Positions 1 through 64,000 of a stretch of 64,000 nucleotides of DNA are shown here, one piece after another. This DNA comes from Nitrospirota bacterium (GTDB taxonomy: Bacteria; Nitrospirota; UBA9217). Every line of letters starts with the position of its first letter. The stretch's first letter is position 1. Location of the stretch: NCBI GenBank assembly GCA_963790205.1, contig CAWBNQ010000001.1, positions 480,001 to 544,000 of the forward strand. Direction: 5' to 3'. The position numbers and the translations under genes are program-made. The notes under the pieces were generated by a model. The model saw nothing but the letters and a program-made list of their open reading frames with translations, ran no database searches and was not told where the DNA came from.

Positions 1-95
1 AAGATGTACTTTTTCATTTTAGGGTTCCATCGTTTAGCCTGGTGACCGAAATGAACCCCTGCTTCCAACAACTCCTTCATCGTGATTGCGGACAT
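1..95 (-). CDS. rpsB: 30S ribosomal protein S2 (5' part only; runs off the window)
   Basis: Reverse complement reads [31 protein letters not shown], the S2 N-terminal signature, with a GGGAGG RBS upstream. Not in the ORF track. Confidence 0.97.
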
Positions 96-110
96 AGTGT
101 CCTCCCTTTA

Positions 111-190
111 GTTTTTACCTCCGCGCCGATCTTCCCCCGGCAGATCCCGCTGTTAAACGAGACACCCTGCCGTGAGTCCTGGCGCGTGTG
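111..190 (-). promoter_or_regulatory. rpsB 5' leader RNA (S2 autoregulatory / t44-like)
   Basis: Directly upstream of rpsB. Minus strand reads CACACGCGCC...GGGTGT...GGCGCGGAGGTAAAAAC with a CGCGCC/GGCGCG closing stem, the layout of known rpsB leaders. Confidence 0.7.
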
Positions 191-370
191 GAATATGCCT
201 TTTAAAAAGGCGACCCTTAAAATAACATATGTTTAGGTCTTTTTCAAGAAAAATTTCACAAATCATTATTTTAATGTACTGTGGATCCCCCAGCATATTC
301 TTTTGCATTCCTAAAAATTATTCCGTGTAATTCTCACCTATGCAAAAAAACCATCACATAATATTCATAA

Positions 371-404
371 AATCAACCATTTACGTTCTGGCATGCTTGA
401 TGCA
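371..404 (+). promoter_or_regulatory. Sigma54 -24/-12 promoter with adjacent IHF site
   Basis: CTGGCATGCTTGATGCA at 388-404 fits GG-N10-GC. AATCAACCATTTA at 371-383 fits the IHF consensus WATCAANNNNTTR. Confidence 0.7.
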
Positions 405-444
405 ATTTATCAGGTCAAAAGCAGGACAAAAGGAGGAAACGACC

Positions 445-762
445 ATGAAGACCACACTCTCAAGAAAGACAGCATACATAGGGGCTGGCGCAGGACTGGT
501 GCTTTTCGCTATTTTCGGTCTTTTACCGGGAAGTCTCCTGGGAGGCGCCGCGGGCATCAGTATCGCCGGCTGGCTTTTCGGCCTGCCGCTTGATCCGGGG
601 CTTCTCTCCCGGACCATCGTCCTGATATCCATGCTCATCGGCGTGCTCGTTGCGGGCATCGTGATCGTGACGGCATCGACCACCGTGGGCTGGCTCGCGG
701 GCAAGGTGCTGGAGCCGAGAGCGCATGCCGGGGAACGTGCGGAAGAGGCTGCACATCGGTAA
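445..762 (+). CDS. Small Gly-rich membrane protein (hypothetical)
   Basis: AGGAGG RBS then ATG at 445; several hydrophobic Gly-rich segments; similar to the downstream ORF. Confidence 0.8.
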   Translation: MKTTLSRKTAYIGAGAGLVLFAIFGLLPGSLLGGAAGISIAGWLFGLPLDPGLLSRTIVLISMLIGVLVAGIVIVTASTTVGWLAGKVLEPRAHAGERAEEAAHR

Positions 763-816
763 CAAGGGGATAAAATCGGGTCAAAAAATATAATCTAGTA
801 TTGAAAGGAGATTTAT

Positions 817-1134
817 ATGAAGAACGAGACGGTAAAAGCGGGAATGAAGATCGGGGCGAGCATCGGCGGGCTGGTGTTTCTGGCACTGGGGATCGTGCCG
901 GGGTTCTACTTCGGGAGCTACGGGACCTTGATCCTGCTCCAGAAGCTTTCGGGCGGCGCGGTTGAGCCGACGCTGTTTGTGCGGGCGGCGGTGGTGATGG
1001 GCATCGCGGTGGGGATCGCCTGCGCGGCCGCGGTGAGCATCGTGGTGGGCGGCCTTCTGGGCACGGTCATGGGTTTCGTGGTCTCAGCCCCGGCGGCGAT
1101 GCGCGAGAAGAAGGAAGCGGAAGTCAAGGCGTAA
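817..1134 (+). CDS. Small Gly-rich membrane protein (hypothetical), paralog-like to 445..762
   Basis: AAGGAG RBS; shares the IGA..GLV.F...G..PG...G motif with the upstream ORF. Confidence 0.8.
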   Translation: MKNETVKAGMKIGASIGGLVFLALGIVPGFYFGSYGTLILLQKLSGGAVEPTLFVRAAVVMGIAVGIACAAAVSIVVGGLLGTVMGFVVSAPAAMREKKEAEVKA

Positions 1135-1195
1135 GCCGAATGCGGATTGCGGGATTAAAACCTTATAGAAACTGCATGGGAATTCAGGGTTCCAC

Positions 1196-1229
1196 AAGCA
1201 AGGGCGGTGAGAAATCACCGCCCTTGCTT
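1196..1229. terminator. Terminator-like hairpin
   Basis: AAGCAAGGGCGGTGA-GAAA-TCACCGCCCTTGCTT, a perfect 15-bp stem after the gene pair. Confidence 0.75.
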
Positions 1230-1398
1230 ATTACAAAAAAATGCAATTACTTGTCCTTTATAAACTACATAAACTACACACCTCCTTTTATCATAATATA
1301 AACACGAATAACTAATTGATACTTAATACTTTTTTGTCACTTCTGCCCGTGGCTGGCCCCCAAACCTTTAATTTTAGTCGGAGTTTTTACAAAAACGC

Positions 1399-1427
1399 TT
1401 GACAAAAAAGATGAAATTGTTTATATT
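1399..1427 (+). promoter_or_regulatory. Sigma70 promoter of rplM-rpsI
   Basis: TTGACA-17 nt-TATATT, 44 nt before the rplM ATG. Confidence 0.65.
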
Positions 1428-1471
1428 CGCCTTTCTTGTAAAAAATTATTTAGAACAAGGCGGGCATTATT

Positions 1472-1904
1472 ATGGGAACCTATTCGGCAAAACAAGAGGA
1501 TATAAAAAGGAGCTGGCATATAGTCGACGCAAATGGCAAGACCCTCGGCAGGCTTGCTTCTGCTGTGGCGTCAGTGCTCAAAGGCAAGACCAAGCCTATC
1601 TATACCACCCATGTGGACACCGGCGATTTCGTTATTGTCGTGAACGCGGACAAGATCCACCTGACGGGTAAAAAGCTCGATCAACAAAATGTACTACAGT
1701 CATTCGGGATACCCCGGGGGGCTCAAAACCATCACTGCGGGCAAGCTGATGAAGACCAACCCCGAAGAGGTGATCAAGATGGCGGTTGAAGGCATGCTGC
1801 CGAAGACCAGGCTGGGCAAGCAGATGCTGAGCAAGCTCAAGGTGTACGCGGGAGATCAGCATCCGCACGCTGCGCAGCAGCCCGCAGAAATGAAAGTTAA
1901 ATAA
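1472..1904 (+). CDS. rplM: 50S ribosomal protein L13 (apparent +1 frameshift near 1682)
   Basis: [15 protein letters not shown]...[11 protein letters not shown] in one frame and [10 protein letters not shown]...GMLPK..LG...LKVYAG..HPH in the next. Confidence 0.95.
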
Positions 1905-1940
1905 CAAGGTGAGTGGTAAGGGATACCTGAGGAGGATTTG

Positions 1941-2342
1941 ATGGCAGCGGCGACAGTTTCCAGATATTACGCAACCGGAAAAAGAAAAAATTCCATTGCA
2001 AGGGTGTGGATGATGCCCGGCAGCGGCAAGGTCACCATTAACGACAAGCCCATGGAGCAGTATTTCGGCAGGGATGTTCTTAAGATGATCATTCGTCAGC
2101 CTTTCGAGGTCACGGGTACGCTGGACAAGTTCGACGTTCTCGTTAGCGTGCTCGGCGGCGGCAACTCGGGCCAGGCAGGGGCCATCAGGCACGGTATATC
2201 AAAGGCGCTCCTTGCCGTGGATGCCGAATCACGGGGCAAGCTGCGCAAGGAAGGACTCCTGACACGCGATCCCAGAGCCAAGGAGCGAAAAAAGTATGGG
2301 CAGAAGGGCGCGCGGGCACGGTTCCAGTTCTCGAAGAGATAA
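1941..2342 (+). CDS. rpsI: 30S ribosomal protein S9
   Basis: [15 protein letters not shown] and C-terminal [16 protein letters not shown]. Confidence 0.98.
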
Positions 2343-2465
2343 GGGATCATATACCTATTATTCTGTGTTCCACTTGTGTTGCAGATCCTGTTAATAAAAA
2401 GGGAAGGTAGAGATGCCTTCCCTTTTATTTTGCTCAATGCTCCCGAAGTTGAGAGGGAAGCGTGA

Positions 2466-3528
2466 ATGCCGGACATGAGTAATGTAAGACTGAAAATAGC
2501 GATTGTCGGTTCGAGCGGTTATGCCGGCGGCGAGCTGTTCAGAATATTGCTTCACCATCCGCAGGCGATGGTTACTGCCGTGACGTCTGAGAAGTCAGCG
2601 GGCAAGCCGATTACTGATATTTTCCCGCATCTGGCAGGGCTCACTGACCTTATCTGCGAGCCGCTTGATCCGGAGGCGATTGCAAAAAAGGCGGACTTCA
2701 TCTTTCTGGCGCTTCCCCATGTGACTGCGCAGGAGGCGGCCTTCCGGCTTCACACGCTTGGCAAAAAAGTGGTGGATCTTTCGGCCGACTACCGGCTTGC
2801 CGATGCGGCCTTGTACGAAACGTGGTACGAGCATTGTCACCAGTACCCTGATCTTCTCAGGACCGCTGTTTACGGCCTGCCCGAACTGCACCGGGAAAAG
2901 ATAAAACGGGCATCGCTCATCGCGAACCCCGGATGTTACCCCACGAGTGCGATCCTCGGACTTGCGCCGCTCCTGAAAAAAGGCATCGTCGACCTCCAGA
3001 GCATTATTATCGACTCCAAATCGGGAGTGTCAGGCGCAGGAAGAAGTCCCTCGCTTGCGCACCACTTTCCGGAAGTGAATGAAGGTTTGATGGCTTACAA
3101 GATCGGAAGCCATCGGCATACGCCCGAGATCGAGCAGGAGTTATCAATCTTGGCTGGCAGACAGGTCACTGTTTCGTTCACGCCGCATCTCATCCCGATG
3201 AATCGCGGCATTCTGACTACTCTATACGCCCGCTTTTCCCACGAAACGAACGCAATGCAGCTCCACGCGCTCTACGAGGAATTTTACAAGCAGGAGCCAT
3301 TCGTGCGGCTTCTTCCGCCCGGCCGGTTCCCGAATGTCCGGAACGTGCAGGGTTCGAATTTCTGCGATATCGGTGTTTATGCCGACCCGCGCACGGGGCG
3401 CGCTGTCGTGGTTACGGCCATCGACAATCTTGGTAAAAGGCGCCTCGGGCCAGGCGATCCAGAATATGAACCTGATGATGGGGTTTAATGAAACCGAGGG
3501 GCTGAAATTCGCGGGACTGTTCCCGTGA
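2466..3528 (+). CDS. argC: N-acetyl-gamma-glutamyl-phosphate reductase (apparent +1 frameshift near 3431)
   Basis: [19 protein letters not shown] and SGVSGAGR motifs. The [17 protein letters not shown] motif is split across two frames. Confidence 0.95.
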
Positions 3529-3562
3529 TGGTATCCAAATTACTACTGACAGGGGTAGAATA

Positions 3563-4768
3563 ATGAGGATTCTGGACACAAGAAATTTTTCCGTGACCGG
3601 GTTTAAGGTCTGGGGCATCCACTGCGGCATTAAGAAGACCGATAAGAAAGACCTTGCGATCATCTCATCCGACCGCGAGGCTGCGGTAGCAGGTGTGTTT
3701 ACGAAGAACAGGGTGAAGGCCGCCTGTGTGCTTCTTGACGCAACGCGGGCGAAATCAGGCAAAGGGCAGGTGATTGTTGCTAATAGCGGTTGTGCCAATG
3801 CCTGTACCGGGAAGCGCGGTATGGCCGATGCGCGTGCAACGGCCGAGATCGCGGCCCGGGAGTTCGGTGTCAAGCCTGATGCGGTGTACATGGCATCGAC
3901 GGGCGTGATCGGCGAGTTTTTGCCGATGTCGAAAGTTGAAACGGGCATCAAGACAGCCGCAGGGCTTTTGTCCTCCACCGGCTGGGAACAGGCGGCAGAG
4001 GCCATCATGACAACGGACATTTACCCTAAACTCTCCGTCGTGCAGGAGGAGATCGGCGGCAAGACTGTCACGATCGCCGGGATAGCCAAGGGATCGGGCA
4101 TGATACACCCGAATCTTGCGACCATGCTTTGCTTTATCGCGACCGATGCAAACATCTCGGCGCCCATGCTCAAGAACGCCCTGTTCACGTCAACGGATAG
4201 GTCTTTCAACAACATTACGGTGGACGGCGACACGAGCACGAACGATATGATTCTCTGTATGGCAAACGGCGCCGCGGGGAACAAAAGGCCCGCCGCCGGC
4301 GGCAAGGACCAAAAAAAGTTTCAGGCGTGCCTGGACGCAGTAGCGCGCTCCCTTGCCAAGCAGGTGGTTCGAGACGGCGAAGGTGCCACGAAATTCGTTG
4401 AGATAGAGGTGCGGAACGCAAAGAACCCTGTTGAGGCAAAACGCGCGGCCGTGACCGTGGCCAAATCCAGCCTCGTCAAAACCGCGCTCTTCGGCGAAGA
4501 TGCCAACTGGGGCAGGATCATGGCAACCCTCGGCTATGCCGGCGTAGAGATGGACGAGTCTAAGACCGATATTTACTTCGGCAAAGCCAAACTCGTTGAG
4601 AAGGGCCTTGGCCAGGGCAAGACCGCTGAGCGCGACGCCACGCTCGCTCTCAAACAGCGCGAAGTGCAGATCGCCATCGATCTCCATAAGGGCAAGGGCA
4701 ACGCCACGGTCTGGACCTGCGATATGTCTTGCGAATATATCAAGATCAACGCCGCCTACCGGAGCTGA
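3563..4768 (+). CDS. argJ: Bifunctional ornithine acetyltransferase / N-acetylglutamate synthase
   Basis: NSGCANACTG, KGSGMIHPNLATML, DGDTSTND and DGEGATK motifs. Confidence 0.97.
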   Translation: MRILDTRNFSVTGFKVWGIHCGIKKTDKKDLAIISSDREAAVAGVFTKNRVKAACVLLDATRAKSGKGQVIVANSGCANACTGKRGMADARATAEIAAREFGVKPDAVYMASTGVIGEFLPMSKVETGIKTAAGLLSSTGWEQAAEAIMTTDIYPKLSVVQEEIGGKTVTIAGIAKGSGMIHPNLATMLCFIATDANISAPMLKNALFTSTDRSFNNITVDGDTSTNDMILCMANGAAGNKRPAAGGKDQKKFQACLDAVARSLAKQVVRDGEGATKFVEIEVRNAKNPVEAKRAAVTVAKSSLVKTALFGEDANWGRIMATLGYAGVEMDESKTDIYFGKAKLVEKGLGQGKTAERDATLALKQREVQIAIDLHKGKGNATVWTCDMSCEYIKINAAYRS

Positions 4769-4998
4769 TGACTCCTATCCTCCGTACCTATACTTACCGG
4801 CTTCGGCAGCGAAAGGAATTGAAAGTTTAGCATAAATTTCACTTGACATTCATCGGTGGAGTCGTTAATTTAAATGATTATGCCGCTTTTGCCGCACAGA
4901 AGCGGTTTTACTGTTTTTTCTTAACGACCAGCCATTAGCTTCACGTGCTGTGCAATAATTAAAAAACATTAATTTACAATAATATACATGGGAGGGGG

Positions 4999-5208
4999 GT
5001 GTCGCGGTTGCCCAGCATCAGATTACGTGATAACGAGCCTTTTGAGGTCGCACTCCGGAGATTTAAAAAGAGCATAGAAAAAGAAGGCGTGCTTTCTGAG
5101 GTAAAAAAAAGAGAGCATTACGAAAAACCGAGCGTAAAGCGCAAGAAAAAAGCGCTGGCTGCAAGAAAAAAAGCCGCCAAAACAGCACGTATTTTCAGGC
5201 AGAACTAA
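4999..5208 (+). CDS. rpsU: 30S ribosomal protein S21
   Basis: [12 protein letters not shown]...[13 protein letters not shown]. Confidence 0.95.
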
Positions 5209-5284
5209 GATAGAACCATGGATTTTGTTTGCAGCGGCATGAATGCGACAGAAGTCGCCAAGCTATCGCGAGGAGAGGAACGAA

Positions 5285-5728
5285 ATGGGATTGCGGGAGA
5301 AGATTGATGCTGATACGAAAGAGGCCCTCAAGTCCGGCGCAAAAGATAAGCTCTCTACCCTGCGGATGCTGAATGCCGCCTTGAAGAACAAACAGATCGA
5401 CAAGCGGAGTTCGCTCACTGAAGAAGAGGTATTCGAGACCGTACGCTCGCTCATCAAGCAGCGCAGGGACTCGATCGAGCAGTTCGGCAAAGGAGGCCGA
5501 CAGGATCTCGTGGACAAAGAGACCGCAGAAGTCGCGGTGCTCGAGGTCTATCTTCCTCAGCAGTTGTCCCGCGAAGAGCTCGAAGCCATGGTTCGGGACG
5601 CCGTTGCACAGACCGGTGCACAGGGCGCCAGGGATATGGGCAAGGTCATGAAGGCGCTCATTCCGATGGTGGGTGGACGGGCGGACGGCAAACTCGTAAG
5701 CGAACTGGTGAAAAATGCGTTGGGGTAA
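5285..5728 (+). CDS. GatB/YqeY domain protein
   Basis: KQRRDSIEQF..GGRQDL..KE.AE...L..YLP and DMGKVM...GRADG motifs; usual position after rpsU. Confidence 0.92.
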   Translation: MGLREKIDADTKEALKSGAKDKLSTLRMLNAALKNKQIDKRSSLTEEEVFETVRSLIKQRRDSIEQFGKGGRQDLVDKETAEVAVLEVYLPQQLSREELEAMVRDAVAQTGAQGARDMGKVMKALIPMVGGRADGKLVSELVKNALG

Positions 5729-5777
5729 CGACTTGTTTCAGGAGAGGGACGAGAGGTTACCTAACTAATAGGCTGAA

Positions 5778-5814
5778 CAGGGGGCCATGAAGACCAGGGC
5801 CCCCTGATTTTTTT
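5778..5814 (+). terminator. Rho-independent terminator
   Basis: CAGGGGGCC-loop-GGCCCCCTG followed by a T7 run. Confidence 0.7.
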
Positions 5815-5890
5815 GGGAGTTGCTTCTGTCATGCCACAAGTGCCGGAGAGCTCAGGATTTAAGCACAGCAGGCGGCAGGCCTGATGCCGT

Positions 5891-8278
5891 ATGAATGAAC
5901 ATACCCTGAGGGTCCTGGAATACGACAAGGTAAAGAGTATCATTGCCGCTTATGCCGCGTCGGAAGCAGGCAGGGCGACCGTGGCCATGCTTTATCCAGC
6001 AGAGGATGTACCGACGGTTGAAACACTTCTCAGGGAAACCAGAGAGTGTACCCTCATTCTCCAAAGCGGAGAGGGCCCGCCGCTCGACGGAATTCCGGAC
6101 ATCAGGCAGGCAGTCGAGAAACTCGGCGTCACCGGCGCCATCCTTTCCCCTGCCGATCTTCTGAACACGGCAACAACGCTCGGCGCCGGGAGGCGCGTTA
6201 AAAGTTTTTTTCGACGCTTCGAAGGCAAGGGAACGCCGATCATGCCGGCAGCCCCGCTCTTGTGCGCTTTGGCTGCAGGCATTGAGCCGCTTAAACATAT
6301 CGAAGAGGCGGTCTTGGCCGCAATCGATGACAGGGCCGAAGTGAAGGATTCGGCCAGTCCTGTGCTCCGAAAGATCAGGAAGCAGGTCGCCAGGATGCGG
6401 GAAGACATCCTGGATCGCATGTCCGGCATCCTTCAGGACAGCGGCTTTCAGAAGGTCATCCAGGAGCCGGTCGTTACGATCCGCGACGACCGGTACGTGC
6501 TGCCGCTCAAGCCCAACTTCCGGACGAGCATTAAAGGTGTAGTGCACGGGCACTCAGGCTCGCGTGCCACGCTCTTTGTCGAGCCCCTCGATGTGCTGGA
6601 GCAGAACAACCGCCTCGCGGAGCTCCGCATGGAGGAGCGGGCGGAAGTTGAGCGTATTCTGCGGGAGCTGACGTCTCTTCTGTCTCAGAAGTCCCGCGGG
6701 ATTGAAGAGACCGTTTTCGTGCTCGCCAGGATCGATGCAATTTATGCGCGGGCGCGGTTCTGCATCGAGTACGGCGCCACTGTCCCGGAGATCTCACAGG
6801 GCCGGAACATAGGGCTTCGGGCAGCACGGCATCCGCTGCTGGTCGGGAAGTCTAAAGCCGCGGCGGATCATGCCGGCATAACACCGAACGATATCGTCCT
6901 CGAAGGTGATCTTCGAGCTTTGATTTTAAGCGGGCCGAACGCAGGCGGCAAGACGGTGATCCTGAAGACCATCGGGATCCTTTGTCTCATGGCGCAATCA
7001 GGGATGCCGATCACTGCCGCCGAGGGGAGCGAGCTCCCCTGTTTCGGCTCAATATTCGCCGACATCGGCGACGAACAGAGTCTTGAGCAGGATTTGAGCA
7101 CCTTTTCGTCGCACGTGAGCCAGATCGCCGAGATCCTCCGGCAGGCGGACAGAAATTCTCTCGTTCTTCTCGATGAACTGGGCTCGGGGACGGACCCGGG
7201 AGAGGGAGCGGGTTTGGGCGCAGCGGTACTCGAGAGTTTGATCGAGCGCGGCTGTTTCAGCGTGGTCACGACACACCATAATGCGCTCAAGCTTTTCGGA
7301 TCTCAAACGAGCGGCGCGGTGAACGCGGCCATGGAGTTCGATCCGCAGACACTCAAGCCCACGTACCGGTTGATGCCGGGCAGGCCGGGCAGGAGCTACG
7401 GGCTGGACATGGCGGCACGGCTCGGCGTTCCGGATGAGGTGGTTCGCAAGGCGCGAGCACGGCTCGATGAAGATGACGCGAGGCTCGATCAATTGCTCAA
7501 ACAGGTGGAAGAGAACTCCCGCCTGCTTGCATCAGAGAGGCAGGCCCTTGACGGAGCGCTCGTCGCAGCCCGGACCGAGCGAGGTGAGGCGGATGAAGCG
7601 CTCCGGTCTGCCAGGGAAGAAGCGCGAGCTGTAAGATCGAAGGCCAAGGCGGATGCGAAAGAGGTTCTGGCAACACTCAAGCAGAAGCTTCGGGAAATTT
7701 CCCGCGCATCATCGCTGGAGCAGGCAGAAATAAAAAAGGTAAGCGCTGAAGTCGAGGCGCTTGCAAGGAAGCTGGAACCCGACGCTTCCGGTGAACAGCC
7801 GGCTGCCGCGGCGTTCGTCCCGGATGTTCACGCGGGAGATACCGTTCGGGTTGCAAGGCTGAATAAGACCGGCCTCGTGCTCGCTGCGCATCGGGGCATG
7901 CTTGAGCTTGAGGTCGGCGGCAAGAAGATCAAGCTTTCAGCTGCTGAAGTGATGCCGGCAGAATCCGTACCGCGCCCCCAGGCGGCGGCAACAACATCCG
8001 GATGGGGTACCGAGCTTCACGAAGAAGACGGCGCGTCGGACCGGCTGAACCTTATCGGTTTTCGCGTTGCCGAAGGCTTGGCCGAGGTCGACCGGTTTAT
8101 CGACCGGGCGGGGCTCAGCGGTCTTTCGGCCGTAACCGTCATTCATGGTCTGGGGACCGGGGCGCTCAAGACCGCTGTGACGGACTTTTTGAAAAACCAT
8201 CCGCTGATCGCGTCTATCCGGCCCGGTGAACCGGCCGAGGGCGGCGCGGGAGTAACCGTGGCGGAGCTGAAAAGATAA
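5891..8278 (+). CDS. mutS2: Endonuclease MutS2
   Basis: SGPNAGGKT Walker A, DIGDEQS...STFS, LLDELGSGTDP, and a C-terminal Smr domain (IHGLGTG, EGGAGVT). Confidence 0.96.
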   Translation: MNEHTLRVLEYDKVKSIIAAYAASEAGRATVAMLYPAEDVPTVETLLRETRECTLILQSGEGPPLDGIPDIRQAVEKLGVTGAILSPADLLNTATTLGAGRRVKSFFRRFEGKGTPIMPAAPLLCALAAGIEPLKHIEEAVLAAIDDRAEVKDSASPVLRKIRKQVARMREDILDRMSGILQDSGFQKVIQEPVVTIRDDRYVLPLKPNFRTSIKGVVHGHSGSRATLFVEPLDVLEQNNRLAELRMEERAEVERILRELTSLLSQKSRGIEETVFVLARIDAIYARARFCIEYGATVPEISQGRNIGLRAARHPLLVGKSKAAADHAGITPNDIVLEGDLRALILSGPNAGGKTVILKTIGILCLMAQSGMPITAAEGSELPCFGSIFADIGDEQSLEQDLSTFSSHVSQIAEILRQADRNSLVLLDELGSGTDPGEGAGLGAAVLESLIERGCFSVVTTHHNALKLFGSQTSGAVNAAMEFDPQTLKPTYRLMPGRPGRSYGLDMAARLGVPDEVVRKARARLDEDDARLDQLLKQVEENSRLLASERQALDGALVAARTERGEADEALRSAREEARAVRSKAKADAKEVLATLKQKLREISRASSLEQAEIKKVSAEVEALARKLEPDASGEQPAAAAFVPDVHAGDTVRVARLNKTGLVLAAHRGMLELEVGGKKIKLSAAEVMPAESVPRPQAAATTSGWGTELHEEDGASDRLNLIGFRVAEGLAEVDRFIDRAGLSGLSAVTVIHGLGTGALKTAVTDFLKNHPLIASIRPGEPAEGGAGVTVAELKR

Positions 8279-8279
8279 C

Positions 8280-10058
8280 GTGTTTTCCGAAGATATCATA
8301 AACCGGGTCAGAGACAGCGTAGATATTGTGAATCTTGTTTCCGGATATGTGTCCCTGAAGAAAACGGGCAAAAACCATACGGGACTCTGTCCCTTCCATG
8401 CCGAGAAGACCCCGTCGTTTTCGGTGAACCCGGATAAACAGATCTTTCACTGTTTCGGGTGCGGCGCCGGCGGCGACGTGTTCAAGTTTCTCGAGCTGCA
8501 GGAAGGGCTTAACTTTCCCGAGGCGGTGAGAAAGCTGGCGGGCAGCGCCGGAATCTCCTTGCCCACGGAAAGCAGGTCTCACGGACAGGATAAAAAAACT
8601 GAGGACGAGCGAAAGGTCCTTCTTAAAATCGTCGCTGATGCCGCGGAGTACTATCGGAAAGAGCTCGAAGGGGCAGCGGGCAGCCCGGCACGTGCCTACC
8701 TCAAGAAGCGGGGTGTGAACGACCAGGTTGTTCAGGACTTCGGCCTCGGCTTTTCCAGGCCCGAGTGGGACGGCCTGCTTCGCTCCCTAAGGCACAAGGG
8801 ATATACCCCCGGCCAGATGGAGCGCGCGGGGCTTATCGTCAAGCGAAGCGAAGGCGAGGGGCACTACGACCGTTTCAGGGGCAGACTTATGTTTCCCATC
8901 AGAGACATCTCGGGGAATGTGATCGCCTTTGGCGGCAGGGTGATGGACGACTCGCTGCCGAAGTACCTGAACTCTTCAGAAACGCCCCTCTACAGCAAGA
9001 GCAATACGCTCTATTGCCTGGATGCGGCCAAGGAACAAGGCCGCAGGCAGGGATACTTTATTATCGTTGAGGGATACCTCGATGCGATCGCCTGCCATCA
9101 GTACGGTGTCCGAAACGCGGTCGCAACCCTTGGCACGGCACTCACCGAAGGCCACCTCCGGCTGATGCGACGGTTTGTCGACAAGCTGGTGCTGATCTTC
9201 GACCCTGACCCGGCAGGCGTAAGGGCGTCGCTCCGGGGATTCGATCTTTTTGTAGCGAGCGGGATGAAGGTGAACGTAGTCTCGCTTCCGGACAACGATG
9301 ACCCCGATACGTTTCTGCAGAAGCACGGTCAGGATGCTTTTTCCGCGCGGCTGCGCCAGTCGGCCAAGTTCATGGATTTTGTGCTTGCCCAGGTGGTGAA
9401 GAGCGGACCCTCGGCATCGATTGATGACAAGGTCGAGAAAGCCGGGGAGATGCTTGGGTTCATTGCCAAGCTTCCAAGCGGTATCGAACGGAACTACTAC
9501 GTGAAAAAAACGGCAGAAGCCCTTGACCTCGACGAAGCCGTGCTCAGGCAGGAGATGCCTCAGCAGCTAAAAGGCCCGGCGCATCAACCGACAGGGGAAA
9601 AGGCGCCAATGGCGGGACGCGGGCACCGGCCCAGGGCGGAAGAGATACTGATCCATCTCATGCTGAAGGACGAGGGGCTTGCACAGGGCCTGCAGGGCCA
9701 GATCGAGCCTCAGGACTTTACCGATCCGCTGTTCCGGCGCATAGCAGAGCGGATATTCGAGGCCCTGGGGGCCGGCGGCAGCTTCGACTCGCGGATGCTG
9801 TTTCGCGACGGTGAGGAGGAGCTTAACAATCTCATCTCTCATTATTCCGTACTTGACGTGGAATATGAAGATCCGCAAAAGCATTGCCGCGACTGTGTGG
9901 ATCTTCTCAAACAGCAAGACCCGGAAAAGAAAATGAAGGCGCTCATTAAAACAATCCAGGAAGCAGAGGCGCGCGGCGACGCTGAAATGATCGTACGGCT
10001 CATCGGGGAGCAGAACGAACTTGGCAAGAGGCCGGGCAGGAAGATTCCCGGTAAGTAG
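8280..10058 (+). CDS. dnaG: DNA primase
   Basis: CPFH.EKTPSF zinc finger, YLNSSET, TOPRIM VEGYLD and FDPD.AG. Confidence 0.97.
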   Translation: MFSEDIINRVRDSVDIVNLVSGYVSLKKTGKNHTGLCPFHAEKTPSFSVNPDKQIFHCFGCGAGGDVFKFLELQEGLNFPEAVRKLAGSAGISLPTESRSHGQDKKTEDERKVLLKIVADAAEYYRKELEGAAGSPARAYLKKRGVNDQVVQDFGLGFSRPEWDGLLRSLRHKGYTPGQMERAGLIVKRSEGEGHYDRFRGRLMFPIRDISGNVIAFGGRVMDDSLPKYLNSSETPLYSKSNTLYCLDAAKEQGRRQGYFIIVEGYLDAIACHQYGVRNAVATLGTALTEGHLRLMRRFVDKLVLIFDPDPAGVRASLRGFDLFVASGMKVNVVSLPDNDDPDTFLQKHGQDAFSARLRQSAKFMDFVLAQVVKSGPSASIDDKVEKAGEMLGFIAKLPSGIERNYYVKKTAEALDLDEAVLRQEMPQQLKGPAHQPTGEKAPMAGRGHRPRAEEILIHLMLKDEGLAQGLQGQIEPQDFTDPLFRRIAERIFEALGAGGSFDSRMLFRDGEEELNNLISHYSVLDVEYEDPQKHCRDCVDLLKQQDPEKKMKALIKTIQEAEARGDAEMIVRLIGEQNELGKRPGRKIPGK

Positions 10059-10127
10059 AACCAGGTACCAGAAGAACAGTTCACGGCCTAAAGACACCAC
10101 CGTATCGCGTAAAGGAGCACCAAAAGT

Positions 10128-11931
<1,804 letters not shown>

Positions 11932-12083
11932 GGGACGCGCACTTGACATTTTCATCCGGTTCTGACAATATACGAACCAGTGCGCGGCAAATTCCAAGCG
12001 CCAAGTTCCAATAACCCAATTGGAATTCGATCATTCGATAGTGTTCGTGATTTGAAATTTGGAGTTTGATGTTTCCCCACAGG

Positions 12084-12159
12084 GGGCCCATAGCTCAGCT
12101 GGTAGAGCTACCGGCTCATAACCGGTTGGTCCCAGGTTCGAGCCCTGGTGGGCCCACCA
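12084..12159 (+). tRNA. tRNA with CAT anticodon, probably tRNA-Ile2 (lysidine)
   Basis: GGGCCCA...TGGGCCC-A-CCA cloverleaf; CCGG-CTCATAA-CCGG anticodon arm; GGTTCGAG T loop. The position after rpoD is typical for Ile2. Confidence 0.93.
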
Positions 12160-12290
12160 ACCATTTGATAGAGGAACTGCAGATGACGGGAACGCCGTAC
12201 AAGTTGAATCACCATGCTGACTGCAGATACACCACAGTACCGATTATATAAAAATGCGCCGCGAGGCGCATTTTTTATTTTGGAGGCGGG

Positions 12291-13016
12291 ATGGAAAAAC
12301 AGCTGAGCTTGCTTATACAGCTTCAGGAAATAGACACGCAGATTCGCTCTCTCGCGGAGCAGAAAAACCGGCTTCCCGAACTGCTGGCGTCGCTCGATCG
12401 CCGGCGCGCGGCGAGCAGGGAGGAACTCGAGAAGATACGTGAGGGGCTTCAAACAGCGCAGAAAAACAAGCGGGACCGTGACAAGGACCTGGAAGCAGGC
12501 GCCCAGAAGGTTGAAAAGCTGAAGGCCCGCACTTCAGAGATCAAGAACAATAAAGAGTACCAGGCGCTGCTCAAGGAGATCGAGACCGGAGAGCAGGAAA
12601 ACAAGGTCATCGAAGACGAGATCCTCGTGCTCATGGAAAAGATCGATGCGGCGGCAGCGGCCATAACGGAGGCGGAGAAAAAGGACCTTGAAGAGGCGGC
12701 GGCGATCGCGGCCGAGCAAAAAGAACACGAGGCCGCTGTCGCAAAGATAGGGGAAGAATTGAAGGCCGTTGAACAGCACCGAAAGGAGATGGCGTCACGC
12801 ATCGAACCGTCGGTCCTTACGCAGTATCGGAAGCTTCTCGCGACCAAGGCCGGCTTCGCCATTGCCGAGGCGCGCGGCGAGTCCTGTTCGGGCTGCTACA
12901 TGAGCATCCCTCCCCAGGTGTTCGTGAACGTCAAGAAGAACGAGAGCATCATCACCTGTCCCCATTGCAGCCGTATCTTGTACTATAAGGAAACGATCGT
13001 ACAGAAGAACAGCTGA
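12291..13016 (+). CDS. Coiled-coil protein with C4 zinc ribbon (zf-RING_7/DUF164 type)
   Basis: Long coiled coil followed by CSGCYM.IPPQ...CPHCSRILY. Confidence 0.92.
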   Translation: MEKQLSLLIQLQEIDTQIRSLAEQKNRLPELLASLDRRRAASREELEKIREGLQTAQKNKRDRDKDLEAGAQKVEKLKARTSEIKNNKEYQALLKEIETGEQENKVIEDEILVLMEKIDAAAAAITEAEKKDLEEAAAIAAEQKEHEAAVAKIGEELKAVEQHRKEMASRIEPSVLTQYRKLLATKAGFAIAEARGESCSGCYMSIPPQVFVNVKKNESIITCPHCSRILYYKETIVQKNS

Positions 13017-13141
13017 TTCCGGCCATCCGGAGCAACAGGGCTTTCCGGACCCGGAGGAAGTTACCCCCGTGCATTCAAGCTCTTCTCTGTGTGCTCTGTG
13101 GTTCATTCCCGACATTCCGTGAACGTTTAGAGGGATTTTGA

Positions 13142-13543
13142 ATGGAACTAACCATCTTCACCGACGGCGCATCGCGAAACAATCCCGGCGAGGCCGGCGC
13201 GGGAATTTTTATCCTCCGGGACGGCCAGCCCTTGGAGAAGATCGCCCGCTACCTCGGGACAACGACAAATAACATTGCCGAATATCAAGCGGCCATCATC
13301 GGGCTGGAGCAGTGCGTGAAGCTCGGCGCTTCGATGGTCAGACTGCACGCCGATTCCGAGCTCATGGTGAAGCAGTTGAACGGCCAGTACAAGGTGAAGA
13401 ACGAGGGGCTCAGGCCGCTGTACCAGAGGGCCAAGGAATTGATTGCGAAGATCGGGCGGGTAGAGGTAAAATACATACCGAGGGAGCAGAACAAAGAAGC
13501 GGACGCGCTGGCGAACAAGGCAATAGATGAAAAGCTACAATAG
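13142..13543 (+). CDS. rnhA: Ribonuclease HI family protein
   Basis: TDGASRNNPGEAG, TNNIAEY, DSELMVKQ, PREQNKEADALAN. Confidence 0.9.
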   Translation: MELTIFTDGASRNNPGEAGAGIFILRDGQPLEKIARYLGTTTNNIAEYQAAIIGLEQCVKLGASMVRLHADSELMVKQLNGQYKVKNEGLRPLYQRAKELIAKIGRVEVKYIPREQNKEADALANKAIDEKLQ

Positions 13544-13597
13544 CTTTTTTTACTTCTTAATTTTTACTTCTTAAATTCTTAATTGAATCTCACAATC

Positions 13598-13962
13598 AGA
13601 GCGGGTGAGGTGATCGCTCCCCGGAAACGGGGGGAGGAAAGTCCGAGCTCCGCAGGGCAAGGCGGTCCCGAAACGGGACAGGGGGCGACCCCATGGACAG
13701 TGCCACAGAAAAGAAGACCGCCCGCAAGGGTAAGGGTGAAACGGTGGGGTAAGAGCCCACCAGGCCCGGCCGCGAAGCCGGGTGCTTGGAAAACCCCGCC
13801 TGGAGCAAGACCACATAGGGAAGCGTCCCCTGTAAGGGGGTAAGGACGGCCCGTCCGAGACTTCCGGGTAGGTCGCTCGTGCTGTCGGGCAACCGGCGGC
13901 CCAGATAAATGATCATCGCCCTGAGCGATCAGGGAGACAGAACTCGGCTTACGACCCGCTCT
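13598..13962 (+). ncRNA. rnpB: RNase P RNA, type A
   Basis: GAGGAAAGTCCGAGCTC, AGTGCCACAGAAA, GGGTGAAACGGTGGGGTAAGAGCCCAC and ACAGAACTCGGCTTA; ends pair as AGAGCGGGT/ACCCGCTCT. Confidence 0.97.
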
Positions 13963-14364
13963 GATCTTTTTTTCAAGCCCATGCTGGTTATTCGGCTTGG
14001 GCTTTTTTTTAAACCTGCGTTCATACTCTGCACTTGGAAGGTTCCGTAATCCTGCATCCTGGATCATGCATCCTGCAGTACCATTTCGCAACCCGAAATC
14101 CGAAACCTGTGGTGAGCGAAGTCGAATCCATCCGCAATCCGCAATTGGAAGGTTCCGAACTGTCGTAAACACCATCTCTTTTCTTGCCATTTACCATTGT
14201 TTGTAGTACTGTCTTTCATATATCAAAGGTGCCTATTTTTGACATTGCCCGGCATTTATGTTAGATTATTTTATCTCAAGGCGCTGATTTCCTATGGAAA
14301 TAAAATATTCAGAAAGGAAACGTAATGCTCATTTACGAAGTAAAGCACAGACAGGAGGCATACC

Positions 14365-14550
14365 ATGATTAAGACCCAGATCGTGAAAGCGAACGACAAG
14401 CCGGTGGCGGTTGTCCTCGACTACAAAGAATATCTGCGGCTCAAGGAGATCGAACAAGACAGGAAGGACTATTATTCCGCATCGCAGGTGAAGATGAAGA
14501 ACAAAAAGTGGACAAGCCACAAGGATTTAAAGAAGGCCATTGGGTTATAA
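14365..14550 (+). CDS. Phd/YefM-like antitoxin with no adjacent toxin
   Basis: GGAGG RBS; KPVAVVLDYKEYLRLKE motif; C-terminal DLKKAIGL. Confidence 0.65.
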   Translation: MIKTQIVKANDKPVAVVLDYKEYLRLKEIEQDRKDYYSASQVKMKNKKWTSHKDLKKAIGL

Positions 14551-15023
14551 GATAGCTGGTAACACAGACATTCGATGGCTGCGCGGTGGCTGGGGTTCAT
14601 TGCGGCTCCCTGTCCTCTATACTCCGCATTTGAATCGTCCCCCCGTCGCCCCTTAGTCGCACTGTCCTCCAGTCTATCTGTAAACAATCCGCAATCGGAA
14701 GGTTCCGAACTGATTTAAATCGTTCCGAATTTGAAAATCCGCAATTGGAACCCCCCCTTCCCCCTTCAAACTTACCCTTGATTCCCATCGACCGATTTCA
14801 AGCTCGATGGTACGAGAATGAGTTTAAGATTCCCCTTCCCCCTTCACTCTTCACCCTTCAAACTTCAAAAAACTCAGGTTTTTCGAAGTGAAAACTAAGG
14901 GAATCCCTGATGCCTGATATTTATCCCTTTTGTTCTGTCTTTGCTTGATTTTTCAAGGCAAGTGGACTATTCTCGTGGTGATGGGAAGTAAGAAGGAAGA
15001 AGTTTCTTAGCAGTTTCCTTTGT

Positions 15024-15039
15024 ACAACAATATTGTTGT
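15024..15039. promoter_or_regulatory. Palindromic operator, probable antitoxin binding site
   Basis: Perfect 16-bp palindrome ACAACAATATTGTTGT immediately before the toxin start. Confidence 0.6.
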
Positions 15040-15042
15040 TGC

Positions 15043-15402
15043 ATGTCAATGGACTTTATTGTACAATTCTATGAGACGGAAACAGGGGCGTGCCCCGTAC
15101 GGGAGTTTCTGGACGAGCTGAAACGCAGCGATCCGGACGACTTTGCGGCCGTGGTCGCCGGATTGGCGAAACTGCGGAACCGGCAGTATCACCGGGAGCC
15201 GCTGTCCAAAGCGCTCGGAGTCGGGCTCTACGAACTGCGCCACGTTGGCAAGCTCAACACCCGAGTGCTCTGGTTCTTTGTGAAGAACCGCAGGATCGTA
15301 GCGGTGCACGGCATCCGGAACAAGGGTCGCACCATTCCGGACCGTGATCTGACAACTGCGCGGGAACGGATGCGCGACTGGCTGAAAAGAGTGGAACGAT
15401 GA
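15043..15402 (+). CDS. RelE/ParE-superfamily toxin (HigB/Gp49-like)
   Basis: FYET..G..PV.EFL, GLYELR, RVLWFF...IV..HG motifs; toxin-first arrangement. Confidence 0.85.
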   Translation: MSMDFIVQFYETETGACPVREFLDELKRSDPDDFAAVVAGLAKLRNRQYHREPLSKALGVGLYELRHVGKLNTRVLWFFVKNRRIVAVHGIRNKGRTIPDRDLTTARERMRDWLKRVER

Positions 15403-15764
15403 AAAAGACGAATTTCGATAAATATCTCGACGAGCAATTGAAGGACCCGGAGTTTGCCGCCAGGTTCGAGCGCGCCGGAGAAGCCTGGGACGTGGCGCTC
15501 CAGATCGCCGCCCTCCGGAACGAAGCCGGGCTTTCCCAGAAAGACCTCGCGAAGCTCCTCAAAATATCCCAGCAGCAGATTAGCAGGCTGGAATCGCCCG
15601 GCTACGAGGGCCATTCACTGAGCACTCTTCGGCGGGTTGCCAAGGTTCTGCATGCGCGGGTGCGCGTTACCTTCGAGCCGGTGAAAAAAGTGACGCGCGT
15701 AGCTGAAGCAGCAGCTGTCTACCGTGCCAGGCGCGCAGCAGTCGGAAAGGCGAGAGCCAGATAG
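15399..15764 (+). CDS. XRE-family HTH antitoxin (HigA-like)
   Basis: LRNEAGLSQKDLAK...SQQQISRLE; ATGA overlap with the toxin. Confidence 0.88.
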   Translation: MKKTNFDKYLDEQLKDPEFAARFERAGEAWDVALQIAALRNEAGLSQKDLAKLLKISQQQISRLESPGYEGHSLSTLRRVAKVLHARVRVTFEPVKKVTRVAEAAAVYRARRAAVGKARAR

Positions 15765-15774
15765 TAGTTAAGAC

Positions 15775-15840
15775 AAGTAAGAAGTAGGAATTAAGAAGTA
15801 AGAAGGGTGTTTCTTAATTCATAATTCTTAACTCTTAATT
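15775..15840. repeat. Heptamer tandem arrays in inverted arrangement, 5' of the four-helix-bundle gene
   Basis: AAGTAAG AAGTAGG AATTAAG AAGTAAG followed by the complementary CTTAATT CATAATT CTTAACT CTTAATT. Confidence 0.85.
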
Positions 15841-15846
15841 GTATTT

Positions 15847-16203
15847 ATGATGAAGAAGCCCGACAACGATCTGCGTGAACGAACGAAACGTTTCGCGCTT
15901 CTGATCATCCGCATGTTCGCCGTTTTACCCAAAACGGTCGAGGCGAAGGTGATCGGGAAACAGGTGCTCCGCTCGGGCACATCGATCGGCGCAAACTACC
16001 GGGAGGCGTACCGCAGCCGAAGCCGCGCGGAGTTCATCGCAAAAATGGGCGATTGCCTCAAGGAACTGGAGGAGACCGCGTATTGGCTGGAATTGCTTGT
16101 CGAGGGCCGTATTGTCGACGAGACGCGTCTGGCCGACCTGCGGAAAGAATGTGGTGAGCTGACGGCAATATTCGTAACGATCATCAAAACAAGTAAGAAG
16201 TAG
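15847..16203 (+). CDS. Four helix bundle protein (23S-IVP/TIGR02436-like)
   Basis: KQVLRSGTSIGANYREA...SRAEFIAK...LKELEET.YWLELL. Confidence 0.92.
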   Translation: MMKKPDNDLRERTKRFALLIIRMFAVLPKTVEAKVIGKQVLRSGTSIGANYREAYRSRSRAEFIAKMGDCLKELEETAYWLELLVEGRIVDETRLADLRKECGELTAIFVTIIKTSKK

Positions 16204-16260
16204 GAATTAGAAGTTAAAAGTTTTATTTCATTCTTACTTCTTAAATCATAATTCTTACTT
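16190..16260. repeat. Heptamer tandem arrays in inverted arrangement, 3' of the four-helix-bundle gene
   Basis: AAGTAAG AAGTAGG AATTAG... then CTTACTT CTTAAAT CATAATT CTTACTT; overlaps the stop codon. Confidence 0.85.
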
Positions 16261-16267
16261 TAAAAGG

Positions 16268-16387
16268 GTCCTCGACGAACTCAAGCCCGTTGACGATCCC
16301 GCGTACGACTATCGAGAAGATCTAAAAACGCTTGAGAAAATATGGATGGAAAAACTTCAACCTTACGGCGACCGGGGATATCATTAA
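16268..16387 (+). pseudogene. 3' fragment of a gene, resembling a GIY-YIG-family protein C-terminus
   Basis: Reads VLDELKPVDDPAYDYREDLKTLEKIWMEKLQPYGDRGYH* with no start codon. The family assignment is from memory. Confidence 0.5.
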
Positions 16388-16435
16388 TATAAACATTATA
16401 GACCTGACCCGGAAGAAGGAAATGTCAGGGTTAAA

Positions 16436-16566
16436 CGGGCTGTTGCCCAAATCACTTTGCGCCCAAAATGTCATTCTGAGCGCAGCGAAGAATCTCGCAT
16501 TTACAATATGATTGCAGACCCTTCACTTTGCTCAGGGTGACAAAAAATAGTTTGGGCAACAGCCCC
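16436..16566. mobile_element. 131-bp MITE with IS1182-type ends
   Basis: Ends CGGGCTGTTGCCCAAA and TTTGGGCAACAGCCCC match the IRs of the IS1182 at 37931-39531. Flanked by a TAAA duplication; internal TGTCATTCTGAGC...GCTCAGGGTGACA palindrome. Confidence 0.9.
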
Positions 16567-16671
16567 TAAAGAAGTGATAATCATATAAAGGGCACCTCCG
16601 AGCATACCAGAATCAGTTTGACTCTGATATGCTCATGGGAAAGACGCCAATCTTAACCCAGGAGGTGCTTA

Positions 16672-17691
16672 ATGAGATTATATGTTGGTTTAGATCTGCA
16701 TTCAAGCAACACGTATGTAGGCATCAAGGAAGAGAACGGCAAACGAGTATTCAAAAAGAAGTTGGCGAATGATCCCGAGGTCATTCTCGCTACCCTGAAA
16801 CTGTACAAGAAGCAGATCGTCGGTATTGTCGTCGAGTCCACATTCAACTGGTACTGGCTCGTGGACTTACTCATGGAGGAAGGCTATCCTGTTCATTTAG
16901 CCAATCCTGCGGAGATTCAAAAGTACACCGGGCTCAAGTACTCCGATGATCAGGACGACGCTTTCTGGCTGGCCGAGATGCTTCGCCTGGGAATTCTGCT
17001 GGAAGGATATATCTATCCGAAGGAGGACCGACCTGTCCGTGATCTCCTTCGGAAGAGGGCGCATCTGGTGAGAGTACGGACCTCACTGATATTAGGACTC
17101 CAGAACATCGTCACGCGCAATAACGGGATCAAGCTCAAGGTGAACGATGTGAAAGCGTTACGAACGAATCGCGTTGCCCCTTTTCTCGAACACAACGAAG
17201 ACCTGGCGTTGGCCGGCCAGGTGAGCAAGGATTCCATAGACTTTCTGACGCGCCAGATCAAAACCGTCGAGCGTGTTCTCGCAAAGAAAATGGATCTCCG
17301 GGAAGGATACGGAGGACTTCGTACCATTCCAGGAATCGGCAAGATCCTGGGTCTTACTATCATGCTGGAGACCGGCCCGGTCAGCCGCTTTGCTCAGGTC
17401 GGCAACTTCGCATCCTATTGCCGGAAGGTATCGACAAAGTGGATCAGCAACGAGAAAAAGAAGGGCAAAGGAAACAAGAAGTGCGGCAATAAGTATCTAG
17501 CATGGGCCTTCTCCGAGGCTGCTGAGATTGCACGTCGCGAAGATGAGGCCGCACGGGCATATTTCAACCGCAAGTCGCAGAAAACAAATAGGATGGTGGC
17601 GCATAACGCCCTCGCGCACAAGCTGGCGAGAGCGGCCTATTACATCATGCGGGACGGGGTATCATTCATGCCTGAGAAGTGCTTTGGATGA
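16672..17691 (+). CDS. IS110-family DEDD transposase/recombinase
   Basis: YVGLDLH, VESTFNWYW, K.SD..DAFWLA and TIPGIG motifs. Confidence 0.95.
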   Translation: MRLYVGLDLHSSNTYVGIKEENGKRVFKKKLANDPEVILATLKLYKKQIVGIVVESTFNWYWLVDLLMEEGYPVHLANPAEIQKYTGLKYSDDQDDAFWLAEMLRLGILLEGYIYPKEDRPVRDLLRKRAHLVRVRTSLILGLQNIVTRNNGIKLKVNDVKALRTNRVAPFLEHNEDLALAGQVSKDSIDFLTRQIKTVERVLAKKMDLREGYGGLRTIPGIGKILGLTIMLETGPVSRFAQVGNFASYCRKVSTKWISNEKKKGKGNKKCGNKYLAWAFSEAAEIARREDEAARAYFNRKSQKTNRMVAHNALAHKLARAAYYIMRDGVSFMPEKCFG

Positions 17692-17960
17692 AGGCTGGCT
17701 GGGACGGTGAACCAGAATTAGGGTTGGCAAAACCATGAGAAGTGATTGGTAATCCGTCCCACCCTTTTATATCGTTATCAGCGTCTTTACTGCCCGTGCC
17801 GCGAGCCTTAACCGGGTTGGCTTAGAGCCACGAGACGTGAAAAATCAATTGGACGCGGCAAGGAGCCGAAGATTTTCTGGTCCCGCGATGCGGGAAAGGG
17901 TCACGGATCAAGCGTTCCCGATGACCTTAATCCTGATGGGTGACTGGTGCAGTCAAGAAC
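17692..17960 (+). ncRNA. Predicted bridge/seek RNA with three guide-loop modules
   Basis: Stem-loops carry internal-loop sequences matching the element's target and donor junction (see findings). Boundaries are approximate. Confidence 0.7.
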
Positions 17961-18138
17961 TGACGCCGAAACCTAAAGAAACTGCGGCAAAGGTAAGGGT
18001 GACGATGACGAAAAGGCTCGCCGAGAAACGTTCCGTTTCTCGGCACAAGATAGCTTTTCCCATTGACAGTGTCCTTTAAATGGGCGACCCTCTTATGTCC
18101 CTAATTTTTTATTCGGCCAGCAGCCCTCCCCCTCCGGT

Positions 18139-18318
18139 TCACGCCGCCATTTTGAGTTTTTCCAGCAGCCCTTTCAGGACTTCCTCGTCCTGCTTAAGCT
18201 CATCCCGCAGTTCCTTTTTCATTCCTGACGCGATCATACCTCTGAGTTCCGGGATGGTGGTCTCCGCCAGTTCATTGACGAGCAACTCTTTTTCTTTCAG
18301 GTTCAAATTGACGTTCAT
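18139..18318 (-). CDS. Small hypothetical protein
   Basis: GAGGTG RBS; 59-aa helical, protein-like composition. Confidence 0.6.
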   Translation of the reverse strand: MNVNLNLKEKELLVNELAETTIPELRGMIASGMKKELRDELKQDEEVLKGLLEKLKMAA

Positions 18319-18741
18319 ACCGTTCACCTCTTTTCACTCGCGATCTTTCCTAATTAAATTATACCACTTCCCCTTCGCAGCAAAACCACATGACCGCCTG
18401 ATCAGGATGGGCAGGGATAACCCGGCCATTGCGTGTGAGTGGCCAAAAAGACTTCTGAAAGAAAATCGGACTAAAGAAGTAGACTGCTTTGAGCCGCCAA
18501 TATGCTTGCATTTCACGCGCACATACGGTAGGCTGCTCTTCTCAATCCGGGAGAAACACTGCTCTTCCTTAACTAAGTTGTGAATCAAATTGGATTCACA
18601 TTGGAAACAACATCCAACCGCGAAGGCTTTGAGACTCGAAGAAACATGAAGGTATTCGACAAACAGGTATTTATTGGACGAAATTCTTTGTGTCTTTGTG
18701 GCGTGCTTGCTTCCGGCTTGTCCGGATTAGGAGAATGTACT

Positions 18742-18936
18742 ATGGATGGAACGAAGCGTGCCGATATCCGGCCGGGGTTGCGTGTTCAGATCGTGTTGAA
18801 GGAGGACCAGGGAACCGGAAGCCTGACAGAGGGAATCGTAGCCGGGGTCCTGACGAATTCTTCCAGTCATCCCCACGGGATCAAGGTGCGCCTGGAAAGC
18901 GGAGCGGTGGGACGGGTAAAAACGATCCTTTCATAA
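18742..18936 (+). CDS. YwbE/DUF2196 family protein
   Basis: IVLKEDQ.TG.LTEG.V...LT.S..HPHGIKVRL..G.VGRV. Confidence 0.9.
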   Translation: MDGTKRADIRPGLRVQIVLKEDQGTGSLTEGIVAGVLTNSSSHPHGIKVRLESGAVGRVKTILS

Positions 18937-19011
18937 CAACACCGGACCTCTCGGGAGAAACGCCCCCTTTTCCCCTTATAAGGTTCGTCCCGTGAACAGG
19001 GAGTTATTGAT

Positions 19012-19578
19012 ATGGCCTTGAAAGCAACGATCTTTAAAGCGGAACTCCAGATAAGCGACATGGGCCGCAACTACTACCACGATCATTCGCTCACCCTTGC
19101 CCGCCATCCATCGGAAAACGACGAACGCATGATGGTACGCCTGCTTGCTTTTGCTTTGCACGCCCATGAGGACCTTGCGTTCGCCGAAGGGATGAGCATT
19201 GAGGACGAGCCCGCCTTGTGGCGAAAGGATATGACCGGCGCGATCGAGCTCTGGATCGACGTGGGCCAGCCCGATGGAAAGCGCATACGCAAGGCCTGCG
19301 GCCGCGCGAAGCAGGTGGTCGTTTACAGTTTCAGCGGCCGGAGCGCCGAGGTCTGGTGGAACCAGGTCCGCCAGAATCTCGAGGGGTTAAAAAATCTGAC
19401 CGTCATAAACCTGCAGGGAGCGGGCGCAGCGCTTTCAAAACTGGCGCAGCGCACCATGAAGCTGCAGTGTACCATTCAGGATGAACAGATCTGGGTGACA
19501 GACAGCAACGCTACCGTGCATGTGGATATGACCGGGGGGAGGCTCCGGTCGTGTGAAACTCCCGAAGCCCGCTCATAA
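19012..19578 (+). CDS. yaeQ: YaeQ family protein
   Basis: MALKATIFKA.LQI.DM.RNYY...LARHPSE.DERMMVRLLA. Confidence 0.93.
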   Translation: MALKATIFKAELQISDMGRNYYHDHSLTLARHPSENDERMMVRLLAFALHAHEDLAFAEGMSIEDEPALWRKDMTGAIELWIDVGQPDGKRIRKACGRAKQVVVYSFSGRSAEVWWNQVRQNLEGLKNLTVINLQGAGAALSKLAQRTMKLQCTIQDEQIWVTDSNATVHVDMTGGRLRSCETPEARS

Positions 19579-19669
19579 CCAGACGTCCCTCACCACGCGA
19601 TAAGGCCCCTTCCCTGCTCAGCATGTTAAGACTTGATTCATATCTCTATCCCGGTTACAATCGCTCCAG

Positions 19670-19984
19670 ATGGGTCTTGCGAAGACAAAAAAGAATACGA
19701 CCGGGCGATGGTACCTCTATGTGCTGCAGTGCGGCGACAATACGCTCTATACCGGCATTACGAACAACCTGCAGCGCCGCATTCAACAGCACAATAACGG
19801 CACTGCCTCGCGTTGTACTCGCAGCCGCCTGCCGGTAGCGCTGGCCTACCAGGAGCGGTGTCTCGGCCACTCCAGCGCACTGAAGAAAGAGTACGCGATG
19901 AAGCAGTTATCGAGAAAAGAAAAAGAAATATATATCGCAAAAAAGTCGAAGGCACGTCGTTCCCGGCAGAAGCTTCGGGAATGA
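19670..19984 (+). CDS. GIY-YIG nuclease family protein (UPF0213-like)
   Basis: WYLYVLQC.DNTLYTGITN.LQRR..QHN.G; SALKKE..MKQLSR..KE. Confidence 0.9.
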   Translation: MGLAKTKKNTTGRWYLYVLQCGDNTLYTGITNNLQRRIQQHNNGTASRCTRSRLPVALAYQERCLGHSSALKKEYAMKQLSRKEKEIYIAKKSKARRSRQKLRE

Positions 19985-21126
19985 CAACAAGCAGAGATCA
20001 CATGGATAACAATTTCTTTGAATCCTATCGCAAAGAGTTTCCAATAACGGAAAACTATATATACCTGGACCACTCCGGTGTGGCGCCGATGCCGCTCCGG
20101 GTCAAAAACGCGATAGCGGGGTTTCTTGCGGAATCTGCCGAAGGCGGGGCGTTTCATTATCCGAAGTGGGCACAGCGGGTGAATGAGATCAGGAGTACTT
20201 GCGCTCGATTGATCAATGCCGGGCCTGATGAGCTTGCCTTCGTAAAGAGCACGTCGCACGGACTTTCCATCGTTGCCGAGGGGTTCGAGTGGAAGCCTGG
20301 GGACAACGTTCTTATTTACGAAAAAGAATTTCCTTCCAATATCTATCCCTGGCTGAACCTCAAAAGAAAAGGGGTCGAAATAAGGATCATCCCGTCGCGG
20401 GAGGGAAGGATCTTCATCGACGACATAGAGCGATTGCTCGACTCGAAAACAAAACTACTGGCCATAAGCTCTGTCCAGTTTTCGAACGGGTTCAGGATCG
20501 ATTTGAAGAAAGTTGGAGCGCTCTGCAGGAAAAACAATGTCCTTCTCTGCGTTGACGCGATCCAGAGCCTCGGCGTCATCCCCATGGACGTAAAGGAATA
20601 TAGTGTGGACTTTCTTTCAGCCGACGCGCACAAGTGGCTCTTGGGACCCGAGGGTATCGGCATATTCTATTGCAGGCGCGAATTGGCCGAACGTCTTGCC
20701 CCGCCTCTCGTCGGATGGAAATGCGTCCGGAACGAGTTTGATTTCGATCATCCTGATTTCTGCCTGAAAACCGACGCGTTGCGGTTCGAGGAAGGCTCGA
20801 TGAACCTTTTGGGTATTTTCGGACTCGGTGCTGCTGTCGATCTTTTACTGGAGGTCGGTATGAAGAACATCGAGACGCGCGTACTTGGCCTGGGAGAGAT
20901 CATTATCCGTGAAGCGGAACAAAGAGGTCTTGCCGTTCTCACCCCCCGGGAGGGCCGGGAGCGCGGCGGTAATGTCACTGTTGCCGGGCATTTCGACCCC
21001 GTGAAAGTTAACGACCGGTTACGGAAGATTGGGATCATGGTGAATAGCCGCGGAGGCGGGCTTCGCGTGTCCCCGCATTTCTACAATACGGAAGAAGAGA
21101 TCCTGGCTTGCTTTCATGCGCTCTAA
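19981..21126 (+). CDS. Class V PLP-dependent aminotransferase / cysteine desulfurase-like
   Basis: YLDHSGVAP, EFPSN.YPW, VDAIQSLG, ADAHKWLLGP and LRVSPHFYN. Start is 19981 or 20002. Confidence 0.9.
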   Translation: MTTSRDHMDNNFFESYRKEFPITENYIYLDHSGVAPMPLRVKNAIAGFLAESAEGGAFHYPKWAQRVNEIRSTCARLINAGPDELAFVKSTSHGLSIVAEGFEWKPGDNVLIYEKEFPSNIYPWLNLKRKGVEIRIIPSREGRIFIDDIERLLDSKTKLLAISSVQFSNGFRIDLKKVGALCRKNNVLLCVDAIQSLGVIPMDVKEYSVDFLSADAHKWLLGPEGIGIFYCRRELAERLAPPLVGWKCVRNEFDFDHPDFCLKTDALRFEEGSMNLLGIFGLGAAVDLLLEVGMKNIETRVLGLGEIIIREAEQRGLAVLTPREGRERGGNVTVAGHFDPVKVNDRLRKIGIMVNSRGGGLRVSPHFYNTEEEILACFHAL

Positions 21127-21209
21127 ATCTTTATTGCAATATCGAATTATATTGAGTAGAATCATGGGTCGAAGAGAACCCATCATTGTTCGGCACGGAG
21201 GTATGTTGA

Positions 21210-21542
21210 ATGGAACTTGATGTAAATGTTGCGGGTAAATCCCTGGCGATCACAATTGATAATCCCTTTCACTTGGACATCGATGCCACGGTAAAACAGA
21301 TTGAATCCTTCCTCTCCGCACAGGGTACCCCGGCGAACGGGCTGGACATCCGGGGGCTTGTTCCAAAATTGGTCAAAGGCATAGCAGGGTGCGAAGGCGG
21401 CTGTCCGGCCGATGCAAAGGGCCTTGTTTCCCGCGGGTTCAAAAATTTCAAGCTCGCATACATCGAAGGGGGCATCCTCGAGGCCTGTGCGGTAACGGAA
21501 AACGGAAAAAACGTCGCTTTCAAGATGTTTCCCAGCTTCTAA
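21210..21542 (+). CDS. Hypothetical protein with CEGGCP motif
   Basis: GGAGG RBS; clean ORF converging on pgi. Confidence 0.7.
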   Translation: MELDVNVAGKSLAITIDNPFHLDIDATVKQIESFLSAQGTPANGLDIRGLVPKLVKGIAGCEGGCPADAKGLVSRGFKNFKLAYIEGGILEACAVTENGKNVAFKMFPSF

Positions 21543-21604
21543 ATGCCCGAGGCTGGTGCTCTCTTGATGTTCAGTTTACGGATGCAGGACGCTGCTTCGT
21601 CTTT

Positions 21605-23197
21605 TTACGGCAGCACCTCATACTTCTTTTCAAACATCCCCTTCCCTGCAATCATCTTCACGCCGTGGTCCCTGTTTGCACCCGCATGCTCGAGGATCTT
21701 GTAGATCGATTCTTCACGGTCTGTTGCGCCGACGGCCACGGCAACCTCTTCGACGGTGAAAGCGTTTCCGGGGTTCTTGCGCAGATGGGAAAGAACATCG
21801 AGCTGGAGCTTGATGACGGCCTCGGCCATTTTCTTGCCCGCTTCCACTCCGGGTTGGTGATAGGCATTGATGTTCACGAGCGTTGCGTAGAACCCGACCG
21901 CCCGTTCATACAACGCAATAAGAACGCCGATCGAGCGGGCATCGAGTTTGTCGATCGTGACCGTGATCGACTCGCGTCCGTTTTCATACAAGGCATTCCT
22001 CGTTCCCTGGAGATAGGCGCTCAGGTAGTCTCCGCTCGTGACGCCGGGCTCGACCTCAAGGGAGGACCCGTCGTGATCATGGAGCACCTCGATGAAGGTG
22101 GCGAAGAAATTGTTCACGCCGTCTCGAAGCTGCTGCACATAGGCGTGCTGGTCCGTTGTGCCTTTGTTCCCGTAAACCGCTATCCCCTGGTTCACGACCT
22201 TCCCGTTCAGGTCTTTCTCCTTGCCCAAGGATTCCATGACAAGCTGCTGAAGGTACTTGGAAAAGAGCATAAGCCGATCTTTATAAGGAAGCATCACCAT
22301 GTCCTTGGCCCCCTGGCCGCCAGTGGCATAATACCAGGACAGGGCAAGGAGTGCCGAGGGGTTCGTCCGGGTATCTTTGCCGCGGGTCACCTCGTCGCAC
22401 AAACGCGCGCCATTCAATAACTCTTCTATGTCTAGTCCCTGCAATGCGGCAGGTAGCAGACCGACACCAGACATTACTGATGTTCTCCCACCAACCCAAT
22501 CCCACATTGGAAATCTGGCAATCCAGCCACCGCTTTTTGCTATTTCATCTAGCCTGCTTCCCACTCCAGTGACGGCGACTGCATGCCTTTCGAATGAGAG
22601 CCCTGCTTTCCGATAGGCTGCTGCGACCTCGAGCATTCCGTTCCTCGTCTCTATGGTACCGCCGCTTTTCGAAATAACGAGCGTAAGCGTGTCGTCAAGC
22701 CCGCTTCCTATTCTGGCAAGCACGCGGTCAACGCCGTCCGGGTCTGTATTGTCCAGAAAGTAAGGCTTCATTTTGTCTGCAGTTGTGCCGAGCGCGTCTG
22801 CGATGAACTGCGGCCCGAGAGCCGAGCCGCCGATACCGATGCTCAGGATATTTGTGAACCGGGCGTGCTTTCTTGGATAGATCTTTGCGGCGTGAACCGT
22901 AAAGGCAAAGCCTTTGATCGCCTGGAGCGCGTCCTCGATCTCCTTGCGGACCTCTGCTGACGGCGCGCGACCCGGGGACCTGAGCCAGTAGTGCCCTACC
23001 ATGCGGCCCTCATCAGGATTGGAGATAGCACCGGCCTCAAGCGTGTCCATCGCGCTGTAGGCCTTCTGCATCCTGGGTTCCATGCAATCAAGGAAGTCAT
23101 CGGCAACGTTCATCCTGCTGATATCGAGCACGAGGCCGACGGACGGCGCCGAACAAATAAATTTTTTGTACCGTTCCCAGAGCGCTTTGTTGTTCAT
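21605..23197 (-). CDS. pgi: Glucose-6-phosphate isomerase
   Basis: [37 protein letters not shown] and QPGVEAGK. Confidence 0.96.
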
Positions 23198-23339
23198 ATC
23201 TTCCTTTCATTGAGAAGGAGGCGAAACCGCGGAGCGCGGCCCTCCTGGAGAATGAGGGATGATGGTGAGTACCCGTAATAAATTTGGATTTTCGCCGGCT
23301 CTCTGTTTGTGCCGATCCGTGTGAACCCGTGTTCGAAGT

Positions 23340-23585
23340 TCATTCTTCTTTCCCGTACACCGCCCGGATCTTGCGGGCAAGCTCGCGCAACGCCTCAGAG
23401 AAGGTCTTGCCCTGGTCCATGAGTTCGCGCACCACCTCCGCCTTGCTCAGGGCCGTGATCACCTCATCGGATTCATCCACGATCTCGCATTCGTTCTTCC
23501 CTTTTGAAAGCTGCTGGAAAATACAGGCTTCGAGTTGATTCGGAGAATACTGATCCACCAGTTTTTTTATTTTTTTGGTGTCCAT
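23340..23585 (-). CDS. Small hypothetical protein
   Basis: 81-aa ORF MDTKKIKKLVDQYSP...ALRELARKIR with protein-like composition. Confidence 0.65.
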   Translation of the reverse strand: MDTKKIKKLVDQYSPNQLEACIFQQLSKGKNECEIVDESDEVITALSKAEVVRELMDQGKTFSEALRELARKIRAVYGKEE

Positions 23586-23706
23586 GGCAGGGTTGATTGA
23601 AAATAGTTTATCACAAAATTTACAAAAAGAGGCGGAAACCTTTCCTTGAGAAGGCCGTACTAAAAAGATGTTTTGAGACCCCGGGCTTTGTGGTAATATA
23701 CACGCC

Positions 23707-25074
23707 ATGCATGAGCAGGACACCATATGCGCGGTCTCTACGCCCCCCGGCGAAGGGGGGATCGGCATTATTCGCGTCAGCGGAAGGGACGCGGTCCTCA
23801 TCGCATCCGGAATTTTCAGGCCGCGTACAGAGAGCGGGCGCGCACTCGGGGCTTCCCACACGCTGCGCTACGGCCATGTCGTTGATCCTGCCACCGGCGA
23901 GCTGGTGGACGAAGCACTCGTGAGCGTGATGCGTGCGCCTGCCACGTATACCCGTGAGGACGTGGTCGAGATAAACTGTCACGGCGGCATGGTCCCGCTC
24001 TGGCGCACAATGGACCTGTTAGCCGCAGCCGGTGCGAGGCAGGCTGAGCCGGGCGAGTTCACGAAGCGCGCGTTCCTGAACGGCAGGATCGACCTTGCCC
24101 AGGCCGAGGCCGTTATGGACATCATCCGGGCAAAAACAAGCCTTGCTCTTCGGGCGGCAAACGAGCAGTTGCGCGGAGGACTATCAACCGAAATTTCCGT
24201 CCTTCGGGACCGGCTCATTTCGATCATTGCCTCAGTGGAGGCGGGGATCGATTTTCCCGAGGATATCGAAAGTGAAGCCGGAAAAACGCTGGGGGAGGAA
24301 GTTTCCCGCGTGCTTGACGGAATTGACGGCCTGCTCTCAAGCGCTTCCTTCGGCAGAATACTGCGCGACGGCTTTGCAACCGCGATCGTCGGGAGGCCGA
24401 ACGTCGGCAAATCATCACTGCTGAACGCGCTGCTCAGGCAGGACCGGGCGATCGTGACCGAGGTCCCGGGCACGACCCGGGACGTGCTTGAAGAGTATGT
24501 GAATGTCGCCGGTGTTCCGCTCAGGATTCTCGACACCGCAGGCATCAGGCATTCCCGTGACGTGGTGGAGCAGGAGGGAATACGGCGAAGCCTTGAAGCC
24601 ATGGAGTCCGCCGACATCGTGCTCGTGGTGCTCGATGGCTCACAGCCGCTCATGCCTGAGGACCGCCGAGTGCTGGACGAGGTGAGCGAGAAGAGTGCCA
24701 TCGCGGTGATCAATAAATCGGACCTGCCGCGAAAACTCGAGGCGGGCGGGCGGCCCGTGACCCGGGTTGCCGTTTCGTGCCGCACCGGCGCGGGTCTCGA
24801 GGACCTTCGCCGATCGATCGCGGACATGGTGAAGAAGGGGACCGTCACTTCCCGCGAGCATGCCTGGGCCGTGAACCAGCGGCACAGGACTACACTCGAG
24901 CAGACACAAGAAAGCCTTCAAAGGGCGCTCGGGGCGGTCACGTCCGGCCTGTCTCCCGAGTTTATCGCCGTCGACCTCCGCGGGGCGCTCGACAGCCTAG
25001 GGCTCATTATCGGCGCTACGTATACGGAAGACATTCTCGAACGGATCTTCAACGATTTCTGCATTGGGAAGTGA
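23707..25074 (+). CDS. mnmE: tRNA modification GTPase MnmE
   Basis: GRPNVGKSS, PGTTRD, DTAGIR and C-terminal FCIGK. Confidence 0.98.
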   Translation: MHEQDTICAVSTPPGEGGIGIIRVSGRDAVLIASGIFRPRTESGRALGASHTLRYGHVVDPATGELVDEALVSVMRAPATYTREDVVEINCHGGMVPLWRTMDLLAAAGARQAEPGEFTKRAFLNGRIDLAQAEAVMDIIRAKTSLALRAANEQLRGGLSTEISVLRDRLISIIASVEAGIDFPEDIESEAGKTLGEEVSRVLDGIDGLLSSASFGRILRDGFATAIVGRPNVGKSSLLNALLRQDRAIVTEVPGTTRDVLEEYVNVAGVPLRILDTAGIRHSRDVVEQEGIRRSLEAMESADIVLVVLDGSQPLMPEDRRVLDEVSEKSAIAVINKSDLPRKLEAGGRPVTRVAVSCRTGAGLEDLRRSIADMVKKGTVTSREHAWAVNQRHRTTLEQTQESLQRALGAVTSGLSPEFIAVDLRGALDSLGLIIGATYTEDILERIFNDFCIGK

Positions 25075-25198
25075 TTATAATACGAATACTTTTTTCTCGC
25101 AAAGAGCGCAAAGGGAAGATTGAGGCAAACGCTTTGTTGGTTTAAAACCTAAAGCAAACGGCAGTCTAGGATTTTCCTGGTTTCCTTTGCGGGCTTTG

Positions 25199-25238
25199 CC
25201 TGCACCCAGCGTTTACGAGTGTGCGCGCGAGTGCAGGG
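25199..25238. repeat. 40-bp hairpin repeat, copy 1 (others at 27961, 31300, 36588)
   Basis: CCTGC...TTACGAGTG...GTGCAGG family nested in 9-mer repeat arms. Confidence 0.7.
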
Positions 25239-25312
25239 CGCGAGAGACGCCTTTTAGATTTTGCCTTTTGGTTCCGGGTTTCCCGGGTTAGGTGACTTTA
25301 CGACTTATGACC

Positions 25313-27187
25313 ATGCAGAAAAAATACGAGGTTATCGTGATCGGCGCAGGCCATGCCGGGTGCGAGGCTGCCCTGGCCTCCGCGCGCATGGGCTGCTCCA
25401 CCCTCCTGCTTACCATGAACCTCGACAGCATTGCGCTCATGTCCTGCAACCCCGCTATCGGCGGCCTGGCCAAGGGGCATCTGGTAAAAGAGATCGACGC
25501 CCTGGGCGGCGAGATGGCAAGGATCATCGACAGAACCGGTATTCAGTTCCGCGTCCTCAACCGGAGCAAGGGCCCGGCGGTCCGGGGCACACGCGCCCAG
25601 GCCGACAAGCAGCGGTATCGTCTCGCGATGAAAGAATCCGTGGAGGAGCAGACACGTCTCGACGTGAAGCAGGGGCTCGTCGAGAAACTTCTTGTTGAGG
25701 ATAACCGCATCCAGGGCGTAGAAACAAATATCGGCGTCCGGTATCTTTCGTCAGCCGTGATCATTACAACGGGAACTTTTTTAAAAGGTCTTATCCATAT
25801 CGGTCTCGTGAACTATCCCTCGGGCAGGGCAGGGGAGTTCCCGTCCGTCGGATTGTCGGACTGCCTGAGAGGCTTGGGCTTCGAGATCGGCAGGCTCAAG
25901 ACCGGCACGCCCGCGCGGTTGAACGGAAGGACCATTGATTTTGAAAACATGCAGCCCCAGAGCGGAGACGAGCCGGCGCCTTTTTTTTCGTTTTCGGAAA
26001 ATGTACATACACTCCCACAATTGCCCTGCTATTTAACGTATACTAATACTGCCACCCATGAAATTATACGAAATAACCTAGATCGCTCCCCACTTTACGC
26101 GGGAGTTATCAAGGGTACCGGGCCACGATACTGCCCCTCCATAGAAGATAAGGTCATGCGGTTCTCGGGGCGTGAGCGACACCAGGTATTCCTCGAGCCC
26201 GAGGGGCTGGACACCGAGGAATACTATGCCAACGGAGTGTCAACAAGTCTTCCTTACGACGTTCAGATAAGGCTGTACCGCTCCATTCCTGGGCTTGAGC
26301 ACGTCGAGATCATGCGGCCGGCATACGCAATAGAGTATGATTTCGCTCCGCCCACGCAGATCACTCATACGCTCGAGACAAAGAGAATTGCCGGACTGTA
26401 CTTCGCCGGCCAGATCAACGGCACCTCGGGGTATGAAGAAGCAGCGGCCCAGGGGCTGATGGCGGGGATCAATGCGGCGCTCAAAATCCAGAAGCGTCAG
26501 CCCATCGTGCTTTCCCGGGCAGAAGCATACATCGGCGTCCTGATCGACGACCTCGTGACGCGGGGGACCTCCGAACCGTACCGCATGTTCACCTCCCGCG
26601 CCGAGTACCGGCTCATCCTTCGGGAAGACAACGCCGACCTGCGGCTCCGGGACAAAGGACACGATCTCGGTCTTGTGTCTGACGAGTTGTACGATCTCTT
26701 TCGGGAGAAGAAAGACTCAATTGACCGTGAAGTTTCCAGGCTCAAAAAAACCTGGGTAAGATCAACACCGGAGATCAATGGTATGCTCGCCGGGCGCGGG
26801 ACCACCGGGATATCGGGCGAGGCCTCGCTTGACCAGCTCCTCAAGCGGCCCGAGCTGGGATACGATGATATTGCGGGAATAAGCTCTTCGCCGGAACCGC
26901 TGACGGACGCGGCAGCGGAACAGGTCGAGATCCAGGTAAAGTACGAGGGATACATCGAGCGCCAACTCCAGCAGGTTGACCGCTTCGCGTCGCTTGAGCA
27001 AAAGGGCATCCCCGCGGACATGGATTACGATGCCGTGACCGGCCTCGGCGCCGAGGTAAAACAGAAGCTCAAGCAGGTGCGGCCCATATCGCTGGGCCAG
27101 GCCACGAGAATTTCGGGCGTGACTCCCGCCGCCATTTCGCTCTTATTGGTAGCCCTCGAAAAAAATAAGCGGCGAAGAGCGCAGTAA
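25313..27187 (+). CDS. mnmG: tRNA uridine-5-carboxymethylaminomethyl modification enzyme MnmG
   Basis: IGAGHAGCEA, MSCNPAIGG, GPRYCPSIEDK and AGQINGTSGYEEAAAQG. Confidence 0.98.
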   Translation: MQKKYEVIVIGAGHAGCEAALASARMGCSTLLLTMNLDSIALMSCNPAIGGLAKGHLVKEIDALGGEMARIIDRTGIQFRVLNRSKGPAVRGTRAQADKQRYRLAMKESVEEQTRLDVKQGLVEKLLVEDNRIQGVETNIGVRYLSSAVIITTGTFLKGLIHIGLVNYPSGRAGEFPSVGLSDCLRGLGFEIGRLKTGTPARLNGRTIDFENMQPQSGDEPAPFFSFSENVHTLPQLPCYLTYTNTATHEIIRNNLDRSPLYAGVIKGTGPRYCPSIEDKVMRFSGRERHQVFLEPEGLDTEEYYANGVSTSLPYDVQIRLYRSIPGLEHVEIMRPAYAIEYDFAPPTQITHTLETKRIAGLYFAGQINGTSGYEEAAAQGLMAGINAALKIQKRQPIVLSRAEAYIGVLIDDLVTRGTSEPYRMFTSRAEYRLILREDNADLRLRDKGHDLGLVSDELYDLFREKKDSIDREVSRLKKTWVRSTPEINGMLAGRGTTGISGEASLDQLLKRPELGYDDIAGISSSPEPLTDAAAEQVEIQVKYEGYIERQLQQVDRFASLEQKGIPADMDYDAVTGLGAEVKQKLKQVRPISLGQATRISGVTPAAISLLLVALEKNKRRRAQ

Positions 27188-27255
27188 ATGCGGAATGACG
27201 AATGCGGACCGTGGAAGAGGACCAGGAAAACGATGCACGTGCAGGAGAATGCGGC

Positions 27256-27900
27256 GTGACCCCGAGAGAACTATTGATCACCGGCGCTGAAGCGCTCGGC
27301 AGTGCTTTGACCGTCGAGCAGGTCAATTCCCTGTTCATCTTCCTGGCCGAGCTTAAAAAATGGAACACCAGGATAAATCTCACGGCCATCAGGGGGGAGC
27401 GGGACACCGTTATCAAGCACGTGCTTGATTCCCTTTCCCATGTACAAGGCTTCATCCCCGCGCCGGGGTTGAGACTGCTGGATATGGGATCGGGGGCGGG
27501 GCTTCCGGCAATCCCGATCAAGATTGCCTATCCCGGGATCTCGGTCACACTCGTAGAGTCGGCCAAAAAGAAAGCTTCCTTCCTCCGGCATGTAATCAGG
27601 ACGCTGCAGCTCGGCGAGGCAGAGGTCCTGGATATGAGGACAGAAGAGCTCCCGGCATCCCGCCATAGATCCTATGACGTGGTAACGGCCCGGGCCTTTG
27701 CGGATATGGAGAAAGCGCTTGAAGCGGGCGCACTATTTCTGAAACCAGGAGGACTCGTGGTCCTGAGCCGGGGGCCGGAGGAAGCGATCGACGAGAAAGA
27801 GTCGGCTGAATACGGAGTTACCCTGGACAAAAAGATCGCCCTGATGCTTCCGCATTCGGATTATAAACGGGTGATCTGGGTTTTTAAAAGAACTGGATAG
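27256..27900 (+). CDS. rsmG: 16S rRNA m7G527 methyltransferase
   Basis: WN..INLTAI, H.LDSL, LDMGSGAGLP and TARAF. Start codon uncertain. Confidence 0.93.
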   Translation: MTPRELLITGAEALGSALTVEQVNSLFIFLAELKKWNTRINLTAIRGERDTVIKHVLDSLSHVQGFIPAPGLRLLDMGSGAGLPAIPIKIAYPGISVTLVESAKKKASFLRHVIRTLQLGEAEVLDMRTEELPASRHRSYDVVTARAFADMEKALEAGALFLKPGGLVVLSRGPEEAIDEKESAEYGVTLDKKIALMLPHSDYKRVIWVFKRTG

Positions 27901-28034
27901 CCAGGAAGGCGCCAAAAAACAAAAGTTTATAACGAAAAAACGATCTCCTTTGAGCCTTCGCCTGCGCCCGGTGATTACGAGTGGTAACGCAAGTGCGGGG
28001 TGTGGCTTTGCGGCATGTTTGGGTTTATCAGTGA

Positions 28035-28050
28035 GGTTCCACGTGGAACA
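28035..28050. promoter_or_regulatory. parS centromere site
   Basis: GGTTCCACGTGGAACA, a near-perfect match to the parS palindrome. Confidence 0.9.
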
Positions 28051-28236
28051 ATCGAATGCCGCATTCTCCCGAGAAACATTCGAGGGCAGGCTTCTTGCGG
28101 AGTTTGGAGTTTATCTACCGAACCTGTAAAAAGCTAGATTGCTTCGCTAAGTGAAGGTTCGTAGCGGCACTCGCAATGACACCATTCTGGGCTTTTTACA
28201 AATGCATCGGCCTTGGTCAAAAAGAAAGGTTAGGTT

Positions 28237-29301
28237 TTGAACAGCCCACTTAAAATACCGCCGGAATGGCGGGCCGCTGCGGAAGACATCCTGGCCCATG
28301 GCGGGCCGGTCATGGTCCTCGGCGCTCCTGGCTCGGGCAAGACCACATTCTGCCTGTACCTTGCGGGGATGTTTTGCCGCCAGGGGAGAAGTGTGGCCTG
28401 GCTCGACGCCGACCCGGGCCAGCCCTTCATTGGCCCGCCGGCGGTCATATCGCTGACGCTTTATTCCGAAGCTGCCGACCTCTTAAAACGGAGAAATCCC
28501 CAAACCTTCAGCTTTATCGGGAACACGTCGCCTGTCGGCCGCCTCCTTGAGCTTATTGCCGGTGTCCAGAAGCTTGTTTCCCTTGCTCAAACACTGGGCC
28601 CCGGTCTCATTCTGATCAATACGTGCGGCCTGGTACAGGGCGGCGCGGCGCGGGAGCTCAAGTTTCACGAGATCGACATGATCGCGCCCCATTACGTGTT
28701 GGCCCTGCAAAAGGGGAACGAAGTAGAACATCTCCTCGCCCCGCACTCGCACCGGGCCGGGCTGCTCATTCACCGCCTGCCGATATCGCCCGACGCAAAG
28801 GTCTCCACCGGTGAAGCGCGGCGCGCAGTGCGTGAACAGCGGTTCAAAGAATACTTCCGGGGCGCCGACTTTCAGGAGATCGCGCTCCACGACGTGGGCG
28901 TACACGGGCCGGGCCTGGGCACCGGCGAGCGCCTGGGGTTTCGGGACGTTAATAAACTTTCAAAAATTCTCCAGGCGATCGTCATCCATGCGGAATTGTC
29001 GGCGGACCGGCTGTTCCTTCTGGTCGAAGGCGAATACGCGGGCGACGAGCTGTACACAGCCAGGGAGCAATATAATGTCCGGGAGGTGACGGTCCTCAAG
29101 CGGTCCGAGCTGGACCATCTGCTCGTAGGGCTGAACGACGACCGCAATCTCTGCCTCGGCCTGGGGATCCTGCGCGACCTGGACCTGAAGGAGCTGACGG
29201 TACGGGTCATCACCCCCCTCAGGGATATTTCGATGGTCCGGAACATCTCCTTGGGCTCCCTCCGCGTGAACCCCGCCGGCGGAGAACTCGGGCAGTGGTG
29301 A
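28237..29301 (+). CDS. Clp1/Grc3-like polynucleotide 5'-kinase
   Basis: VMVLGAPGSGKTT Walker A, LDADPGQ..IGPP, LINTCG.V.G, RR..RE.RF..YF and C-terminal LVGL....CLGLG. Confidence 0.82.
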   Translation: MNSPLKIPPEWRAAAEDILAHGGPVMVLGAPGSGKTTFCLYLAGMFCRQGRSVAWLDADPGQPFIGPPAVISLTLYSEAADLLKRRNPQTFSFIGNTSPVGRLLELIAGVQKLVSLAQTLGPGLILINTCGLVQGGAARELKFHEIDMIAPHYVLALQKGNEVEHLLAPHSHRAGLLIHRLPISPDAKVSTGEARRAVREQRFKEYFRGADFQEIALHDVGVHGPGLGTGERLGFRDVNKLSKILQAIVIHAELSADRLFLLVEGEYAGDELYTAREQYNVREVTVLKRSELDHLLVGLNDDRNLCLGLGILRDLDLKELTVRVITPLRDISMVRNISLGSLRVNPAGGELGQW

Positions 29302-29317
29302 GGTTCCACGTGGAACA
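29302..29317. promoter_or_regulatory. parS centromere site
   Basis: GGTTCCACGTGGAACA directly after the Clp1-like stop codon. Confidence 0.9.
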
Positions 29318-29618
29318 AACGAATGCGGAACATCGATTTTGGATTGTAGACTATAATCCGAAAAACCTATCGCCACAGAGAACGCAGAGGGCGCAGAGGC
29401 ACACGTAGATTCCATGCTCCCATGATGATTTTTTAAAATTCCCAGCGGAAAAACCCGCGGTTATCCCACTAAATTTGATTCTGAACATCCTCAAATGCTT
29501 CTCTGCATTCTCAGCGCTCTCTGCGGTAAAATCCGAGTTTTTTTCTTCCTTTTATTATTACCTTATGGTAAAGTAATACGATTTTGAATCAGCAGTATGG
29601 GAGAGGTTAGAGGAGAGC

Positions 29619-30395
29619 ATGGGCAGGGTCATAGCAATTGCCAATCAGAAGGGCGGCGTAGGCAAGACCACGACCACCGTGAACATCGCTGCATCGATCG
29701 CCGCTGCTGAAAAAAAGGTCCTGCTCATCGACTCAGACCCCCAGGGCAACTCCACGAGCGGCATGGGGATCGACCGCAAGGACATCACCGGCAGCACCTA
29801 TGACCTCTATACCGGCAAGCGCACGCTCCAGGAGATAAAAAAGTCTACTCATTTTCCCTGGCTCGACGTAGTCCCGGCAGGGATCGACCTCGTGGGCGTT
29901 GAAATCGAGCTCATCCAGATGATCGCCCGCGAGCGGGTGCTCAAGAAAGCGCTCTCCGCCTTCAAGAATGATTACGACTACGTATTCATCGACTGCCCGC
30001 CGTCGCTCGGGCTGCTCACGGTCAATGCTCTGACCGCGGCCGACGGGGTGCTCATCCCGGTCCAGACCGAGTACTATGCGCTCGAAGGGCTGACCGCGCT
30101 TATGAACACGATCAAGCTCATCAAGCAGGACCTGAACCCCGACCTCGTTATCGAGGGCGTGCTTCTCACCATGTACGACAGCAGGAACAACCTGGCCGAC
30201 CAGGTGTCGCAGGAAGTGCGCAAGTATTTCGGGAACAAGGTGTTTACCACCGTCATCCACCGCAATGTTGCGCTCTCCGAGGCGCCGAGCCACGGCAAGC
30301 CGGTGCTGTTATACGACATACGGTCCCGGGGGGCCCAAAGCTACCTCGAGCTTGCAAAGGAGGTCCTGACCAATGCAAAAGCAGGCGCTCGGTAA
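29619..30395 (+). CDS. parA: Chromosome partitioning ATPase ParA/Soj
   Basis: NQKGGVGKTTT, DPQGN, DCPPSLG and EAPSHG. Confidence 0.97.
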   Translation: MGRVIAIANQKGGVGKTTTTVNIAASIAAAEKKVLLIDSDPQGNSTSGMGIDRKDITGSTYDLYTGKRTLQEIKKSTHFPWLDVVPAGIDLVGVEIELIQMIARERVLKKALSAFKNDYDYVFIDCPPSLGLLTVNALTAADGVLIPVQTEYYALEGLTALMNTIKLIKQDLNPDLVIEGVLLTMYDSRNNLADQVSQEVRKYFGNKVFTTVIHRNVALSEAPSHGKPVLLYDIRSRGAQSYLELAKEVLTNAKAGAR

Positions 30396-31218
30396 AGGCC
30401 TCGGCGCGCTCATCCCCGACCTCTCCGCGCTCGACGACAAAGAGAAGAAGGCCCTGGGCATTCATGAGCTCGAGCTCGACAAGATCGTGCCGAACGAGTA
30501 CCAGCCCCGGAAGGTCTTTGACGATGATAAACTGAAGGAGCTCGCTGCCTCGATAAAAGAACAGGGCGTGATCCAGCCTGTGATCGTGCACCGGGCCGGC
30601 AGCGGCTACGAGCTGATCGCCGGCGAACGGAGGTGGCGCGCGTCACGGCTTGCGGGGCTCAAGACCATTCCCGCGCTCGTCAAGGAGGCGACCAAACGCG
30701 AACTCCTCGAGATGGCGCTGATCGAGAACATCCAGCGCGAGGACCTGAACCCGCTCGAAGCAGCCGAGGCATACAAGCGGCTCCAGGACGAGTTCAAGCT
30801 GACCCAGGAAGACCTCGCCAGGCGCGTCGGCAAAGAGCGCTCGACGGTGACGAATTTTCTTCGCATTCTGGGCCTGCCGAAGGAAATAAAGCACGAACTC
30901 GCTGCCGGCAGCCTCAGCATGGGACATGCCAAGGCGCTCCTGTCCCTCGAACGCAGCCGAGACCAGATACAGGCCGCGCTCATGATCACGAAGAAGGGAC
31001 TCTCGGTCAGAGAGGCCGAGGCCCTTGCCTCACGTCTCAAGAACCCGCCGAAGGATAAAAAGGCGCGGCTGAGCCACGAGTTGAAAGCGGTGGAAGAAAA
31101 GCTTAAAAAGGCACTCGGCACCAAGGTGAGCATAGCTGCAAAATCCAGGGGCGGCAGGATCGTGATCGAGTATTATTCAGCCGAAGAACTGGACCGGATA
31201 CTGGAAAAGATCTGTTAA
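30373..31218 (+). CDS. parB: Chromosome partitioning protein ParB/Spo0J
   Basis: LGKGLGAL, QPRK.F, IAGERRWRA and ENIQREDL. Confidence 0.97.
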   Translation: MQKQALGKGLGALIPDLSALDDKEKKALGIHELELDKIVPNEYQPRKVFDDDKLKELAASIKEQGVIQPVIVHRAGSGYELIAGERRWRASRLAGLKTIPALVKEATKRELLEMALIENIQREDLNPLEAAEAYKRLQDEFKLTQEDLARRVGKERSTVTNFLRILGLPKEIKHELAAGSLSMGHAKALLSLERSRDQIQAALMITKKGLSVREAEALASRLKNPPKDKKARLSHELKAVEEKLKKALGTKVSIAAKSRGGRIVIEYYSAEELDRILEKIC

Positions 31219-31419
31219 GACAAACGCTCTGCCGCAAAGGCACAAAGGCGCCTGGAAAGATCCGGATTCAACCAGGTAGGATTATCCTTCGCGTCTTAGC
31301 CTGCAGCCGGCGATTACGAGTGGTAACGTAGCCTGCTCTTGCGAAGACGCGGCCATAAACGAGTGCAAGGTGTGACTTCGCGGCAAAAAAATTTGAATTT
31401 ATTTGAGGAGGAATCATTC

Positions 31420-31815
31420 ATGTTGAAAAAAGGCTCAGGTTCACCGGAACAGGCGGAGATCACCGCGTTTCTGGGCAAAGGCACGGAGTTCAAGGGTGTG
31501 CTCAGTTTCGAAGGCACCATCCGCGTAGACGGCAAAGTCGAAGGAGAGATCGTGTCCAAGGACACGCTGATAGCCGGCGACGGAGCGACGCTCCAGGGCG
31601 AGATCACCGTCGGAACGATCATCTCAAGCGGCAAGGTCATCGGCAATATCAACGCGAGCCAGAAGGTGCATATCCTCGCCCCGGGAAATATTCAGGGTAA
31701 TATCAAAACGCCGAAGCTCATTATCGAAGAGGGTGTTACCTTTGACGGCAAGTGCGAAATGGCCGGAGAGAGAAAAGCGGCGGAGCAGAAGGTCGTGTCG
31801 CTCACGGACAGGTAG
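31420..31815 (+). CDS. Bactofilin (polymer-forming cytoskeletal protein)
   Basis: FLGKGTEFKG.L.F.G.IRVDG..EGEI...IEEGV.FDG.C.M. Confidence 0.92.
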   Translation: MLKKGSGSPEQAEITAFLGKGTEFKGVLSFEGTIRVDGKVEGEIVSKDTLIAGDGATLQGEITVGTIISSGKVIGNINASQKVHILAPGNIQGNIKTPKLIIEEGVTFDGKCEMAGERKAAEQKVVSLTDR

Positions 31816-31973
31816 GGCTTTTCGTCTACCGCACCTGATCATCACGAACCGGAAATGCAGAAGGAGAAAGGAGGATTACGGTATTCTCTTTTCTTTTGGG
31901 CCGTTTCTCCGTGTTGGGTCTTGCACATTCGCGTTTTCCACGACAACAAATCTCTTAGCGTATCGAGACTTTA

Positions 31974-34900
31974 ATGGTCCTCTTTCATCTTTTTCGCAGA
32001 CCGGCGCTCTCCGCCTATCAGACCGCCGGCCTGCTCGCCCTTGCGCAGAAAACCGTCTCTCCCGCGATCAGCGGGATCGAGACCGAATTCTGTTTCAATG
32101 TCGCCGCCGACGGCCCGCTGACCCCGGACGAGACGCGCCTGCTCCGCTGGCTCCTGGCCGAGACCTTCGAGCCGAAGCAGTTCTCGGAATCTTCGTTCCT
32201 CACTCCGAACTCCGAACTCTCAACTCCGAACTTGGTACTCGAGGTCGGTCCCCGCATGAACTTCACCACCGCCTGGTCCACCAACGCGGTGTCGGTCTGC
32301 CACGCCTGCGGCCTGAAAAAGATCTCCCGGATCGAGCGCTCCCGCAGATATTGCCTGGAGCTTGACAATAACAACGCGTTGCGCGATGAACAACGAGCCG
32401 CCTTTCTCTCGCTCGTTCACGATCGCATGACCGAATGCCCGTACCCCGCGCCGCTGACGACCTTCGAGACCGGAACCAGGCCTGAGCCCGTGCGCATCAT
32501 CCCTCTTCTGGAAGAGGGCAGGGCCGCGCTCGAAACGATCAACCGCGAAATGGGGCTGGGGCTCGATGACTGGGACCTGGACTATTATACGAACCTCTTT
32601 GTCGGGGAGATCAAACGAAATCCCACGAACGTGGAGTGCTTTGACCTGTCGCAGTCGAACAGCGAGCACTCGCGCCACTGGTTCTTCCGCGGCAGGCTCG
32701 TCGTTGACGGGAAGGAAACTCCCGGGACCCTGATGAAGATCGTGAAGGACACCTGGGAAGCGAACAAGAACAACAGCGTCATAGCCTTCAGCGACAACTC
32801 GAGCGCGATCGCCGGATACGGCATCACCACGATCATCCCCGAGGCGGTCGGCAAACCATCGGCCTTTAAAGAAACAAAGCGAAAATACCATATCATCCTG
32901 ACGGCGGAGACGCACAACTTCCCCTCGGGCGTGGCGCCCTTCCCCGGAGCCGAGACGGGCACCGGCGGCCGCATCCGCGACGTGCAGGCGACCGGCACCG
33001 GGGGCCTCGTTGTCGCCGGCACCGCCGCCTACTGCGTGGGCAATCTTCGCATCCCCGGCTACGAACTTCCCTGGGAAGACGCGTCATATTCATATCCGAA
33101 TAATCTCGCCCCGCCGCTTTCGATCGAGGTCGAGGCGAGCAACGGCGCGTCCGACTACGGCAACAAGTTCGGCGAGCCGGTGATCCAGGGCTTCACCCGC
33201 TCCTTCGGCTTGAGAACCCCGGACGGCGAGCGGCGCGAGTGGCTCAAGCCCATCATGTTCTCCGCCGGCATCGGCCAGATGGACTCTCGCCACACTGAGA
33301 AGACCGAAGCGCAGAAGGGGATGCTCGTGGTCAAGATCGGCGGTCCCGCATACCGTATCGGCATGGGCGGAGGCGCTGCCAGTTCCATGATCCAGGGCGA
33401 GAACATCGCGGAGCTCGACTTCAACGCGGTGCAGCGCGGCGACGCGGAGATGGAACAGAAGATGAACCGCGTGATCCGCGCCTGCGTGGAGTTCGGGGAA
33501 ATGAACCCCATCCAGAGCATCCACGACCAGGGCGCCGGCGGCAACTGCAACGTCGTCAAAGAGATCGTGCACCCCGCGGGAGCCAAGATAGAGATTCGCA
33601 AGGTCCAGGTCGGGGACAACACGCTGTCCGTGCTCGAGATCTGGGGCGCCGAATATCAGGAGCAGAACGCTCTTCTTTTGAAACCGGAACACGAACAGTT
33701 GTTCCGCTCGCTCTGCCTTCGCGAGAAGGTCCCCATGGCCGTGATCGGCACGGTGACCGGCGACGGCTTCATCGTGCTCTATGATGAGATCGACAACTCG
33801 ACGCCGGAGAACCTCGAGCTCGCCAAGGTCCTGGGCGACATGCCGCAGAAGGTGTTCAGGCTCGACCGGAAAAAACCGGCGCTCAAACCGCTCGTGCTTC
33901 CGAAGGACCTCACCGTACGCAAAGCGCTCGACCGCGTGCTGAGGCTCCTTTCCGTCGGCTCCAAGCGCTTCCTCACGAACAAGGTTGACCGTTCGGTCAC
34001 GGGCCTGATCGCGCGCCAGCAGTGCGCGGGCCCGCTCCAGCTCACGGTCTCCGACGTTGCCGTGATCGCCCAATCGCACTTCGGCCTGACCGGCGCCGCG
34101 CTCTCGATCGGCGAGCAGCCGGTCAAAGAATTGATCGACCCCGCTGCCATGGCCCGGATGAGCGTGGGCGAAGCCCTCACCAACATCGTCTGGGCGAAAG
34201 TCAGCGGCCTCGGAGACATCCGCTGCTCTGCAAACTGGATGTGGGCGCCGAAGCTTCCAGGCGAAGGCAGCCGGCTCTATGACGCAGCCGTTGCCATGCG
34301 CGACGTGATGATCGAGTTCGGCATGGCCGTTGACGGCGGCAAGGACAGCCTGTCCATGGCTACGCGGGTCACCAACCCCGACGGCACGAGCGAGACCGTC
34401 AAGTCGCCGGGTACGCTCGTGATCTCCGCCTACGTCACGTGCCCCGACATCACCAAGACCGTTACGCCGGACTTCAAGGCGCCGGGCAAGAGCAAACTCC
34501 TGTATATCGACCTGGCAGGGAACAGAAGCCGCCTCGGCGGCTCCGCGCTCGCGCAGGTCTTCGGCCAGGTCGGCGACAGCTCGCCGGACCTGGACGATCC
34601 GCAGCTTCTGACCAGGACGTTTAATGCCGTGCAGCGTCTTGTTGACGACGAACTGGTCCTTGCAGGCCATGACCGCTCCGATGGCGGACTTATCACGACC
34701 CTGCTCGAAATGGCCTTTGCCGGGAACTGCGGCATTACCATCGACCTAGGCATGCAAAAAAAGGAAGATGCGATAGCGCCCCTGTTCTCCGAAGAGCTCG
34801 GACTCGTGATCGAATATCTCCCCACGGAAGAGACAAAGATCTTCGCTGCTCTGGATAATGCCGCGGTACCGTATCAGGTAATCGGAAAAACAACGCAAGA

Positions 34901-35936
34901 AAAAAGAATTGTCATTTCGCTCCAAACTCCGAACTCCCAACTCCTAACGGTTCTTGATGAAGATATGAGAGAGCTCCGGGACATCTGGGAAGAGACAAGC
35001 CATCAGCTCGACCTGATGCAGCGTAACCCCGAGAACATCCGCGAAGAGCGCAAGAACATTTACGACCGCAAGGGCCCGTCCTTTGTCATTCCCTTCACGC
35101 CGAAGCAAACGGCTGAGGACTGCTTCTGCAGTACCTCGAAGCCAAAGGTCGCTGTTATCCGGGAAGAGGGGAGCAATGGAGACCGGGAAATGGTCTCGGC
35201 ATTCTTCCTTGCAGGCTTCGAGCCCTGGGACGTGACCGTAACCGATTTGCTCGAAGGCCGCATCACGCTCGAGCGGTTCCGCGGCATTGTGTTCGTCGGG
35301 GGGTTCAGCTACGCGGACGTGCTTGACTCGGCAAAAGGCTGGGCCGCGTCGATCCGGTTCAATAAAAAGGTCTGGGACCAGTTCGAAAAATTCTATCACC
35401 GGCCCGACACCTTCAGCCTCGGCGTATGCAACGGCTGCCAGCTCATGGCGCTTTTGGGCTGGGTCCCGTGGCGCGGGATTGCCGACGAGCTCCAGCCCCG
35501 CTTTATTCATAATAAATCGGGCCGCTTCGAATCGCGCTTCTCGACCGTGAAGATCTTAAAGAGCCCCTCGATCATGCTGAATGGCATGGAAAACTCCGTG
35601 CTCGGCATCTGGGTCGCCCACGGCGAGGGCCTGGCCTATTTCCCGGACAAAAAAATGTTCAATGAGTGCGAACACGGACTCGCGCCTGTTCGTTTTGTCG
35701 ATGACGACTCAAAGATCACCGAGGCCTATCCTTTCAATCCGAATGGTTCGCCCGCCGGCATTGCAGGGCTCTGCTCGCCCGACGGGCGGCACCTTGCAAT
35801 GATGCCCCACCCCGAACGCACGGTCCTCACCTGGCAGTGGGGCTGGCTCCCCGAAGACCTCAAGAAATCCCTCGACGCGTCTCCCTGGCTCCGGATGTTC
35901 CAGAACGCACGGGAGTGGTGCGAGAAGAACAAGTAA
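31974..35936 (+). CDS. purL: Phosphoribosylformylglycinamidine synthase, large fused type
   Basis: QSNSEHSRH, AETHNFP, GGRIRD, SIHDQGAGG, GGKDSLSM, glutaminase GVCNGCQ and MPHPER; 1320 aa. Confidence 0.97.
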   Translation: MVLFHLFRRPALSAYQTAGLLALAQKTVSPAISGIETEFCFNVAADGPLTPDETRLLRWLLAETFEPKQFSESSFLTPNSELSTPNLVLEVGPRMNFTTAWSTNAVSVCHACGLKKISRIERSRRYCLELDNNNALRDEQRAAFLSLVHDRMTECPYPAPLTTFETGTRPEPVRIIPLLEEGRAALETINREMGLGLDDWDLDYYTNLFVGEIKRNPTNVECFDLSQSNSEHSRHWFFRGRLVVDGKETPGTLMKIVKDTWEANKNNSVIAFSDNSSAIAGYGITTIIPEAVGKPSAFKETKRKYHIILTAETHNFPSGVAPFPGAETGTGGRIRDVQATGTGGLVVAGTAAYCVGNLRIPGYELPWEDASYSYPNNLAPPLSIEVEASNGASDYGNKFGEPVIQGFTRSFGLRTPDGERREWLKPIMFSAGIGQMDSRHTEKTEAQKGMLVVKIGGPAYRIGMGGGAASSMIQGENIAELDFNAVQRGDAEMEQKMNRVIRACVEFGEMNPIQSIHDQGAGGNCNVVKEIVHPAGAKIEIRKVQVGDNTLSVLEIWGAEYQEQNALLLKPEHEQLFRSLCLREKVPMAVIGTVTGDGFIVLYDEIDNSTPENLELAKVLGDMPQKVFRLDRKKPALKPLVLPKDLTVRKALDRVLRLLSVGSKRFLTNKVDRSVTGLIARQQCAGPLQLTVSDVAVIAQSHFGLTGAALSIGEQPVKELIDPAAMARMSVGEALTNIVWAKVSGLGDIRCSANWMWAPKLPGEGSRLYDAAVAMRDVMIEFGMAVDGGKDSLSMATRVTNPDGTSETVKSPGTLVISAYVTCPDITKTVTPDFKAPGKSKLLYIDLAGNRSRLGGSALAQVFGQVGDSSPDLDDPQLLTRTFNAVQRLVDDELVLAGHDRSDGGLITTLLEMAFAGNCGITIDLGMQKKEDAIAPLFSEELGLVIEYLPTEETKIFAALDNAAVPYQVIGKTTQEKRIVISLQTPNSQLLTVLDEDMRELRDIWEETSHQLDLMQRNPENIREERKNIYDRKGPSFVIPFTPKQTAEDCFCSTSKPKVAVIREEGSNGDREMVSAFFLAGFEPWDVTVTDLLEGRITLERFRGIVFVGGFSYADVLDSAKGWAASIRFNKKVWDQFEKFYHRPDTFSLGVCNGCQLMALLGWVPWRGIADELQPRFIHNKSGRFESRFSTVKILKSPSIMLNGMENSVLGIWVAHGEGLAYFPDKKMFNECEHGLAPVRFVDDDSKITEAYPFNPNGSPAGIAGLCSPDGRHLAMMPHPERTVLTWQWGWLPEDLKKSLDASPWLRMFQNAREWCEKNK

Positions 35937-36280
35937 CCTCAAGTTTGCGCTCTTTGCCCCGGAATATTTGTTGTCCGGCATCATCGGACCCGTCGCTTCA
36001 AACCTGCCTCTCGATATCTTCCTGATGCAAATCGACGTCTACACTCTGGATGCGGAACAGATCGGGCTCAATATCTTCCATGATCCGTTCTAGCAGCCTT
36101 CTCCCGAACTGGTCGCCGTGGCCCGAAAGGCGGCTGCCTGCATCAGTGAAGTTGCGGGGATTATCGGTGCTCCCAAGATTGCTTCCCGCAGCTTACCATG
36201 TGATAGGATTTACGGATCTTCCCGGTTTTGTGCGGGTAGTTTTTCATACTTATCGATTTTTTTGCATATCCCCTTCGCAG

Positions 36281-36415
36281 CCTGAATGAAATTTTTGACC
36301 CGTCTAAGGCCACGTCCGCTCGCCCGCGCAAACTCGGCCTGCGGCCTCGGACATGCGCGTTCGCCCGCTGGGGACGCTCCCTTAGGCCAAGAGGGTGCCC
36401 AAAAATTTCATAGGG
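36281..36415. repeat. Long imperfect palindrome (MITE- or REP-like)
   Basis: ATGAAATTTTTG...CTAAGG...CGCGCA-AACTCGGCCTGCGGCCTCGGACA-TGCGCG...CCTTAG...CAAAAATTTCAT. Confidence 0.6.
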
Positions 36416-36681
36416 CCACTCCGGGGACATGCGGGGGTTGGGGTAGAACAAAAGCCTTTTAGACCCATTGTCGTACCATCTCGCTGAAAATCGCGTGATG
36501 GGAATCAAGGGTCCCATACGAAAATTTCAGGCAGGCGACCAAGTCCGAGGGTGAAGCATTTCGGATGTCCGAAGCCCGCAGGGCAAGCCCGCGGCCAGCG
36601 GTTATGAGTGCTCGGCGCGAATGCAGGCTGTTTCCGAAATGTACCGAGGACGACCGAGCATGCCGGTAAAAAATTTTCGCC

Positions 36682-37556
36682 GGGTGCCCTACGGCGGTCA
36701 CTACGGCGACTGCGGCGACTACCACGGCTGGCTCGTTGGCGTCCCGATCGCGAACCCGGGCGCACCGAGAGCCTGGGCTACGGGCGCTACGGGCGGCGGG
36801 ATCTGGGCGCCGAGCGGCGCAGCATCGGAAGGCGGCTCGCTATTCATAGCAACCGGCAACACATTCAGAGCGATGAACTGGGCCGGCGGTGAGGCGCTGC
36901 TGCACTTCAGTATTGGGCCCGTTTTCAGCAACAGAACGAGCGACTACTTCACCCCAAGCAACTGGCGAATGCTCGACTTGTGGGACATTGACCTGGGCGG
37001 AACGGGCCCAATAATTCTGGACGTTCCCGGCGCAACTCCCTCGAAGCTCCTTGTCGGTCTCGGAAAGGACGGCAAGATATATCTCGTCAACCGGGACGAT
37101 CTGGGCGGTGTGGGTAAAGATGTCACAGCCGTAAAGGTGGCGAAAAACAGTATCATCAACGCTGCTGCAGCGTACACAACCACACGGGGCACCTACGTCG
37201 TCTTCAAAGGGAACGGCAGCAACTGCCCGCCCGGACAGGCGGGTGACCTCACGGCCGTACGCATCACACCGGGCGCGCCGCCGAGGGTGGAAACAGCCTG
37301 GTGCGCACAACAACATGGCGAGGGATCTCCCATGGTTACCACCACCGACGGGCACAATGAGGCCATCGTTTGGAGTGTCGGCGCCGAGGATGACAATCGC
37401 CTTCACGGTTTCGACGGGGACACCGGACAGATCGTCTATGCGGGCGGCGGTCCGGGAGACGTGATCGGCTCGGTCCGGCGTTTTCACACGCCTATCCTCG
37501 CTGGCAGTCGTATCTACATAGCGGCTGACGGCGTTGTGAAGGCCTTTGTGAGGTAG
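36682..37556 (+). pseudogene. 5'-truncated PQQ-like beta-propeller protein
   Basis: VPYGGHYGDCGDYHGW, GIWAPSG, ATGN, D.DLGGTGP and GKDG.IYL. The upstream part of the ORF translates a DNA repeat and there is no signal peptide. Confidence 0.6.
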
Positions 37557-37930
37557 CTGCGAAATGCATCAAAAACGTCCCCTCGTTTTCTCGTCGCTTC
37601 TCTGTCGCCCTATCGCCTCTCCCTCACCCTGTCCGCACTTTCCCCACTCCCCATTTCTTACTTCTTAATTCTAACTTCTAACTTGCAGTAAAAAATGCCC
37701 CATCGACATTCTTGACAACGTATTACATGCGCGTATAATCATGATACTTGCGACGATAGCTCGCCTTTATCCACGGTAGATTCTCGGCAAAATTTTCTTT
37801 TCAAAATAAGTAAAGCAAGCATAGAAACAACGAAAGTTTCCACGGATTTGTAGCCGGTGGTAGTCTCCTCTTCATTGGCCGGCGTCGAGCTGACGTGCTT
37901 TTGTCTTGAGAGCGTATTGCCGAGAATATA

Positions 37931-39531
37931 CGGGCTGTTGCCCAAATGATATTGAGAAAGCCACTCAGTAATGCTATATTGCTGCGACGTCAATCACGAC
38001 ATCAGGAGCCAATAGCCATGATGGGATTGCAGCAACCGCCTCAAAGCAGCTTGTTCTATATCGGCATCAATATAGAAAAACGGGTTCGTGAGAACCATCC
38101 TTTGAGAAAAGTCAATACGCTGATCGATTTCAACTTCGCCTATGACGAAGTCAAGGACTTGTACGGCAACAACGGCAACGTTTCAGTGCCACCACCAATT
38201 ATCCTGAAACTGATGCTACTCCTGATCTTTTATAATGTCCGCTCGGAGCGGGAGCTGATGGACACCCTGCCAGAGCGTATGGATTGGCTCTGGTTTCTCG
38301 GGTATGACCTTGATTCTGAAATTCCCAACCATAGCGTGCTATCCAAGGCCCGCAAAAAATGGGGCCTCGATGTTTTTCAAAGGTTCTTCGAACGTATTGT
38401 TCTGCAGTGCGCGGAAGCCGGTCTTATTGACGGCCGCAAGATCTTCGTCGACTCCAGTCTGGTGGATGCAAATGCCTCCAACAGTTCGGTTCTCGATACC
38501 CGGAACCTGAAACATCAGTTGCACAAAAATTATAAAAAGCTGGAAGCCCGCTTGGAAGAACGCACCGAAAGCACTGATCCTTCCAGGACCTACGAAAAAA
38601 AGAACAACCGCTATATCTCCACCACCGACCCGGACGCGGCCCTGGTGAACCGGGGGAAATCCAAACTTTCCTACCAAGTGCATCGGGCCGTTGACGGTAA
38701 AAAAGAAATCATCACTGCAACCGACGTAGCGCCCGGCGATGTGAACGAAGCCCATCTGATGCTTTCGCTGCTTGAGCAACACCACGCAACAACGGAAGTC
38801 GAGGCCGAAACGGTTGTTGCGGACAGTAAGTACGGAACGATCGACAACTTCCTTGCCTGCCATGACAAGGGCATAAAGGCGCATATCCCGGATTTACGAG
38901 ACGTGGCGATCAATCGCATAGCGAAAACCGACATCTTTATGGAAGATAGATTTTCCTATGATCCTGCCACCGACTCCTATATGTGCCCGGCAGGAACTCA
39001 GCTCAAGCCGAAGTCGCTGCATATAGCCAGACAAAGCCGGGATTACGCAGCGCCCAGGAAAGTCTGCGCAGCGTGCCAGCTTAGAGAGCAATGCACGAAA
39101 AACAAGTCCGGCCGAACGATCAAGCGTCATCTCCGGCAGAATGTTCTGGAGCGCATGCGTGCAATCAGTCGATCAGCCAATGCACGGTACGACATCAAAA
39201 CCAGACAACACCTGATGGAGCGATCCTTTGCCAGGGGCACCCGATACGGCTTCGATCAAGCACGCTGGCGAGGCCTTTGGCGAATGCGGGTCCAGGAATA
39301 TATGACCTGTGCCATCCAGAACATGCAAGTGCTAATAGCGCATGCTTCCAAGCCGAAGAAAGCAGCTGCGGTACGGCTGCTCGTTGTTCAAAGAACAGTG
39401 GCAAAGGCTTTCGGATCGCTCATTTTGCATATTCCCTTGAGACAGAACCGATATTGCCCGTCATTAGCTTAGACCTCTTTACGCATCAAGGCGCTTGATC
39501 GTTCGCGGGAAGTCCTTTGGGCAACAGCCCG
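37931..39531 (+). mobile_element. IS1182-family insertion sequence, complete
   Basis: 16-bp perfect IR CGGGCTGTTGCCCAAA and TATA target duplication. Confidence 0.93.
38018..39472 (+). CDS. IS1182-family DDE transposase
   Basis: HPLRKV, SVPP...LKL.LL, SERELM, P.HSVLSK.R, VDSSLV.ANAS, ADSKYG and CPAG/CxxC. Confidence 0.92.
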   Translation: MMGLQQPPQSSLFYIGINIEKRVRENHPLRKVNTLIDFNFAYDEVKDLYGNNGNVSVPPPIILKLMLLLIFYNVRSERELMDTLPERMDWLWFLGYDLDSEIPNHSVLSKARKKWGLDVFQRFFERIVLQCAEAGLIDGRKIFVDSSLVDANASNSSVLDTRNLKHQLHKNYKKLEARLEERTESTDPSRTYEKKNNRYISTTDPDAALVNRGKSKLSYQVHRAVDGKKEIITATDVAPGDVNEAHLMLSLLEQHHATTEVEAETVVADSKYGTIDNFLACHDKGIKAHIPDLRDVAINRIAKTDIFMEDRFSYDPATDSYMCPAGTQLKPKSLHIARQSRDYAAPRKVCAACQLREQCTKNKSGRTIKRHLRQNVLERMRAISRSANARYDIKTRQHLMERSFARGTRYGFDQARWRGLWRMRVQEYMTCAIQNMQVLIAHASKPKKAAAVRLLVVQRTVAKAFGSLILHIPLRQNRYCPSLA

Positions 39532-39615
39532 TATAAACATTACCTGAAATACCCTTGACAAAAAAGCCCTGTGTACTATAATCCCTTAAAAGTCAGCCGT
39601 GTTTGAGGTTTCCCG

Positions 39616-39963
39616 ATGAAGCTCGTAACGATACAGGAAAGAGAAAAATCGCTCAAAGACGAGCTCGCGCGCATTGTCGAGGTCATCAAGAACGAATACG
39701 CGCCGGAGAAGATCGTCCTTTTCGGCTCCCTTGCAGCCGATCATGTTCACGAGTGGAGCGATATCGACCTGCTCATCATCAAACGGACCGACAAGCGCCC
39801 GATCGAGAGGACCATGGAGGTCGTAAACCTCATCCGGCCGAAGATCGGCATCGACCTGTTCATCTATACCCCGGAGGAATACGACCTCCTTCTCAAGGAA
39901 CGCTACGCGTTCATCTTAAACGTGCTGAAAACCGGAAAAACGGTGTATGAGAAAAGAAGCTGA
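39616..39963 (+). CDS. Minimal nucleotidyltransferase (MNT antitoxin)
   Basis: KIVLFGS.A.......SDIDLLII; TTGACA-16-TATAAT promoter at 39555-39582. Confidence 0.9.
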   Translation: MKLVTIQEREKSLKDELARIVEVIKNEYAPEKIVLFGSLAADHVHEWSDIDLLIIKRTDKRPIERTMEVVNLIRPKIGIDLFIYTPEEYDLLLKERYAFILNVLKTGKTVYEKRS

Positions 39964-40336
39964 GGCGTGGCTGAAGATATCCGCCGAGGACCTGCAATCA
40001 GCGGAGGTCCTTTTCGAGCGCAGGCTCTTCAGGATGGCCTGCTATCACGCCCAGCAGTCAGTCGAAAAAATCCTCAAAGCCCTTCTCGCCGACCACGAAG
40101 TCGATGTTCCCAGGACGCACAATATTCTGGACCTCAATAACGCAATAAAAAAGCTCGGGCACTCCGCGCTCATCGCCGACGAGGACGCTGTTTTCCTGAA
40201 CAGCATTTACCGTGCGCGCTATCCGTCCGAAGCGGGTCTTTTGCCTTTGGGAGAGCCGTTAGAAAAGGATGCCGAGCAGGCCCTCAAGATCGCGAGGGAC
40301 ACGGCAAATCGGATGAACAGGACCGACAGGAAGTAA
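39947..40336 (+). CDS. HEPN domain protein (MNT-HEPN pair)
   Basis: ACYHAQQSVEK.LKA.L, PRTHNI..L and Y..RYP. Confidence 0.9.
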   Translation: MRKEAEAWLKISAEDLQSAEVLFERRLFRMACYHAQQSVEKILKALLADHEVDVPRTHNILDLNNAIKKLGHSALIADEDAVFLNSIYRARYPSEAGLLPLGEPLEKDAEQALKIARDTANRMNRTDRK

Positions 40337-40429
40337 ACGCGATCAAGCGGAGCATGTCAAAACCAAAAGTCTGACCAGCTATGACTCATTGCTTTGTGGT
40401 CGTAGAACCTGCCATCTGGAGCCGAGTTT

Positions 40430-40984
40430 ATGCCGCCGGCATATGTAAAAACGATCCGCGAAGAGATCCTCTATGAGTATGCCAAGCTGATCTCTCGTTC
40501 GGCTCATGGATCGATCCAGTACGGCTTTGTGACCGATCGTTTCAAGAAGCTGCGGGACGGGCAGGCGACGATCTCGGGCACGATCCGTGAATGGGAGCGG
40601 GAGCAGCAACTGCCGCATCAATGCGTGTTCTGCGGCTCTTCGGAAAATCTTTCCACCGATCACGTGATTCCCCGTAACAGGGGCGGCGACGATTCTGCGG
40701 ATAACCTGGTCCAGTCATGCAAGACCTGCAATTCGTCACGCGGGGACAAAGGCGTGTTCGAGTGGCTGGGGCTCAAGGAGAAAGACAAGCTCCATCGTCT
40801 TGTGGCGGGAAAATATCTGAAGCAGCTCCTGAAAATTCATGAGCAGGAGAAGACGATCGATATCAGCGTGGATCAACTGATGCAATTGTGCGGAAGGTGT
40901 CCGCTGCCGGAAGTTTGTAAGAAATGGAAGAAGGTCGGCGAGCTGACGTGCTTTTGTCTTGAAAGTGTTTTGGTGAAGGGGTAG
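40430..40984 (+). CDS. HNH endonuclease with Cys-rich C-terminus
   Basis: CVFCG...LSTDHVIPR..GG.D...NLV..C..CN. Confidence 0.88.
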   Translation: MPPAYVKTIREEILYEYAKLISRSAHGSIQYGFVTDRFKKLRDGQATISGTIREWEREQQLPHQCVFCGSSENLSTDHVIPRNRGGDDSADNLVQSCKTCNSSRGDKGVFEWLGLKEKDKLHRLVAGKYLKQLLKIHEQEKTIDISVDQLMQLCGRCPLPEVCKKWKKVGELTCFCLESVLVKG

Positions 40985-41982
40985 GGCCGACATGGAGAAG
41001 ATAAAGCATCTCACCTATCAACGTCCCCGAGGCGGTGTTGGAAACAATGTCTCCAAACCCACACTTTCAAAAATGAGACATTAAATGAGCAAACTTGATC
41101 TTACTAAAATTGCAGAAACTGTTTTATCCCAACAGCAGATTGAAAGGAAAATTACAGAGTACAAGGTATTCTATAAGACATACTTGACGACAGTCAAGAA
41201 TCGCGAAGAAGTTCTTAATAAGCTATACCGTCTTTGCACTGATTTTCAAAGAACAAAGCCAACTGGTGCTTTTTCAGTCAAATCCGAGACGGCTGCGTTA
41301 GAGCGAGAGGCGGAAAAAACACTTAAAGAACACTTCAACCCTGCTGTTTTGAAATTCTATCACAAAGAAATACCAATGCCAGATATAAAACGCAAGCTTC
41401 CCGATTTTGATGAATCATTCTGGCCTGCATTACTCAGTTCACTTGCCATCACTTTTGAGAACATGAACGAGCAGTCCAAGCGAGAATGGGCATACAAGAC
41501 AAATTTCCTAATATATCTTTGCAACTGCTTATCTCATCACGGGCTTCATCCTGATATTCTTCGCAGAGATCCACGTAACTATAAGAGATATAATTTTCTT
41601 TTGGAACATTACTTTAAATCTAGAATTAAAATTGCTGAGCAGAAGATACTGTTAAAGCCAATGGATTTACAGCAGGAATTTTTAAACCCTTACGAAAAGA
41701 AACTGCCGATAAAAATTCGTGGCAAATTAATTCCATTTAAGAGTATATATTCCATTAAAATAACTTCCACTCTTTTATTTGACGACGAAATAGAGCTATA
41801 TGCAGCAAAGAATCAATTCACCTGGAATAGTCGGACAAAAGACGAATTAAGTTTTATTCAGTTTTGTCAAGACGAAACGGATAATTTACTCAAGAACCCA
41901 TACTTGCTTGATGATAAAAGCATAGAAAAGTTCCGAAATAATAATGCATATTTCGTTCACCCGAGAAGAATTAAAGAGCTCC

Positions 41983-43358
41983 CACACCCGTCCAAGATAG
42001 GATTTGAGTAATTGCAGGGGAAGCCTCAATCGGATAAAGTAGGTTTGTCGAGGACCTAAATTTACCGATGGAGGACATCCCCGTGAACAAGTGTAGCAGT
42101 ATCTTCGGTCAGATTCTACAGATATTTTCGCATCAGGATTTTGTCAGGGCTGTACGAGAAACACGGGCTGAAAAAGGGGTAAAGGGATTCAGTTGCTGGG
42201 GCCAGTTTGTGGCGATGGTGTTCTGTCAGTTGGGACAAGCCCACTCGCTGCGAGAGATATGCGGCGGATTAGCGACGTGCCTGGGCAAACTCAAACACCT
42301 TGGAATTGACGCAGCACCCAAACGCTCCACCTTGGCCTATGCCAACGAACATCGGCCTTGGCAATTGTACCAGAAGGTTTTTTATCAGCTGTTGGCAAAA
42401 TGCCGGGTTCTCGCACGAGGGAAGAAGCCGTTTCGGTTCAAGAACAAGCTGTTCAGCCTCGATGCCACCCTGATTGAGCTTTGCGTCACCTTGTTTGACT
42501 GGGCAAAGTACCGCCAAACGAAAGGAGCAATCAAGCTTCACCTGTTATTGGACCACGACGGATATCTTCCGGTCTTCTGCAGTATGACCGAGGGGAACGT
42601 GCACGAAGTAAACATCGCGCATACGCTGAAGTTCCCCAAAGGCTCTATTCTGGCAATCGACCGGGGATATGTGGATTATGAACAGTTCGCACGGTGGACG
42701 GAGGCCGGCATCTTCTTCGTAACGGGAGAAAAAGACAATGCCGCTTTCAGGGTGATCGAAACAAGACCGGTTCCTGAAAACCGGAATATCATCAAAGACC
42801 AGCTCATTGAACTGACGGGCTACGAATCAATCAAGAAGTGCCCGCATACCTTGCGACGGGTAGAGGTATGGGACGAAGAAAATGAGCGAACGATTGTTCT
42901 CTGGACGAACCACCTCGCCTTCGGCGCGACGACCATAGCCAGCATTTACAAGGACCGCTGGCAGATCGAGATATTTTTCAAGACGATCAAGCAGAATCTG
43001 AAGATCAAGACGTTCGTGGGAACGAGCCAGAATGCCTTGCTGACACAGATTTGGACAGCATTAATTGCCATCCTGGTATTGAAGTGCCTGAAGTTCCGGT
43101 CAACGCTCGGGTGGTCGCTGTCGAACCTGGTTGCCATGCTTCGTTATAATCTCTTCACTTACAGAGATTTATGGATGTGGCTGGATAATCCGTTTGAAAC
43201 GCCGCCGATCGTGCCGTCTGCGGAGCAATTGGTAATGAGATATCGGTAATTGGACAGCAGAATGAGGAACCTGAATCTATGAAAAGGGATTTACCTGTCT
43301 AAAAACCTTGATTGGCAAGGGTGGGCGTTAGGGAATCAGACTATCTTGGACAGCAGTG
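41983..43358 (+). mobile_element. IS4-family insertion sequence
   Basis: IRs CACACCCGTCCAAGATAG / CTATCTTGGACAGCAGTG and a 9-bp TSD AAGAGCTCC. Confidence 0.92.
42068..43249 (+). CDS. IS4-family transposase (DUF4372 + DDE)
   Basis: SLREI, LDAT.I, IDRGY.DY and Y..RWQIE.FFK.IKQ. Confidence 0.93.
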   Translation: MEDIPVNKCSSIFGQILQIFSHQDFVRAVRETRAEKGVKGFSCWGQFVAMVFCQLGQAHSLREICGGLATCLGKLKHLGIDAAPKRSTLAYANEHRPWQLYQKVFYQLLAKCRVLARGKKPFRFKNKLFSLDATLIELCVTLFDWAKYRQTKGAIKLHLLLDHDGYLPVFCSMTEGNVHEVNIAHTLKFPKGSILAIDRGYVDYEQFARWTEAGIFFVTGEKDNAAFRVIETRPVPENRNIIKDQLIELTGYESIKKCPHTLRRVEVWDEENERTIVLWTNHLAFGATTIASIYKDRWQIEIFFKTIKQNLKIKTFVGTSQNALLTQIWTALIAILVLKCLKFRSTLGWSLSNLVAMLRYNLFTYRDLWMWLDNPFETPPIVPSAEQLVMRYR

Positions 43359-43867
43359 AAGAGCTCCAAAAAATCAAAAGCAAAATATTTGACTTGTCAA
43401 AACTGATTCAACTTTGCAATGAACTTAACAATGCTTCCGCTTCGAATAATCTTTACAGTGCCTCTATTCTTGTGAGGGCAATAATCGACCATGTTCCACC
43501 CATTTTTGGACTAAATAGCTTTTCACAACTTGCCAACAACTATTCCAGCGGGACAAAAAGTTTTAAAAAATCAATGCAAATTCTTAACAACTCTTTAAGA
43601 AATATTGCTGACGACCATATTCATTCGCAGGCAAGAAGTAAAGAGGTCTTGCCAACAACAACACAGATTGATTTTACACCTGAGCTTGATTTATTGTTAA
43701 GTGAAGTCATTAGGCAGCTTAAATAAAAGGCTGAGGATTACCTGAATTTAATGACGTAAAATGTAAAATAGTTGCAGGTTTATTGTTCTTTACTAGCTGT
43801 CAGTGTTTTTGGTATGATGATGTTGATTGTAATCAATAATGGACCAACCCTGAGGGTGTAATTATAG

Positions 43868-44849
43868 ATGTCAGTAAATAAGAAATACATTAAAATCAAA
43901 AAAGATATTCCACTCGTTGCAGAAGAGGAAGCTGTTTACCTGGCCCGCGTTGATGGGACATTGCAGGATGTAAAATTACGCCCTAAGTTAATTGATCTTT
44001 TTGCTGGTGCTGGCGGCATGACTCTCGGATTCACTAAGTTGACAGGTCACAGTTTCGAACCTGTATGGGCAAATGATTTTAATGATTATGCGACACAAAC
44101 TTACAATGCTAACTTCGGCGATCATTGTACTGTGGGCGATATAGTTGATATCCTCGAAAATCCCAAAAGCCGACGTAGTGATCGGTGGCCCACCATGTCA
44201 GGGGTTCAGCCTTCTCAACAAAAACCGTGAGGACGACCCTCGTAAACAGCTATGGCGCCCTTTTATGGATATCGTCGAACGGTCAGGTGCTTCCGTCTTC
44301 GTAATGGAAAACGTTCCGCAGCTTCTTGATTCATTCGAACATGGTGAAATAATCGGAATTGCTGAAGCGTTGGGTTTCAAAGTGCGCTGGACAAAGTTAT
44401 GTGCCGCTGATTACGGTGTCCCGCAAGTCAGGTGGCGTGCTTTCATCATAGGGTGCAAATTTGCAGATCCCGGAGAAGTGTTCCCGCCCAAGAAAACTAA
44501 CTTTAATATCAATAACGGGCATCGAAAAGCTTTTACAGAAGAATTTGATGTATATGTCACCAATCCTTCGCCGTGGAGAACCGTCCGCGATGCAATAGCC
44601 GATTTGCCGCCACCGCTTGAAACGGAAATCCGCAATGTCCCGCCTCCGCTGGATCTCCACTTCGGTCGCACGCCTACATCAATGAGCATGAAGAGATATC
44701 GGGCGATACCGAAAGAAGGGATGAATAGATTTGACCTCCAGAAGAAAGCGCCTCATTTGACGCCTGCATGTTGGATACGCAAAACATCCGGCGGTACCGA
44801 CCTCTTCGGAAGATTATGGTGGGATAGGCCAGCCTTTACTGAATGTTAG
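43868..44849 (+). pseudogene. C5 DNA cytosine methyltransferase, frameshifted and 3'-truncated
   Basis: IDLFAGAGG in one frame; GGPPCQGFS, MENV and Q.R.R in another from about 44165. Ends at WWDRPAFT without motifs IX-X. Confidence 0.85.
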
Positions 44850-44891
44850 ATAGCACTGGTGCTGATGGCTTATATACGGGAGAAAATAGCG

Positions 44892-45092
44892 ATGAAGAAA
44901 AAAACTGCAACATTGTCATTGAACTCCGGACTGTCTGTCGAGATACCATTGGCCGTTGATGGCAGTAGAGAAGTCGCTCTGCTTTATATTGACAATGTTC
45001 CATATCATTTCGAGCGGCTTAAGAAGACCGACTTTGTGCGGCAATATCATGTTGATGCCGACCCAAGTTTTAAACCTTCAAGTGATTCAAAA
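44892..45092 (+). pseudogene. Hypothetical gene 5' fragment running into the IS1595 end
   Basis: GGGAG RBS, MKKKTATLSL...; the stop codon is supplied by the IS. Confidence 0.5.
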
Positions 45093-45105
45093 GGGAATTA
45101 TATAG

Positions 45106-45222
45106 TTAACTCCCTGTAGATTTTTTGCGGCGCTTTTTCAGCTTCTTTTTTGTGATCGGCTTAGGACGATATGACAGAACGACATCAACAATTTTATCGA
45201 GGATCGGCGGCACCTTTTTCAT
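45106..45222 (-). CDS. 38-aa basic peptide coupled to the IS1595 transposase
   Basis: ATGA overlap with the transposase stop; MKKVPPILDKIVDVVLSYRPKPITKKKLKKRRKKSTGS; stop lies inside the IR. Confidence 0.55.
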   Translation of the reverse strand: MKKVPPILDKIVDVVLSYRPKPITKKKLKKRRKKSTGS

Positions 45223-46139
45223 TTGGTCAACTCCGCATAGGTGATCCGTTTTTTCGCAGTCGCAGCGATAAAGCTGTTGAGACGATCAAGCGTGTGTATT
45301 TTTACATCGCCGTCATTCAGGCGAAACGAAAACTCGTTGACGTAGCGGGCCAGGTGCTTTGTGCTCACCTGATGATACACGCCATACACGCCGCGCTTGA
45401 GAACAGCCCAAACGCTCTCAATGCTATTGGTATTAACGCCGTCGCGGGAGTATTCCCCGGCACTGTGGTTCACGGTGTCGTGTTTGAAAAACAATCCTTC
45501 AAGCCCATCATAAGCGCGAGCTTCATCGGTGTGCAATATGGTCCCCTCTTTAACCCGGTCGTAAATCGTATTATGCAAATTCTCGGCATTGACATCATCG
45601 ACGGGCATAGCCACAGTGCGCCCGCCGCGCTGTCTCAGACCGAGCACGGCGCTCTTGCCAACAGCACCGCGCCCAGCCTTGAGTTTTTTTCTCTCGTGCT
45701 TATTCCCCTCTTTGCCGCCGATGTACGTTTCATCGACTTCAACGATACCGCTCAGAATCGTGAGGTCATCCCCGCACGCTTCGCGGAGACGATGCAGGAC
45801 AAACCACGCGGATTTCTGCGTAATACCGATTTCTTTGGAGAGTTGCAGGGACGAAATCCCCTTGCGGGCGGTAACGAGCAGATACATGGCGTACAGCCAT
45901 TTATGCAGAGGGACATGCGAGCGCTCGAATATCGTTCCAGTGCGGACGGTAAAATCCTCGCGGCACTGGTTGCAGCGATAGTACCCGTTTTTACGCGCCG
46001 TAACATGCTCAGCCATGCCGCAATGCGGGCAGCGGACACCATTCGGCCACAGGCGCGATTCGAGGTATTTGCGGGCGCTTTCCTTATCGGGGAACATCTG
46101 AAACAACTGAAACGTGCTGATGGTGATATTGTCACTCAT
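45219..46139 (-). CDS. IS1595-family (ISXO2-like) DDE transposase
   Basis: CPHCG/C..C zinc ribbon, GISSLQL, VEVDETYIGG, TDE, TNSIESVW.. and Y.NEF.FR.N. Confidence 0.93.
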   Translation of the reverse strand: MSDNITISTFQLFQMFPDKESARKYLESRLWPNGVRCPHCGMAEHVTARKNGYYRCNQCREDFTVRTGTIFERSHVPLHKWLYAMYLLVTARKGISSLQLSKEIGITQKSAWFVLHRLREACGDDLTILSGIVEVDETYIGGKEGNKHERKKLKAGRGAVGKSAVLGLRQRGGRTVAMPVDDVNAENLHNTIYDRVKEGTILHTDEARAYDGLEGLFFKHDTVNHSAGEYSRDGVNTNSIESVWAVLKRGVYGVYHQVSTKHLARYVNEFSFRLNDGDVKIHTLDRLNSFIAATAKKRITYAELTK

Positions 46140-46524
46140 TGGATTTCTCCGTTTTACGAGGACGGCCACCGAGCCGCCCATTCTCCGCAGATGAGCGTGA
46201 TTTTTTCGGAGAGGTTGACGAACCGCCGCGTTTCCCGATCTCTGACATATACTGCCGACCTGCGAGGGTTTTCATTGCCTGTTGAACATTCTGCCCGTCG
46301 AACCCGGCGCGATACCCGAGGCCGCGCATTTTGCGGGATATATCCTCATCCGTATGCAGGGACAGCCAGAGTTTATGTTCCGCAGCGGTTCCAAATTTTT
46401 CGCCGTGATAGTTCCGACGTATACCGCGCTGATAGCCCGTCCAAAATTCCTGTTCATCGGGATCAGAGGAGAGACGGCGGAACGTGTCCGCCGCCGTCAT
46501 ATTCGATTGAAATCCGGCGCTCAT
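46132..46524 (-). CDS. Passenger hypothetical protein with C-terminal IGKRGG...ENGRLGGRP motif
   Basis: Overlaps both neighbours; basic AT-hook-like tail. Confidence 0.7.
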   Translation of the reverse strand: MSAGFQSNMTAADTFRRLSSDPDEQEFWTGYQRGIRRNYHGEKFGTAAEHKLWLSLHTDEDISRKMRGLGYRAGFDGQNVQQAMKTLAGRQYMSEIGKRGGSSTSPKKSRSSAENGRLGGRPRKTEKSNE

Positions 46525-46862
46525 TACAGCACCTCCGAAATAGCAGCGCGGTCAAACGTCGGGCCATAGGATCCGATCCCGCCGATAACGTTGCGGGCAT
46601 GGGGGCGATGGGTGTCATGAGATGTCGCAACGGTGCGAGTATTTTCCCAGAACCATTCGCGGAACAGCAGGTTTCCATTTTCATCGGTAATGTCATCCAG
46701 TGTTCTAACCTGTTCGACCAGCTCAAACGTATAGCCATAGGAATTTCCACCGCTGACATCAACCAATTTATAGCGCCTATTCCCATTGTCGATCATCGTA
46801 TTTGCAATGATCATTTTTACCTGGGGAATCGTGAACATCTCCATGCTGTCATAATTTCTCAT
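46524..46862 (-). CDS. Passenger hypothetical protein
   Basis: GGAG RBS; TAATG coupling to the next gene. Confidence 0.65.
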   Translation of the reverse strand: MRNYDSMEMFTIPQVKMIIANTMIDNGNRRYKLVDVSGGNSYGYTFELVEQVRTLDDITDENGNLLFREWFWENTRTVATSHDTHRPHARNVIGGIGSYGPTFDRAAISEVL

Positions 46863-46910
46863 TTGCCGTCTCCGCTCTCCGCGTGTAGGATGCGCGGCCC
46901 CCGAGAAAAT

Positions 46911-47210
46911 TTAGTTGCTCATCCTGTCGTAGCAGTCCGGGCAGGAGTTGCCCATGCTGGCCGACATTACCAAACCCTGCGGAACGCTATGTCCGCAGGA
47001 GCATTTAATCATGGGAATTTCAACGGCAGCGGCAACCACCGGGACAGCCTGAGTGTGTTTGAACGCAGTACGAATGGCCTGATAGGCATCCCATTCTCCG
47101 GGAGCAGGGCTGTAGTATTCCGCAGCATAGGGGTGAACCTCGGTCGCCGCCTGCTCCGCCGTCATAGTTCCGTTTTGTACGTTTTTGATGAGTTCATTGA
47201 TTACTATCAT
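46911..47210 (-). CDS. Passenger hypothetical protein with C-terminal CxCGH...CPDC zinc-finger-like motif
   Basis: GGAGGAG RBS; first gene after a consensus promoter. Confidence 0.7.
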   Translation of the reverse strand: MIVINELIKNVQNGTMTAEQAATEVHPYAAEYYSPAPGEWDAYQAIRTAFKHTQAVPVVAAAVEIPMIKCSCGHSVPQGLVMSASMGNSCPDCYDRMSN

Positions 47211-47257
47211 ATTCTCCTCCTGTGCGGGTTGGCCGCTGTTTCGTTCTATCTGAAACA

Positions 47258-47286
47258 ATTATACCAAACCCGGTTAGGTTTGTCAA
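47258..47286 (-). promoter_or_regulatory. Perfect sigma70 promoter inside IS1595
   Basis: Minus strand TTGACA-AACCTAACCGGGTTTGG-TATAAT (17-nt spacer). Confidence 0.85.
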
Positions 47287-47572
47287 GGGAAAAATGAAAA
47301 TATTTTCAGTCGTAAAATCAGCTATTTAGGAGCGTAGGGAGTGAAGTATATAATTCCCAAAAATAATATCGTTTGCGAATACGAAAGGTGAAACGGTCAG
47401 GAAAAATGTCGGGGGGTCCATTCTGCACATCTTCAATCATCAAACCCATCACAGGGGCATGATCTCTCTTTATCTGGATATGATGGGGATCAACAATGAT
47501 TTTAGCGGCCTGTTAGCGATGGTTTAAAATAGCGTCGGTAACGACCCTTTCAAATTCCAAGGAGGATAAATT

Positions 47573-48052
47573 ATGGATCCCGTTGTTCACTTCGAGATGC
47601 CGTACGACGATCGGGAGCGCATGGCGAAGTTCTATAGATCGGCCTTCGGCTGGAAGACGCAAATGCTCGGCGAGGAGATGGGTAATTATGTGACTGCAGC
47701 AACCACGGAAACCGGCGAGAAGGGCCCCAAAAAGCCCGGAAGGATCAACGGCGGCTTTTACCCCAGAAAACCCGATTGGCCCGCCCAATATCCGTCCGTC
47801 GTTATCGCAGTCGACGATATAAAGAGATCAATGAAGAAAGTGAACGACGCGGGGGGTAAAGTGTTGGGCGAGCCCATGGAGATTCCCAGCGTGGGCCACT
47901 ATGTATCGTTCATCGACCCCGAGGGCAACCGCGTGAGCATGCTTCAGCCCATTCCCTACAACTGGCATGCGCCGAAGAAACGAAAAGCGGCCAAGCTCAA
48001 ATCCAGGGCGAAGGTCAAACCAAAGGCGCGATCGAGGCGAAAGGCCGACTAA
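47573..48052 (+). CDS. VOC/glyoxalase family protein
   Basis: VVHFEMP.DD.ER...FY..AFGW, INGG and F.DPEGN. Confidence 0.9.
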   Translation: MDPVVHFEMPYDDRERMAKFYRSAFGWKTQMLGEEMGNYVTAATTETGEKGPKKPGRINGGFYPRKPDWPAQYPSVVIAVDDIKRSMKKVNDAGGKVLGEPMEIPSVGHYVSFIDPEGNRVSMLQPIPYNWHAPKKRKAAKLKSRAKVKPKARSRRKAD

Positions 48053-48078
48053 TCGTTCCAGGCCGATCAGGAGCTACC

Positions 48079-48828
48079 ATGAAACTATCAGGCAGAACCG
48101 TTCTCGTGACCGGAGGGAGCAGCGGTATCGGCCTCGGCATTGCCGAGGCGTTTCACAAGCGGGGAAGCAGGGTCATCGTCTGCGGACGCGACAGGGGAAG
48201 GCTGTCGGCAATGGAAGAAAAGTTCCCCGGGATCACGGCACTGCCCTGCGATGTCGGGGACGGCCTGCAAAGGAAGAATCTCGCAACGGAAGTCATGCGC
48301 CGTTTCCCCGACCTCGACATCCTGGTCAACAACGCGGGCATCCAGCGATATGTCGATCTGAAGAAAGGGTATGAAGAACTGAAGTCAGGGGGAGACGAGA
48401 TCGCGATCAATTTCGTTTCCGTGGTGGAGCTGACGGCCCTCTTCATCGGCCACCTGATGAAAAGGCCTTCGGCCGCAATCATCAATGTGAGCTCGGGGCT
48501 CGGGTTCATGCCGATGCAGAGCACGCCCATCTACAGCGCGACAAAGGCCGCTATCCACACCTACACCCTCGTTTTGCGGCAGCAGCTCAGGGACACCTCC
48601 GTCAAGGTCATCGAAATCGTTCCGATCATGGTCGACACCGGCCTGAACAGGGAGGGACGCGACGCTGCCCATCTCAAGTACCGAGGGGTCAGACTCTCGG
48701 AATACATCCCGACCGTCATCAGCGGACTGGAAAACGATGACGAGATGATATTCCATGAAGATGGAGCGAAAGTACTTTCCGAACCGCGCGCTGTGTCGGA
48801 GAACCGTCTGCTGAAGTCGGCCTGGTGA
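48079..48828 (+). CDS. Short-chain dehydrogenase/reductase (DltE-like)
   Basis: TGGSSGIG, NNAG, NVSSGL and YSATK. Confidence 0.92.
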   Translation: MKLSGRTVLVTGGSSGIGLGIAEAFHKRGSRVIVCGRDRGRLSAMEEKFPGITALPCDVGDGLQRKNLATEVMRRFPDLDILVNNAGIQRYVDLKKGYEELKSGGDEIAINFVSVVELTALFIGHLMKRPSAAIINVSSGLGFMPMQSTPIYSATKAAIHTYTLVLRQQLRDTSVKVIEIVPIMVDTGLNREGRDAAHLKYRGVRLSEYIPTVISGLENDDEMIFHEDGAKVLSEPRAVSENRLLKSAW

Positions 48829-48850
48829 ACTCCCAGACCCGGAGGAATGT

Positions 48851-49492
48851 ATGAACAAGAGCCCGAAGAGAGATCTTAAACCCATCGCACTTCCTGAACC
48901 GGTCTTTGACCGCTGCCTGACTGTCTTCGAAGCACTGAAGCACAGAAGGACTTCCCGCGCCATCGGCGGGCAGAAGATCTCTTTGCAGATTCTGTCGGAC
49001 ATCCTCTGGGCGGCACAGGGCATCAACCGCGTGAAGGGACCTTTCGGAGGCCCGGGAAGGACTGCGGGATCGGCCAGCAATTCACAGGAGATCTGCATCT
49101 ATGTCGCCATGGAGGAAGGGACGTATCTGTATGAACCGGAGTCTCTTCGGCTTGCTCCGGTTGCCTCCGGGGACAGCCGCGCTCTGGCGATCGGGCAGGG
49201 GCAGGGAAAGGCCGGGGCAAACGCTCCCGTCCGCCTCGTCTACGTCGTCGATATCGACAAATTCAAGACAGCGGGTTTCGACGAGCCGGGGCTCCACGAT
49301 CCGGAGGTCCAGAAGTCATACTACTTCGTCGACACCGGCCTCATCGCGCAGAACGTGTATCTTGCGTCTGCTGCGCTCGGACTGGCTTCGTGGTTTCACA
49401 ATTGCGACAAGGCTGCATTCGCGAAAGAGATCAAGCTGAAACCCAATCAGCGCCCGCTTTTCGGACAGACGATCGGGTATGCCGAGGACTAG
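48851..49492 (+). CDS. Nitroreductase/SagB-like family protein
   Basis: AL..RRT.R, LS.ILWAA.GINR, RTA.SA.N.QE and DTG.IAQNVYL. Confidence 0.88.
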   Translation: MNKSPKRDLKPIALPEPVFDRCLTVFEALKHRRTSRAIGGQKISLQILSDILWAAQGINRVKGPFGGPGRTAGSASNSQEICIYVAMEEGTYLYEPESLRLAPVASGDSRALAIGQGQGKAGANAPVRLVYVVDIDKFKTAGFDEPGLHDPEVQKSYYFVDTGLIAQNVYLASAALGLASWFHNCDKAAFAKEIKLKPNQRPLFGQTIGYAED

Positions 49493-49712
49493 ATTTCCCG
49501 CATTTGACATCGTCCTGAATTAGGCTATATTCGGAAGAAATGAGGCCGGCTGAGCGTTCGGACAGATTCACATTCGGAAACTATATGACGCAAATAGTAC
49601 AGTTGATAATTCTCACAGCTACACCGATTTTACTGATGCTTTGCGAAATCACGAAGCAGCATCCCAACTGCGCTATAATAAAACCATCCCAAACAACAAG
49701 GAGGCATTGGCC

Positions 49713-50117
49713 ATGACAAAAGCGAAAAGAGTAAAACAGCTCAGTTTCATGATGCCGGACAGGGCGGGCCTGCTTTCGGAGGTTACGACCGTTCTCGGGG
49801 CCTCGAGGGTCAATATCAACGCGATCTGCGCCTACGGCATGCAGAACGAGGCGACGTTCATGCTGACCGCGGACAGCATTGCAAAGGCGAAAAAGGCGCT
49901 TGCGCCGCTGGGTGTCGTCGAGCTCAAGGAGGAAGATGTATTTGCGGTGGAAATGACGAACAAGCCCGGAGAATTGCAGAAGGTGGCAAAAAAGATCGCG
50001 GACGCGGGGATCAATATCATATATATGTATGGGACCACGACCGCGGGCAGGTCGGCGACCTGTGTCTTCGCAACCTCGGATGACGCACAGGCGATCAAGC
50101 TGATCAACAAAAAATAA
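49713..50117 (+). CDS. Tandem ACT domain protein
   Basis: PDRAGLL and NKPGEL..VA.KIADAGINI..MY. Confidence 0.88.
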   Translation: MTKAKRVKQLSFMMPDRAGLLSEVTTVLGASRVNINAICAYGMQNEATFMLTADSIAKAKKALAPLGVVELKEEDVFAVEMTNKPGELQKVAKKIADAGINIIYMYGTTTAGRSATCVFATSDDAQAIKLINKK

Positions 50118-50201
50118 ATCCCAAAGGGATTTGTCTTGACAATGCAACATTGTGCCTTTATAGTTTTTTGAGACTATACCACCGCGTGAGGAGAAAACCG
50201 T

Positions 50202-50999
50202 GTGACGACCCCCCTCGCTGAAGCGACTGTTCTACAAGCGTGCCGTACCCTGTTCGGACCGGGACCCGATATCAGCAGGGAGTTCCTGCATTATATTCAG
50301 CCGGAGGGGGCCAAATCCGCTTACCGCAGAAAAGCCAAGGAAACCCACCCTGATTTCTATTACACCGAGGACAGCCGCATTCAGCAACAACAGACAGAGC
50401 TTTTTCGGAACATTCTCAACGCCTACGATATCATCAACCTTTTTTTCAAAGAGCGTGAAGAAGGCCTGTGGACCGCCTCCTTTGATGCCGATCCCCGGCC
50501 GGACCGTAAAGAAGCGCATCAAGCCTCGTCACCACGGTCCCGATCAGCAAGACGGCAAAGCGGCAATGATCATTACCGAGGGCCGGTCCCGTTTCGCGTT
50601 CTCGTGTTCGGACGTTATCTTTATTACACCGGAACTATTTCCTATCGGGCGCTCATCGAGGCGCTCACGTGGCAGCGGAGGCAGCGCCCCATCATAGGCA
50701 ACGTGGCGCTGCGGTGGGGCTGGCTGGCCGAACCATCGATCGAACGGATCACGGCGGCCGGCAACGCACCGGGCCGCTTTGGAGAAAAAGCCGTCCGCCT
50801 GGGGCTGCTCTCCGACTTTCAGGTAAGAACACTTCTCACCTATCAGCGCTCGCAGCAGGAGCGGCTCGGAAAATATTTTATCATGAAAAAGATCCTGACT
50901 TCGGACCAGCTTGATCGCTTCGTCCAAAAGCTGCACGAGCACAACAGGCGGGTATTGGCATCTAAAAAGGCGTCAAGCAGTGAGAACGTTTTTGCATGA
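50202..50999 (+). CDS. J-domain protein with C-terminal MshEN-like repeats
   Basis: KSAYRRKAKETHPD J-domain; FGRYL...G.I, RFGE.AVRLGLL and RLGKYF repeats. Confidence 0.8.
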   Translation: MTTPLAEATVLQACRTLFGPGPDISREFLHYIQPEGAKSAYRRKAKETHPDFYYTEDSRIQQQQTELFRNILNAYDIINLFFKEREEGLWTASFDADPRPDRKEAHQASSPRSRSARRQSGNDHYRGPVPFRVLVFGRYLYYTGTISYRALIEALTWQRRQRPIIGNVALRWGWLAEPSIERITAAGNAPGRFGEKAVRLGLLSDFQVRTLLTYQRSQQERLGKYFIMKKILTSDQLDRFVQKLHEHNRRVLASKKASSSENVFA

Positions 51000-51035
51000 T
51001 ATCCGGCGGTAGAATTCTAATCAGGGGAGAATTAC

Positions 51036-51209
51036 ATGAAGAAAAATATCTGCAAAGGGGACCATCCGTGCCATCTCTGCATGCTGGCGAGCAAGGACCT
51101 GTTCGATGAGATCAAGAAGCTTACCAAGAATCCCAAACATATTTGCTTCAACTGCGGCCGTGTCGCGGACTCGGGAAAAAATCTGTGCAACCCCATGCCG
51201 CTCGATTAA
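51036..51209 (+). CDS. 57-aa Cys/His-rich protein (not in the ORF track)
   Basis: GGGAG RBS; MKKNICKGDHPCHLCMLA...HICFNCGRVADSGKNLCNPMPLD. Confidence 0.75.
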   Translation: MKKNICKGDHPCHLCMLASKDLFDEIKKLTKNPKHICFNCGRVADSGKNLCNPMPLD

Positions 51210-51463
51210 TGCAAACGCAATAATACTTGCTGAAGCTTCGAAACGTCCTCACCTCGCCCCGGGGGGCTGTATCCGACGCCCCCATTGCCCGTTCGCCTTT
51301 GAATTCTGAAAACCCGACACGACCGCAAATTTATTCACTAAAAGTATTACACTTTTTGAAAGCAAAATTGTCTAATAATTAAACGCTCGCTCTATTTTAA
51401 GCTATATTAAAAACAAGGAACTTCGATAATTACCGAGAAGGCCTTTTCTGAGAAGGTGTCGAT

Positions 51464-52585
51464 ATGAAAGCTCGGCTTCGATTCTCTTCATCCCGAACCA
51501 TCGTACTACTTGCGATCATGATGCTCCCGGCCTGTCATGGAAGCGGGGGCGATGGGGCTGTGGTGGTTCCGCAGCCGACTTCATTCTTGACCGTCGGCGT
51601 ACCAGTAAGGGACACGGTGTTCATCGGAGGATTCAATGCCTATTCCGTGTCGGTGATACCGGGAGCGCTTTACAAGGTGAGCATCACCGACCTGACCGAT
51701 GATGCCGATCTCCTCTTTTTCGGCGCCGACAGCACGTTCACCGTCCTTGCATCATGCTCCATTGATAATACGATGATAGCCAGTCCTTTTTCCCCCTCTT
51801 CACCGGAAGACTGCGTAACTACGGCCTCCGGCAACGTCCTCTACTTCGGCGTAGACGGAACGTACCTTGCGACATCGTCAGCGGCGGCCTACACAATCGA
51901 TGTAGAGCCGATAACCACAACCAATCTAAATACTTCAATACCCCTTCCCGACACAACCACACCGACCGGCGCTGCGGGCTATTCGGTACCTACGACGAAC
52001 GGAACGGCTTACACCGTCAGCATCACCGGTCTAAACGATGACGCGGACCTCTACGTCTTCGGAGCAACGTGCACCACCGACAACACGATCCGCTTTGGTA
52101 CTACGCCCGAGGACTGTTCGCTGACCTCTCCCGGCGGGACGTTGTTTTTCATTGTGGACGGACTTTTCAGCACCGCGCCGACGGTCAAATACACGGCACT
52201 GGCTGCGCCGGCGCCGGTCGGGCTGAGTCCGAGTAACGAGGGCACGGTTGCTGCACCAATCGGCGTGTTTGCCGATATACCCCGTATCGGACAGGTTGGT
52301 TCTGCCCCCACAGGAACGAGTTATTATGCCGCAAGCGTGACTTCAGGCCAACGCTATACGGTCAGTATCACCGGCCTCACAGGAGACGCGGATCTTACCG
52401 TCTACGACAACGACAACACGTTTAAAAACCCGGCAAATTGTTTGATCAATGCTACCGGCATTGTGGGGACGAATCCTGAGGACTGCACGCTGGTAGTTTC
52501 GGGAAGCACGCTGTATTTTTCCGTCACTTCGTTTACGACCAGCGTCGGGGATGCATACATCAACCTTGTCGAACCGGGGCCATAG
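51464..52585 (+). CDS. Putative lipoprotein with three PPC-like beta-sandwich repeats
   Basis: LPAC lipobox; three repeats of Y.VSIT.L..DADL....C..N......PEDC.....LYF.V. Confidence 0.75.
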   Translation: MKARLRFSSSRTIVLLAIMMLPACHGSGGDGAVVVPQPTSFLTVGVPVRDTVFIGGFNAYSVSVIPGALYKVSITDLTDDADLLFFGADSTFTVLASCSIDNTMIASPFSPSSPEDCVTTASGNVLYFGVDGTYLATSSAAAYTIDVEPITTTNLNTSIPLPDTTTPTGAAGYSVPTTNGTAYTVSITGLNDDADLYVFGATCTTDNTIRFGTTPEDCSLTSPGGTLFFIVDGLFSTAPTVKYTALAAPAPVGLSPSNEGTVAAPIGVFADIPRIGQVGSAPTGTSYYAASVTSGQRYTVSITGLTGDADLTVYDNDNTFKNPANCLINATGIVGTNPEDCTLVVSGSTLYFSVTSFTTSVGDAYINLVEPGP

Positions 52586-52679
52586 AGAAGGCGCAGCGTA
52601 TATCGGCCCGACAGCATAGAAAAGTAGAATGAAGTGACGAAGGCGCTTCCGGCGGGGCGCGCTCCCCTCGAGTGTCCGA

Positions 52680-53432
52680 TCAATCCAGCGACACGACAAA
52701 GCTCCCCGGATAGCCATGCTCGGTAAAGTTCTTCTCCGCGGTTTCCGCGGCCTTGAGAGAAACATACTTTCCCGCATACACGCGGTAGAAGAGCTCGCCG
52801 TTCACGTTGGTGAGATGCGCTTCGGAGAACCCGAAGACGTTCTTCAGCTCCCCGGACAGCCGCTGGGCATTCGCGTATTCCTTGAACGAACCTACCTGGA
52901 CGGTATAATTTCCGCTGTCGTATGAGGCCGGCTCCTTATAGCCGCCCGTGCCGGCGCTGTAACCCAGGGCCTCTATCCTCACCGGCGCCGTGCCGGCAAT
53001 ATCAACGCCGAGCTTTTTCGCCGCCGCATAGGACAGGTCGATGATCCTCCCCTTTACAAAAGGGCCGCGGTCGTTCACGCGGACGATCGCCTCGCGCCCG
53101 TTCTGCCTGTTGTAGACCTTCACGTATACGCCGAGCGGAAGCGTCTTATGGGCCGCGGTCATGGCGTTCATATCGTACGTTTCGCCGTTGCTCGTTTTCT
53201 TGCCGTGAAAATCGCTGCCGTACCAGCTCGCCACGCCGGTCTGGGAAAAGCCCTCATGACTTTGAAGCGGCTCGTAGCGCCGCCCGTTCACCGTGTACGG
53301 TCTTTGCGACGCCTTCATCCGTTGTCCGTTGGACTCCGGGAATTGCGCTACTCCGGGTTTTTTTTCCGCGCAGGCGGAAACAGCGAGAAGGCAGCAGAGG
53401 AACAGCACCACGCGATTCAATATCCTGACCAT
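52680..53432 (-). CDS. rlpA: Septal ring lytic transglycosylase RlpA (DPBB + SPOR)
   Basis: VSAC lipobox, ASWYG.DFHG, TAAHKTLP, VNDRGPF..GRIIDLS and VQVGSF. Confidence 0.92.
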   Translation of the reverse strand: MVRILNRVVLFLCCLLAVSACAEKKPGVAQFPESNGQRMKASQRPYTVNGRRYEPLQSHEGFSQTGVASWYGSDFHGKKTSNGETYDMNAMTAAHKTLPLGVYVKVYNRQNGREAIVRVNDRGPFVKGRIIDLSYAAAKKLGVDIAGTAPVRIEALGYSAGTGGYKEPASYDSGNYTVQVGSFKEYANAQRLSGELKNVFGFSEAHLTNVNGELFYRVYAGKYVSLKAAETAEKNFTEHGYPGSFVVSLD

Positions 53433-53573
53433 ACCCCTTTGCTCCTGCGATGCATCCCGCACCAGACAAGGCTCTCGATAAATTGATGTTCCAGAATAAC
53501 GGCGGGTGGTGCTATAATACAGATTATTGCTCGGGAGAGCAATAATAAATTTTTTTGTGAAAGGGCGATAACC

Positions 53574-53879
53574 ATGATCAAGCACATCGTGATGTGGAAG
53601 CTGAAGGCTTCCGCCGAAGGAGCAAGCAGGGAGCAGAACGCGAAAATACTGAAGACGGAACTCGAGGCCCTGAAGAAAAAAATACCCATGATCCGGCATA
53701 TCGAAGTCGGGATGAACATGATGCCGTCCGAAGCCGCCTATGACGTCGCCCTGTACTCGGAATTCACGAATGAGAAGGACCTCGACCGTTACCAGAAACA
53801 CCCCGAGCATCTCAAGATCGCCGACTTTGCGGCTAAGGTACGAGAGAGCAGGGCCGTTGTTGATTATAAGATCGACTGA
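53574..53879 (+). CDS. Dabb (stress-responsive alpha/beta barrel) family protein
   Basis: MIKHIVMWKLK...YDVAL.SEF...L..YQ.HPEH...VVDY. Confidence 0.9.
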   Translation: MIKHIVMWKLKASAEGASREQNAKILKTELEALKKKIPMIRHIEVGMNMMPSEAAYDVALYSEFTNEKDLDRYQKHPEHLKIADFAAKVRESRAVVDYKID

Positions 53880-53970
53880 CTCACCGAGGGGGCATGGGTT
53901 TTTCTCCGTGACTCCCTGTAAATTTACTTTGCCTTTGGAAGAATAATTATTCGGCTACTAAGGACAATAC

Positions 53971-55596
53971 TTGAAACGCGACGCTGACGACTCGACAACT
54001 CCGATCAGGATCTATCAACAGATCCTGCCCGCACCCGCGGCACCACGGCCGGGGCTGCTCGCCAAGTTCCGCGTCTATTTGCCGGACCGCCCCGGCTCGC
54101 TCGCGGGGTTCGCGTCCGCGATTGCCGAGGCCGGGGGGAACATTTCCTTCTTTCACTACGACCGGGCCGCGGACGGCAGTCGTGTTGTTGTCGAGGCGCA
54201 GCTTGCAGATCAGCGCGATCTTGATGCGCTTATCGCATCCCTCCGCGGGAAGCAATACGGGTTCGAACGCGGTGAAGCGGCGCAGGACGAAGTGGTCGTC
54301 ACCGCCGTCGAGAGCATCCTCGAAGTAAAGGTGCGGCTGGACAACGAGCCGGGGACCCTCGCCGTCTTCGCCCGCCTGCTTGCCGAGCACGGAGCGAACG
54401 TGATCTACATGCTCTACGACGAGGACATCGACCCGGGCTCCGCGGACGTCGCCCTAGCCGCAACGGACCCCCTGGAGATCGGCCGGCTCATGCAGGCCAT
54501 CAACGAAAAGGGGTACCAGTACCGCGTCCTGTACCGCGGCAGCGATGCGCAGGAAGCGGCGAACATCATCGGCCTGAACATGGTCGAGAAGTTCTTCCTC
54601 CGCCTGAAGAAGCTGCTGCCCACGAGCGATGTCGCCGAGATCAAATCGCTCATCGAGTCGTCTCAGGACCTGTACCAGGACCTCGTGCAGTTCTATGCCG
54701 AGGCGGGGAAAAACCTCGAGGCAGGCGACGTGTTCGAGACGGTGCTGACCTTTGCGTCCCGATCGCGGAGCCGCACCGGTGAAAAATTCTCCGCCACAGC
54801 GATGCGGCCTCTGAGTTTTCACGGGCAGGTGACGCTCCTCGGCTTCCGCCTGCCGACGAGCGAGAACGTTTATCTCCTGAAAAATGGCGACGACATCACT
54901 CTCATCGATACCGGCCATGGGATTTACTACAATGATCTTAAGGACCTCATCCGCGAACACGGGATGGCCCCGGCGAAGGTCAGAAGGATCTACGTCACGC
55001 ACCCGGACACGGACCACGCCGGTGCTTCGGGTTATTTTGAGCAGGAATTCGGCGCCGACATCTTCATGCACGCCGGAAGCGCCGGTGTGATCACGCAGGG
55101 GAACAGGGCGCAGGGCACGGCCGGCGCTCTGCTTACGCTGAACAAATACTACACCCGGCTCTCAAGCAGGTTCACCGAATGCCGGTTCCCCTCACGGCCC
55201 CACTACTTTCCCGGCACGGAAATAGGCAGGGCGGGCGCCTTCAGGATCATCGACCGGTTTGACGTCGGCCCGCTCGCCTTCGACGTGCTCGAAAGCCTCG
55301 GCGGCCACACGCCCGGCCTGGTCTTCTACCTGAACCGGGAGTTCGGCCTTCTTTTTACTTCCGATTATCTCCTGAACGTGAAGAGCCTGTCCGCTGAAGA
55401 CAAAGAACATCTTGGTATCTACCGGTACCTGCTCACGAGCCCCAATAGCGACAACCGCATCTATAAGGAAGAGACCGCGGCGTTGAAAGAGCTCATCGTC
55501 ACACTCAACGATGAGTTGAGTTTCCAGAAGAGGGCGGCACTCATCTTGCCCGGTCACGGTGAATGCTACCGTGCCGAGGAACTGACCAATAAGTGA
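53971..55596 (+). CDS. Tandem-ACT + metallo-beta-lactamase-fold hydrolase
   Basis: PDRPGSL and DNEPGTL ACT motifs; IDTG, THPDTDHAG, GGHTPG, TSD and PGHG. Start uncertain. Confidence 0.82.
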   Translation: MKRDADDSTTPIRIYQQILPAPAAPRPGLLAKFRVYLPDRPGSLAGFASAIAEAGGNISFFHYDRAADGSRVVVEAQLADQRDLDALIASLRGKQYGFERGEAAQDEVVVTAVESILEVKVRLDNEPGTLAVFARLLAEHGANVIYMLYDEDIDPGSADVALAATDPLEIGRLMQAINEKGYQYRVLYRGSDAQEAANIIGLNMVEKFFLRLKKLLPTSDVAEIKSLIESSQDLYQDLVQFYAEAGKNLEAGDVFETVLTFASRSRSRTGEKFSATAMRPLSFHGQVTLLGFRLPTSENVYLLKNGDDITLIDTGHGIYYNDLKDLIREHGMAPAKVRRIYVTHPDTDHAGASGYFEQEFGADIFMHAGSAGVITQGNRAQGTAGALLTLNKYYTRLSSRFTECRFPSRPHYFPGTEIGRAGAFRIIDRFDVGPLAFDVLESLGGHTPGLVFYLNREFGLLFTSDYLLNVKSLSAEDKEHLGIYRYLLTSPNSDNRIYKEETAALKELIVTLNDELSFQKRAALILPGHGECYRAEELTNK

Positions 55597-55977
55597 CGAC
55601 CACCTTCCCTGTCACGACTCGGACTGTCTCGCTTCCTGCCCGGGGGGTAACTTTTTATTGCCAACTCTTCCCGCATGAACAACCGTCATCGCCAGTCGCC
55701 TGGGGCGGGAGTCATTATAATGACTGACTGTCTTTTTGCAAATTCGGAATACCTGCATATCCCTCGTAAAAGCAGCGTTCTGTAATTTACAGTAATTCTG
55801 TGCAAGATTAAAAGCCTTCTTTCATCACCACTCCGCTCTTGTAATAAATAATTTTTCCTTAACCTTGAATTCGCCCGATCCCTCTGCTACATTCAAACCA
55901 ATCGGAATCGTTCTCCCTATATTCCAGTTTCACAACACCGAGATTCGAATCTCAATTACTAAGAAGGAGGATGGTGT

Positions 55978-56250
55978 ATGAAAAAACTGCTGGCAGTTGT
56001 TTTGATGGTTCTCTTTGTTGCTTCAGCGGTCGGAGCGGCGGACATGATGACAATGAACGCCAAAACAGGAGACGTGACCTTCAACCACAAGGTCCACGGA
56101 GACAGCATGGGATGCAAGGCATGCCACGGCGAAGGCACGCCCGGCAAGCTGACCCTCGGCAAGGACGCCGCCCACAAGCTCTGCAAGGGGTGCCACGAAA
56201 CGAAGAAGGCCGGCCCCACGAAGTGCTTTGATTGCCACAAGAAAAAATAA
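55978..56250 (+). CDS. Periplasmic triheme cytochrome c7 (PpcA-like)
   Basis: Signal peptide; G.VTFNHKVH; three CxxCH (CKACH, CKGCH, CFDCH) and GPTKC. Confidence 0.9.
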   Translation: MKKLLAVVLMVLFVASAVGAADMMTMNAKTGDVTFNHKVHGDSMGCKACHGEGTPGKLTLGKDAAHKLCKGCHETKKAGPTKCFDCHKKK

Positions 56251-56269
56251 GCCGCATCACGGTCTCAAT

Positions 56270-56298
56270 AAAAAAGGCCCCTCAGCGGGGCTTTTTTT
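56270..56298. terminator. Bidirectional terminator
   Basis: AAAAAAGGCCCC-TCAGC-GGGGCTTTTTT between convergent genes. Confidence 0.7.
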
Positions 56299-57238
56299 AT
56301 CGGCCCCCGTGACCGTCGCCATAATGGTCATGCGCGGGATGGACAGCATCGATCAACGAGGTATCGAAAATCTCCTCGCGCGATATCTCCCGCCGTATGT
56401 ACCCCAGTCTCTTCAGAGCCTTCACGAACCGCAGAGTGGAGAAAATATAACCAGGGGTCAGCTTAGCGCAGTACCGGGGAGAGACCCGCAGCGTTTCGAG
56501 CACGAACTCCCGGTCGATGATCCCTACATAGTCCGCGATCGCCCGGGCCGCTCCCTCCGGATCGATCCGGAGCGAGGCTTCCGCCGCTTCGTGGAGAACA
56601 AGGAAGCGCTTGACCAGCTCCTGCCGGCTCCTCAGGAATTCCCTTTCCGCGAGAATGCCGTAGCTCGGGTTCTCCGGCCACAACCGTGAAGGCGGGTAGA
56701 GCACCCTGCCTCCGGCGAAACGCTTGATCGCGACCGCCAGGGCGGGCGTGCCGAAAGCAGCGGATACCTCATCGTTGACAACCGCCTCGGTCACCATGTC
56801 GGCCCAGGCATAGTTCCTGATCTCTATCTCTTGCACGAGACCATAGTGCTCGATGCAATCCTTCAGAATTACGTCGTGGATGGAGCCCTTGCCGGGCACG
56901 CCGATCCTGCGCCCCTGGAACTGTTTCAAGACAACCCCCAGGTCCCCGGTCTCGGGATAGCCCGTCCAGTTCGGCTTGCCTGCCATGACCGTGCCCTCCT
57001 CATGGCCTCCCGCCACGCAGATGACCTTGATACCCTGATCAATGCCGATGATCGCAGGAGGGAGGCCGACGTAGGCCAGGTCGAGTTCGCCTCTGCCGAA
57101 GGCCTTCAGGATCTCCGGCCCCGTGCCCATGAGCTTCCATTCTATCTCGGCGCCGAGCCGCTTGTCCGCATCGCCTTTCGCCAGCAACAGGATGGCCGTG
57201 TGGTAGAAGGTGGAGAGATGTCCGATCCTGATCTTCAT
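56297..57238 (-). CDS. ABC transporter substrate-binding-like protein (SsuA/NMT1 family)
   Basis: IRIGHL, GELDLAYVG.PPA and IGVPGKGSIHD. No signal peptide evident. Confidence 0.8.
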   Translation of the reverse strand: MKIRIGHLSTFYHTAILLLAKGDADKRLGAEIEWKLMGTGPEILKAFGRGELDLAYVGLPPAIIGIDQGIKVICVAGGHEEGTVMAGKPNWTGYPETGDLGVVLKQFQGRRIGVPGKGSIHDVILKDCIEHYGLVQEIEIRNYAWADMVTEAVVNDEVSAAFGTPALAVAIKRFAGGRVLYPPSRLWPENPSYGILAEREFLRSRQELVKRFLVLHEAAEASLRIDPEGAARAIADYVGIIDREFVLETLRVSPRYCAKLTPGYIFSTLRFVKALKRLGYIRREISREEIFDTSLIDAVHPAHDHYGDGHGGR

Positions 57239-57447
57239 GAATAAGGCCGCTCTCTGCAATCGGTAAACATGCTTCAATATTAGTCTTCATTCTCTTCACA
57301 GTCAAGTTCAGACACAGTCATAACGCGTCGCGAGCCTGGTCAGGGGGCTGCGAGGCGGGTCAGAGTACTTCACTCCGCATTTCGAATTCCGCATTTCAAA
57401 GTCCCTTTCCTATTGAAGGTGGGCTTCAGCAGTGTTAATATTAAAAC

Positions 57448-59490
57448 ATGAAGATCATGATCGACACGGACAGTTCGGAACTCTTAAGAACGCTCGATGT
57501 CCTGAACATGCCCGCCTTCATAGTCGATAAGGACCGGACGATCCTGTCCTGCAATAATAACGCGCAGGTCTTCTTCGAATACGACCGGTCCCGGGTCATC
57601 GGCCGGAATCTCGAGAAATTCATATCCCTGGACGGCGTCCCTCGGGAGCGCGAACCCTCAGGCCATTCTCCGGAAGCAGGCGCGGGCCGGGAGGGAGAGT
57701 CCTCATCGGCCCTGCGGTCGTTCTGCTTTCGGAAGAACAGCGGTCCCGTGGCGGCCCGGATCGCCGTCATCCCTTCACGCGACCTTCGGCAGGACAGGAC
57801 AATCGTCATTGTCCGGGACGCGCCCGGACAAAGGACGACGCCCGCGGCAGCCGGCAGCGGTCACCCCGGGAAGCAGGCCGGGGACCGGACCACCCAGGGC
57901 GAATTGATCAGCGAGTTAAGCAGCATCATCAATTCCAGCCTGAGCATCGGAACGATCTTCCGCATGGTCGTTTCGGAGCTTCGCAAGATCATCGACTACA
58001 GCAGGGCGAGCCTGCTCCTCTATAATGAAAACGACGACAATCTGCTGATCTTCGCGCTGGACACGGAAATGAGGACGGTGATGAAAAAAGGGGTCAAGGC
58101 GCCGATCGAGGGCACCAGCGCCGGCTGGGTCGTGCGGAACAACAAGCCCTGGATCAGCTACGACCTCAGGGACACCGCGTTCCCCCTGGACAGGAAGCTC
58201 CTGGCAGAGGGCATCCGTTCGACCATCAGCATCCCCCTGTTCCACGACCGTATGCTCGGCGTGTTCAATTTCGACAGCACCGACCCGTCGCAGTACTCCG
58301 AGAAGGACCTCGAGATCCTGCTCCCCGTGGCCAGGCACATCGCCGTCGCCCTTGAGAACGCCCTCCTGTTCGAAGAGATCTCCCGGGAAAAGAAGGAATG
58401 GGAGCGGACCTTCGACGCCATCACCGACATGGTCTGGATCGAGGACGGCAGGCAGCGGGTGGTCCGCGCGAACCACACGCTGCTGTTGCGGACGGGTTTT
58501 TCCAAGTCGGAGATCGCCGACCGGCACTGCGCCGAGCTCCTCGACAGGATCGGGATCGCCCTGACCAGCGGCTGCCTCTGTTCCGAAACGCTCTCCTGCA
58601 AAAAACCGTCATTCCAGGAGCTGAAAAGCGGCGGCGGCAACATCTTCCACTTCTGGGCCTATCCGCTCATCGACGAAGAGGGCCGGCTTTATGCCATCGT
58701 GCACTACCTCAAGGACGTGACGGCCCAGAAGCGGCTCGAACAGCAGCTCATCCGGTCGGACAAGCTCGCCTCTTTGGGTACGCTCGTTGCGGGCATCGCC
58801 CATGAGATCAACAACCCCCTGGGGATCATCGCGGGCTACTCCGAGGCGCTCCTCGACCGGTCCGGTGCAAAAGCGCTGAACGGGATGAAAGCCTTCGAGG
58901 ACTTCCCCGAATATCTCAAAACGATCCACAACGAGATCTTCCGGTGCAAGACCATCCTCAAAAGCCTGCTCGAGTTCGCGCGGCCGTCGGGCGGAACCTT
59001 CCGGGAGATCGACGTCAACGAGCTCATCAAGGAAGTGCTCCTCCTGCTCCAGCACCGGACAACGCGGCTCAAGCACACCCTCGAACTCGACCTGGATCGC
59101 GAGGTCCCCAAGATCTACGCGGATGCCGGGAGCCTCAGGCAGCTGATGATGAACCTCCTCTTGAACGCCATTTACTTTACGCCGGAGGGCGGAAGCATCT
59201 TCATCAAGACCGAACCCGACGATGCCCCGCGGGAAGACGCCGTCGGCGCCTGTCCGAACAGGGTCCGGCTCTCAGTCAGGGACACGGGAGCGGGAATCCC
59301 CGGAGAGCTGATCGGCAAGGTCTTCGACCCCTTCGTCACCACGAAGCCCGTGGGAGAAGGGACCGGGCTGGGGCTCACCATCTGTCACAAGATCGTGGAA
59401 GAGCACGGCGGCGCCATTGATGTGGAAAGCGAACCCGGCAAGGGCGCTACCTTCATCATCACCCTGCCGTCGATCGCGTGCAGGGAATGA
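57448..59490 (+). CDS. Cytoplasmic PAS-GAF-PAS sensor histidine kinase
   Basis: IAHEINNPL H-box, NLLLNA, DTGAGIP, PFVTTK and GTGLGL. Confidence 0.93.
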   Translation: MKIMIDTDSSELLRTLDVLNMPAFIVDKDRTILSCNNNAQVFFEYDRSRVIGRNLEKFISLDGVPREREPSGHSPEAGAGREGESSSALRSFCFRKNSGPVAARIAVIPSRDLRQDRTIVIVRDAPGQRTTPAAAGSGHPGKQAGDRTTQGELISELSSIINSSLSIGTIFRMVVSELRKIIDYSRASLLLYNENDDNLLIFALDTEMRTVMKKGVKAPIEGTSAGWVVRNNKPWISYDLRDTAFPLDRKLLAEGIRSTISIPLFHDRMLGVFNFDSTDPSQYSEKDLEILLPVARHIAVALENALLFEEISREKKEWERTFDAITDMVWIEDGRQRVVRANHTLLLRTGFSKSEIADRHCAELLDRIGIALTSGCLCSETLSCKKPSFQELKSGGGNIFHFWAYPLIDEEGRLYAIVHYLKDVTAQKRLEQQLIRSDKLASLGTLVAGIAHEINNPLGIIAGYSEALLDRSGAKALNGMKAFEDFPEYLKTIHNEIFRCKTILKSLLEFARPSGGTFREIDVNELIKEVLLLLQHRTTRLKHTLELDLDREVPKIYADAGSLRQLMMNLLLNAIYFTPEGGSIFIKTEPDDAPREDAVGACPNRVRLSVRDTGAGIPGELIGKVFDPFVTTKPVGEGTGLGLTICHKIVEEHGGAIDVESEPGKGATFIITLPSIACRE

Positions 59491-59736
59491 CTCAAAATAA
59501 GGCAGAAATTTTTCTCGCAAAGACGCAAAGTACGCAAAGAGAAGCAATTGAAAAAAAGAATGCAAAGCTTTAGCTTTTTTTAAAACCAAGAACTAAGCCT
59601 TTCTTTGCGACCTTTGCGCCTTTGCGAGAGACAGCTTTTGACTTGCTTTTGGTTTTAAACTCAAGCATGTTTTTTGACCATGTTCCAGGTTTTCTCCGTG
59701 CCTCCGTGCCTCCGTGGTGAAAGGGCTTTTTAAACT

Positions 59737-61071
59737 ATGATCAACATTCTCGTCGTTGACGACGAGGAGCCCTTTAGAAGGCTCCTCAAAAAAGAACTGG
59801 GGCGCAAGGGATATTCCGTCGAGGTCGCATCCGACGGCAGCGAAGCCCTGCGGTTTTTGCGGGACCGCTCCTTCGACGTGGTCCTCCTGGACGTCGTCAT
59901 GCCCGGTGTCGACGGGATCTCGCTTATGAAGACGGTGAAGGAGGACCCCGGGACGCCGTCGATCATCGTCCTCACGGGCAAGGCCACGGTGGAGACCGCG
60001 GTGGAAGCCATGAAGAACGGCGCCTACGATTACCTCACCAAGCCCTACAAGCTCGACGAGCTGGTTATCGTCATCGACCGGGCGTACGAGTATCGCCGGC
60101 TCTCCGTCAAGAGCAAGCTCCTGGAGCAGGAACTGGTCAGGAAGGAATCCCCCTTCGAACTCATCGGGAAAAGCGGGCAGCTCCGTGACATACTCGCGCT
60201 CATCCAGAAGGCGGCGCCTACGGACTCGCCGGTGTTCATCCAGGGTGAAAGCGGCACCGGCAAGGAGCTCGTGGCGAACACGGTCTGGCACTACAGCACG
60301 CGCAAGGACGCGCCGCTCATCGCCCTGAACTGCGCCTCCCTTTCGGAAAACCTCATCGAGTCGGAGATCTTCGGGCATGAGAAGGGCGCCTTCACCAGCG
60401 CCTACCAGATGAAGCACGGCCTCGTCGAAGTGGCGGACAAGGGAACGCTCTTTTTGGACGAGATCGGAGAGATGCCCGCCGGGCTCCAGGCCAAGCTCCT
60501 GCGGTTTCTCGATTCAGGCGAGTTCCGGCGGGTGGGGGGGAACAAGACGCTCTCGGTGGACGTGCGGGTGATCGCCGCCACGAACAAGGACCTCGCGGCC
60601 ATGATCAAGACCGGGAGCTTCCGGGAAGACCTGTATTACCGGCTGAACGTGATCAACATCGCCATCCCCCCGCTCCGGGAGCGCAAAGAGGACATCGCCG
60701 AGCTGTCACGGCATTTTCTGAAAAAGTACGCGAAGAAACTGTCCAAGTCCATCGCGGATTTCACCGACGAGGCGCTCGAACTGCTCATCGGCTATCACTG
60801 GCCGGGAAACGTGCGGGAACTCGAGAACGTCATTGAACGCGCGGTGATCCTCTGCGAGTCGGACACGATCGGGTCCGAAGACTTCTCCATCCCGCCTCAT
60901 GCGGCTGTTGCGGAAATCGGCGCCAATCCGCCCCTCGAAGAGATCGAGAAGACGTATATCCTGAGGGTCCTCAAAGAAGCGGGCAACAACCAGTCAAAGG
61001 CAAGCCAGCTCCTCGGCATCGACCGGAAAACCCTGTATCTCAAGCTGAAAAAATACGGGATCAATTCCTGA
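59737..61071 (+). CDS. NtrC-family sigma54-dependent response regulator
   Basis: Receiver domain, GESGTGKE, GAFTSA, FLDEIGE, WPGNVREL and Fis HTH. Confidence 0.95.
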   Translation: MINILVVDDEEPFRRLLKKELGRKGYSVEVASDGSEALRFLRDRSFDVVLLDVVMPGVDGISLMKTVKEDPGTPSIIVLTGKATVETAVEAMKNGAYDYLTKPYKLDELVIVIDRAYEYRRLSVKSKLLEQELVRKESPFELIGKSGQLRDILALIQKAAPTDSPVFIQGESGTGKELVANTVWHYSTRKDAPLIALNCASLSENLIESEIFGHEKGAFTSAYQMKHGLVEVADKGTLFLDEIGEMPAGLQAKLLRFLDSGEFRRVGGNKTLSVDVRVIAATNKDLAAMIKTGSFREDLYYRLNVINIAIPPLRERKEDIAELSRHFLKKYAKKLSKSIADFTDEALELLIGYHWPGNVRELENVIERAVILCESDTIGSEDFSIPPHAAVAEIGANPPLEEIEKTYILRVLKEAGNNQSKASQLLGIDRKTLYLKLKKYGINS

Positions 61072-61299
61072 TTCGGACAAGAGGGAAACAAAAGACAAAA
61101 TCTAAGGCGTCTCTCGCAAAGCCCGCAAAGAGCGCAAAGGGACCTTGAGTCAAAATCTTTTTTGATTTTAAAACCAAAAGCAGGATCCTAAGATTCTCTT
61201 GGCGTTCTTTGCGAGCTTTGCGAGAAATATTCTTGCCATTTTGAGTAGAATTTACTTTGTAACGTAGTACTAAAGCTGCTCCCGAAAGGCATGTGTGTT

Positions 61300-61764
61300 A
61301 TGGTAAAAGCAAAGCGGACCGGCACAAAGCAAAACAACACGAAGCGCACGACGAAGGATAGAAAAACGAAGATACGGAAGATCAGGGAGCAGCTCGGAGA
61401 CGAGACGCTGACCGAGGCCCTGGTCGAATCGCTGGTCGAGCAGCACGGCAGCCTGGGATTCATCCTGAACGTTTTAAAAGAGCGGCCGCGGAACTTCAAC
61501 CCCTTCATCCTGAAAGGCATGTCCATCTACAAGGAACCGTCGTCCCTGGACCGGAAGACCGCCGAGCTGGTCGCCATCGGCGCGGCCGCTGCGCTCAGGT
61601 GTGAACATTGCCTCGAAGCGCACATGGGCAGGGCCCACGCAGAAGGCGCGTCCCTTGCCGAGATCATGGATTCCCTGCTCATCGCAGGCGCGATCGCCGA
61701 TTCATCCACGCTCTCCGTCGCCTTCCGCAAGTACAAGCAGCTGGAAGGGAAGACAAAGAAGTGA
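61300..61764 (+). CDS. Carboxymuconolactone decarboxylase/AhpD family protein
   Basis: LDRKTAELVAIG...LRCEHCL..H...A...GAS..EI. Confidence 0.88.
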   Translation: MVKAKRTGTKQNNTKRTTKDRKTKIRKIREQLGDETLTEALVESLVEQHGSLGFILNVLKERPRNFNPFILKGMSIYKEPSSLDRKTAELVAIGAAAALRCEHCLEAHMGRAHAEGASLAEIMDSLLIAGAIADSSTLSVAFRKYKQLEGKTKK

Positions 61765-61915
61765 ACAAGGGCATTGATCATCAATTCCCCTGACGAGAAC
61801 AACCCATATCTGGAGAACACCTCGCTTTCCGAACATTTCCACTAATACCGATCGATTTCGTCAACATCCTCTAAAAATACGCCATCGTTATCGTTGACAT
61901 CGAGGAAACCTATAG

Positions 61916-63217
61916 GATTCTTCCGGCTTTCCCGTGGGTAGAAATATGTGATAGGATGGTCGCCTGAGGAGGCGATCATGCAGGATACCGGACTTTATCA
62001 GCAATTGCTGGGATTGAAGTCACCCTGGAGTGTCAGTCAAGTTGAACTGGATGTAAAGCAGCAGCGGGTAGATGTATGGGTGGAACATGAGAAGGACGCA
62101 GTATGGTCTTGTCCGGAATGCTCGAAGGAGTCGACGGTCTATGATCATGCCGAAGAGCGGTTATGGCGTCACCTTGACAGTTGCCAGTTCAAGACGTACT
62201 TGCATGCGCGTATTCCCCGCATAACGTGTGCAGAGCATGGGATTTTGCAGGTTCGGGTCCCTTGGGCGGAACCGAAGTCACGATTCACGGTTTTATTTGA
62301 GCGGTTGGCCATAGATGTTCTTCGGGAGTGCGATATAACCGGGGCCACGAAGATCTTGCGGATAAGCTGGGACGAAGCATGGAACCTCATGGAACGCGCC
62401 GTAGAGCGCGGAAAGCTTCGGAAACAAGACCGCGTCGTTCCCCGGATCGGCGTCGATGAGAAAGCCATTGCCAAGGGTCATACATACCTGACGCTGGTAA
62501 GCGATATAGACGGAGGCACGGTAGAGCACATTGAGGATGACCGCAAACAGAGCAGTCTGGAGAGCTATTACAAGAGTCTGACGCCGGAGCAATTAGAAGG
62601 CCTCGAGGCGGTTGCAATGGACATGTGGGAGCCCTACCTTGAGGCGACGCGTGCCCATGTGCCTGGTGCCGAGAGCAAGATCGTTTTCGACCGGTTCCAC
62701 ATTATGGGCTACCTCGGGAAAGCGGTAGACACGGTACGAAAGCAGGAACATCGGCAGCGGATGAAAGAAGGTGACGAAACGCTCAAGGGGAGTAAGTACT
62801 TGTGGCTGTACAGCAAGGAGAACGTTCCGGAGAAACGCCGCAGGGAATTTGCCGCATTACAAAAGCTTGAGTTGAAGGTAGGACGCGCGTGGGCCATCAA
62901 GGAGACGTTTCGGAAGTTGTGGCATTACAACTATGCCGAGTCAGCGAGGAAATTCTGGAAGCGGTGGTATTTCTGGGCAACACACAGCAGGCTGAAGCCA
63001 ATCATTGACGCAGCAGGAACGATCAAAAGACATATTGCTAACGTTCTGACTTATCTTCAGCACCGCATAACGAATGCGGTCAGCGAAGGGCTCAACAGCA
63101 AGATACAGACAATCAAAAAGATGGCCTACGGATTTCGGAACAAGGAACACTTCAAGACAGCAATTTACTTTCACTGCGGCGGGCTAGACATGTATCCATG
63201 CTAAACCCGGGAGAGCC
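61916..63217 (+). mobile_element. ISL3-family insertion sequence
   Basis: Imperfect 25-bp IRs (GATTCTTCCGGCTTT... / ...AAACCCGGGAGAGCC) and an 8-bp TSD ACCTATAG. Confidence 0.88.
61978..63204 (+). CDS. ISL3-family transposase
   Basis: CPEC, IGVDE, AMDMWEPY, VFDRFH and TNA.SEGLNSKIQ.IK..AYGFR. Confidence 0.95.
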   Translation: MQDTGLYQQLLGLKSPWSVSQVELDVKQQRVDVWVEHEKDAVWSCPECSKESTVYDHAEERLWRHLDSCQFKTYLHARIPRITCAEHGILQVRVPWAEPKSRFTVLFERLAIDVLRECDITGATKILRISWDEAWNLMERAVERGKLRKQDRVVPRIGVDEKAIAKGHTYLTLVSDIDGGTVEHIEDDRKQSSLESYYKSLTPEQLEGLEAVAMDMWEPYLEATRAHVPGAESKIVFDRFHIMGYLGKAVDTVRKQEHRQRMKEGDETLKGSKYLWLYSKENVPEKRRREFAALQKLELKVGRAWAIKETFRKLWHYNYAESARKFWKRWYFWATHSRLKPIIDAAGTIKRHIANVLTYLQHRITNAVSEGLNSKIQTIKKMAYGFRNKEHFKTAIYFHCGGLDMYPC

Positions 63218-63330
63218 ACCTATAGAAACCTATAGGAAACCTATAGAACCTATAGGGTCAAACCTATAGCAAACCCAACCTATAGCAACCTATAGCAACC
63301 TATAGAGCAACCTATAGGGTCACGTCTTGT
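63218..63330. repeat. Irregular tandem array of nine (A)ACCTATAG units ending in GGGTCACGTCTTG
   Basis: Directly visible; units separated by 0-7 nt variable linkers. Confidence 0.9.
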
Positions 63331-64000
63331 CGGGCTGTTGCCCAAAGGACTTCCCGCGAACGATCAAGCGCCTTGATGCGTAAAGAGGTCTAAGCTAATG
63401 ACGGGCAATATCGGTTCTGTCTCAAGGGAACATGCAAAATGAGCGATCCGAAAGCCTTTGCCACTGTTCTTTGAACAACGAGCAGCCGTACCGCAGCTGC
63501 TTTCTTCGGCTTGGAAGCATGCGCTATTAGCACTTGCATGTTCTGGATGGCACAGGTCATATATTCCTGGACCCGCATTCGCCAAAGGCCTCGCCAGCGT
63601 GCTTGATCGAAGCCGTATCGGGTGCCCCTGGCAAAGGATCGCTCCATCAGGTGTTGTCTGGTTTTGATGTCGTACCGTGCATTGGCTGATCGACTGATTG
63701 CACGCATGCGCTCCAGAACATTCTGCCGGAGATGACGCTTGATCGTTCGGCCGGACTTGTTTTTCGTGCATTGCTCTCTAAGCTGGCACGCTGCGCAGAC
63801 TTTCCTGGGCGCTGCGTAATCCCGGCTTTGTCTGGCTATATGCAGCGACTTCGGCTTGAGCTGAGTTCCTGCCGGGCACATATAGGAGTCGGTGGCAGGA
63901 TCATAGGAAAATCTATCTTCCATAAAGATGTCGGTTTTCGCTATGCGATTGATCGCCACGTCTCGTAAATCCGGGATATGCGCCTTTATGCCCTTGTCAT
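63331..64000 (-). mobile_element. IS1182 second copy (3' part, inverted; runs off the window)
   Basis: Same IR and nearly identical transposase C-terminus (HVPL vs HIPL). Confidence 0.93.

Follow-up and report, generated by a model that had tools for sequence, protein, structure and literature searches.

Two target-type loops and one donor loop in the predicted bridge-type RNA of an IS110 element from a Nitrospirota bacterium

The window analysed here, a stretch of 64,000 nucleotides from a Nitrospirota bacterium, holds an intact IS110 element at 16577–18084, whose features are all given on the forward strand and whose 3′ end contains three guide modules. The element encodes an intact recombinase of 339 amino acids (16672–17691) with the domains PF01548 (DEDD_Tnp_IS110) and PF02371 (Transposase_20) and a score of 176.6 bits against NF033542 (cut-off 140). 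Its residues D8, E55, D93, D96 and S259 align with the catalytic residues of IS621, giving an IS110 protein with both the DEDD residues and the catalytic serine. The genome (G000) carries two copies of the element in all, the second one (contig C1, 229291–230804) differing from the window copy at 3 bases. The element belongs to the IS110 family and its nearest named branch is ISGsu4-like. A second, distant IS110-type family (24% identity) is present on contigs C1 and C3 in six copies and a fragment. Upstream of the element, the window holds a Gp49/DUF891 and HTH_3 gene pair that resembles a type II toxin-antitoxin module (15043–15764; Pfam), a four-helix-bundle gene (PF05635; 15770–16215) with a repeated ACAAGTAAGAAGTAGGAATTA motif on its flanks, and a 129-bp element with 15-bp inverted repeats GGGCTGTTGCCCAAA (16437–16565) directly left of the insertion site. 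An empty AGACC-TG-ACCCGG motif lies at 16400–16412, 165 bp upstream of the element, and matches the site predicted for the second guide module at 12 of 13 positions.

The ends of the element can be read from its junctions with host DNA. The left target arm AGAAG (16570–16574), identical in both genome copies and equal to a guide of the first module (17738–42), is followed by the core dinucleotide TG (16575–16576, from junction comparison across homologs) and by the left terminal extension ATAATCATA (16577–16585), whose first two bases, AT, are the handshake partner of loop 1. The left sub-terminal inverted repeat TAAAGGGCAC (16586–16595) matches its right counterpart GTGTCCTTTA (18069–18078) at 9 of 10 positions. 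The right donor arm ATGGG (18080–18084) ends the element, and the right-junction core (18085–18086) and the host right target arm ACCCTC (18087–18092, from the sequence and comparison of both copies) follow. The left junction is AGAAG-TG-ATAATC in both copies; the right junction is ATGGG-CG-ACCCTC in the window copy versus ATGGG-TG-ACCCCA in the second. Among 107 parsed loci, duplicates included, 97 have TG at both junctions, as expected if the element inserts around a 2-nt core and duplicates nothing further, and all ten exceptions deviate at the right junction. Some sister elements have the left junction TG-TATAACC, and others have TG-TCC, TG-CAT or TG-CC on the right. On the evidence of these junctions the core is TG, and the GA core proposed in the first-pass annotation is rejected. 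Since the homologs fix the core as TG, the CG at the right junction is probably the target's own core, and the empty site of the window copy was most likely AGAAG-CG-ACCCT, entered through a U-G wobble. An empty AGAAG-CG-ACCCC site is present in the genome at C1:304176; a near-identical copy of the 129-bp element, near C1:304200, likewise adjoins an empty AGAAG-CG-ACCCC site.

By analogy with known IS110 junction promoters, the junction of a circularised element would carry a promoter, TTGACA-17 nt-GATAAT. The predicted −35 box TTGACA lies at 18063–18068, 17 nt from GATAAT in the circle, and ATAATCATA would complete this −10 box. The promoter scan is blind to such a promoter because it would be present only in the circle. 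No end-to-end joint of the element is found among the contigs from four sequencing runs. Loose contig ends start at 16570–72, and one stops at 18091, which is where loop-1 sites would place them; with their mismatches incompletely listed, they are not counted. The sole RNA contig covers 17252–17487, inside the recombinase gene (of 24 listed runs, one is recorded as RNA, its share being 0.10). A hairpin 3′ of the guide modules (18016–18046), at which the scan calls no terminator, is a possible 3′ boundary of the RNA.

The three modules share the pattern G(A/G)(A/G)CC - guide - TGG - apical part - CC - guide - TG - two bases - TGG. Loop 1 (17697–17764), identified by covariation and site fit, is a free-standing target-binding hairpin with guides at 17718–24 (right arm) and 17738–44 (left arm and core) and the handshake AT at 17745–46. 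Loop 2 (17794–17863), a second target-type loop by covariation and site comparison, has guides at 17811–17 and 17833–39, the handshake AA at 17840–41 and then an A/U-rich spacer. Loop 3 (17864–17953), a donor-binding loop in a multibranch fold by junction match and covariation, has its 5′ guide at 17871–77, its 3′ guide ATGGG-TG at 17936–42 and the handshake AC at 17943–44. The strand ACTGC at 17789–17793 pairs with 17949–53 and forms an outer stem that closes loops 2 and 3 into a three-way domain. The six 13-mers listed in the first-pass annotation (17715–27/17733–45, 17808–20/17828–40 and 17868–80/17931–43) and both of its stems (17700–07/17754–61 and 17797–803/17854–60) are all where it had placed them.

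This architecture is further supported by folding and by comparison of homologous 3′ ends. The region folds with z = −2.16, and over 39 diverse RNAs (the window RNA and 38 that are under about 90% alike) 90.1% of the cells of the proposed structure are paired, with changes on both sides in 26 of 50 pairs. None of 500 shuffles does as well; slid controls reach 32–50% pairing, a comparison in which the structure has the advantage of having been derived from the window sequence. Both-side changes affect 9 of 10 stem pairs in loop 1, 8 of 12 in loop 2 and 2 of 5 in the outer stem (helix 4), which is 92.8% paired. Helices 9–11 within the donor domain align poorly (62–76% paired), and RNAalifold by itself recovers loops 1 and 2 and mis-pairs the donor domain. 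Across the 39 RNAs loop 1 is a free hairpin on a variable linker, and loops 2 and 3 sit under one closing stem. A search of 16400–18200 against Rfam returns zero matches at E ≤ 1. Together, the fold, the homologs and the junction match described below bear out the description of a three-module, bridge-type IS110 3′ RNA in which two loops are of the target type and one is a donor loop.

The same three modules recur widely among homologs. Of 168 homologous loci (43–100% identity), 161 extend to the end of the protein and 139 have a parsable donor loop; among the 22 that lack one, 13 stop less than 300 nt beyond the gene, one (L039) has lost the RNA, and pattern misses, gaps or rearrangements account for the others, of which L061 and L076 show both target loops by eye. 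Both target-type loops parse in 125 of 132 distinct RNAs, and the remaining seven show both by eye. The closest named records are Nitrospirota MAGs, and others come from Thermodesulfobacteriota, Pseudomonadota, Planctomycetota and further groups. Seven plasmid elements at 32–51% protein identity, one of them annotated 'ISGsu4 family', show the same modules by eye, so that the architecture is seen, by eye, down to 32–35% protein identity. Three loci (L057, L058, L059) have identical four-module RNAs with three target-type loops, in which loop 1 is duplicated with different guides. One copy of this element sits at AGGTT, nearer the first loop, and two sit at AGACC, nearer the duplicated loop; because wobbles let either loop-1 copy reach AGACC, this split of sites is only a hint. 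Non-autonomous remnants in which the right end and the 3′ portion of the RNA survive also occur (L193, L194, L198, L201, L203, L207, L218, L221), and several have an intact-looking target site directly upstream, possibly from one-ended transfer. A nest of broken sister elements at about C1:300500–314700 (L178) contains pieces at 61–82% protein identity, among them a three-module RNA directed to AGACC-TG-ACCCTA, together with several isolated ends. The clade's commonest target, an inverted AAGA(C)(C/G)TGACCC motif, flanks Y1_Tnp genes (L176, L179 and other genome sites) and often has short tandem duplications after it; one (GACCCCAATGGCTT, twice) also lies to the right of the second copy.

Comparison of guides with occupied sites indicates which loop selects the target. 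We scored 5 left and 6 right positions, counting a wobble as half and allowing three right registers for both loops and for the null, over 121 distinct two-loop loci; L066 and L074 were dropped as misparsed, four-module loci were excluded, and the right flanks of 12 loci were left out, being assembly echoes or foreign junctions. Among the 78 loci with both flanks, loop 1 fits best in 69, the loops tie in seven and loop 2 fits best in two; adding the eight of 14 further loci that parsed gives 77, seven and two of 86. The result is similar for distinct guide sets (loop 1 best in 56, two ties and loop 2 best in two, n = 60) and with one vote per 85% protein cluster (25 for loop 1 and one tie, n = 26). 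Where the guides differ in the left arm, the site agrees with loop 1 at 83 positions, with loop 2 at 15 and with neither at six. The mean site score out of 11 over the 78 loci is 9.9 for loop 1 (shuffled 7.04 ± 0.15) and 8.19 for loop 2 (shuffled 6.74 ± 0.12), the shuffles overstating significance because the loci are related. Loop 1 matches the site at a rate of 0.85–0.92 from −1 to −5 and falls to background at −6. These sequence comparisons identify loop 1 as the site-choosing loop, reading five bases left of the TG core and about six to its right. The first module thus spells a real target, as first annotated, and covaries with sites; what changes is the core, TG instead of GA, and with it the site.

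An independent case for this role comes from two elements that target the RNA gene of a sister element. Loop 1 of L017 and L147 reads (G)TTAC-TG-CCC(A/G)TG, and at its right end each abuts CCCATGCC in the sister's RNA gene. The insertion, at TTTAC-TG-CCCATGCC (L017:1413–1438 and L147:2507–2532), falls between the sister's loops 1 and 2 and is seen at right junctions only; no left junction of this type of element is found in 64 genomes. Their own copy of the site is altered to TTTGC-TG-CCGTG. The window element has the TTTAC-TG-CCCATGCC site at 17787–17799.

The third module pairs with the donor. Its 3′ strand matches the donor junction ATGGG-TG-ATAATC exactly and its 5′ strand matches at 6 of 7 positions, as read from the sequence, so the annotated match to the circle junction holds for a junction centred on TG. 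Across homologs the 3′ guide equals the right end in 84 of 88 cases, ten ATGGA/ATGGA pairs among them, and the 5′ guide is nearly invariant, too uniform to reveal covariation of its own. Loops 1 and 3 thus both covary with DNA, which answers the covariation test that had been proposed for these loops, and on this comparison loop 3 is the donor loop. The handshake dinucleotide that closes it is the one with which the right target begins in 81 of 86 loci (22 of 26 where the flank is not AC). In AT-type elements, the two bases that open the left end recur as the handshake of loop 1 in 69 of 73 cases and as that of loop 2 in three of 73. As read from these matches, the handshake bases of loops 1 and 3 are such that they pair only after strand exchange in insertion. 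A subclade whose left end starts with TA (L003, L008, L021, L022, L112, L117 and relatives) has the left end TATAACC, one base longer, with the −10 box TATAAC; there loop 2 has the handshake TA in 11 of 11 cases and loop 1 lacks it, and loop 1 is still the best fit to the site. This subclade breaks a strict rule that the loop 2 handshake never matches the left end.

The feature behaves like a bridge RNA and agrees with the testable characters of IS110: the recombinase, insertion around a 2-nt core, a non-coding end with a conserved fold and a loop covarying with the target, and a donor loop matching the circle junction. It departs from the canonical two-loop form of IS621, with one target and one donor loop, in having two target-type loops. 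Like IS621 and ISCro4 (PMC11208160, PMC13626964; PDB 8wt6, 9t56), as far as the available text describes them, the element combines a DEDD and serine recombinase with a junction promoter (here predicted), and internal loops pairing with both strands of the DNA around a 2-nt core, each with a handshake dinucleotide that closes its second strand at the 3′ end. It differs from them in its three guide modules, the RNA downstream of the gene, the TG core and the multibranched donor loop, and the similarity of the recombinases is weak (E = 7e-11 and 8e-10). With the IS1111 seekRNA elements ISEc11, ISKpn4 and ISPa11 it shares, in the accessible text of PMC11187229, a non-coding RNA region downstream of tnp (here 393 nt, against 95 nt upstream), sub-terminal inverted repeats, the order of a top-strand match 5′ of a bottom-strand match, and a protein of 339 amino acids. 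That text describes a single target-matching module, inverted repeats of 11–13 bp lying 7 bp from the left and 3 bp from the right end, and a C-terminal GL-P----S(t)G motif; here the 10-bp repeats contain one mismatch and lie 9 nt from the left and 6 nt from the right end, and YCRKVSTKWISN (CRKV...SN) stands in place of the motif. The element thus falls outside a strict definition of IS1111. An annotated plasmid copy of an ISGsu4-like IS110 (a label taken from the plasmid annotation; 47.9% identity) shares the three modules and the TG core. The supplements of PMC11208160 and PMC11187229, where accessible, group ISGsu4 with ISGsu5, ISShfr7 and ISShwo5; for this branch the literature within reach yields no RNA description, one paper naming ISGsu4 once in a listing.

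The first-pass annotation had mentioned multi-loop forms in this family. In the parts of Durrant 2024 (PMC11208160) and its preprint that were available, the term refers to the multibranch structure of the donor loop alone, with no second target loop. Many bridge RNA models are reported to deviate from the IS621 fold (10.64898/2026.10.21.760802, in its accessible portion). As far as their text is covered, an RNA with two target loops is absent from that paper, from PMC11208160 and its preprint, PMC11187229, PMC13626964, 10.1101/2025.10.25.684509, 10.64898/2026.08.31.748434 and 10.1101/2025.05.14.653916, and from the review PMC13604230. We found no natural bridge RNA with two target loops in the literature within reach, figures, bioRxiv supplements, subscription papers and patents lying beyond it, and an earlier published drawing of a three-loop fold is possible.

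Loop 2 follows the target in a restricted way. At −1 its guide has A for site A in 9 of 10 cases and G for site G in 7 of 9, and it is independent of the site at −3 to −5. Loops 1 and 2 agree with each other at −1 and −2 at rates of 0.76 and 0.75 (shuffled 0.37 and 0.36), and at −5 at 0.61 (shuffled 0.59). In several lineages loop 2 tracks shifts of the right arm (TCCT, CATA, CCT, CCA, TCAA); over 29 non-ACC sites its right-arm score is 3.22 of 4, versus 2.53 for loops of the ACC clade. Abundant AAGACG-TG-ACCCTA repeats score 10 of 11 with loop 1 and 9 of 11 with loop 2 under the same scheme, which suggests that loop 2 reads loop 1's kind of site, more loosely. At protein identities of at least 95%, the guides of loop 2 differ by 0.6 of 12 nt and those of loop 1 by 1.66, and this slower change argues against a decaying copy. 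Loop 2 is conserved and, judging from these alignments, probably functional. Occupied sites record insertion only and are uninformative on the action of loop 2 itself.

The module had initially been taken to direct the recombinase to a second target, so that the RNA would be naturally multiplexed, with loop 2 independently choosing a second target class, here AGACG-TG-ACCCGG; perhaps loop 2 would serve as a fallback on the clade's common target as loop 1 explores new ones. We regard this as unlikely. The window loop 2 does match the 11-mer AGACGTGACCC, which occurs 11 times in the genome, and in two regions inspected AGACG- or AGACC-form motifs flank Y1_Tnp genes, a type known as RAYT, in inverted orientation. 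All 11 of these sites are empty, however, both genome copies lie at AGAAG, and the full predicted site AGACGTGACCCGG occurs nowhere in the genome, where one CG-core version is present. Loop 2's GG appears in none of four right flanks of elements with the same or near-identical RNA (L001, L006, L002, L089), and AGACG-TG-left-end junctions number zero in 64 family genomes, some of them incomplete, a count that falls short of demonstrating absence. Two loci fit loop 2 best (L018 and L038) beside the seven ties, and L074, outside the count, has an exact loop-2 left arm, AGATG; against these, loop 1 is favoured by 77 of the 86 loci and by 25 of the 26 clusters, and L018 could reflect a sister RNA acting in trans, since the site of L090 fits neither of that element's own loops well. 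The different sites of the four-module element, nearer different loop-1 copies, also fit multiplexing. With loop 2 following the site only beside the core, and no AGACGTGACCCGG in the genome, the data here give no support to two-target multiplexing.

The independence of its distal guide bases is also what would be seen if loop 2 mainly bound protein, recruiting or positioning the recombinase dimer, and owed its likeness to a target loop to descent from loop 1 or to occasional copying between modules and sister elements. Lags of loop 2 after recent retargeting (L007, L071, L080, L098, L099 and the window) point the same way, as do identical runs of 12–13 nt in some loop-1 and loop-2 strands (L013–16, L126), which copying would give. 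Block copying would not, however, be expected to follow the target at core-proximal positions alone, and the TG core copy of loop 2 is invariant in 39 of 39 RNAs. We consider such a scaffold quite doubtful.

The free hairpin of loop 1 on its variable linker, set beside loops 2 and 3 under their common stem, would also suit a hard-wired two-RNA direct transfer, in which loop 1, released by processing as a target-only seekRNA, starts the transfer of one end to a new site, and loops 2 and 3, as an ordinary bridge RNA, complete the second. As far as the accessible texts go, target-only RNAs dominate in ISEc11 (PMC11187229) and in CazIS110-1 (10.1101/2025.10.25.684509), and that of CazIS110-1 cooperates with the full bridge RNA; derivatives with loops 2 and 3 and the right end, lacking loop 1, exist as well (L193, L194, L198, L201, L218). 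The principle of a target-only loop working with a bridge RNA is thus shared, but the extra target loop of CazIS110-1 is described as a truncated copy of the same loop, whereas the one here is encoded apart, as a module that has guides and a handshake of its own. A complete insertion bridge made of loops 2 and 3 should moreover give more sites that loop 2 fits best, and we judge this scheme improbable.

The explanation that we favour, and hold to be reasonably probable from the sequence comparisons, is that of three paralogous modules in which loops 1 and 3 insert the circle and loop 2 acts at another step on the sites chosen by loop 1. The element would circularise, and the junction promoter TTGACA-17-GATAAT would drive the recombinase and the RNA, with a recombinase dimer on each module. 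Loop 1 with loop 3 would then insert the circle, and loop 2, in one three-way junction with loop 3, would read the same sites mainly beside the core. The step served by loop 2 would most likely be excision or copy-out, which carries about half of the weight of this explanation, and otherwise second-end transfer or target hand-over.

A role of loop 2 in excision or circle formation is suggested by analogy with IS621. There, each change that raised insertion (longer guides, an insertion-type handshake) lowered excision, according to the available text of PMC13626964, and loop 2 has the opposite profile, with less pairing and mostly without the insertion-type handshake. Three points weigh against this role: IS621 is able to excise with the donor loop alone (PMC13626964; 10.64898/2026.08.31.748434, accessible parts), so that a target-type loop may be dispensable for excision; the handshake of loop 3 is of the insertion type throughout and would still oppose excision; and in the TA subclade the matching handshake of loop 2 contradicts it. 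More specifically, and as a tentative proposal that we rate below an even chance, the RNA may encode direction control, loop 1, which has long guides and an insertion-type handshake, joining loop 3 in an insertion complex, and loop 2, which has short pairing and a neutral handshake, joining loop 3 in an excision or copy-out complex.

Guides favour insertion about 2,000-fold in the portion of PMC13626964 available, and how elements with such insertion-favouring guides leave a site is still debated. Descriptions of bridge RNAs give them two guide loops. A natural scaffold with three, which is widespread and whose two target-type loops differ in pairing length and handshake, offers a direct test of loop specialisation. 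Multiplexed or direction-switchable bridge editors could readily be built on it, and this clade may be misread by tools in which each RNA is scored for a single target loop. If direction control is indeed encoded in the RNA, the extra module would serve as a recombination directionality factor in RNA form, and loop 1 would be free for retargeting, for duplication, as in the four-module elements, and even for aiming at the RNA genes of sister elements.
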